From Chloroflexota bacterium (GTDB taxonomy: Bacteria > Chloroflexota > Limnocylindria > QHBO01): a stretch of DNA of 37,970 nt. The position numbers were made by a program, and so were the translations under genes. The notes under the pieces were generated by a model that was not told the DNA's origin, made no database searches, and worked only from the letters and a program-made list of their open reading frames with translations. This document shows positions 1-37,970 of this stretch, in pieces; positions within the stretch are counted from its first letter, which is position 1; each line of letters begins with the position of its first letter. The stretch covers positions 1-37,970 of the forward strand of contig JAGXHP010000144.1 of assembly GCA_024636135.1 (NCBI GenBank). The letters are read 5' to 3'.

Positions 1-575
<575 letters not shown>

Positions 576-590
576 GGAGTTCCTTCCTAC

Positions 591-1127
591 CTAGACGGCG
601 GTCAGCCGGGCGCGCAACCGCTCGAGGCGGCTGCGCACGCTTGCGTCATAGAGCCGGTCGCCGATGCGGACGCTCAGGCCCCCGATCAGCGATTCGTCGA
701 CCACTTCGTTCATCTCGATCTTGTCGCCGGTGAGCGACTTCAGCCGTTCGGCGATCGCCGATCGCTGCTCGTCGTCGAGCGGCAACGCGGTGCGGATCTC
801 GGCCAGGCTGATGCCGCGCTCGCGCCGAACGAGCTCGCCGAATCGGTCGACCATCGCGTGGATGGCAGCGGGACGGCCGCGCCGGATCATGAGCAGCGCC
901 AGGCTGAGCGCCTCGGGCACCACGCCCGTGACGACCTTGCGCAGCACCTGCTCCTTCTCGGCGAAGGGTACGGCCGGATGCTCGACCAGGCGCCGAAGCT
1001 CCTCGTCGGCGAGCGTGTCGCGCAGTGTGGCGAGGTCACGCTCCCACGCGTCGAGGTTTCCATCGGCCTTGCCGATCTCGAACGCAGCGTCGGCGTAGCG
1101 CCGGGCGACCGTCTCGCGTCGTGCCAT
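591..1127 (-). CDS. atpH: ATP synthase subunit delta
   Basis: ARRYADAAF N-terminus and VDESLIGGLSVRIGDRLYDASVRSRL C-terminus; lies between atpF and atpA. Confidence 0.96.
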   Translation of the reverse strand: MARRETVARRYADAAFEIGKADGNLDAWERDLATLRDTLADEELRRLVEHPAVPFAEKEQVLRKVVTGVVPEALSLALLMIRRGRPAAIHAMVDRFGELVRRERGISLAEIRTALPLDDEQRSAIAERLKSLTGDKIEMNEVVDESLIGGLSVRIGDRLYDASVRSRLERLRARLTAV

Positions 1128-1130
1128 GGA

Positions 1131-1658
1131 TCAGCTGCGCGCCGACTTCGACGTGGGGCCCGGCTTGACCTCGGCGAGGAACTCCTCGACCAGGCGCCGC
1201 TGGGCCTTGTCGTCCATCTCGTGACGGATCAGCTTCCCGGCGGCCGCCAGCGCCAGCTCCGCGACCTGGCCGCGGATCTCGGCCATGGCCCGATCCTTCT
1301 CGGCCACGATCTCCTCGCGGGCCCGCGTGCTGACCTTCTCGGCCTCCGTGCGTGCCTCGCTGAGAATCTCGTTGCGCGTGTCCTCGGCGATCTTGTTGGC
1401 GCGGGCGATCATCTCGTTCGCCTCCTTGCGCGCCTCGGATACGGCGGCCTCACGCTCGGCACGAGCCAGCTCGCGGTCGCGCGCGGCCGCTTCGGCGTCC
1501 TCCAGCCCCTTGCTGATCTTCTCGCCGCGCTCGTCCAGCCTGGCCATGATCGGCTTGAACATGAACCGGTTGAGCAGGTACAGCAGGATCAGGAAGTTGA
1601 TGACCTGGAAGCCGAGCTTCAGGACATCAACGCTGAAGGCCTCGAAGAATGCGCCCAT
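1131..1658 (-). CDS. atpF: ATP synthase F0 subunit b
   Basis: QVINFLILLYLLNRFMFKPI membrane helix then a long Ala/Glu/Arg coiled coil; GGAGG SD. Confidence 0.96.
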   Translation of the reverse strand: MGAFFEAFSVDVLKLGFQVINFLILLYLLNRFMFKPIMARLDERGEKISKGLEDAEAAARDRELARAEREAAVSEARKEANEMIARANKIAEDTRNEILSEARTEAEKVSTRAREEIVAEKDRAMAEIRGQVAELALAAAGKLIRHEMDDKAQRRLVEEFLAEVKPGPTSKSARS

Positions 1659-1685
1659 GGACTGCCTCCTTGGCTTCGCGCCGGA

Positions 1686-1960
<275 letters not shown>

Positions 1961-2800
1961 CTAGGCTGCCGCGGCTCCTGCCGCGGGTGCATGGTCGGCG
2001 TGGGCCGCATCGGCCTCGCCGTGGTCGTCGTCGTGATCCGTGGTGTGGTGCTCCGCGATGGCGGTTGCGATGTAGGTCATCGCCAGGAGCGCGAAGACGA
2101 GCGCCTGGACGAATCCGAACAGGATCTCGAGGCCCAGGAAGACCGCCGGGATCAGGATCGGGGCGAGGGCGAGCATCGTGGCCAGCAGGACCTCGCCGGC
2201 GAAGACGTTGCCGAAGAGTCGCATGCTCAGGCTGATGAGGCGGCTCAGCTCGCTGATGAGGTTGATCGGGAACATGAGCGGCGCCATGTACAGCGGCTCA
2301 CCCATGAGCTCCTTGAGGTAGCCGCGCGCGCCGTTGGCCTTGATGCCCCAGTAGATGAACATCACGAACGCGACGATCGCCAGACCCAGCGTGAAGTTCA
2401 GGTCGGCGCTGGCCGGCCGCACGATCGGGATGACGGCCTCGTGGCCTGTCGGGTCGATGTGGGTGATCCCGATGGTTCCGACGCCGGGAAGGAGGCCGAT
2501 CCAGTTCGCGATGAGGATGATCAGGAAGAAGCCGAGGATGAGCCCGGCGTACCCGCGCCATCGGCTGCTGGACTCGCTGATGATGCCGGTCAGGAGCTCG
2601 ACGGGCAGCTCGAGCGCGCTCTGCAGCCGTCCGGGAACCAGCGTGGAGCGACGGGTGATGTACCACGCCGCCAGGCCGAGGACGACGGACGTCAGGAGCG
2701 CACCGACCATCGAGTTCGTGAAATGCAGCGGCCCGATGGCGAAGAGCTCCTCCGCCTCGATCGCCACGTGAATCAGGCTCTCGCCCTCTTCTTCCGGCAT
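1961..2800 (-). CDS. atpB: ATP synthase F0 subunit a
   Basis: NWIGLLPG, SADLNFTLGLA, SLSMRLFGNVFAGE (essential Arg), FVQALVF motifs. Confidence 0.97.
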   Translation of the reverse strand: MPEEEGESLIHVAIEAEELFAIGPLHFTNSMVGALLTSVVLGLAAWYITRRSTLVPGRLQSALELPVELLTGIISESSSRWRGYAGLILGFFLIILIANWIGLLPGVGTIGITHIDPTGHEAVIPIVRPASADLNFTLGLAIVAFVMFIYWGIKANGARGYLKELMGEPLYMAPLMFPINLISELSRLISLSMRLFGNVFAGEVLLATMLALAPILIPAVFLGLEILFGFVQALVFALLAMTYIATAIAEHHTTDHDDDHGEADAAHADHAPAAGAAAA

Positions 2801-2807
2801 TCGTCTC

Positions 2808-3062
2808 CTACCGCTTCATTGCGTCGCGTGCGACGTTCCAGATCGTCACCATCGCCGCGCCGATGCCGAGCACCATTCCGATCAGCGTGAAGAGCGGGAT
2901 GGTCTTCAGCCAGTTGTCGAGCAGCAGCCCGCCGCCCAGTCCGATCGCCACCGAGACGCCGAGGCGGATGCCCAGGTCGAGTCCCAGTGCCCAGTTCGGT
3001 GGCCGCGTCGAGGGCGAACCCCCGTCTCCGCGGTCCCCGACCGAATCGGGGTCATCAGTCAT
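2808..3062 (-). CDS. AtpZ/AtpI-like (ATPase gene 1) membrane protein
   Basis: Two hydrophobic helices flanking GLLLDNWLKTIPLFTLIG, the GxxLD...T-P-F pattern of this family; precedes atpB. Confidence 0.85.
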   Translation of the reverse strand: MTDDPDSVGDRGDGGSPSTRPPNWALGLDLGIRLGVSVAIGLGGGLLLDNWLKTIPLFTLIGMVLGIGAAMVTIWNVARDAMKR

Positions 3063-3297
3063 GCCGCTTCACTCCATCGGTGTAGCCCTTCCGCACGCCT
3101 GCGCGGATGAGCAGCCAGATCCCGACGGAGGAGAGCAGCGTTCCCGCCGCCAGCCCGAGCAGCACAAAAAGCGGCGAGGTCCCCATCATCCCGTCAACGA
3201 CGAGTCCGGCGACCGCGCCACCCACCATCGGGAACACCATGATCGCGGTCACCTGACCGAGAATCTTGACGAGCCCCAGCGGCGTCAGTTGTGACAT
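3055..3297 (-). CDS. Second AtpZ/AtpI-like membrane protein
   Basis: GLVVDGMMGTSPLFVLLGL motif, two helices; first gene of the atp operon, overlaps the next gene by 8 nt. Confidence 0.8.
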   Translation of the reverse strand: MSQLTPLGLVKILGQVTAIMVFPMVGGAVAGLVVDGMMGTSPLFVLLGLAAGTLLSSVGIWLLIRAGVRKGYTDGVKRHD

Positions 3298-3331
3298 GTT
3301 CAGGTTCGACTCACAGCGGTCGGACGCCGGG

Positions 3332-3337
3332 AGTATA
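3332..3337 (-). promoter_or_regulatory. Putative -10 element (TATACT) of the atp operon
   Basis: Near-consensus TATACT about 35 nt upstream of the first atp gene in a GC-rich spacer. Confidence 0.6.
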
Positions 3338-3424
3338 CCCGAGAGGGCTCACACGCACGAGTAGGGCCGCGCGACCCGGTGATCTGCACCCCGCGCAAAC
3401 GGCGGTGGCGACCACGGCCGGGCT

Positions 3425-4705
3425 TCAGGCGGGAAGGTCGGCGGCGGCGCGCGTTGCCGGCAGGCCGGGGACGGGGAACCGATCGGTGATCGTCCCGACG
3501 CGACGGCGAATCTCCGCCTGCGCGTCCTCGTCGCCGCGCGCGGCGATGCCATCCACGATGAGCGAGGCGATCTCGCGCATCTCGGCCTCCCGCATGCCGC
3601 GCGACGTGACCGCCGGGGTGCCGACCCGGACTCCCGAGCCGATCATCGGCTTCTCGGGGTCGTAGGGAATGGTGTTCTTGTTCACCGTGATGCGGACCTG
3701 GCCGAGCGCCGCATCGGCCTCCTTGCCGTTCACGCCAAGGGGACGGACGTCGACCAGCATGAGGTGGTTGTCGGTGCCGCCGGAAACGATGGACGCCCCG
3801 GCATCGGCGAGCGAGGCGGCCAGGACGCGGGCGTTGTCGACGGTCGCCTGCTGATCGGCACGGAACTCGGGGCTCATGGCCTCGCGGAAGGCCACCGCCT
3901 TGGCGGCGATGATGTGCATGAGCGGCCCGCCCTGGATGCCGGGGAACACGGCCTTGTCGATGGCCTTGGCGTGCGCATCGCGGCTGAGGATCAGCCCACC
4001 CCGCGGGCCGCGGAGCGTCTTGTGGGTCGTGGTGGTGACCACGTCGGCGTGCGGCACCGGCGAGGGATGAACGCCGGCGGCAACGAGCCCCGCGAAGTGG
4101 GCCATGTCGCACATGTGGAGCGCACCTACCTCGTCGGCAATGGCGCGGAACGCCTCGAAGTCCCACAGGCGCGAGTAGGCGGTGGCGCCGGTCAGAATCA
4201 TCCTCGGCTTGTGCTCTCGGGCCAACTCGCGGACCTCGTCCATGTCGATGCGATGCGTCTCGCGGTCCACGTGGTACGGCACGAAGTTGTAGTACTGGCC
4301 ACTGAAGTTGACGGGACTGCCATGGGTCAGGTGCCCACCCTGGTCGAGGCTCAGGCCGAGCACGGTGTCGCCGCGTTCGAGCAGGGCGTGGAAGACCGCC
4401 ATGTTGGCCTGCGCACCGGCGTGTGGCTGGACGTTGACGTGCTCGGCGCCAAAGAGCTCCCTCGCGCGGTCACGGGCCAGGTTCTCGGCCACGTCGACGA
4501 CCTCGCAGCCACCGTAGTAGCGCCGTCCCGGGTAGCCCTCGGCATACTTTCCGGTGAGGATCGTCCCCATGGCCTGCAGCACGGCAAGCGACGGGTAGTT
4601 CTCCGACGCGATGAGCTCGAGATGGGCGGTGGTGCGCGCCTCTTCGGCGCGTACGACGTCGGCGATCTCGGGATCGGCCGACACGAGCGGCTCCCACAGG
4701 TCCAT
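3425..4705 (-). CDS. glyA: Serine hydroxymethyltransferase
   Basis: [45 protein letters not shown] (PLP lysine), GGTDNHL. Confidence 0.98.
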
Positions 4706-4725
4706 GGGGTGAGTGTAGCCTCGCC

Positions 4726-4755
4726 CGGCGCCGTGGGGGGCTCGACACGGCGCCG
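4726..4755. repeat. Perfect 10-bp inverted repeat CGGCGCCGTG-N10-CACGGCGCCG between divergent promoters
   Basis: Seen directly; flanked by TACACT (minus, 4712-4717) and GATAAT (plus, 4755-4760). Confidence 0.8.
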
Positions 4756-4797
4756 ATAATCAGCGACAGCAGACAGCGATCACGCGGAGGGTAGGGA

Positions 4798-5292
4798 ATG
4801 GACCTCTATGCCCTGGTGGTGTTCGTCCACGCGGCAACGGTTCTGATCTTCTTCATGCTCCACGGGACCTCGATGGCCGTCGCGTTCAAGCTCAGGCAGG
4901 AGCGCGAGCCGGCACGGGTGCGCGCCCTGCTCGACGTCTCGCGTTTCGCGCTGGGAGCGCCGACCATCGTCCTGGTCGTCGTCGGGCTGCTCAGCGGGAT
5001 CCTGGCCGGGTTCATGGGCGGCTGGTGGGGCACGCTGTGGATCTGGATCTCGCTCGTCCTGTTCCTCGGGGTGGGAATCGGCATGACGCCGCTGATGACC
5101 TTCCGACTGAATCCGATCCGGGCCGCTGCGGGTCTTGCACGGCCGGACGCGAAGCCCGACGAGGTGGCGCCGCAGGAGGATCCCGAGGAGCTCCAGCGGC
5201 TCATCGCGGCATGGAACCCGATGCCGGGCGCGGTGATCGGGATGACCGCGTTCATCGTGATCCTGTGGCTGATGCTCGAGAAGCCCTTCTGA
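4798..5292 (+). CDS. Four-helix membrane protein (DUF2269-like)
   Basis: VFVHAATV first helix, GWWGTLWIWISL, terminal LMLEKPF; GGAGG SD. Confidence 0.75.
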   Translation: MDLYALVVFVHAATVLIFFMLHGTSMAVAFKLRQEREPARVRALLDVSRFALGAPTIVLVVVGLLSGILAGFMGGWWGTLWIWISLVLFLGVGIGMTPLMTFRLNPIRAAAGLARPDAKPDEVAPQEDPEELQRLIAAWNPMPGAVIGMTAFIVILWLMLEKPF

Positions 5293-5315
5293 CGGCGGAC
5301 AGGGTCAGGGGGCGG

Positions 5316-5735
5316 TCAGCGGCTTGATCGTGTTCTCGACGGGCCGCTCACCTGACTTCGCCCCAGGCCTCCGCGCGGGCCGATACGGAGCTCGGCGCCG
5401 TCGGCGATTCTGCGCGCGCGCTCCTCGGTGATCACGTGGACCGGGACACGAATCCCGTACAGCTCCTCCGCCACCGCCGAGCCGATCTCCAGAATGAGGT
5501 CGGGCTCAGCCAGCAGAAAGGCCGCCGGAGCCGTCCCGGCGCGCACCGATTCGGCGAGGATCGAGGCGGAGGACGACGAACCCTTCCCGGATCGCATGAC
5601 CACGACGCGCCCGGTCACAACGGCTCCGCGCTGCGGATGATGCGGGTCAATCAGACGACCCGTCCCGGGATCCATGCCGCCCCACAGGCTGAGCGGCTCA
5701 TCGAGGACCAGCGCTCGCCCGGTGACGACAGTCAC
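5316..5735 (-). CDS. Aconitase X small (swivel) subunit, DUF126
   Basis: GRALVLDEPLSLWGGMDPGTGRLIDPHHP and GKGSSSSAS motif; GTG start overlaps the large-subunit stop (GTGA). Confidence 0.9.
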   Translation of the reverse strand: MTVVTGRALVLDEPLSLWGGMDPGTGRLIDPHHPQRGAVVTGRVVVMRSGKGSSSSASILAESVRAGTAPAAFLLAEPDLILEIGSAVAEELYGIRVPVHVITEERARRIADGAELRIGPRGGLGRSQVSGPSRTRSSR

Positions 5736-7006
5736 GCACCACCCCACGGCTCAAGGTCGAGCACGACCCGTCCGGCCACCGCCGAACGGATGCACTCGGC
5801 GGTCGAACCGAACACGACCGCGGCGCCGATGTTGCCCGGCGCGTAGTAGGCCCACTTGCCCGAGTCCGTCATCACCGGGCCGCTCGACGCGCGGAGGGTG
5901 GGGGCGACGTAGCTGCAGGTGTCGACCAGCAGCTCGACCCCCGCCTCGCGCAGGCGCTCGGTGATGCCGCGTTCCGCGGCGGTGGCCATGACATCTCGGC
6001 CCGTCGACACGAGGCATTCGACATCGTCATGGACCCTGCGTCCCCCGAGCATCACCGCGTAGCGCTCGAGCTCGGCCAGCGACGCGTGGGGCGTGCCCAG
6101 CGCGACTGCGGCCAGTCGTTCGCCCGATGTGGTGCTCAGCTCGTCGCGCGCCGCTCGGAGGTCGGCGAGACGGATGAGCTCGACGGCCTCGGGCGGGCGC
6201 CGCTGGAGCGCGTCATCCAGGCTGGCAGCCTCGGGAGTCGATCCCGTCACGTGGAACATCGCCACCGATCCCGACGAGGCGGCCGCGGCGCCGAGCGCCT
6301 TCAGGCGGTCCTCGGACTGGCCACGGGCAAGCCCGTCGATGACCGCGACCGAGGAGCCGGCACGCCGGCCGAGCACGATGCCAAGGACGGGGAACAGCAC
6401 GTCCGAATCGCGCAGCGCAGCGGGCACGTCGTCCGCCAGCCGCAGGACGAGCGTCGCGCGGCGCTCCTCGGTGCGGTGCAGCCCGGCGTCGGGAACCCGG
6501 CCGGTGATGGCCGCACCGATGTCGAGGAAGTCGCCATAGCGGTTTGTGCGCGCTCCGAGGACGCTGTTGCAGAAGGCAATGGCGTTGGACTCGCCCCAGG
6601 CGACCTGCGCCCCCAGTGCCGGGCGCGCGTCGACGAGCTGGTACGGCGCGCACGTGTAGGTCGGCCGGGCGCCGAGCGCCCGGTATCGGTTCATGAGCTT
6701 GCGGCCTGCGGTGGCGGTCCGCCGATCACCGCGGTAGAGCTCGGGATGCAGGAGGTCGAGCGCGCCCACGTTGAGCGTGGTCGGAACGCTCACGCGGGCC
6801 TCGCCGTCCGCCAGGCGATCGACGAAGTCCATCGTGGCCTTGCCGTGGTAGAGGCACGAGTCGACGTGCGCTCCCGTGATGTCGATCAGGCGCGCGGCGC
6901 CGGTCGCCTTCGCGGCGCGCACGACGAGCCGCATGGCAAATGCCGTCCCGGCCCCGTGACTGCCCGCCAGCATTTCGCGATCGCGGGAGGTGAGCGACGC
7001 GCTCAG
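5732..7006 (-). CDS. Aconitase X catalytic subunit, DUF521
   Basis: AHVDSCLY, PTTLN, TYTCAPY, AWGESNAIAFCNSVLGARTNRYG, GTPH, DTC, MTDSGKWAYY; start placed at CTG 7006 (SD GAGGAGG, CTGA overlap with rpiB), first ATG is 6973. Confidence 0.9.
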   Translation of the reverse strand: MSASLTSRDREMLAGSHGAGTAFAMRLVVRAAKATGAARLIDITGAHVDSCLYHGKATMDFVDRLADGEARVSVPTTLNVGALDLLHPELYRGDRRTATAGRKLMNRYRALGARPTYTCAPYQLVDARPALGAQVAWGESNAIAFCNSVLGARTNRYGDFLDIGAAITGRVPDAGLHRTEERRATLVLRLADDVPAALRDSDVLFPVLGIVLGRRAGSSVAVIDGLARGQSEDRLKALGAAAASSGSVAMFHVTGSTPEAASLDDALQRRPPEAVELIRLADLRAARDELSTTSGERLAAVALGTPHASLAELERYAVMLGGRRVHDDVECLVSTGRDVMATAAERGITERLREAGVELLVDTCSYVAPTLRASSGPVMTDSGKWAYYAPGNIGAAVVFGSTAECIRSAVAGRVVLDLEPWGGA

Positions 7007-7455
7007 CCCCGTGCCTCCTCGGCCTCGACGCGCGCGATCTTCTCGATGCGCGGGATGTGCCGCCCGCCGGCGAACTCCCCATCGAGGAAGGCACGCACAC
7101 AGGCGCGGGCCACCTCGGTGCCCACGATCCGCGCGCCCATGCTCAGGACGTTGGCATCGTTGTGCTCGCGCCCCAGCCGAGCCGTCACCGGGTCCGCCGC
7201 CTCGACGCAGCGGATGCCGCGCACCTTGTTGGCGACGATCGCCTCACCGGTCCCGCTCCCCCCGAGCACGATGCCGCACTCAAAGTCGCCGCGAGCGACG
7301 GCGCGCGCGACCGGCGCGATGAAATCCGGGTAGTCGACGGGGTCCGAGCTGAACGTGCCGAAGTCGCGGTACTCGACCCGCAGCTCGTCGAGCAGCGTGC
7401 ACAGATCGCCCTTGAGATCGAAGCCGGCATGGTCGGAGCCGATGGCGACGCGCAT
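7003..7455 (-). CDS. rpiB: Ribose-5-phosphate isomerase B
   Basis: IGSDHAGF, DYPD, GGSGTGE (Glu-type active site), ANKVRGIR, REHNDANVL, FAGGRH. Confidence 0.95.
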   Translation of the reverse strand: MRVAIGSDHAGFDLKGDLCTLLDELRVEYRDFGTFSSDPVDYPDFIAPVARAVARGDFECGIVLGGSGTGEAIVANKVRGIRCVEAADPVTARLGREHNDANVLSMGARIVGTEVARACVRAFLDGEFAGGRHIPRIEKIARVEAEEARG

Positions 7456-7505
7456 CGATCGAGTGTAATCGGCGGCGGGCCGGGTGGGCCGCGACCGCCC
7501 GCGCG

Positions 7506-8111
7506 CTAGGTGGCAGCCAGCTCGATGAGGGCTGCGATCTCCGCATGCGAGATCGGTCCCTCGCGCAGGATGCGGGCCGGCGTCACCGACAGGTCCACGA
7601 CGGTCGAGGGGACGCCCCCGGGCACGGCGCCGCCATCGACGACCGCCGGAAGCTCGTCCTGCTGCAGTGCGAAGGCGATGAGGACCTCGTCCGCCGCCAG
7701 CGTGTCCGGCTCGAAGGACCGATTCGCCGACGTGGCGAAGATCGGCCCGGAGCGCCGAATGAGGTCGAGCGTGACCGGGTGGTCCGGCGCGCGGAAGCCC
7801 TGGGTCTCCGCGCCCGCGCCGATGACGAGCGTGAGCCCGCCCGGCCAGAAGCGCTCGGCGAGCGACCGAGCGCGGTCATCGGGTTCCCAACCGGCCTCGA
7901 CGACCTGGTCCAGGTCGGCCACCAGCAGGGCGATCCGCTTGTCGAGCGGCCGATCCTTCAGCGCAAAGAGCGCGACGAGCCGATCCGGGTGGTTGCTCGC
8001 GACGCCCACCCCGTACACCGTGTCCGTGGGAAAGGCGACGACCTGCCCGTCGCCGAGCAGTCGGGCAGCGCGCTCGAGGCCGTCGGGGGTGGGAGGCAGA
8101 ACGTCGGTCAC
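7506..8111 (-). CDS. tsaC: L-threonylcarbamoyladenylate synthase (Sua5/TsaC, short YrdC-domain form)
   Basis: VAFPTDTVYG, KDRP, FWPGGLT, TSANRS, PSTVVD; GTG start at 8111. Confidence 0.93.
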   Translation of the reverse strand: MTDVLPPTPDGLERAARLLGDGQVVAFPTDTVYGVGVASNHPDRLVALFALKDRPLDKRIALLVADLDQVVEAGWEPDDRARSLAERFWPGGLTLVIGAGAETQGFRAPDHPVTLDLIRRSGPIFATSANRSFEPDTLAADEVLIAFALQQDELPAVVDGGAVPGGVPSTVVDLSVTPARILREGPISHAEIAALIELAAT

Positions 8112-8115
8112 CGGT

Positions 8116-9006
8116 TCAGTCTTGCAGGTCGAGGCGCAGAACACGGTCGAGGCCGGCGAGGTCCGGCACGATCCCGACCTTCGCGCCGACGGGACCGAGG
8201 GCGGCGATCTCCGCGGCCTGGCCCACCCCGATCTCCAGGAGGACGGTGGCGTTCCGAGCTGCCCGCGACGGCAGATCGGCGAGCAGCCGGCGCAGCACCG
8301 CGAGCCCATCGGGGCCACCATCCAGCGCGATCCGAGGCTCGAATCCCAGCGCACTCGCTCGGGCGTCGACCTCGTCACTGGCGACGTACGGCAGGTTGGC
8401 GATGACGAGATCCGGCCGCGGCAGGGACGCGCCCGCGGGGTCGAGCAGATCGGCGCAGGCGAGGGTCACGAGGTCGGTTGCCGCGTGATCGACGAGGTTC
8501 TCCGCGGCAAGCTCCAGCGCGTCCGGAGAGAGATCGCTTGCCACGAGCCGGATGCGGCCCAGGCGAATCGCCTGCCGAAACCGGGTCGCGATCGCGAGCG
8601 TCACGGCGCCCGTGCCGGTCGCGACCTCCCATGCGACGATCGGCGCGTCATCGCGTGCCAGCCGTCGCTCGAGCTCGGTGATCGCGGCTTCGGCGAGCAA
8701 CTCCGTCTCGGGACGTGGAATGAGCGCCCGATGATCGGTGCGGATCCGCAGCGACTGCCAGTCACGGAAGCCGCGGATGTAGGCGATCGGCTCGCCGGCG
8801 GCACGCCGGTCCACCACCGCGCGCAGACGAGCGACGACCTCGGGGCCGAGCGACGCCTCCGGGTGGGCGAGCACCCAGGACCGATCGCGTCCGGTGACGT
8901 GCGCGACGAGCACCTCGGCATCGAGCCGCGGGCTGGGCGAGCCGGAGGACCGCAGCCGTTCCGCGGCATCGATCACCGCGATCCCGACCGCGTCAGTCGG
9001 GGGCAT
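8116..9006 (-). CDS. prmC: Release factor glutamine methyltransferase
   Basis: [31 protein letters not shown] motif, [18 protein letters not shown]; follows prfA. Confidence 0.95.
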
Positions 9007-10072
9007 CGGCGCCGATCTCCGCCAGTCGCCGGGCCTGGTCCGCCTCAATGAGCGGCTCGATGACGCGATCCAGGTCGCCCTCCAGCAGGCCGGGCAGGCT
9101 GTGCACCGTCAGCCCAATGCGGTGGTCGGTCACCCGATCATCGGGGAAGTTGTAGGTGCGGATCTTCTCGCTCCGCTCGCCGGAGCCGACCTGCGATCGA
9201 CGCTCGTCGCCACGCTCGGCCGCCAGGCGCTCCTGCTCCATCTCGAGGAGGCGGGCACGGAGAACGCTCATCGCCTTGGCGCGGTTCTTGTGCTGACTCT
9301 TCTCGTCCTGGATGGCGACCATGAGGCCCGTCGGCAGGTGGGTGATGCGCACCGCCGAGTCCGTGGTGTTCACCGACTGTCCGCCGGGACCGCTCGACCG
9401 ATAGACATCGATGCGGAGGTCCTTCTCGTCGATCTGGACCTCGACCTCGTCGGCCTCGGGAAGCACGGACACCGTGGCCGTCGACGTGTGGATGCGGCCC
9501 GATGCCTCGGTCACCGGCACGCGCTGAACCCGATGCACACCCGACTCGAACTTCAGCCGCGAGTAGGCGCCATCGCCGCGGACCTCGGCGATGACCTCCT
9601 TGAGGCCGCCGGAGCCACTGTCCGAGGTCGACAGGACCTCGACCTTCCATCGCCGGCGCTCCGCGTAGCGGGCATACATGCGGTAGAGGTCGGCCGCGAA
9701 CAGCGACGCCTCGTCGCCGCCGGTTCCCGCCCGCACCTCGACGATGACGTCGCGATCGTCGTTCGGGTCGCGCGGCACGAGATGAACGCGAAGGTCCTCC
9801 TCGATCGCCTCAGCCCGCGCCGTGAGCCGGTCGATCTCCTCGCGGGCCATCGTCCGCATCTCATCGTCGGGATCGTCGGCCATCGCCCGCGCGCCATCGA
9901 GCTCCTCGCGGACCGAGCGCCACTTGCGCAGCATCGCGACCACGGGCTCGAGCCGGGAGAGCTCGCGACCGAAGTCGGCAAGGGCCGACGGGTTGGCAGC
10001 CGCCTCCGGCGTCGACATCTGGCGGCCGATCTCCTCGTAGCGCGCCTCTAGCTCGGCGAGCCGGTCGATCAT
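8993..10072 (-). CDS. prfA: Peptide chain release factor 1
   Basis: [21 protein letters not shown] (PxT motif), GGQ motif; ATG at 10072 overlaps the upstream stop. Confidence 0.98.
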
Positions 10073-10968
10073 GCTCGTTGGGCGGCGGCAGCCTCGCGGT
10101 CGGAGGCCAGGCACGACTCCAGGCTGGCGATGCTGACCTCGAGCATCGCGCGGTCCGGTGGCCGGGTCGTCAGCGACTGGAGCCACAGCCCGGGCGCGTA
10201 GAACGCGCGGACGAGTGGACTGCCGTAGTTCCGCGCTCCGAACCGCACGAGCTCATACGCAAACCCGGCGATGATCGGCACGAGCACGATCCGAGACAGG
10301 AAGAGGAGCGGCAGGGGCACCCCGGAGCGCGGGACGAGGCTGAAGAAGAAGATGCTGATCACCACCACGATGAGGATGAACGTCGTGCCGCATCGGGTGT
10401 GGGCCGTGCCGAAGGCGTCAACCTCGTCCGGGGTGAGGGGGCGGTCGGCCTCGTAGGCGCTGATCGCCTTGTGCTCGGCCCCGTGATAGGCGAACACGCG
10501 CTTGATGTCGCTCATCATGCCGATGAGGGCGATGTAGGCGATGAAGATCACGAGCCGAATCAGCCCCTCGACCCCGTTGGCGAGGATGTCACTGTCCGTG
10601 GCGCCCTCGGCGAACGTCGAGAGGAACAGGGGCAACAGGAAGAACAGCCCGATGGCGAAGCTCAGGCTGATGATGACGGTCAGGACGATCGTGCCCCGTC
10701 CGAGCTCGATGTCCTCGCCCTCGGCTGCGATGGAGGCGGACCGCATCAGCATCCGGGTCCCGATGACCAGCGTCTCGTACAGCAGGAACATCCCCCGCAG
10801 TAGCGGGATCCTGATGAGCCGACGATCAGCCGACAGCGCGGCCGGCAGCGCCTCGGACATCGTCTGGATCTCGCCCGACGGCGGACGCACGCTCATGGCG
10901 ACCGTTGTTCGGCCGCGCATCATGACCCCCTCGATCAGGGCCTGGCCGCCGTAGAAGAAATCGGGCAT
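10069..10968 (-). CDS. DUF1385 family membrane protein (putative metalloprotease)
   Basis: [47 protein letters not shown]; usual position between rpmE and prfA. Confidence 0.9.
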
Positions 10969-11068
10969 GCGGAATCGGCGGCGGCCTGAGGGATCGGTCA
11001 CCGCGGCAATGACCAGTGGCCCGGCCGCCATGAGCAGCTCGGGAATGAGGAAGAGCAGGTGGGGCGCA

Positions 11069-11105
11069 AGATGCGCCGGCCACCGGGTCGGGCGCCGGCG
11101 CATCT
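11069..11105 (-). terminator. Hairpin after rpmE (terminator or processing site)
   Basis: Perfect 12-bp inverted repeat AGATGCGCCGGC/GCCGGCGCATCT just after the rpmE stop; no strong U-tract. Confidence 0.55.
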
Positions 11106-11111
11106 GGCCGC

Positions 11112-11318
11112 TCAGCGCTGTGAGCGCTCCAGGCGCTTCGTGAACCGCTCCACCTGGCCGGCGGTGTCGACGATGTTCTGCGTGCCCGTGTAGAACGGGT
11201 GGCACTTGTTGCAGACCTCGACGCGGATCGACTCGGCGGTCGAGCCCACGGTGAAGGCGTTGCCGCAGACGCAGTGCACGTTCGCCTGGTGGAACTGGGG
11301 ATGAACTTCGGTCTTCAT
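11112..11318 (-). CDS. rpmE: 50S ribosomal protein L31 (zinc-binding type)
   Basis: MKTEVHP...CVCGN...VEVCNKCHPFYTG...DTAGQVERF. Confidence 0.97.
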   Translation of the reverse strand: MKTEVHPQFHQANVHCVCGNAFTVGSTAESIRVEVCNKCHPFYTGTQNIVDTAGQVERFTKRLERSQR

Positions 11319-11344
11319 GATGACTGGGTGCTCCGTGCCCGCCG

Positions 11345-11614
11345 TCAGGCGGACTGATACTCGCCGGCTTCGATGCTTACGCGCTTGCGATGTCGGGTTT
11401 CGTGGCTGAAGCGAACGTGGCCATCGGCGGTCGCAAAGAGCGTGTAGTCCCGACCCATCCCGACGTTCGTGCCGGGGTGGAAGGTGCTGCCGCGCTGGCG
11501 GACGATGATCGTGCCCGACAGGACGTACTGCCCGTCGCCGCGCTTGACGCCGAGTCGCTTGCCGGCGCTGTCGCGGCCGTTCCTGCTGGACGAGCCGGCC
11601 TTCTTGTGTGCCAT
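11345..11614 (-). CDS. rpmA: 50S ribosomal protein L27
   Basis: [42 protein letters not shown]. Confidence 0.98.
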
Positions 11615-11617
11615 CGG

Positions 11618-12199
11618 TTACTCCTTCGACTCGGCCTTCTTGGCGGGACTGCGGCGCTTCGCGGCCGGCTTGGGGGCATCCCCCTCATCGGCGGTCTTGC
11701 GGGCGCGCGACGGCTTGGCAGCCGCTGCCGGTGTTGCTTCCTTGGTCGACGCGACCTTCTTCGAAGCGGCCTTCTTCGGAGCGGCGGCGGCCTTCGGACC
11801 ATCCGCCTTCTTCGTCGTGGCCTTCGCGTTGGCCTTCGTCTCCGGCGCGGTGGCGTCGGACTTCTCGGCCTTCGCCGTGCGCTTGCCGTCAGCGTTGATC
11901 TCGTCGATCCGCACCCGAACGAGGTGCTGCCGGTGCCCGCGCGTGCGCCGGTACGTGGCCTTCTGCTTGAATTTGAAGATGATCAGCTTCGGTCCCAATG
12001 CCTCACCGAGAACCGTGCCGCTCACGGTTGCGCCCTGCACGGTCGGCGTGCCGACCGTGACGGCCTCGCCATCACCGACCAGCAGGACGCGATCGAAGGT
12101 CACCGACCCACCAGGATCCGCCGCCAGCCGCTCCATCACGAGCTCGCTGCCGGCCTCCACGCGGTACTGCTTCCCGCCAGACGTCACGACGGCGTACAT
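11618..12199 (-). CDS. rplU: 50S ribosomal protein L21 with a Lys/Ala-rich C-terminal extension
   Basis: MYAVVTSGGKQYRV, FKFKQKATYRRTRGHRQ, then about 90 aa of low-complexity K/A/P/T. Confidence 0.97.
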   Translation of the reverse strand: MYAVVTSGGKQYRVEAGSELVMERLAADPGGSVTFDRVLLVGDGEAVTVGTPTVQGATVSGTVLGEALGPKLIIFKFKQKATYRRTRGHRQHLVRVRIDEINADGKRTAKAEKSDATAPETKANAKATTKKADGPKAAAAPKKAASKKVASTKEATPAAAAKPSRARKTADEGDAPKPAAKRRSPAKKAESKE

Positions 12200-12293
12200 G
12201 TTTGTGCTCTCCTGGGATGTCGTGGGCGTCGCGCGGACGCTATTGAAGCGCCTCGGCGCACACCGAAACGGGCCGAGTGCTCAGCCCGCGGGA
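12200..12293 (-). promoter_or_regulatory. Structured rplU 5' UTR (candidate L21-leader-like RNA)
   Basis: Hairpin CGGGCUGA-GCAC-UCGGCCCG (12269-12288) plus further pairing potential, between the promoter and the GGAGAG SD. Confidence 0.4.
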
Positions 12294-12299
12294 CGGCAA

Positions 12300-12328
12300 A
12301 TTCTACCGGGCGATCGGGGGAGTGTCAA
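12300..12328 (-). promoter_or_regulatory. Near-consensus sigma70 promoter of rplU-rpmA-rpmE
   Basis: TTGACA (12323-12328), 17 nt, TAGAAT (12300-12305) on the minus strand, inside the 3' end of the upstream gene. Confidence 0.85.
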
Positions 12329-13019
12329 CGAACAGGAGTCGAGTGCGGACGGCCTTGCGGACATGCAGGGCAAGGTCGAGGGCCTGGACCACGTCCTCGG
12401 GCCGACCGGCTCCGCTCGCATCGAGCTGGAGCACCGTGCGGAGGCGGGCGGTGCGTGCCGCCTCGTCGACCTCCAGCACCTCGACATCTTCGATCAGCGG
12501 GCGCAGATCACGGTCGCCCGCGTCGCTGCGCCGTTCGCTCTCGCCGCGACGTCGCTTGCCACTGAGCACGTCCGCCGCGAGCAGACGCACCACGGACCCG
12601 CGCAGGGCATCCGACGTCAGCTCGTCCCGGCTGGCGACCTCGATCTCGTACTCGGCCCCCCGGAGCTGTGACGAGGCCGAGGGGAATCCGTGCCACACCT
12701 CCTTCGCATCCTTCATCGCGATCCCCTCGGGAAAGTGCTCCGCGGCGGCGTGAATCTGGTCCGCCGGGACGAGGTCGTCGAAGTACGCCTCAACGACCTC
12801 GCCGCGGAGCTCGAGGCCGATCGGCAGGTTCGCCGCCAGCTTGATGCGCGGCTTCGGCTTCAGGGCGCCGGTGTACGAGAGCGGGAGGTTGACCTCGTGG
12901 AAGGCGCGTTCCAGCTCGCTGACGAGGTCGGCCTGCCGCATGCGCAGAGCTGGTTCGGAGCGGCTGAAGAGGATCTGCCAGCGCTGGCGGGGCGCGGCGT
13001 CGGGTGATCTGGTGGTCAT
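12303..13019 (-). CDS. TIGR03936/DUF2344 radical SAM-associated protein
   Basis: QRWQILFSR...LERAF...LPLSYTGALKPKPRIKLAANLPIGLE matches the family pattern; C-terminal RPEDV...RTRL; typical rodA-rplU position. Confidence 0.8.
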   Translation of the reverse strand: MTTRSPDAAPRQRWQILFSRSEPALRMRQADLVSELERAFHEVNLPLSYTGALKPKPRIKLAANLPIGLELRGEVVEAYFDDLVPADQIHAAAEHFPEGIAMKDAKEVWHGFPSASSQLRGAEYEIEVASRDELTSDALRGSVVRLLAADVLSGKRRRGESERRSDAGDRDLRPLIEDVEVLEVDEAARTARLRTVLQLDASGAGRPEDVVQALDLALHVRKAVRTRLLFVDTPPIAR

Positions 13020-13098
13020 GGCCGCCGATCGTACCCGCGATCGGCCGCCGGGGCCAGCGGCGGCGCAGACCTCCGAGGCGCCCGCCTGACGTAGGCGA

Positions 13099-14235
13099 TC
13101 ACAGGGTGGGCTTGTTGGCGCGCATGCGGATCGACTGGAGGATCCCCATCCCGAACAGGAGACTGATGAGGCTCGACCCGCCGTAGGTGACGAACGGCAG
13201 CGGGATCCCGGTCACCGGCATCACGCCGATGACCATGCCGATGTTCACCAGCACCTGGAACAGGATCATGCTGGCCAGGCCCGCCGCGATCATCATCCCG
13301 AAGGCGTCGCGCGCCTGCCACCCGATGAGCAGGATGCGCCAGATCAGCAGCCCGAACAGGGTCAGGACGACCACGCCGCCCACGAAGCCGAGATCCTCGG
13401 CGACCACGGTGAAGATGAAGTCGGTCGACTGGACGGGGATGTAGCCGCGCTGGCCCTCCCCGCCGACCGTGAGCCCGCGCCCAAGCCATCCGCCGGAGCC
13501 GACGGCATTGAGTGCCTGCACCAGCTGGAAGCACGCCCCCTGCGGGTCGGCCGACGGGTCCAGGAAGCAGAACAGCCGCTGGCGCTGGTAGTCGTGCAGC
13601 ATGCCGATGACGATCGGCGCCGCACCGATCACGCCGGCGGCGAACAGGCCCATCCAGCCAAGGCTCGCTCCGCTCATGAACAGCATGCCGATGAGGATGC
13701 CGATGAAGACGAGGGCCGTCCCCAGGTCCGGCTGGCGGAAGACGAGGAAAGCCGGGATGGCCATGAGAAGCGCGGCGACCAGGATCGTCGACAGTCGCCC
13801 GATGCGCTCCACCCGCCCGGCCAGGAATGCAGCGAGCACGGCGATCATGAGCACCTTGCTCACCTCGCTCAACTGGAAGTCGAGCCCGGCCACCGTGACC
13901 GACATCTGCGCCCCGAACAGGTTGGTGCCGATGAGCATGGTCAGCGCCAGGAGGCCCAGCACCGCGACGTAGATCGGACCGGCCAGCGTGCGCAGCCAGT
14001 GGTAGTCGACGCTGGCCACGACGAAGAACAGGGTCAGGCCGATGGCGGCCCAGATCATCGTCTTGACGGTCTCGGTCATCCCGCTGCCTGCCGCGCCGTC
14101 ATTGAAGCGGGCCGAGAACCCCATGACGACGCCGAAGCCGATGAGCAGGCTCACGTACAGGAGGAGCTGGAGGTCGAAATGGCGCCAGTCCCGGGCCCGG
14201 AACGAGTCGACGAATGTGGCAGTTGCGGCGCCCAT
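13099..14235 (-). CDS. rodA: Rod shape-determining SEDS glycosyltransferase RodA
   Basis: FQLSEVSK, QPDLGTA, YQRQR, GSGGWLGRG, TDFIFTVVAE, MPVTGIPLPFVTYGGSS; ATG 14235 in a TGATG overlap with mrdA. Confidence 0.95.
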   Translation of the reverse strand: MGAATATFVDSFRARDWRHFDLQLLLYVSLLIGFGVVMGFSARFNDGAAGSGMTETVKTMIWAAIGLTLFFVVASVDYHWLRTLAGPIYVAVLGLLALTMLIGTNLFGAQMSVTVAGLDFQLSEVSKVLMIAVLAAFLAGRVERIGRLSTILVAALLMAIPAFLVFRQPDLGTALVFIGILIGMLFMSGASLGWMGLFAAGVIGAAPIVIGMLHDYQRQRLFCFLDPSADPQGACFQLVQALNAVGSGGWLGRGLTVGGEGQRGYIPVQSTDFIFTVVAEDLGFVGGVVVLTLFGLLIWRILLIGWQARDAFGMMIAAGLASMILFQVLVNIGMVIGVMPVTGIPLPFVTYGGSSLISLLFGMGILQSIRMRANKPTL

Positions 14236-16148
14236 CAGTTCGCCGTCACGAGGCTGAAGTCGTTGGGATCGAGCCGCAGGTCCTCGTCGAGCTCGTAGTA
14301 GAGCTGGAGGAAGTACTTGACGACCTCCGCGGAGACATTGCCGGGGACAACGGCCGAATAGTTGAAGGTGACGATGGCAAGATCGGCGTCGGTCGCCCCC
14401 GCCGTGCTCGGCAGATACGCGACGAACCAGGAATGGAAGGGCAGCGTGCCCTCCTCGGTCAGCTCTCCGAACTCTGCCGTTCCGGTCTTGCCCGACAGCG
14501 CTCCGGGGAGGTCGAGGTCGCGGATGTTGTAGGCATGTCCGGAGGTGATCACCTCGCGGGCGCCGATGCGCATCGTCTGCAACGTCTGCTCGGAGGCGCC
14601 CACCCGGTCCAGCACCTCGGGCTCGTAGGCGCGCGTCAGCGTGCCGTGCTCGTCGGTCTCCCCACGCACGATCATCGGCCGCATGAGGTTGCCGCCGTTC
14701 GCGACGGCCGCGTACGCATTGAGAACCTGGAGCGGCGTCACCGCGATGACGTTCTGGCCGATTCCGGCCTGGGCCAGCTCGCCGGTGAACACACCTGAGC
14801 GGCCCTGCTGCCGCGCCCACTCGGTGCTTGCGATGATCCCGGGCTCCTCGCCGGGAAGGTCGATCTCCGACAGGCGCCCGAAGCCGAGCTCGTTCGCCCA
14901 GTCGGCAAGCGGATCGATCCCGGTTTCCACCGCCATCTGGTAGAAGAAGGTGTCCGAGCTCTTGGCGAATGCATCGACCATGTCGAGCGGCCCGAAGCCC
15001 TGCCGGTTCCAGTCGTACAGGCACTCGCCCTCGGGAGCGCCGGGAATCTGGTAGCAGCCGTAGGTCGGCCATTGTCGCGAGGGCGTGGTCACTCCCTCCT
15101 CCATGGCGGCGATACCCGTCACCAGCTTGTAGGTCGAACCCGGCGGGTAGATGTCGCTGATCGCGTGGTTGCGCAGCGGCCGGTCGGGATCGGCCAGGTA
15201 GACGTTGAAGTCGTCGGTGCTGATGCTGGAGGCGAACTTGTTGTTGTCGTAGGCGGGAAGGGAGGCCATCGCCAGGATCTCGCCGGTCTGCGGGTTCATG
15301 ACCACCGTCACGCCCTGGCTGACGCCCGCCACGTCCATGCCCCAGGTGAGCGCCTGCGTCGCCAGTCGCTGGATCCTCGCGTCGATGGTGAGCATCAGAT
15401 TCCTGCCCGGAACCGGCTCCCGGATGGTGCGGATCACCTTGAGCTGACGCCCCGAGGCATCGCGCTCGACCAGGCGAGCGCCGTATCGACCGCGGAGCTC
15501 CTCCTCGAAGGAGGCTTCGACCCCGGCACGCCCGATCACGTCGTCGGGAAGATAGCCGCGATCGGAGAGACTCTCGAGCTCGGCGCGGTTGATCGGGCCG
15601 GTGTACCCCACGACATGCGACAGGAGCGGCCCGTTCGCCTCTCCGGCGTCGTCCAGGTAGCGCCGGATGGGATCAACGGCCACGACCACGCCGGGCAGGC
15701 TGACCGCCTCCTCGCCGATGATGAGCGCAGCCTCTCGGCTGACGCCTCGCGCGACGGGCACGAGGTCGAACGGAGAGCCGACGTAGGCCGACAGACGGGC
15801 ACGCACGCTGAGCCGATCGACGCCGACGAGCTCGGCGATGCGGTTGAGGACGCGGTGACGTTCCGACTCCGGCAGGTCGGCCGGACGCACCTGGATGGTC
15901 CACGACGGGACGCTGACGGCGATCGGCCGGCCCGCACGGTCGAACAGCAGGCCGCGCGGTGCCGGCAGGGGAACTTCGACGGTGCGATCGGCCGCCGCGC
16001 GGCCCGCATACACGTCGCCGTTCACCACCTGGAGCTGGAAGAGGCGGCCCCCGAGGGCGACGAAGATGAACGCGGCGACGACCGCGAATGCCACGAATCG
16101 GGCTCGGGACCGGTGGAGATCGACGCGGCCGTCGTTGAGATCAGCCAT
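14235..16148 (-). CDS. mrdA: Penicillin-binding protein 2 (class B)
   Basis: N-terminal membrane helix, APRGLLFDR, HVVGYTG, PPGSTYK (SxxK), SSD (SxD), KTGTAE. Confidence 0.95.
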   Translation of the reverse strand: MADLNDGRVDLHRSRARFVAFAVVAAFIFVALGGRLFQLQVVNGDVYAGRAAADRTVEVPLPAPRGLLFDRAGRPIAVSVPSWTIQVRPADLPESERHRVLNRIAELVGVDRLSVRARLSAYVGSPFDLVPVARGVSREAALIIGEEAVSLPGVVVAVDPIRRYLDDAGEANGPLLSHVVGYTGPINRAELESLSDRGYLPDDVIGRAGVEASFEEELRGRYGARLVERDASGRQLKVIRTIREPVPGRNLMLTIDARIQRLATQALTWGMDVAGVSQGVTVVMNPQTGEILAMASLPAYDNNKFASSISTDDFNVYLADPDRPLRNHAISDIYPPGSTYKLVTGIAAMEEGVTTPSRQWPTYGCYQIPGAPEGECLYDWNRQGFGPLDMVDAFAKSSDTFFYQMAVETGIDPLADWANELGFGRLSEIDLPGEEPGIIASTEWARQQGRSGVFTGELAQAGIGQNVIAVTPLQVLNAYAAVANGGNLMRPMIVRGETDEHGTLTRAYEPEVLDRVGASEQTLQTMRIGAREVITSGHAYNIRDLDLPGALSGKTGTAEFGELTEEGTLPFHSWFVAYLPSTAGATDADLAIVTFNYSAVVPGNVSAEVVKYFLQLYYELDEDLRLDPNDFSLVTAN

Positions 16149-16154
16149 GGCGTG

Positions 16155-16652
16155 TCACCAGGCCGGCGCTTCCTCCGGCGCATACCGCTGGACCAGGGCG
16201 CGTGCCGGGACGATGAGCAGGGCGACGATTGCGGCGTTCAGCGTGGCGGAGCGTGCCAACAGATCGATCGGCGGGGCCGCGGGGATGGCGTCGGTCACCA
16301 GCTGCGAGATGACCAGCGAACCCAGGTCGGCGACGAGCGAGCCGACGAACGCTGCGGCGACCGGGTAGATCCAGACGAGTGACCCAAAGGCCTTCGCACC
16401 TCCGGCCACCAGGACCGCGACCAGGAGCAGGACGAGCGGCACCGATCCCAGGGGCTCGCCCACGAGGAGGTTCGCCATCAACCCCGCGACGAAGGCCCAG
16501 ATCACCCCGGGCACGAAGCCGAGCAGGGCCGTCACGATGACCACGGCGACGAGGACGAGGCTCGGCTTCACGCCGGCGATCACGATCACGGGGGCGACGG
16601 CGGCGTGCACGATCCCCACGATGACGGCCAGGAGCGGGCTGAGATACCTGAT
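16155..16652 (-). CDS. mreD: Rod shape-determining protein MreD
   Basis: Hydrophobic, GVKPSLVLV...WAFVAGLMANL...PLG pattern, directly upstream of mrdA; start placed at ATC 16652 (SD GGAGAG), first GTG is 16619. Confidence 0.85.
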   Translation of the reverse strand: MRYLSPLLAVIVGIVHAAVAPVIVIAGVKPSLVLVAVVIVTALLGFVPGVIWAFVAGLMANLLVGEPLGSVPLVLLLVAVLVAGGAKAFGSLVWIYPVAAAFVGSLVADLGSLVISQLVTDAIPAAPPIDLLARSATLNAAIVALLIVPARALVQRYAPEEAPAW

Positions 16653-16700
16653 CGGAAGCTCTCCGGATGGTCGCGGCTGCGGTGGTCGACGTCGAGCCCA

Positions 16701-16706
16701 AGTATA
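16701..16706 (-). promoter_or_regulatory. Putative -10 (TATACT) for mreD-mrdA-rodA
   Basis: TATACT about 50 nt upstream of the mreD start. Confidence 0.6.
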
Positions 16707-16734
16707 CGGCGCAGGGCAGGTGAGGATCGCCGAC

Positions 16735-16743
16735 TGTGGATAA
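16735..16743 (-). promoter_or_regulatory. Consensus DnaA box TTATCCACA
   Basis: TGTGGATAA on the plus strand, 9/9 match, intergenic. Confidence 0.8.
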
Positions 16744-16744
16744 A

Positions 16745-16760
16745 TGCTTCACGTGAAACA
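16745..16760. promoter_or_regulatory. parS: parS site 1
   Basis: TGCTTCACGTGAAACA, 15/16 match to TGTTTCACGTGAAACA, upstream of parAB. Confidence 0.9.
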
Positions 16761-16788
16761 ACGTGCGGGCGGTGCGCCGCAAGGCGAA

Positions 16789-16804
16789 CGGTTCACGTGA
16801 AACT
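16789..16804. promoter_or_regulatory. parS: parS site 2
   Basis: CGGTTCACGTGAAACT, core TTCACGTGAAAC intact; just before the TAGAAT -10 (16807-16812) of parA. Confidence 0.75.
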
Positions 16805-16846
16805 GGTAGAATTGAGGCTCACATCTGAACTCGCAGCGGAGCACTC

Positions 16847-17600
16847 GTGGTCCGGGTCACGGCCTGTACGAACCAGAAGGGCGGCGTCGGCAAGACGACA
16901 ACGGTCATCAACCTCGCGGCCTTCCTCGCGCTCTCCGGCACACGAACGCTCGTCATCGATCTCGACCCCCAGGGGAACGCGACCAGCGGCCTCGGGGTGG
17001 ACCGTCGGTCGGTCGACGGCTCCTCCTACAACGCGCTCGTGGATCGGCTCCCGATCTCCGAGCTGGTGGTGGAGACCGCCATCGACGGCCTGGATCTCGT
17101 CCCGTCGGCACCCGCGCTGTCGGGGGCTGAGGTCGAGCTCGTGGGGGCAACGGCGCGGGAGCGTCGGCTGAGTGCCAGCCTGGCTGAGCTGAACGGAAGC
17201 TACGAGCGCGTGCTCATCGATTGCCCTCCGTCTCTCGGCCTGCTGACCCTCAACGCTCTCACGGCAGCCGATGGCGTGCTGATCCCGATCCAAACCGAGT
17301 ACTACGCCCTGGAGGGCCTGAGCCAGCTGGTGAACACCATTCGACGCGTCCGGGAAGGCCTGAATCCACGCCTCGAGATCGAGGGCGTGCTGCTGACCAT
17401 GTATGACGCGCGCACCAACCTTTCGGCACAGGTCGCCACCGAGGTGCGGCGCCACATGAACGGGTCGGTGTATCAGACGGTCGTCCCACGCAACGTCCGC
17501 CTGTCCGAGGCGCCCAGCCACGGACTGCCGATTGCCCTGTACGACCCGGCGTCCCGGGGCGCCGATGCCTACCGGGACCTCGCGGGAGAAGTGGTGGCCC

Positions 17601-17608
<8 letters not shown>
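16847..17608 (+). CDS. parA: Chromosome partitioning ATPase ParA/Soj
   Basis: NQKGGVGKTTT deviant Walker A, DLDPQGNATSGLG, IDCPPSLG, EYYALEG, PRNVRLSEAPSHG. Confidence 0.97.
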
Positions 17609-20506
<2,898 letters not shown>

Positions 20507-20523
20507 AAGGCAGCCAGGGACCG

Positions 20524-20778
20524 ATGCCATCACGACACGCGGCCGACATTCGGCAGGTCGCCAATAAGACCGGGCGCACGCTGGACGAGTGGTGCGAACT
20601 GCTCGAGGCCAACGGGGTGGGGGATCGCCGCGAGGCGGTCAACATGCTCCGCGACTCCTACGCGGTCAGCCATGCCTTCGCGCTGGCCATCGCGGACCAG
20701 TGCCTCCGCCGCTCCGATGATGACGACGAGTGGGGAAGCGCCCAATACGACGAAGAGGAAGGCTCGGACCGCTGGTAA
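20524..20778 (+). CDS. Small protein, DUF4287-like, with acidic tail
   Basis: KTGRTLDEW...LRDSYAVSHAFALAI resembles the DUF4287 pattern; fills the gyrB-thioesterase gap. Confidence 0.6.
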   Translation: MPSRHAADIRQVANKTGRTLDEWCELLEANGVGDRREAVNMLRDSYAVSHAFALAIADQCLRRSDDDDEWGSAQYDEEEGSDRW

Positions 20779-20780
20779 CC

Positions 20781-21293
20781 ATGGAAGACACGGGACGCAG
20801 CATCGGTGACAGCCGCTCGATCGTGGCGGATGACGGCCGGCGCTACGCGTTCGCGGACCACAACTGCTTCGCCTGCGGCGGCGAGAACCCGATCGGCATG
20901 CGGCTGCACATCGAGCTGGGCGAGGGGTCGGCGCGCGCCGCGTGGACGGCGGGCGACGACTACGTCGGCTGGAGCGACAAGGTCCACGGCGGGATCATCG
21001 CCACCCTCCTCGACGAGGTGATGGCCTGGGCTCCGTCAAGCTACGACTCGTGGGCCGTGACCGCCGAGATGTCGGTTCGCTACCGATCGCCGGCAATGCC
21101 CGGCGAGGAGCTGCAGGCCAGCGGCCGGGTCACGGAGCGACGGCGGCGCATCTACGAGGTGACCGGTGAGGTGCGCGGCGCCGACGGACGCCTGATCGCC
21201 GAGGGGCGTGGACGCTACCTTGGCGCGTCGCCGGCGCAGAAGGCGGAGCTCAAGGAGCGATATGGCGTGGCGCCGGGAGTGGGCGCCGAATGA
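20781..21293 (+). CDS. PaaI-family hotdog-fold thioesterase
   Basis: HNCFACGGENPIGMRL, HGGIIATLLDE, VTAEMSVRYRSP. Confidence 0.88.
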   Translation: MEDTGRSIGDSRSIVADDGRRYAFADHNCFACGGENPIGMRLHIELGEGSARAAWTAGDDYVGWSDKVHGGIIATLLDEVMAWAPSSYDSWAVTAEMSVRYRSPAMPGEELQASGRVTERRRRIYEVTGEVRGADGRLIAEGRGRYLGASPAQKAELKERYGVAPGVGAE

Positions 21294-21346
21294 CGACATA
21301 TGCGACACGGCATGGACCATCCAGGCCGGATGAGAGGGACTAGCTG

Positions 21347-23857
21347 ATGGAAATGCAGCGGATCGGCAACGTGCGCCCGGTGGCGATCGAGGACGAGATG
21401 CGCACGTCGTACATCGACTACGCGATGAGCGTGATCGTGGCGCGCGCGTTGCCCGACGTCCGCGACGGCCTCAAGCCCGTCCATCGGCGAATCCTCTACA
21501 CCATGCACGAGATGGGGCTGCGCTCGAATGCCGCCTATCGGAAGTGCGCCGGCGTCGTCGGCGAGGCGATGGCGAAGTACCACCCGCACGGCGACCTCGC
21601 GCTGTACGAGACGCTCGTCCGCATGGCGCAGGACTTCAGCCTCCGCTACCCGCTCGTCGACGGCCAGGGCAACTTCGGCTCCGTGGACGGCGATCCTCCC
21701 GCCGCCATGCGCTACACCGAAGCCCGCATGGCATCGATCACCGACGAGATGCTGGCCGACATCGAGAAGGAAACGGTCGACTTCGTCGAGAACTACGACG
21801 GCCGTCTGCGCCAGCCCACCGTCCTGCCGTCGAGGCTCCCGAACCTCCTCGTGAACGGCTCGTCCGGCATCGCCGTCGGGATGGCCACCAACATTCCGCC
21901 GCACCACCTCAACGAGATCTGCGACGCGATCCGCGCCCTCATCGACGACCCGGAGCTGAGCGTCGACGACCTGTGCGAGATCGTGACGGGGCCCGACTTC
22001 CCGACCGGCGGGACGATCTTCCGCTTCGAGGAGCAGCGGAACTCCCTGACCGGCGAGAAGGAGCGGATCGATGCGATTCGCCACCTCTACGCGACCGGCC
22101 GGGGTCGGATCATCGTGCGCGGCCAGGTTGCGTTCGAAGAGGCCCGCGGCGGCATGGCCGTCGTGATCACCGAGTTGCCGTACCAGGTGAACAAGACCAC
22201 CCTCATCGAGAAGATGGCCGATCTCGTCGCCTCGAAGAAGATCACGGACGTTCGCGACATTCGCGACGAAAGCGACAGAGACGGCATGCGGATCGTGGTC
22301 GAGGTGAAGCGCGACGGCTCGCCGCATACCGTCATGCAGCAGCTGTTCAAGCACACGCCGCTCCAGACCAGCTTCAGCGCCAATATGCTCGCTCTCGTCG
22401 ACGGCCAGCCGCAGACGCTCGGCCTGAAGAAGATGCTCGAGCACTACATCACGCACCGGCGCGACATCGTGCGGCGCCGGACGGAGTTCGACCTGGCGCG
22501 CGCCAAGGAACGGGCCCACGTCCTCGAAGGCCTGAAGATCGCCCTCGACAACCTCGACGAGGTCATCGCCACCATTCGAGCCGCCGCCGATGTCGACACG
22601 GCGCGCGCCGCGCTCATGAAGCGCTTCGGGCTGACCGACGTCCAGGCCAACGCGATCCTCGAGATGCAGCTCCGACGCCTGGCCGCGCTGGAGCGCAAGA
22701 AGATCGAGGACGAGTACAAGGCCATCATCCAGCTCATCAGCGAGCTCGAGGATCTCCTCGCCAACCCGCGCAAGGTCCTGCTCGTCATCAAGGACGAGCT
22801 CACTGACCTCGTCAAGCGCTACGGCGATGATCGCAAGACCCGCATCCAGGCCGACGCCAACCGCGAGCTGACCGCCGAAGACCTCGTCCAGGCCGAGGAC
22901 GTCGTCGTGACCCTCAGCCAGCGTGGCTACATCAAGCGCCAGCCGATCAGCACGTTCCGCTCGCAACGCCGAGGGGGCCGCGGCAAGCTCGCGATGCTGA
23001 CGCGCGAGGAGGATGCGGTCCGCCACCTGCTGGTGGCGAACACCCACGACAACATCCTGTTCTTCACGAACCGCGGGCGCGTGTTCATCACCAAGGTCCA
23101 CACCCTGCCGGATGCCTCGCGCCAGGCGAAGGGTCTGCCGATCATCAACCTGCCGGGCGTCCAGGTCGAGCAGCGCGAGTATGTCAGCGCGATCATCAGC
23201 CTCCCGCAGTTCGAGCCGGGCAGCTACCTGGTCATGGCGACCCGCAAGGGAATGATCAAGAAGACGTCGCTCGAGGACTACGCCAAGATCCGCGCCAACG
23301 GCCTGATCGCCATCAACCTGCTCGACGGCGACGAGCTTCAGTGGGTCGGGCTGTCGGACGGGCAGAACGACATCATCGTCGCCACGAAGAAGGGACAGGC
23401 GGCTCGTTTCAAGGAGTCCGAGGTCCGTCCGCTGGGCCGCGGCACGCAGGGCGTGACCGCGATCCGTCTCAAGAAGGACGACGAGGTCGTCGGCATGGAG
23501 GTCGTCGAGCACCTCTCCGAGCAGCTGCTCGTGGTCACCGAGCAGGGCTTCGGTAAGCGCACCGACGTCTCCGACTTCCCGGTCAAGCATCGGGCCACCG
23601 GCGGCGTGATCGCCAACTCGCTGAACAAGGACACCGGCGACGTCGCTGCGATCCGCCTGGTCGGCAAGGACGACGAGGAGCTCATGCTCATCACCGAGTT
23701 CGGCACGATCCTGCGGACCGAGGTCGGCGGCATCAACCGTTATCGGCGTGCGTCGCGCGGCGTGACGGTCATGAAGCCGCAGGACGAGGACCGCATCGTG
23801 AGCATCACGGTCTTCGTCGACGACCGTCCGCCCGAGGAGCTTCCGGAAGCCGAGTAA
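21347..23857 (+). CDS. gyrA: DNA gyrase subunit A
   Basis: [29 protein letters not shown] (catalytic Tyr), GyrA-box QRRGGRG, beta-pinwheel C-terminal repeats. Confidence 0.98.
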
Positions 23858-23990
23858 GTGAGTGGGACGGACCGGGCCGAGGCCCCCATCCCCGGACAGG
23901 CCGGGCGGGCGACGCGGCCGTCGCGATGGAACCGCGGCTGCGTCCGGTAGAATCGGCGGTGCCTGACCCAGCGCCGCAGGAGACGACGCC

Positions 23991-25025
23991 GTGTACGCCG
24001 ACGAGTTCAGTATCTACGCCGGCAACGCCAATCGGCCGCTGGCCGAGCGCATCACGCGCTACCTCAAGACCCAGCTCGGCGAGGTCGAGGTGTTCCAATT
24101 CGCGAACGAGAACATCTTCGTCCGCGTCATGGAGAACGTCCGTGAGCAGGACGTCTTCCTGGTGCAGCCCACCAGCCGACCGGTCAACCAATCGATCATG
24201 GAGCTCCTGATCATGATCGACGCCTTCAAGCGCGCGTCCGCCGGCCGCATCACGGCGGTCATCCCGCACTACAGCTACGGACGGTCGGACAAGAAGGATC
24301 AGCCCCGCGTGCCGATCACGGCGCGCCTGATCGCCGACATGCTGACCGTGGCCGGAGCCGATCGCGTCCTGACCATGGACCTGCACCAGGGCCAGATCCA
24401 GGGCTTCTTCAGCATTCCCGTCGACGAGCTGACGGCCGTCAACCTGATCTGCGCGCACATCAAGGCCAAGCAGCTCGACGACATCGTGGTCGTCTCCGAG
24501 CTCGGCTTCGCCAAGAAGGCGCGCAACTTCGCCGAGCTCCTCTCCGCACCCCTGGCCATCGTCGAAAAGCGGCGCCTCGGTAACGAGGATCGCACCGAGG
24601 TGATGAACATCATCGGCGAGGTCGGCGGCAAGACGGCGGTGATCATCGACGACGAGGTCGACACTGCCGGCTCCCTGATGGAGGCGGTCGGCGCCCTCCA
24701 GGCTGCCGGCGCACGAGCGATCTACAGCTGCGCGACGCACGCCGTCTTCTCCGGATCGGCCCTCGAGCGCATCGCCGCCAGCGCGCTGACCGAGGTGATC
24801 GTGACCGACACCATCCCATTGCCGCCCGAGGCGGATGATCCCCGCATCACGGTCCTCAGCGTCGCCCCGCTGTTCGGGGAGGCCATCCGGCGCATCCACC
24901 GCGGCGAGAGCGTCGGCGCGCTCTTCAGCTCGGAGGTCCAGCTCGTCGAGGAGATGACGTTCTGGGACGAGGACGCCGACGACGAGCCACTGGCGGAACC
25001 CTTTCGCGTGAGCGCCGGCACCTGA
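23991..25025 (+). CDS. prs: Ribose-phosphate pyrophosphokinase
   Basis: ENVREQDVF, ELLIMIDAFKRASA, YGRSDKK, MDLHQGQIQGFF, DDEVDTAGS, ATHAVFSG; AGGAG SD and GTG start. Confidence 0.95.
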   Translation: MYADEFSIYAGNANRPLAERITRYLKTQLGEVEVFQFANENIFVRVMENVREQDVFLVQPTSRPVNQSIMELLIMIDAFKRASAGRITAVIPHYSYGRSDKKDQPRVPITARLIADMLTVAGADRVLTMDLHQGQIQGFFSIPVDELTAVNLICAHIKAKQLDDIVVVSELGFAKKARNFAELLSAPLAIVEKRRLGNEDRTEVMNIIGEVGGKTAVIIDDEVDTAGSLMEAVGALQAAGARAIYSCATHAVFSGSALERIAASALTEVIVTDTIPLPPEADDPRITVLSVAPLFGEAIRRIHRGESVGALFSSEVQLVEEMTFWDEDADDEPLAEPFRVSAGT

Positions 25026-25097
25026 GCGCTCGGTCCGGCCCTAGACTGGGACGGTGAAACACTTCCCCACGGGCTTCCGGCGCCCCGAGTCGGCACG

Positions 25098-26048
25098 GTG
25101 AGCGACGTCCGTCTCGGCGTGCTGCTCTGGAGCCAGGCAACGACCTGGGACGACTTCGAGCGGGCCGCGATCAGCGTGGATCGGCTCGGCTACGACTCGC
25201 TGTGGACCTGGGACCACCTCCACGCGATCTTCGGCGACCCGCATCAGCCGATCTTCGAGGGCTACACCACCCTTGCGGCCTGGGCCAAGGTCACGGAGCG
25301 GGTCGGGCTGGGCCTGCTGGTCGGGGCCAACACCTTCCGCAACCCGGGCCTCGTCGCGAAGTCGGTCACCACCATCGACCACCTGAGCGGAGGGCGGGCG
25401 GTGCTCGGCATCGGCGGCGCCTGGTTCGAGCTCGAGCATCGGGAGCATGGCATCGAGTTCGGCACCAGTCCCGGACGTCGGCTGACGTGGCTCGATGAGT
25501 CGGTCGGGGCCATGCGATCGATGCTGGACGGCGTCGCGGTCAGCTCGCCGCCCGACGGCGTCTATCAATTCGACGAGCTGCGCCAGTACCCCGCGCCCCT
25601 GCAGGAGCACCTGCCGATCATGATCGGCGGTTCCGGCGAGAAGAAGACGCTGCGCACCGTGGCGAAGTACGCCGACATGTGGAACGCCATGGGGAGCATC
25701 GAGAAGCTGCAACGCAAGGACGCGGTGCTGCGGGAGCACTGCGAGGCCGTCGGGCGCGACTCCACCGAGATCCTGCGGACCGTGGGCTGCAAGCCGATCA
25801 TCCGCGACACCGAGGCCGAGGCCCGGCGGGTCTGGGAAGCCCAGATGGCGCACAACCGCACGCCGATGGCCGACGTGATCGACGACAACACGTTCTGGGT
25901 CGGGACCCCGGACCAGATCGCCGAGACGATGATCGCCTGCCGCGACATCGGCTTCGAGACGTTCCTGGCGGAGCTGGCGGCTCCCTATGACGCCGAGACG
26001 CTTGAACGCTGGATCGGTGAGGTCAAGCCGATGGTCGACGCGGCCTGA
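25098..26048 (+). CDS. LLM-class (probably F420-dependent) oxidoreductase
   Basis: GYDSLWTWDHL, FRNPGLVAK..TIDHLSGGRAVLGIGGAW, IMIGGSGEKKTLRTVAKYADMWN, GTPDQI. Confidence 0.88.
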   Translation: MSDVRLGVLLWSQATTWDDFERAAISVDRLGYDSLWTWDHLHAIFGDPHQPIFEGYTTLAAWAKVTERVGLGLLVGANTFRNPGLVAKSVTTIDHLSGGRAVLGIGGAWFELEHREHGIEFGTSPGRRLTWLDESVGAMRSMLDGVAVSSPPDGVYQFDELRQYPAPLQEHLPIMIGGSGEKKTLRTVAKYADMWNAMGSIEKLQRKDAVLREHCEAVGRDSTEILRTVGCKPIIRDTEAEARRVWEAQMAHNRTPMADVIDDNTFWVGTPDQIAETMIACRDIGFETFLAELAAPYDAETLERWIGEVKPMVDAA

Positions 26049-26899
26049 GCAGGACCGCCCGCAGGTCGAATCTCGCGTCGCCACCTGGCGTTCCACCACG
26101 CGGGGAGGAGCCCCGCCTGGCGCACCGTGTCGAGCATGCGGCGGATGTCGTCGTACGCCGTCGACGGCAGTCCGACGAAGCCCTCGATGCCGGCCGCGTC
26201 GAAGACCGCCTTCGCCGTCTCGTCCGATCGAAGCGCGCAGAGGCCGGCCGTCAGCGTTGAGCGCTGGCGTGCGGTGAGTCGCTGGGATGACGCCACGACC
26301 GGCTGAATGGTGGACGGGCCGAGTGCCGCGACGATCCGGATCCTGCGACGAAGCGACCGGTCGGAGCGCATCCACACGCCGAGCACCTGGGAGTCGATGG
26401 CCGCCCAATCGGCGCGGCCGTCGAGGACCATGCGCAGCGCCTCGTCGTGGAACCCCGCCTCGATCCACTCGCCCAGAAAGTCGGGGCCGAGTCGTGATGC
26501 GGCGAGATGATGCAGCACGACCATGAAGCCCGAATGGCTGAACGGCTCGTTGTAGGCCCAGCGCAGTCCGCGCAGATCGGCGAAGTCCGAGGCTGGCGCG
26601 TCGGCACGAACGACGACGTCCGAAAAGTAGACGGGCCGGCCGCCGTACCGTCGGCCCCGCAGGATGGGCGCGGCCAGGACCTCCATGCGAATGGCCCCCG
26701 CATCTTCGAGGAGGAGGTACGGGATGCTGCACACGAAGCACACATCATCCACGTCCTGGGCGCAGCGCCGGTAGTTGGCCGCGACCACGAGCTCGGCCGG
26801 GCGTCGGAGCCAATCGCCCATCCGACGGGCGGCAAGGGCGTAGGCAGGGAGCACCCCGGGCGCGAGATGCGTCGCGACGTGCAGCGGCGCGGCGCTCAC
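25985..26899 (-). CDS. PhnD/SsuA-like solute-binding-fold protein without a signal peptide
   Basis: [58 protein letters not shown]; no hydrophobic N-terminus or lipobox. Confidence 0.75.
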
Positions 26900-26940
26900 G
26901 CGGCGCTCGCCATCGGCATCAACTCGTTCGACGTGTCCAT
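26896..26940 (-). CDS. Putative 14-aa upstream peptide [14 protein letters not shown]
   Basis: GGAGG SD upstream of the ATG; its TGA overlaps the GTG start of the PhnD-like gene (GTGA). Confidence 0.5.
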
Positions 26941-27042
26941 GGGCGGACCCTCCAGCCTCGAATCATGTCGCTCGCCCGCTCGGCGGTCAAGGTGTGGCGC
27001 CGCAAGGAGCGGGCGGCGCATCGGGCTATACTCGGCCTCCCG

Positions 27043-29916
27043 ATGTTCAAGTTCCTGTCCCGCCTGGGGGACTCCAACGACCGCGAGGTCCGCGGACTCG
27101 AGCCGCTCGTCGAGCGCATCAATGCGCTCGAGCCGGAGATCCAGGCCCTATCCGATGCCGAGCTCGCCGGGCAGACCGATGCGCTCCGCGGCCGGTTGCG
27201 CGAATCGATCGGCGAGATCATGGTCCCGATCGAGGCCCGCGAGAGCGATCCCGACGCGGACGCGGCCGAGTCAGCGCTGGCCGGCGCCGATGCGGCTCGG
27301 CTGGCGGACCAACTGAAGCGACAGCGCGAAGCGGAGCTTGCACGGATCAACGCCGCGCTCGAGGAGATCCTGCCGGAGGCCTTCGCGTCGGTCCGCGAGG
27401 CGATGGTCCGGGCACTCGGCAAGCGGCATTACGACGTCCAGCTCATGGGCGGCATCGTGCTCCACCGCGGCGCGATCGCGGAGCAGCGCACGGGCGAGGG
27501 CAAGACCTTCGTGGCACCCCTGGCGGCATTCCTCAATGCGCTCGTTGGTCGGGGCGTGCACGTCGTCACGACGAACGACTACCTCGCCAAGCGCGACGCG
27601 CAGTGGATCGGCGCCGTATTCCATCGGCTCGGGATGAGCGCCGGAAGCGTCCAGCATGCCGGCGCCTTCGTCTACGACCCGGACTTCCCCGCGACCGACG
27701 AGCGACTGCGCGACCTGCGGCCCGTATCGCGCCAGGAGGCATACGCGGCTGACGTCACCTACGGGACGAACAACGAGTTCGGATTCGACTTCCTGCGCGA
27801 CAACCTGGTCATCGAGCTTCCCGCGCGGGGGCAGCGCGGCCACTACTTCGCGATCGTGGACGAGGTCGACAACATCCTCATCGACGAGGCTCGGACGCCG
27901 CTCATCATCAGCGGCAATGCCGAGGAGTCGGCCGACAAGTACCTCCAGTTCGCCCAGCTCGTCCCTCGGCTGACGGCCGAGGAGGACTACGTCGTCGACG
28001 AGAAGTTCAAGCAGGTGGCGATCAGCGAGGCCGGCACGGACAAGATGGAGAAGTGGCTGGGCGTCGACAACATGTTCGCCGACGACTTCAGCCTGGCCCG
28101 GCACCTCGAGCAGGCGCTCAAGGCCCAGGTCCTGTATCAGAAGGACCGCGACTACGTCGTCAAGGACGGCGAGGTCGTCATCGTCGACGAGTTCACCGGC
28201 CGGCTCATGCCGGGGCGCCGCTGGTCGGAGGGGCTGCACCAGGCAGTCGAGGCCAAGGAGGGCGTCGCGGTCCGCAACGAGCAGCGCACCCTCGCCACAG
28301 TCACGTTCCAGAACTACTTCCGGATGTACGACAAGCTCGCCGGCATGACCGGCACCGCCGAGACAGAGGCGGAGGAGTTCGCGAAGATCTACGGGCTCGA
28401 GGTCGTCGTCATCCCGACGCACCGCGAGATGATCCGCGCCGACTACGCCGACCTCATCTACGCCACCCAGAAGGGGAAGTGGAACGCGGTCGTCGACGAG
28501 ATCGCGGAGGAGCACGAGAAGGGACGACCCGTCCTGGTGGGCACGATCAGCGTCGAGATCAGCGAGATGCTCGGCGACATGCTGAAGCGCCGCGGCATCA
28601 AGCACAACGTCCTCAACGCGAAGCTCCACGAGAAGGAGGCCGAGGTCATCGCGCAGGCCGGCCGATCCGGCGCGGTCACGATCGCGACGAACATGGCGGG
28701 CCGCGGCACGGACATCCTGTTGGGCGGCAACCCGGAGGTGCTCGCCACCGAGATGCTCCACAAGCAGGGCACGAACGTCCTCGAGGCGACGCCGGAGCAG
28801 TACGCGGCGGCGCTTGCCCAGGCCGAGGCGCAGTGCGCGGCGGACAAGGAGCGAGTCATCGAGGCCGGCGGCCTGCACATCGTGGGGACCGAGCGCCACG
28901 ACGCGCGCCGCATCGACAACCAGCTCCGCGGCCGTGCCGGTCGCCAGGGTGATCCCGGCAGCTCCCGGTTCTACCTGTCGCTCGAGGACGACCTCATGCG
29001 TCGCTTCGCCAGCGACCGCGTCCAGAGCATCATGCGCACCCTCGGCTTCACCGATGACACCGCGCTCGAGTCGAAGATGGTGAGCAAGACCATCGAGAAC
29101 GCCCAGACCCGGGTCGAGGGCTACAACTTCGACACGCGCAAGCACGTGGTCGAGTACGACGACGTCATCAACCGCCAGCGCGAGACGATCTACCGCGAGC
29201 GCGATCGCATCCTGCGATCCTCAAACCTTGGGCCGACCGTCGAGGCCATGCTCGACGAGGAGCTGGCCGCGCTGGTGGCCGAGCACACCGCAGCCGAGTA
29301 CGCCTCGGAGTGGAATCGCGACGGGCTGAAGACGCAGCTGGTCACGATGGCGCCGACACTGACCGATGCGGACCTGCGGGTCATCGACGAAGCGGCCGAC
29401 CCGGCGATCCTGGTCGAGACGCTGACCGAGACGATTCGGGAACGCTACGAGGCAAAGCGCCGCGAGGTCGGGGACGACGGGATCGGCGTGCTCGAGCGGC
29501 TCGTGCTGCTGCGCGTCATCGACTCGCTGTGGGTCGAGCACCTGACCGCGGTCGATGACATGCGGCGCGGCATCGGCCTGCGAGCCTACAGCCAGCGCGA
29601 CCCGTTGAACGAGTTCAAGATCGAGGCCTACCGAATGTTCGACGAGCTGAAGTCGACCATCCGCCACGACGTCACCCACACGATCTTCCGCGTCACCGTC
29701 CATGCCCATGCGCCTCAGCCGCGCCCCATGGCGCGCAACGTGGTCGAGGGCCGGGCCGCTGTCGCCGCGACCGCGTCGGCGGGAGGCGCGGCCACCGCGG
29801 TTGCGACGGCCGACAACGGGGCAGCCGCGCCCGCCCGCTCCGGGCCGAAGCTCGGCCGCAACGAGCCGTGCTACTGCGGCTCCGGCAAGAAGTTCAAAAA
29901 GTGCCACGGGGCGTGA
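27043..29916 (+). CDS. secA: Preprotein translocase ATPase SecA
   Basis: [59 protein letters not shown], terminal [19 protein letters not shown]; ATG 27043 after TATACT. Confidence 0.98.
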
Positions 29917-30419
29917 GCGAAGCAGCGATCCAGCCCGTCGAACAGACGCTCGACCTCGGCGTTGAGGCCGGTGACGCCTTCGCGGTGTTCACCGACGGGC
30001 TCCGCACCTGGTGGCCGTCCGAGGCGACCTGGTCAGGGGCCGGTCTGGAGTCGATCGGCATCGAGCCGTTCGTTGGGGGCTTCTGCTTCGAACGGGGCCC
30101 GCACGGCCTGCGGCTCGATTGGGGCCGGGTCACCGGTTGGGAGCCACCGCGCCGGCTCCACTTCGCCTGGCTCATCGGCGCGGATCGGACGCCCGAGCCG
30201 AATCCTGCGCATGCCAGCGATGTCGAGGTGACGTTCGAGCCGATAGCGCGCGGGTCGCGGCTGACGCTCGTGCATCGCGGGTTCGAACGGCACCGCGGCG
30301 ACGGGCGGGCATACCGCGCGGCCATGGCCGGGGAGGAGGGCTGGCCGATGCTGCTCGCACGCTACCGCGCCGTGGTCGTGCGTCGCACCGAGGCTCCGTG
30401 GGAGGGCCTGACGACCTAG
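29913..30419 (+). CDS. SRPBCC/AHSA1-like protein
   Basis: [56 protein letters not shown]; GTGA overlap with secA. Confidence 0.85.
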
Positions 30420-30425
30420 GCGGCG

Positions 30426-30563
30426 TCAGCCATCGTCGGGACTCTCCCCGCCGGATTCGTCGCTTCCGTAGCGCTTGCGGCGGCGTTGCCAGAGGCGCAG
30501 CGGGAACAGTAGGACGGTCGCGATGGCGATGATCCCCACGATGAACAGGAACGGGTCGGGCAT
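30426..30563 (-). CDS. 45-aa single-pass membrane protein (not in the ORF track)
   Basis: MPDPFLFIVGIIAIATVLLFPLRLWQRRRKRYGSDESGGESPDDG: hydrophobic helix, basic patch, acidic tail; CATGAT -10 six nt upstream. Confidence 0.65.
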   Translation of the reverse strand: MPDPFLFIVGIIAIATVLLFPLRLWQRRRKRYGSDESGGESPDDG

Positions 30564-30602
30564 GGCCCCATCATGGCCGATGGATGGGAAGATCGTGCGG
30601 GG

Positions 30603-30630
30603 TTGCGATATCTGAGCGAGTCGCTACGAT
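30603..30630 (+). promoter_or_regulatory. Putative promoter for the Cys-rich gene and prfB
   Basis: TTGCGA, 16 nt, TACGAT; followed by a 10-bp 5' UTR stem (30643-30676). Confidence 0.55.
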
Positions 30631-30695
30631 GAGCGCAACGATCGTCGCGAGGTCAACTCCGGGCCCCCTCGCGATGCCCATAGGTGGAGGGATTC

Positions 30696-30995
30696 GTGAA
30701 GCAACTGACCGCACCACCGAGAGCCTCTGTTCCGCTCCCCGTCAGCACGGCGGCTCACCTTCCACCGGTCACTCGCTTCCGAGATCCAGAGCTCCCCTAC
30801 GAAGACCTCATCATGTGTGAGCGCGACTGCATGCGCTGCACATACGCCGCGACGCTGAACTGCGACGGCAACTGTGGGGTGTGCCCCCGCCAGAGCTATT
30901 GCCCGTGCGTGAACCCGGCCAAGGTGCGGGCCAAGGGCAACCGGCTGGCCGACATGGCCGAGCTCCCGATGGCGGTGTCGATTGGACACAATTAG
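30696..30995 (+). CDS. 99-aa Cys-rich protein with two CxxxCxxC motifs and CPC
   Basis: GGTGGAGG SD and GTG; CERDCMRC...CDGNCGVC...CPC; GC-rich third codon positions. Confidence 0.8.
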   Translation: MKQLTAPPRASVPLPVSTAAHLPPVTRFRDPELPYEDLIMCERDCMRCTYAATLNCDGNCGVCPRQSYCPCVNPAKVRAKGNRLADMAELPMAVSIGHN

Positions 30996-32110
30996 GGACG
31001 AGGCCCAGCGCCTGGCGCGCCTCGTGACCGAGACGTCGGTGCGCCTTTGACCACTCCAGCAAAGAGGCCGAGCTCGCCGAGCTGACCGAGCGCTCCGCCG
31101 ATCCCGACCTGTGGGATGACCCCGCCGCGGCGCAGTCGACCATGCGTCGCGCCGAGGAGCTGCGGTCGGAGATCGACCTGTGGCAGTCGCTCGGCGAGCG
31201 TGCCAACGGCCTGGCCGAGATCGCAGAGATGGCGGCGGCCGATCCCGACGAGGCGGAGACCCTGCGGCCCGACCTCGAGCGGGATCTCGCCGCGCTCCAG
31301 GCCGACTGGGCGCGACTCGAGCAGCAGCTCCTCCTGGGCGAGCCGTTCGACGAGCGGGGGGCGATTGTCTCGATCCACGCCGGCGCCGGGGGAACCGAGT
31401 CCCAGGACTGGGCCGAGATGCTCCTGCGCATGTACCTGCGCTGGGCGGAGCGTCACCGCTTCAAGACCGAGATCCTGGAGGCGACCGAGGGCGAGGGCGC
31501 GGGGCTCAAGAGCGTCAGCTTCACCGTCGACGGGCGCTGGGTCTACGGTCAGCTGCGCAGTGAGCGAGGCGTCCATCGGCTCGTGCGGATCAGTCCGTTC
31601 GACTCCCAGAAGCGCCGCCACACGACCTTTGCGCTGGTCGAGATCATGCCGGAGGTCCCCGAGGACGCGGCGGTCGAGATCGACGAGAAGGATCTCCGGG
31701 TCGACACCTACCGCGCCAGCGGGGCCGGTGGCCAGCACGTCAACAAGACCGACTCGGCGGTACGCCTGACGCATGAGCCGACCGGGATCGTCGTCGCCGT
31801 GCAGAGCGAGCGGAGCCAGCATCAGAACCGCGAGCGCGCCATGGCCGTCCTCCGCGCCCGACTCATCGAGCGGCAGGAGGAGGAGCGCGAGGCGGAGATG
31901 GCACGCCTGCGCGGCGAGCACGTCGAGGCTGGCTGGGGCAACCAGATTCGGAGCTACGTCCTCCAGCCGTACACGATGGTGAAGGACCTGCGAACCGGGG
32001 TCGAGACCTCGAATCCGACCGCGGTGCTCGACGGTGAGCTTGATGCCTTCATCGACGGCTACCTTCGCTCCCGCGTCGGCCAGGCCGAGGGCTCGACGCC
32101 GGCCGGATGA
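30982..32110 (+). CDS. prfB: Peptide chain release factor 2, programmed +1 frameshift at CTT-TGA-C (31045-31051)
   Basis: Segment from TTG 30982 (MDTIRDEAQRLARLVTETSVRL) ends CTT TGA C; the +1 frame continues DHSSKEAEL...LWDDP...GAGGTESQDW...LVRISPFD (SPF)...GGQHVN. Confidence 0.95.
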
Positions 32111-32135
32111 ACTCGGCTACCATCGCGCCAAGCCG

Positions 32136-32873
32136 ATGACATCCCTTCTGCGCCGCCGGGCGCGCACCGATTCAGCCGAGGCGTCGGTCATCCGCATGGT
32201 CGATGTCGGCATGACCTACCCGAACGGCAAGGTCGCCCTGGCCGACGTCAGCGTCGAGATCCCGGCGGGCGACTTCGTGTTCCTGGTCGGGCCGTCGGGG
32301 GCCGGCAAGAGCACGTTCATCCGGCTCCTCATCCGCGAGCAGATTCCGACCGCCGGCAGCGTGCGGGTCGCCGGGCGCGAGCTCGTTCGCATGCGGCGAC
32401 GCCACGTCCCGGGGCTGCGCCGCCGGATCGGCATCGTGTTCCAGGACTTCCGGCTTCTGCCGAACAAGACGGTGTGGGAGAACGTCGCCTTCGCGCTCGA
32501 CGTGACCGGCGCGCCCGGGACGTTGGTCCGACAGCGCGTCCCGCAGCTGCTCAGCCTGGTCGGGCTCCAGGATCACGCCCACCACCTGCCGACCCAGCTG
32601 TCCGGCGGAGAACAGCAGCGCACGGCGATCGGGCGGGCCCTGGTCCACGATCCGGCCATCCTCATCGCCGATGAGCCGACGGGCAACCTCGACCCCGTCA
32701 CCAGCTGGGAGATCATCCAGCTCCTGATCCAGATCAACCAGCTCGGCACCACGGTCCTCATGGCGACCCACAACCAGGAGATCGTGAACGCCATGCGCCG
32801 CCGGGTGCTGGCCCTCGAGGGCGGGCACCTCGTGCGCGACGAGGCGGCCGCGGCCTACGAGCGGGAGTACTGA
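32136..32873 (+). CDS. ftsE: Cell division ATP-binding protein FtsE
   Basis: [51 protein letters not shown]. Confidence 0.95.
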
Positions 32874-32877
32874 GCCG

Positions 32878-33771
32878 ATGCCCTTCGCGCGCTTCATCGG
32901 CTTCAGCATCGTCCGCGCCTGGCAGGGCTTCTGGCGCAACGCGATGATGAGCCTGGCCGCCACCGCCACCGTCATCCTGATGCTCGTCCTCCTGTCGGGG
33001 CTGTTCATTGTCATCGCCGGGCTCAACTCCGGCCTCGAGTTCATCGAGAGCAAGGTGGCCGTCACCGCCCAGCTGGTCGACGACCTGCCGGTCGCCGACC
33101 GGATGCAGCTCGTCTCCGAGGTCGAGGCCTTTCCGCAGGTGGCCTCGGTGGCCTACGTCTCACCGGCCGAGGCCATGGAGCGGCTCCGCGCCTCGTATCG
33201 CGAGGCGGGGCAGGAGCTCGACACGGGCGGCGCCACGATCCGGCTGTTCGCCAGCCTGGAGATCAACCTCGTCGACCCGAATGCGGCCGGGGACGTGGGC
33301 GAGTTCCTGGCCTCCCACGACGACGTGGCGCGCGTTCTGACCAAGCAGGCCGAGTACGACACGCTGCTCGGCATCATCAACGTCATCCGGACGGTCGGCC
33401 TGGTCGGCATCGGCCTCGTGGGGCTGACCGTGCTGTTCATGATCATCAACACGATCCGGATCGCGGTCTACAGCCGGGCAGGCGAGATCGAGATCATGCG
33501 GCTGGTCGGCGCATCGGACTCGTTCATCCGCTGGCCGTTCATCCTCGAGGGCGTGCTGTGCGGACTGATCGGCGCGCTCGTGACGATCGTCCTGGTGGCG
33601 ATCGTGTGGGACCCGATCCAGCCGGCGATGGTGACGATCTTCCAGATGCCGACCGCCGTCAGCGCCCGCTTCCTCACCACGCTGTCGATGATCCTGCTCG
33701 GCGCCGGCCTGGGCGTCGGGGCGCTCGGCTCCTGGATCAGCGTGCGGTCCTACCTCTCCGCCGCCCGATGA
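32878..33771 (+). CDS. ftsX: Cell division permease FtsX
   Basis: WRNAMMSLA, INTIRIAVYSRAGEIEIMRLVGASDSFIRWPFILEG, four helices. Confidence 0.95.
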   Translation: MPFARFIGFSIVRAWQGFWRNAMMSLAATATVILMLVLLSGLFIVIAGLNSGLEFIESKVAVTAQLVDDLPVADRMQLVSEVEAFPQVASVAYVSPAEAMERLRASYREAGQELDTGGATIRLFASLEINLVDPNAAGDVGEFLASHDDVARVLTKQAEYDTLLGIINVIRTVGLVGIGLVGLTVLFMIINTIRIAVYSRAGEIEIMRLVGASDSFIRWPFILEGVLCGLIGALVTIVLVAIVWDPIQPAMVTIFQMPTAVSARFLTTLSMILLGAGLGVGALGSWISVRSYLSAAR

Positions 33772-33852
33772 CCCACGGCTCTCGGTGCATAAGGAAACGT
33801 AACCTGCCCGCGATCTCGCCCAACGGGGAGCGACGCTAGACTTCACGCCCCG

Positions 33853-35211
33853 ATGAACGAGCACGTGCCCCCAGCCCCCGCCCCGCGGCGGGGCGGATCG
33901 ATTCCCTGGATCATCTCCATCGCCCTGGCGGCGGTGGTCGGTGCCCTGCTGTTCGCCGGCGGGTTTCTCGCGGGCGGCGGCTCCGAAGCCGGTGGTTGTG
34001 CGGCCCCCGACGATGCCTTCGCCGCGTTCTGCGAGGCCTACGATCAGCTCCAGAACGACTATGTCGATGAGCTCGACCCCGACGCGCTCGTCGAGGGCGC
34101 GATCCGCGGCATGTTCCAGTACGGCGTCGCCGATCCGTACTCCGGCTACATGCCCCCGGAGCAGTATCGCCAGGCGCTCGGCGACCTTTCCGGCGCCTTC
34201 AGCGGCATCGGGGCCGAGATGGCGATCCGCAACACCCGGGATGCCGCGGACCTTGCCGCGTGTACCGAGCTGAGCGACGTCTGCCGCCTGATCGTCGTCG
34301 CGCCGTTGTCGGACTCGCCGGCCGAGCGGGCCGGGCTCCAGACGGGCGACTTCGTCGTGGCCGTGGATGGGACGTCGGTCAACGGCACGACCATGGAGGA
34401 CCAGATCGGCCAGATCCGCGGGGAATCGGGCACCGACGTCACGCTGACGGTCCTGCGCGATGACGGCGAGCCATTCGACATCACGATCACGCGCGCCGAG
34501 ATCACGATCCAGGAGGTCGAAGCACGGATGATCGACGGGCACATCGGCTACATCGGCCTCAACCAGTTCTCGGCGCCGGCCGCCGACCAGTTCCGTGATG
34601 CGCTCGCCGACCTGATCGACGAGGGCGCCGACCAGGTCGTGTTCGACCTCCGCGACAACCCCGGCGGCTACATCGATGCGGCGCAGCAGATCGCCAGCCA
34701 GTTCGTCGACGACGGGCTGATCTTCACGCAGGAGTCGGCCGGCGACGACGTCCGCGAGTGGCCGGCAACCGGCGACGGCGTGGCAACTGATCGCGAGATT
34801 CCGGTCGTGGTGCTCATCAACGGCGGGTCTGCCTCGGCATCCGAGATCGTCGCGGCGGCGCTCCAGGAGAGCGGACGCGCGACCCTCATCGGCGAGCCAT
34901 CATTCGGAAAGAACACGGTACAGGTCTGGAGCCGGCTCGAGAACGAGGGCGGGGTCCGCATCACGATCAGCCGATGGTTCACGCCGCAGCACAACAGCGT
35001 TGCGCCCGACGGGATCCAGCCCGACGTCGACGCGGCACGCACCGCGGAGACGCCGCCGGAGGAGGATCCGGTCCTCGACGCCGCCATCGCCTTCCTCGGC
35101 GATCAATCCGTGGCCGACGATCCCTTGACGCCGAAGCCGTCCGGTTCGCCATCCGCGGGGCTTCCGGGAGCGGTCGTCGTGGGCGTTGTGGGCGCTCGAC
35201 CCATCTGCTAG
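33853..35211 (+). CDS. ctpA: S41A C-terminal processing peptidase with PDZ domain
   Basis: N-terminal membrane helix, DPYSGY, FSGIGA, SPAERAGL, DLRDNPGG, SASASEI (catalytic Ser), FGKNTVQ (catalytic Lys). Confidence 0.93.
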   Translation: MNEHVPPAPAPRRGGSIPWIISIALAAVVGALLFAGGFLAGGGSEAGGCAAPDDAFAAFCEAYDQLQNDYVDELDPDALVEGAIRGMFQYGVADPYSGYMPPEQYRQALGDLSGAFSGIGAEMAIRNTRDAADLAACTELSDVCRLIVVAPLSDSPAERAGLQTGDFVVAVDGTSVNGTTMEDQIGQIRGESGTDVTLTVLRDDGEPFDITITRAEITIQEVEARMIDGHIGYIGLNQFSAPAADQFRDALADLIDEGADQVVFDLRDNPGGYIDAAQQIASQFVDDGLIFTQESAGDDVREWPATGDGVATDREIPVVVLINGGSASASEIVAAALQESGRATLIGEPSFGKNTVQVWSRLENEGGVRITISRWFTPQHNSVAPDGIQPDVDAARTAETPPEEDPVLDAAIAFLGDQSVADDPLTPKPSGSPSAGLPGAVVVGVVGARPIC

Positions 35212-35214
35212 CAT
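35206..35214 (+). promoter_or_regulatory. Extended -10 (TGcTAGCAT) overlapping the ctpA stop codon
   Basis: Same TGn-TANNAT layout as the tmRNA promoter (TGcTAGAAT). Confidence 0.55.
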
Positions 35215-35244
35215 CGCCGGCAACGAAAGGAGGTGGTGTTGCTG

Positions 35245-35286
35245 ATGGATAGTTCCAAGCACGCCACCACCGAGGCAGTGGCCTAA
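35245..35286 (+). CDS. Micro-ORF MDSSKHATTEAVA (in-frame TTG at 35239 would add 2 aa)
   Basis: Perfect SD AAAGGAGGTG at 35226-35235, in-frame run GTG TTG CTG ATG, TAA stop, hairpin downstream. Confidence 0.55.
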   Translation: MDSSKHATTEAVA

Positions 35287-35310
35287 CACAGCTTCGCGTG
35301 GTGTAGCGAC

Positions 35311-35343
35311 GGAGGAGCCGGCCGAATGCGGCCGGCTCTCTCC
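35311..35343 (+). terminator. Strong hairpin upstream of smpB
   Basis: GGAG-GAGCCGGCCG-AATG-CGGCCGGCTC-T-CTCC: perfect 10-bp stem with a 4-bp extension; no long U-tract. Confidence 0.6.
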
Positions 35344-35384
35344 ATGTCCGCCCCGATCGAACCCGCACGCTGAGCCCAGGACCG

Positions 35385-35849
35385 ATGCCCGACGAGACGA
35401 TCGCCGTCAACCGACGCGCCCGCCATGACTACACCATCGAGGACACCCTCGAGGCTGGCCTCGTGCTGACCGGGACCGAGATCAAGAGCATCCGCGAGCA
35501 CAAGGTGAACATCGCCGAGGCCTATGCCAGGGTCGACAAGGGCGAGGCCTGGCTGATCGGCGCCCACATCGCGGAGTACTCGCAGGGCAACCGCAACAAC
35601 CACGCTCCGACGCGCACGCGCAAGCTGCTGCTGCATCGCGACCAGATCGCCGAGCTCACCGGGCTGCAGTCGGCAAAGGGACTCACGATCGTCCCGCTGC
35701 GGCTCTACATCAGCCGCGGACGGGCGAAGCTCGAGCTCGGGATCGCCAAGGGCAAGAAGACCCACGACAAGCGCCGATCCATCGCCGAGCGCGACATGCG
35801 CCGCGAGCTCGATCGCGAGTCGAAGCAGGCCGGGCGCATCAAGCTCTAG
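35385..35849 (+). CDS. smpB: SsrA-binding protein SmpB
   Basis: NRRARHDYTIEDTLEAGLVLTGTEIKSIR, RTRKLLLH, GLTIVPLRLY, GKKTHDKR. Confidence 0.98.
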   Translation: MPDETIAVNRRARHDYTIEDTLEAGLVLTGTEIKSIREHKVNIAEAYARVDKGEAWLIGAHIAEYSQGNRNNHAPTRTRKLLLHRDQIAELTGLQSAKGLTIVPLRLYISRGRAKLELGIAKGKKTHDKRRSIAERDMRRELDRESKQAGRIKL

Positions 35850-35913
35850 GTCCTGGCGGGTCGCTTCGTCGATCGCTTGCACCCGTGGACGCACCCACGT
35901 CCCCTGCAGCTCT

Positions 35914-35927
35914 AGAACAGGTGTTCT
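35914..35927. promoter_or_regulatory. Putative LexA (SOS) box AGAAC-AGGT-GTTCT
   Basis: Matches GAAC-N4-GTTC, the operator type of Firmicutes, Actinobacteria and Chloroflexi; overlaps the predicted ssrA -35. Confidence 0.65.
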
Positions 35928-35952
35928 CATCGGCGCGTCGGTCTGCTAGAAT
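35924..35952 (+). promoter_or_regulatory. ssrA promoter
   Basis: TTCTCA, 17 nt, TAGAAT with a TG extension, 20 nt upstream of the mature tmRNA 5' end. Confidence 0.7.
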
Positions 35953-35972
35953 GGGCAGTCCAATCGGCTCGT

Positions 35973-36335
35973 GGGGATGTCAGGATTCGACAGTGCCCAG
36001 GAACCGAGAATCGCAGGTCGAGGTTGCTCGCAGGCCTCGTTAAACAGCGGGCAATTGCTGTAACTGGCAACGATAGTTACGCCTTCGCTGCTTAGGCAGT
36101 GAACATCGACGCCGTCCCCCCTCCCCGGGCGGCGAAGATGTCATTAGGGGAGGTGCGGCGTCGCCGACTCCGGTGAGTGGCGTCAAAGAGCCGAAAGGCA
36201 TCACCGGATAGCAGGCGAAGCACCCCGCCGGTCGGGGGCCCGCATTGCGAAGCGCAAGTTGGCCGGAAATACCTGTAGGAAGTTCTCGGCGACTGTGTTC
36301 TGGACGGGGAGTTCGATTCTCCCCCATCTCCACCA
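35973..36335 (+). ncRNA. ssrA: tmRNA, tag (A)GNDSYAFAA
   Basis: 5' GGGGATG..GGATTCGAC pairs with 3' CATCTCC-ACCA (G3-U), TTCGATT T-loop, resume context TAACT-GGC, tag ORF 36066-36095 ending GCT GCT TAG; next to smpB. Confidence 0.97.
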
Positions 36336-36467
36336 CTTCACCCTCGGCGGCCGCTCCGCGCCGGACTCGGCGCTGCGTCAAGCGGACCCGAGCGAGTTGA
36401 CCCGCTGTGCTACGGTCCGTCGCGGGTCGGGGGGCCCTTTTGGTCGACATGGAGGGTGTTGGATCGG

Positions 36468-37040
36468 ATGGACTTCTCGAAATTGAGCCAGACCGAAAAA
36501 CTGGCCGTCTACGGATCCGCGGCGGTCATCATCGGCGGTCTGGTGGGATACAGCTACGGACTCACCGTGCTCGCTGTGCTCGCCGCAGTCGCGATGCTCG
36601 TCATCGTCCTGCTGCCGCAGCTGTCGCCGGGCACCACCTTGCCGGGCTCCCGAGGCAGCCTGATGGTCGCCGCCGGTGGCGTGGCCGGCGTGACGATGCT
36701 GCTGGCCCTGCTCGTCGGCATCGGGCTGGTGTTCGTCAACTTCAACGTTCGCGACCTGTTCTTCCTGATCGCCGTGGTGGGCGCCGCCGTGATGGCGTGG
36801 GCTGGCTGGCAAGAGTTCCAGGCCGAGGGCGGCAAGTTCAAGGTCGGAACCTCATCGGCCTCCGAGCGGCCGGCCGCGTCCCCAGCTCCCGCGGCTACCG
36901 CAGCCGAGCCGGTAGCGGCCGAGCCGGTTGCGAGCGAGCCGGTCGCCTCCGAGCCGGTCGCGGCCGAGCCGGTAGCCGCCGAGCCCGCTGCCGCCGAGCC
37001 GGCGGCCGAGCCCACGGACGACGATCGCCCGGTCGGCTAG
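36468..37040 (+). CDS. Membrane protein with an acidic Pro/Ala repeat tail
   Basis: MDFSKLSQTEKL then about four hydrophobic helices and AWAGWQEFQAEGG; GGAGG SD. Confidence 0.8.
   Translation: MDFSKLSQTEKLAVYGSAAVIIGGLVGYSYGLTVLAVLAAVAMLVIVLLPQLSPGTTLPGSRGSLMVAAGGVAGVTMLLALLVGIGLVFVNFNVRDLFFLIAVVGAAVMAWAGWQEFQAEGGKFKVGTSSASERPAASPAPAATAAEPVAAEPVASEPVASEPVAAEPVAAEPAAAEPAAEPTDDDRPVG
36903..37013 (+). repeat. 15-bp coding tandem repeat, about 7 copies (EPVAA/EPVAS)
   Basis: GAGCCS recurs at 36906, 36921, 36936, 36951, 36966, 36981 and 36996 with synonymous variation. Confidence 0.9.
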
Positions 37041-37044
37041 AGGA

Positions 37045-37470
37045 TCAGTCCTCGGCCAGCAGCTCTCCGACGCGGCCGCGAATCATCGCGGTCGCGTCAC
37101 GTCCTTCCCCCAGCGCGCGCCCGATGCGCGTGATCGTCACGTCCGCGGCAAGACCGTCATCGACGGCATCCACCGCCTCGGCAAGGAGGCGTCGGCGGGC
37201 TGCGTCCGTCTCGTGCTCGGCGACATGGCGGACGAGTGAGCCGATGTCACCCAGCGTCGCGGCCAGCTCCTCTGGCGGCGGTTCGAGCGCCTCCTCGAAA
37301 TAGAGAATCGCAAGCGCCAGTAACTCACCCGCACCGGCGTCCGAGCGGACCCCGGTGCGCTCATCGACTCCGATGACGAGGGCGTACCCGTCGTCCAGCG
37401 TCGGCGCGAACCCCACCCACGGGCCGTCGGGCTCCAGGCGCCCGACGGCGCACGCTGCGCCTTCCATCAC
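37045..37470 (-). CDS. Hypothetical protein
   Basis: 141-aa ORF filling the gap downstream of jag, GGAG SD, protein-like composition; no family recognised. Confidence 0.65.
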   Translation of the reverse strand: MMEGAACAVGRLEPDGPWVGFAPTLDDGYALVIGVDERTGVRSDAGAGELLALAILYFEEALEPPPEELAATLGDIGSLVRHVAEHETDAARRRLLAEAVDAVDDGLAADVTITRIGRALGEGRDATAMIRGRVGELLAED

Positions 37471-37490
37471 CCGCTCCCGGGTGAGCCGCC

Positions 37491-37970
37491 CTACTCCTTG
37501 ACCTGGTTCGCCGGGAGAACGACGATCCGCCGGTTCGGCTCCACGCCGACGCTCTGGGTCCGGATCCTCGGATTCTCGAGCAGCGCCATGTGAACCACGC
37601 GGCGCTCGATGGCGGGCATCGCCTCGAGCTGAATGATCTTGCCGCTCTGGATGACGCGCTTGGCGGCCCGGTCGGCGACGTCGCGCAGCTGCTGCTCGCG
37701 GCGACCCCGATAGTTCTCGACATCGATGGCGATTCGGTGGTGCTGGCCCTCGCGTCGACCCACGATGAGGTTCACGATGTGCTGAAGGCTCGCGAGCTTC
37801 TCGCCTCGGCGGCCGATGAGCGCCCCGAGATCATCGCCCTTGACGTTGAGACGAGCGGTGTCGCCACCGCTGGCAATCTCGACGGTTCCCGACAGCTCCA
37901 TGAGGCCGAGCATCTCGGTCAGCACGGTCTGCGCCGTCTCCAGCGTCGAGCGCTCCTCCTCGCTGAGCTC
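37491..37970 (-). CDS. jag: Jag/KhpB/EloR RNA-binding protein (3' part; start is outside the window)
   Basis: KH motif LIGRRGEKLASLQ, IDVENYRGRRE, R3H motif ERRVVHMAL, SVGVEPNRRIVV. Confidence 0.93.
   Translation of the reverse strand, partial: ELSEEERSTLETAQTVLTEMLGLMELSGTVEIASGGDTARLNVKGDDLGALIGRRGEKLASLQHIVNLIVGRREGQHHRIAIDVENYRGRREQQLRDVADRAAKRVIQSGKIIQLEAMPAIERRVVHMALLENPRIRTQSVGVEPNRRIVVLPANQVKE

Follow-up and report, generated by a model that had tools for sequence, protein, structure and literature searches.

Organization of the locus

The window, that is the whole stretch of 37,970 nt that was analysed, is the entire contig C31 of a metagenome-assembled genome of 2.04 Mb which is 83% complete. 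Between secA and prfB, the gene for release factor 2 (RF2), it carries a small gene whose product has eight cysteines and is called Cys8 here; the features of this interval are summarized in Table 1. The 21 ORFs scanned between 14235 and 37925 encode PBP2, MreD, ParA, ParB, GyrB, GyrA, PRPP synthetase, SecA, RF2, FtsE, FtsX, S41 peptidase, SmpB and similar proteins. The genes prfB, ftsE, ftsX, S41 (Ctp-type) peptidase and smpB, at 31049-35849, all run in the same direction. A paralogue of RF2, presumably RF1, is encoded on the same contig by the ORF 8993-10186 (minus strand; 43% identity over 268 aa, 9047-9844), and the ORF 8116-9048 lies directly downstream of this presumed RF1 gene. Neither tmRNA nor tRNA genes were found in 30000-37970, the Rfam search of 30350-31150 returned nothing at E <= 1, and the 45-aa minus-strand ORF had no Pfam match.

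Table 1. Positions of the Cys8 gene, its upstream signals and the adjoining genes in the window
Feature	Position	Strand	Remarks
secA	26965-29916		upstream of prfB
AHSA1-like gene	29868-30419		in the secA-prfB interval
45-aa hydrophobic ORF	30426-30563	minus	one hydrophobic stretch; divergent from the putative Cys8 promoter
Promoter-like pair	30603-30630	plus	TTGCGA (30603-30608), 16-nt spacer, TACGAT (30625-30630); candidate from sequence pattern
5'-UTR hairpin	30643-30676	plus	core stem 30645-30652 with 30667-30674; MFE folds, covariation
Shine-Dalgarno sequence GGAGG	30686-30690	plus	5 nt ahead of the GTG start
Cys8 gene, 99 aa	30696-30995	plus	GTG start 30696, TAG stop 30993-30995; conservation, purifying selection
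Eight-cysteine core	30816-30908	plus	CxxxCxxC-x7-CxxxCxxC-x5-CxC; alignments A1 and A2
prfB, first frame	30982-31047	plus	TTG start, 22 codons to CTT; initial 14 nt overlap the Cys8 gene
prfB programmed +1 frameshift site	31045-31051	plus	CTT TGA C
prfB, second frame (RF2 body)	31049-32110	plus	353 aa, SPF and GGQ; PCRF and RF-1 domains; alignment A3, 27 sequences

Conservation of the Cys8 gene

Direct reading confirmed the ORF that the earlier note had described, running from GTG 30696 to TAG 30995 with 99 aa and with exactly the cysteine spacing given there. Its product has a Pro-rich N-terminal third followed by CERDCMRC-x7-CDGNCGVC-x5-CPC, which places eight cysteines within 31 residues. 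An in-frame GTG at 30684 would extend the protein to 103 aa, but this codon sits within the Shine-Dalgarno (SD) sequence, and many homologues start at an MKQ or VKQ equivalent to GTG 30696.

Homologues were collected by a word-seeded search, in which 182 of the 183 candidate cluster representatives were homologous at E <= 1. The 120 matches listed share 61-93% identity and are all unnamed or 'hypothetical', without a Pfam domain. Long matches with SecA or DUF218 domains were set aside as read-through gene calls. Among the matches listed, which come from hundreds of species, the identity of the core is 60-90% throughout its length. In the one-genome-per-species contigs at least 524 of at least 600 pattern matches encode a relative; 80 loci were retained from them, which gave 81 copies with the window, all from the family of the window (f1). 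The gene is present in one copy per genome.

The substitution pattern across the 81 copies is that of a coding sequence. In the ungapped core of 57 codons, the variable columns at codon positions 1, 2 and 3 numbered 20, 13 and 55 of 57, with entropies of 0.20, 0.15 and 0.75, and the codon differences comprised 46351 synonymous against 18383 non-synonymous ones. All eight cysteines are invariant in alignment A1 (32 sequences) as well as in alignment A2 (38 sequences from three families), so the conserved spacing that the earlier note had asked to be checked is present. Other core residues are also invariant in the 38 sequences, including I39, Y50, L54, D57, G58, P64, Y68, P70 and V72 (99-aa numbering). 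The Cys8 ORF is a genuine gene under purifying selection, far beyond a chance open frame.

The Cys8 protein and its relatives

The 38 members of A2 gave only single chance rows against Pfam and NCBIfam at E <= 10, the best with an E-value of 0.3. The best match among PDB sequences (E 1.7) was a stretch of beta-galactosidase, and ESM Atlas returned unnamed hypothetical clusters with no named match. As judged from these comparisons and from its conserved spacing, Cys8 is a previously undescribed family of small cysteine-rich proteins, in accordance with the proposal of the earlier note. The sequence shows neither a transmembrane segment nor a signal peptide and is best read as that of a small cytoplasmic protein with a conserved core of about 36 residues, comprising two CxxxCxxC motifs and a CPC. 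The number and spacing of the cysteines suggest that the core most likely forms two four-cysteine metal sites, holding Zn or Fe-S. AF2 models built on the two alignments (32 and 38 rows) had mean pLDDT values of 46.8 and 49.0, were unusable and gave no confident fold, which counts against the main reading in that the metal sites are inferred. Complex prediction for the RF2 body with the Cys8 protein and two Zn returned a score of 0.00 and no answer either way.

Several known systems share parts of this cysteine pattern. ZAS anti-sigma factors of the RsrA type carry an H/CxxxCxxC zinc and redox motif. Like them, Cys8 is small and cytoplasmic and has a CxxxCxxC spacing which may allow it to bind Zn and respond to thiol oxidation; unlike them, it has two copies of the motif and a CPC after these. 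Membership of this group was rejected as the zf-HC2 model matched none of the 38 members in Pfam and a sigma-70 family domain is absent from the 21 ORFs scanned (14235-37925). In 2[4Fe-4S] ferredoxins, CxxCxxCxxxCP occurs twice. Cys8 likewise packs eight cysteines and Cys-Pro steps into a very short domain; its spacing is reversed (CxxxCxxC) and no Fer4 match was obtained, so this candidate was also discarded. The three-cysteine spacing of radical SAM enzymes is present twice in Cys8. The Radical_SAM domain takes up about 200 aa or more and forms a partial TIM barrel, and the judgement of the earlier note that the protein is too short for this fold agrees with a length of 65-99 aa without a barrel and with the lack of any Radical_SAM match at E <= 10 among the 38 members.

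One distant relative of the Cys domain was found outside the class. The N-terminus of a 321-aa protein (L092 310-1275, minus strand, G015:C62) is a distant Cys8 domain fused to ParB_N, which was aligned to Cys8 by hhalign with a probability of 95.7% (E 9e-9) and is 39-42% identical to f1 members. It has eight cysteines, the first motif being Cx6CxxC. This fusion indicates that the core is an autonomous small domain. The fusion adjoins an SSB-like ORF on a contig of 2993 bp, possibly a mobile element, from a bin with 8% contamination; when other relatives of the fusion were sought, no protein apart from the fusion itself was recovered. Six metagenome gene calls (P0020, P0163, P0175, P0191, P0192 and P0195) appear to fuse the Cys protein to RF2. 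All are single-member clusters, explained by frame errors, an indel, a deletion or a lost stop; they were treated as assembly or sequencing variants and not accepted as Rosetta-stone evidence. These calls show the f2 Cys ORF and the RF2 body in a common frame.

Taxonomic range

An even sample of 401 Chloroflexota genomes was searched with the Cys8 family profile, and 44 matched. The genome of the window matched (1/1), as did all genomes of its family f1 (16/16) and of the families f2 (23/23) and f4 (2/2) of the same class. No match was obtained in f3 (0/4), also of this class, whose genomes are 1.1-1.4 Mb in size and 91-93% complete. The other Chloroflexota gave two matches in 355 genomes, both weak. 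The match in G166 (E 2.2e-5) was not counted as a member as it is devoid of the double cysteine motif. The gene is thus carried by 41 of the 45 Limnocylindria genomes sampled. The exhaustive HMMER search of 1.84 billion representatives returned just 53 proteins at E <= 0.001. As far as these profile matches reach, the Cys8 gene is specific to the class Limnocylindria (Chloroflexota), bar the two weak matches elsewhere in the phylum. The 80 loci are labelled mostly as Candidatus Limnocylindria, Chloroflexota or 'uncultured Chloroflexia'. Nine short contigs with a Limnocylindria-type gene pair (L015, L016, L022, L025, L043, L053, L066, L075 and L080) carry the labels Steroidobacteraceae, Thermoanaerobaculia, Angelobacter, Binatia, Zixiibacteriota or Gemmatimonadota and are probably mis-binned.

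The length of the protein varies between the families. With 73 aa in f2 and 65 aa in f4, the protein keeps the cysteine core and is devoid of the Pro-rich N-terminus of f1. The f3 locus that was read (L094 1320-1560, G269:C38) has no Cys gene: about 80 nt separate secA from prfB, which starts with GTG and contains CTT TGA C. Three further f3 loci (L095-L097) were grouped with it as having secA directly followed by prfB with its frameshift site, without the Cys gene. Either the f3 lineage lost the gene as its genomes shrank or its absence there is ancestral, and this absence indicates that RF2 can do without the Cys8 protein.

Signals upstream of the Cys8 gene

The earlier note had assigned to the ORF its own promoter, a 5' stem and a strong SD, and comparison between loci lends support to all three as predicted elements. 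In 67 of 78 loci a promoter-like pair, GGTTGnnn-N16/17-TAnnAT, precedes the ORF start by 56-68 nt. Of the others, nine show variants of the pair or a start that was assigned wrongly, and in two the upstream DNA is too short. In f2 a different pair, TTGGCn-N17-TATACT, is placed 112-151 nt upstream; six of the nine f2/f4 loci listed carry it, and these six are all f2. A generic sigma-70 promoter scan gave 0 sites and called TTGCGA-N16-TACGAT nowhere. It missed the pair because only 8 of the 12 consensus positions are matched.

In almost every locus the MFE fold has a hairpin that separates the promoter-like pair from the SD, and its stem sequence differs from locus to locus. When an 8-pair stem was scored on 73 distinct sequences, 80.8% of the cells were paired against 33-54% with a slid 3' partner, compensatory changes were present in seven of the eight pairs, and the covariation score was 0.308 against 0.07-0.13, a value which none of 500 shuffles reached; the tested stem had been picked by eye from the same 73 sequences, which favours it. 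RNAalifold on a MAFFT alignment of the 5' UTRs predicted no pairs. In more divergent f1 loci (L050-L081, columns 38-44 of alignment A4), ACGGTGA or GCGGTGA is a frequent loop sequence of the hairpin while the stem varies, and the loop may itself be a recognition site. The SD of the Cys8 gene is strong, the mean energy of the duplex with the anti-SD being -9.5 kcal/mol over 78 loci against -3.4 +/- 2.7 kcal/mol for 500 random positions of the window.

Junction with prfB and translational coupling

RF2 was found by tblastn downstream of the Cys ORF in 90 of 90 loci, so the linkage to prfB which the earlier note wished to see examined is constant, and the order SecA ... Cys, RF2, FtsE, FtsX is kept wherever the locus extends. 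The genes between secA and the ORF are variable: the AHSA1-like gene is present in 14 of the 90 loci and the small minus-strand transmembrane ORF in 39.

In the window, TTG 30982 opens the frame M-DTIRDEAQRLARLVTETSVRL, which runs up to CTT TGA C. The prfB start overlaps the end of the Cys ORF by 14 nt in 80 of the 81 f1 copies, the start codon lying 11 nt before the stop, and CTTTGA sits 52 nt beyond the first base of the ORF stop, likewise in 80 of 81. This start codon is TTG in 78 of 80 loci and GTG in the other two; the exception in geometry is L057, where an ATG follows the Cys ORF stop by 13 nt. Several f1 loci have the prfB frame open just 14-20 nt ahead of the ORF stop, so that an earlier prfB start is impossible there. 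Coding periodicity in the 17 non-overlapping codons after the start was 0.30, 0.23 and 0.83. TTG 30982, which the earlier note had regarded as the sole reasonable prfB start, lies within the last 14 nt of the ORF.

The ten f2/f4 junctions showed other arrangements, in which the stop abuts a GTG or ATG, overlaps it by 1 nt (TAGTG or TGATG) or is separated from an ATG by a spacer of 9-10 nt. Across all 91 loci of the three families the prfB start falls between 14 nt inside the ORF end and 13 nt past it, and every one of these ORFs terminates at a normal stop codon. The description of the Cys ORF, the first prfB frame and the RF2 body as three successive +1 frames (0, +1 and +2 in the window) holds for the family of the window. 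It does not extend to the other families. There the ORF either adjoins prfB directly in the same frame or has a 1-nt overlap with it, and the f2 Cys ORF is in frame with the RF2 body or with the first frame of prfB. The SD ahead of prfB is weak, with the SD-like GGTGG and a mean of -6.0 kcal/mol, and about 17% of random window positions are as good.

The frameshift site of prfB is of the usual kind, as CTT TGA C lies in frame and the RF2 body with its PCRF and RF-1 domains follows in the +1 frame; the motif is the consensus frameshift motif described in PMC3711429. According to the same source, translationally coupled pairs have a co-located and conserved upstream stop and downstream start together with a weak downstream ribosome binding site (PMC3711429). 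The Cys8-prfB pair shares both of these properties with them and differs in that its downstream gene is already autoregulated by +1 frameshifting.

The RF2 start lies within or adjoins the end of the Cys ORF; in f1 it is a TTG and its SD is weak. RF2 is therefore most likely translated by coupling. The preferred reading, held with a little more than even confidence, is that a new small and probably metal-binding protein forms the first cistron of a prfB operon. In this operon the promoter-like pair, the 5'-UTR hairpin and the strong SD would load ribosomes onto the Cys ORF, and ribosomes that have just finished it would translate RF2 by termination-reinitiation coupling, on top of which the classical +1 frameshift at CTT TGA C would act. 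The idea of the earlier note that upstream translation drives RF2 synthesis fits the stop-start geometry, the TTG start and the weak SD. Some observations weigh against this reading. The generic promoter scan detected no site, and prfB may have an internal promoter. prfB also retains its weak SD-like GGTGG, and the f3 genomes keep prfB without the Cys gene. The linkage is found in a strongly syntenic secA-prfB-ftsE-ftsX cluster of a single class and could be inherited and not selected.

Alternative explanations

This last point leads to the main rival of the coupled operon, to which a smaller though appreciable probability is given. According to it, Cys8 would be a genuine and probably metal-binding protein with a function unrelated to termination, whose gene entered the secA-prfB interval a single time, in an ancestor of the class, and was kept co-expressed by a stable housekeeping cluster. 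The unchanged gene order in 90 of 90 loci, the restriction of the family to one class and the lack of the gene in the f3 genomes are in line with such a history, and the distant Cys domain fused to ParB_N on an unrelated contig indicates that the tie to RF2 is not exclusive. The junction itself argues otherwise. It has been remodelled repeatedly (14-nt overlap, 1-nt overlap, abutting, 9-13-nt spacer) and the two genes are never more than 13 nt apart in 91 of 91 loci; the weak TTG start of prfB has been retained in f1; and the Cys-RF2 pair is constant while the AHSA1-like gene and the small transmembrane ORF come and go.

It is improbable that the ORF is a regulatory leader which works mainly through its translation, the peptide being secondary, for example if the flow of ribosomes to the prfB start were tuned by the ORF stop or by the eight Cys codons, which are near-cognate to UGA. 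Its place as first cistron overlapping the prfB start and the conserved 5'-UTR hairpin would suit a leader, and so would the stop codons. The f1 copies end in TAG (53) or TAA (28) and never in TGA (0 of 81), and TGA is thereby under-used relative to the 962 long ORFs of the genome (TGA 674, TAG 261, TAA 27), although the f1 copies are kin and the avoidance of TGA is confounded with an overlapping conserved codon of RF2. A TGA stop in f1 would turn this codon, the Arg/Lys codon 5 of RF2, into Glu, which accounts for the absence of TGA. In f2/f4, where ten loci were available, the stops are TAG in seven and TGA in three. The RF1-specific TAG of the earlier note is consequently not a general property of the loci. 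A length of 65-99 codons is also long for a leader. The core residues other than cysteine are conserved like the cysteines and the synonymous sites vary freely, which indicates that selection acts on the protein.

The earlier proposal of a RiPP-like precursor, a Cys-rich peptide modified by a radical SAM enzyme or other maturase, took up the small Cys-rich product and its CxxxCxxC-type spacing and is the least credible reading, as no radical SAM enzyme, peptidase-exporter or other maturase is present among the 21 ORFs scanned (14235-37925), no SCIFF-type, ranthipeptide-type or other NCBIfam precursor model matches any of the 38 members, the entire core and not the cysteines alone is 60-90% identical, and the gene occurs singly in each genome.

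Possible role and significance

Beyond the coupled operon, a more speculative role, considered unlikely at present, is that Cys8 in Limnocylindria serves RF2 or the terminating ribosome as a dedicated partner, made in fixed proportion through coupling, and adjusts UGA/UAA termination or RF2-dependent rescue to the metal or thiol-redox state. ArfA and BrfA are small RF2-dependent ribosome rescue factors with non-stop regulation and are not known to carry a Cys cluster. Cys8 is similar to them in its small size, lineage restriction, basic C-terminal part and possible functional tie to RF2; it differs from them in having no sequence similarity and in the normal stop codon of its ORF in 91 of 91 loci.

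The autoregulation of prfB by +1 frameshifting is a textbook case and is regarded as self-contained. The literature search found no described upstream cistron of prfB and nothing on a Cys-rich ORF linked to it. In an abundant and uncultured class of soil and freshwater bacteria, prfB is preceded by a conserved, unannotated gene which appears to feed ribosomes into it. The core of the encoded protein, about 36 residues long, is a new small cysteine domain outside any assigned family or structure. If the coupling is real, the supply of RF2 in these organisms hinges on the translation of another gene. If Cys8 also acts on RF2, it would be a new termination factor and would add a second, protein-based layer over the frameshift autoregulation of prfB.

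Follow-up and report, generated by a model that had tools for sequence, protein, structure and literature searches.

A separately promoted micro-ORF element upstream of smpB in Limnocylindria belongs to a single-copy family widespread in Chloroflexota

The gap between ctpA and smpB in the window (the whole 37,970-nt stretch of Chloroflexota DNA that was analyzed) holds a real, separately promoted tiny gene, as the first-pass annotation had observed. The promoter boxes, Shine-Dalgarno (SD) sequence, open reading frame and GC-rich hairpin described there were all found in place when the sequence was re-read, and the gap itself measured the claimed 173 nt, from the ctpA TAG at 35209–35211 to the smpB start at 35385 (Table 1). 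The element family is single-copy in nearly all members of the class Candidatus Limnocylindria, is widespread in Chloroflexota and matches no described family. With moderate confidence, we read the element as a translated, self-masking micro-cistron. As a whole, this explanation comprises a free-standing small transcription unit (35186–35354) giving an RNA of about 125 nt with a hairpin at its end, and selection that maintains the reading frame, start and stop but not the peptide sequence, in which conserved residues reflect paired bases.

Table 1 Features of the ctpA–smpB interval in the window.
Feature	Positions	Strand	Basis or remark
ctpA (S41 peptidase with PDZ), upstream neighbor	33853..35211	+	Protein-domain search
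-35 box TTGTGG, within the 3' end of ctpA	35186..35191	+	Kept as TTGTSG in 20/20 same-genus loci
Extended -10 box TGcTAGCAT	35206..35214	+	Invariant in 20/20 same-genus loci
Predicted RNA 5' end (± 2 nt)	35221..35221	+	Estimated from the distance to the -10 box
SD GAAAGGAGGUGGU	35225..35237	+	Complementary to the 16S rRNA 3' end over 13 bases (one G-U)
Micro-ORF ATG...TAA, product MDSSKHATTEAVA	35245..35286	+	13 codons; comparison of relatives
Strand b, internal anti-SD GCCACCACC, codons 7–9	35262..35271	+	Pairs with the SD (helix P1)
Second SD-like box CGAGGCAGUGG, just ahead of the stop	35271..35281	+	Pairing with the 16S end
Hairpin P2, stop codon in the loop	35272..35295	+	RNA folding
Strand c GCUUCGCGUGGUG	35291..35303	+	Pairs with b plus GAGGC to give extended P2, excluding P1
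GC-rich terminator-like hairpin without a clean U-tract	35311..35343	+	Folding and compensatory changes
Conserved tail AUGUCCGCCCC	35344..35354	+	Kept in 18/20 same-genus loci
smpB	35385..35849	+	Pfam SmpB, 1e-59; probably transcribed through the hairpin

Positions 35205–35345 were nearly invariant in 20 same-genus genomes; the ctpA tail and the third codon positions of smpB varied. The TAG of the extended -10 box doubles as the ctpA stop codon, the spacing between the two promoter boxes was exactly 17 nt, and the ctpA tail around the -35 box was otherwise variable in the 20 same-genus loci. The proposal that the element has its own promoter also held beyond the genus, with a sigma-70-like motif (TTGNNN-N16-18-TANNNT) lying upstream of the SD in 68/68 loci and TAnnnT occurring at the equivalent place in other element families. 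RNA-library contigs from two studies covered 35213–35326 and single contigs spanned the element and smpB together, in data that consist of contigs in which DNA carry-over is possible. One metatranscriptome contig (run X10, record 2) started exactly at 35221, which is a weak hint. Contig depth over the element was thousands-fold below that of tmRNA, although such depths cannot rank expression. Runs X9 and X12 gave no coverage of the element and were uninformative.

The SD had been called the best noticed in the window, and its 13-mer was the longest SD match to the 16S rRNA 3' end (read from the genomes themselves) in the genomes checked, with AAAGGAGGTG located at 35226–35235. The 13-mer occurred only 2–3 times per Limnocylindria genome, one copy lying where the 16S 3' end maps (antisense strand) and one in the element in the genomes checked, and the SD was invariant across the phylum. 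Comparison of the ctpA–smpB spacers showed that SD and ORF were both retained in related genomes. In 139/139 unique elements, exactly one ATG or GTG lay 8–11 nt after GGAGG and opened a frame of 13–31 codons; the start codon in the window lies 11 nt past the GGAGG core. The in-frame upstream GTG, TTG and CTG codons noted earlier are present in the window (GTG, GTG, TTG, CTG and ATG share one frame at 35233–35247) but are not conserved. They fall out of frame in relatives through 1–2-nt indels, and the start is thus assigned to the ATG at 35245. A stop codon closed the frame in 101/101 ORFs of family f1 as TAA, TGA or TAG, with no one stop preferred. In families f3 and f4 (n = 22), the distance from start to strand b was 18, 21 or 24 nt and that from b to stop 21, 24 or 27 nt, whereas the distance from stop to strand c ranged over 6–17 nt with residues modulo 3 spread 8/7/7. 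Indels were codon-stepped within the frame; past the stop and in the SD-to-start interval they were not. Such comparative signals would favor translation of the micro-ORF. Open frames are easily kept at 64% G + C, and an ORF of at least 10 codons was also present in another frame in 29/139 elements.

An alternative that we consider unlikely, and that takes up the ribosome-binding sRNA suggested in the first-pass annotation, is that of an untranslated sRNA, whose SD-like stretch and C-rich anti-SD strand act in trans by binding the 16S 3' end of the 30S subunit or by masking the SDs of targets, the ORF being a structural by-product. Much of the conservation is consistent with it, since it is seen at the nucleotide level: in family f1, codons 7–10 were invariant and codons 5 and 13 varied freely at all positions, the conserved His-Cys is encoded by the reverse complement of GCA plus the start codon, and in two members of family f17 identical strand-b bases fall in different reading frames. 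Third codon positions in the f1 ORFs were no freer than first and second positions, which is equally compatible with an untranslated structured RNA, and frame-shifting indels in two relatives (L173 and L216) shift the stop, so that the frame is not inviolable. The element also has its own promoter and a putative terminator. Against an untranslated RNA stand the start codon itself, found at SD-appropriate spacing in every unique element, with a U and a G that are mostly unpaired and yet invariant, the stop, which was always present and varied only among stop codons, and the confinement of codon-stepped indels to the frame.

Folding analysis bore out the two competing structures that had been proposed, both of which were conserved. 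In our preferred reading of a self-masking micro-cistron, the SD and start codon would be locked in P1 by the anti-SD strand b inside the ORF, and b would pair instead with the G-rich strand c beyond the stop to give extended P2, in which the SD would be freed. A loading ribosome would have to unwind b, and termination would take place in the P2 loop. The RNA from 35221 to 35348 folded at -67.5 kcal/mol compared with -44.4 ± 3.7 kcal/mol for 200 shuffles (z = -6.2), and the probability of the SD being paired to b was 0.79 in the RNA 35221–35346. GGAGG lay inside the P1 duplex in 139/139 elements. Mean duplex energies were -21.9 kcal/mol for P1 and -33.3 kcal/mol for b:c, compared with -14.2 and -22.7 kcal/mol, respectively, in shuffles, which were beaten by at least 5 kcal/mol in 117/139 elements for P1 and 127/139 for P2. 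P1 and P2 draw on b strands that overlapped by at least 12 nt in 133/139 elements, and positions 10–14 of the P1 helix were occupied by several standard pair types. When the RNA was folded with ribosome masks, an initiating ribosome gave extended P2 and a terminating ribosome gave re-formed P1, with script-found hairpin boundaries that are approximate.

For the terminal hairpin, compensatory changes were found in 8/12 pairs across 36 class-wide sequences, with 97% of cells paired, a level of covariation reached by 0/500 shuffles. A terminator scan did not list the hairpin at 35311–35343, and the tail in the window is U-poor. At least 5 U per 8-nt window were found at the hairpin end, as approximately bounded by script, in 23/123 Limnocylindria elements versus 27/36 elsewhere, and relatives outside the class had clear U-tracts after the stem.

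The first-pass annotation had also suggested that the 13-residue peptide is the functional product, as a free mimic of the SsrA tag that competes at the CtpA PDZ domain or at ClpXP. Its appeal lies in the gene neighbors ctpA, smpB and ssrA, in the many C-termini of other families that are A, V or L, and in an N-terminal xDSS and a TEV-like motif that recur across classes. We regard it as very improbable. The tag-mimic idea fails because nucleotides rather than amino acids are conserved, codons 5 and 13 varying at all positions, and because the C-terminal residue is variable: among 101 unique f1 ORFs, the peptide ended in R in 64, A in 18, H in 11, N in 3, K in 3, Q in 1 and S in 1. C-termini in other families were V, A, L, S, R, F, C or H, and a conserved non-polar C-terminus of the -(L/F)AA type was not found. 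The residues that recur are encoded where bases are paired or SD-like, and the f1 ORFs had no conserved peptide motif independent of RNA pairing. Neither family f2 nor the elements outside the class had the ctpA link. Five homologues of 23–24 residues matched nothing in Pfam or NCBIfam at E up to 10; the 13-residue peptide of the window is too short for the search tool. The tmRNA lies at 35973–36335 (Rfam, 139 bits; the sole Rfam match in the window, where ARAGORN did not find it) and does read ...GNDSYAFAA* as had been claimed, but the "DS" shared by peptide and tag is at chance level. A likeness to the tag region of tmRNA, consisting of a shared 8-mer and a shared 7-mer, was dropped, as the bases were not conserved in relatives; by our estimate, a 140-nt and a 363-nt sequence share about 0.8 8-mers and 3 7-mers by chance.

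Homologues were sought with two covariance models, R1 and R2. R1 matched 94/151 genomes of the class, with one full-length match each, and R2 matched 145/151 Limnocylindria genomes and 109/110 high-quality genomes. Across Chloroflexota, R2 matched 63/151 sampled genomes with a copy number of one per genome; among 40 of the matches from the phylum sample examined at the sequence level, 36 were genuine, and four were false positives, either tRNA-like (L178) or without the motif (L179, L188 and L202). The R2 search found no genuine copies in 121 Actinomycetota and 121 Bacillota genomes, in which the matches fell in coding regions, in a T-box-like leader or on the terminator alone. Counts of homologous sequences overstate independence, since the sequences are related by descent.

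The earlier impression that the element is of no described family stood, with matches lacking in Rfam, Pfam and NCBIfam alike. Searched against Rfam 15 (4227 models), the element gave no match at the gathering score, in the window or at 15 homologous loci. Its best sub-threshold scores were 16–17 bits (E = 0.12–0.22) compared with thresholds of 70–75, and weak matches to Bp2_287, CC2171, RcsR1 and Thr_leader were discarded as noise driven by the SD and the hairpin. Rfam Chloroflexi-1 (RF01698), which PMC2864571 records in its Table 1 under Chloroflexus aggregans, resembles the element in being a candidate structured RNA of a Chloroflexota organism, but did not match it at the gathering score. 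Full-text searches of the main articles turned up no paper describing the element or an smpB leader ORF. If upheld, this would be a new and easily recognized family of an RNA with a micro-ORF, present once per genome in a large, mostly uncultured phylum. Conservation at such a level is usually a sign of housekeeping or global regulation, and ORFs of 13–31 codons, which are invisible to gene callers, become traceable throughout the phylum via RNA structure.

Within the class, the element was located directly upstream of smpB in 38/38 and 8/8 loci (two sets), with ctpA upstream of it in 37/38 loci, and the hairpin-to-smpB distance was 40–150 nt. A promoter-like motif between hairpin and smpB was found in 0/68 spacers, and GGAG or GAGG was absent ahead of the smpB start in 59/68 loci. 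Because smpB thus lacks its own promoter-like motif and, in most loci, an SD, the element in Limnocylindria is probably a promoter-proximal leader of the smpB transcript, with transcription that probably reads through the hairpin. Of the earlier suggestion that it is a leader controlling smpB, the part that stood is this invariable position before smpB in the class, in spacers free of promoter-like motifs; the part that did not is any general tie to smpB, as other genes follow outside the class, or an antiterminator. In 20 loci outside the class, SmpB, CtpA and FtsEX were not found within 1.2 kb, and a phylum-wide smpB link was rejected. There, the element precedes birA, greA or moeA, or stands alone.

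A classical attenuator of smpB, in which amino-acid starvation or an antibiotic stalls a ribosome on the leader ORF and thereby switches a terminator to an antiterminator, appears quite improbable to us. The layout of promoter, short ORF, hairpin and gene does run throughout the class with smpB as the gene, and in family f17 greA starts 38–66 nt past a U-tract terminator. However, this layout is not universal in the phylum, the element of family f27 facing a convergent gene. The peptide varies, and no run of codons for a sensed amino acid was found, only ACC ACC being fixed in f1, with its bases paired. The hairpin core persisted under every ribosome mask. An antiterminator pairing between the 5' leader and the 3' arm of the hairpin, appealing by eye in families f3 and f4, was rejected as no better than controls: it scored -14.9 versus -17.5 for reversed and -14.8 for cross-paired controls, in which hairpin boundaries are again approximate. 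Neither analysis revealed an RNA mechanism by which read-through could be regulated.

Several known systems are close to a self-masking micro-cistron. In type I toxin mRNAs (hok and tisB), the SD is sequestered at the 5' end. As in the element, an internal complementary strand locks it and refolding is needed for translation, but the peptide of the element is short and hydrophilic, and the element occurs in single copy across the phylum instead of being mobile. Translational attenuators of the erm/cat type combine a leader ORF with alternative hairpins masking an SD. They share with the element a short leader ORF, a strong SD, exclusive helices and, as predicted for the element, a fold decided by ribosome position. 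The masked SD in the element is, however, the leader's own; helices masking or unmasking the SD of the downstream gene were not found, and smpB is mostly without one. The element also has no conserved arrest motif, and it ends in a terminator-like hairpin and often stands alone. Like the dual-function sRNAs SgrS/SgrT, RNAIII/hld and SR1/SR1P, it would be an independent small transcript with a very short ORF, its own promoter and a putative terminator (of the U-tract type outside Limnocylindria), but its peptide is apparently without amino-acid selection. The trp/thr/his attenuators have the same succession of promoter, ORF of about 14 codons, terminator and gene. The terminated RNA may itself be a product, as in Sinorhizobium, where the free attenuator RNA rnTrpL is reported with its 14-residue peptide peTrpL (PMC6614838, PMC7298713). 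The element differs from these attenuators in having neither regulatory codon runs nor an antiterminator, and in a downstream gene that depends on the lineage.

A second SD-like box lies at SD-to-codon distance from the stop, where the ribosome would terminate. In 165 unique elements, 9-nt windows ending 1–8 nt before the stop had mean pairing energies with the 16S end of -6 to -7.5 kcal/mol, compared with about 0 for windows ending more than 11 nt upstream of it. The box in the window itself is weak (-5.9), whereas the full GGAGGUGA (-15) is present in many relatives. SD-like boxes occur upstream of stop or shift sites in prfB and dnaX recoding and in translational coupling, 5–11 nt before the pause or termination codon as in the element. 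Unlike those sites, the element lacks a slippery site and an overlapping restart codon, and it favors no single stop.

The re-forming of P1 behind a ribosome mask at the stop site suggests that only about one ribosome would load at a time. In Limnocylindria, where the terminal hairpin has mostly lost its U-tract and smpB would follow on the same transcript, synthesis of SmpB may be tied to ribosome loading on the micro-ORF. As a tentative and rather doubtful extension, the family could act as a phylum-wide "ribosome turnstile", a micro-cistron with two SD boxes in which the anti-SD toggles between SD and decoy, is reset by each ribosome passage and so reports the pool of initiation-competent 30S subunits, recruited in Limnocylindria as the smpB leader. 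If this were true, the supply of a ribosome-rescue factor would be tied to ribosome loading, a form of control undescribed for trans-translation. The element is also a compact natural system in which to study the masking and unmasking of a ribosome-binding site by the mRNA that carries it; it lets one ask what an SD-like box before a stop codon does, and it bears on how smpB comes to be expressed when it apparently lacks its own promoter and SD.

The conserved tail at 35344–35354 may likewise function by pairing with the SD. In a read-through RNA, CCGCCCC (35348–35354) can pair with the SD, and when the RNA was extended to 35356, the predicted minimum free energy structure changed to extended P2 plus this SD:tail pairing.

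The ctpA-smpB gap holds a member of a new family of self-masking micro-cistrons that is widely conserved in Chloroflexota and whose anatomy and distribution we demonstrate here. Re-reading of the sequence bore out the layout described in the first-pass annotation, and the features are collected in the table below. The gene order at 32034–36335 is ftsE-ftsX-ctpA-(micro-gene)-smpB-ssrA. The ssrA gene has a promoter-like site of its own at 35924–35952 (TTCTCA-17-TAGAAT, with TG upstream); its tmRNA is full length by Rfam and carries a plausible tag, and ARAGORN reports none in the window. The 298-codon ORF 3′ of the tmRNA (36407–37303) is without a Pfam match at E ≤ 0.001.

Features of the micro-gene and its neighbours (window positions)
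Feature	Position	Strand	Details
ctpA (S41 peptidase with PDZ)	stop TAG 35209–35211	+	gene/domain search
−35 box TTGTGG	35186–35191	+	followed by a 17-nt spacer
Extended −10 TGcTAGCAT	35206–35214	+	
SD GAAAGGAGGTGGT	35225–35237	+	
Micro-ORF	ATG 35245, TAA 35284–35286	+	thirteen codons
Strand b	35262–35271		inside ORF; pairs with SD and start (P1)
Strand c	35291–35303		3′ of stop; pairs with b + GAGGC (extended P2), stop codon in loop
GC hairpin	35311–35343	+	
ctpA-smpB gap			173 nt
smpB	start 35385	+	Pfam SmpB, 1e-59
tmRNA	35973–36335		Rfam, 139 bits; tag frame ...GNDSYAFAA*

The first-pass annotation had recognised no described family, and an Infernal-type check against Rfam agreed. With Rfam 15 at gathering score only the tmRNA was found in the window, a permissive scan of the element gave 16–17 bits against thresholds of 70–75, and the element was unmatched at fifteen homologous loci. 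No Pfam or NCBIfam model matched the homologous peptides of 23–24 residues, and a full-text literature search found no account of the element. The Chloroflexi-1 motif of PMC2864571 is a separate Rfam family, which the element does not match.

Of the 24 other genomes of the genus, 23 had a BLASTN match to the spacer. When 20 of these were aligned, almost no variation was seen from the −10 box through the hairpin, and variable sequence was found in the ctpA tail, the third positions of smpB and the spacer between hairpin and smpB, a pattern suggesting that the RNA itself is under constraint. A covariance model built from the genus (R1) found one full-length copy each in 94/151 Limnocylindria genomes, and one built from 36 class-wide sequences (R2) found the element in 145/151, including 109/110 high-quality genomes (families f1 to f5: 49/50, 44/49, 44/44, 6/6 and 1/1, respectively). 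Sampled phylum-wide, 63/151 genomes had R2 matches. The SD and ORF on which the first-pass annotation had centred were kept in relatives, with complete anatomy in 36 of 40 fetched phylum matches (absent from L178, L179, L188 and L202). Outgroup samples yielded five weak R2 matches in 121 Actinomycetota and one in 121 Bacillota, none genuine when inspected. The tallies include genomes flagged as unpublished (G118, G144, G109, G113, G089, G128 and G205), and the aligned sequences include loci L033 and L022; no claim depends on these alone.

The promoter followed the pattern TTGNNN, 16–18 nt, TANNNT in 68/68 loci, and an SD run, AAAGGAGGUG(A/G)U, was invariant across members. The 16S rRNA of the window genome and its relatives ends in ...GGAUCACCUCCUUUCUAGGGAG, and the element therefore presents 13 complementary bases. 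This 13-mer occurs only 2–3 times per Limnocylindria genome; among the copies in the genomes checked, one was the mapped site of the 16S 3′ end and another the element. All members have an ATG or GTG start 8–11 nt 3′ of GGAGG, an open frame of 13–31 codons, and then hairpins and a terminator.

The RNA at 35221–35348 had a folding energy of −67.5 kcal/mol, compared with −44.4 ± 3.7 kcal/mol for shuffles (z = −6.2). Two competing folds, as the first-pass annotation had proposed, were predicted. Across 139 elements the mean energies were −21.9 vs −14.2 kcal/mol in shuffles for P1 and −33.3 vs −22.7 kcal/mol for P2, and in 133 elements the stretch of b used by P1 shared at least 12 nt with that used by P2. 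GGAGG lay within the best SD:ORF duplex in all 139, and beyond the invariant SD the P1 helix positions carried several standard pair types between lineages. For the window RNA ending at 35346 (terminated), P1 was favoured, with the SD paired to b at a probability of 0.79; with the conserved tail added (to 35356), the minimum free energy fold became extended P2, in which CCGCCCC at 35348–35354 pairs with the SD. Extended P2 also formed under a mask representing an initiating ribosome, and with the mask at the stop P1 re-formed behind it, which suggests that ribosomes would load onto the micro-ORF one at a time.

A further SD-like box lies just before the stop. Among 165 unique elements, the mean pairing energy with the 16S end was −6 to −7.5 kcal/mol for 9-nt windows whose 3′ edge lay 1–8 nt 5′ of the stop, and about 0 for those whose edge lay more than 11 nt 5′ of it. 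The best pre-stop window reached −6 or better in 87% of elements, and several lineages carry the full GGAGGUGA there. Precedents for such a box come from prfB, dnaX and translational coupling, where SD-like sequences act on elongating or terminating ribosomes.

Judging from comparisons among relatives, the micro-ORF is quite probably translated. Exactly one qualifying start and ORF was present in 139/139 unique elements. The 101 unique ORFs of f1 start with ATG (43) or GTG (58) and stop with TAA (66), TGA (13) or TAG (22), never with a sense codon in place of the stop. Within the start codon, U and G were invariant, yet unpaired in 107/139 and 118/139 elements, respectively. Between SD and start, indels of 1–2 nt occur among relatives and put the upstream GTG/TTG/CTG codons, in frame in the first-pass annotation, out of frame. 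In f3 and f4 (22 unique elements) the start-to-b distance was 18, 21 or 24 nt and the b-to-stop distance 21, 24 or 27 nt; past the stop, the untranslated distance to c was 6–17 nt, even over the three residues modulo 3. Where lineages have hairpins inserted in the ORF, the frame is still open (19–31 codons). Counter to translation, 29/139 elements also contain, in a different frame, an ORF of at least 10 codons, and two relatives, L216 (f2) and L173 (f17), carry frame-shifting indels. Their lengths are not divisible by three and the stop is displaced, in L216 to a UGA inside the SD-like box; the indels could be assembly errors or a sign of relaxed constraint.

The peptide itself is probably not the point of the element. 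In f1 every base of codons 7–10 was invariant, codons 5 (K/T/R/L/C/M/S) and 13 (A/R/H/Q/N/K/S) varied at all three positions, and third codon positions were no freer than first and second ones. Recurring residues reflect RNA features: in the apical stem, the His-Cys codons are reverse-complementary to GCA and the start codon, Thr-Thr corresponds to anti-SD bases, and Thr-Glu-Val to the SD-like GAGGUG. The frame in which the shared anti-SD bases are read differs between two f17 members. Since residues track RNA features and codon 13 is free, the SsrA-like C-terminus noted in the first-pass annotation is not conserved in relatives, and its proposal of an SsrA-tag-mimic peptide was rejected as unsupported.

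In 36 sequences the terminal hairpin showed compensatory changes in 8 of 12 pairs and pairing in 97% of cells, with 0/500 shuffles reaching the observed support. A U-tract (at least 5 U per 8-nt window) followed it in 27/36 elements outside Limnocylindria vs 23/123 inside, counted from approximate hairpin ends found by script. The element lay directly 5′ of smpB in 38/38 class loci found by the RNA model and in 8/8 f2/f5 loci, and the smpB leader suggested earlier was partly supported: in this class the element is probably such a leader, with a putative regulatory output. No promoter-like motif was found in the hairpin-to-smpB spacer of 68 loci (L071–L140; window 35344–35384), and smpB was without GGAG/GAGG before its start in 59/68 and also without AGGA in 50/68. 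Given the spacer free of promoter motifs and the synteny, smpB would most simply be transcribed through the hairpin, from the promoter of the element or that of ctpA. Ribosome-mask folds and candidate pairings revealed no antiterminator in the element.

Part of the stretch 34700–36400 was contained in 23 public runs, and four metatranscriptomes from four studies were compared with it. The tmRNA was dominant, with depths of 1e4–1e5. Bins at 35213–35326 were covered at 57–59 in run X2 and 14–17 in run X10, above the adjoining ctpA end and spacer. One X10 contig starts at 35221, and in X2 two contigs run from the element through a divergent hairpin into the 5′ end of smpB. These data are contigs only, with DNA carry-over possible, and hint weakly at an RNA start near 35221 and at co-transcription with smpB.

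Outside the class the smpB leader did not hold. The same-orientation downstream gene was birA (six loci), greA (two loci) or moeA, and in f27 the neighbouring gene is convergent; thus the smpB link is a class-level acquisition, not the family's defining context. In the f17 loci L173 and L175, greA follows 38–66 nt after the U-tract terminator of the element, with the greA SD right after the U-run; this leaves no promoter space, so greA seems dependent on read-through.

Two other observations concern the region 5′ of smpB. In locus L033, CUCCUCCUUUCC, nearly the same as the 16S 3′ end, stands just 5′ of smpB and is predicted to base-pair with the SD of the element; it is not kept in other genera. 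In three Bacillota MAG records (L141, L142 and L144), the region about 60–150 nt 5′ of smpB holds a consensus-like promoter and then, close to the gene, a conserved hairpin with a U-run, which suggests an unrelated leader or terminator in some Clostridia-like genomes.
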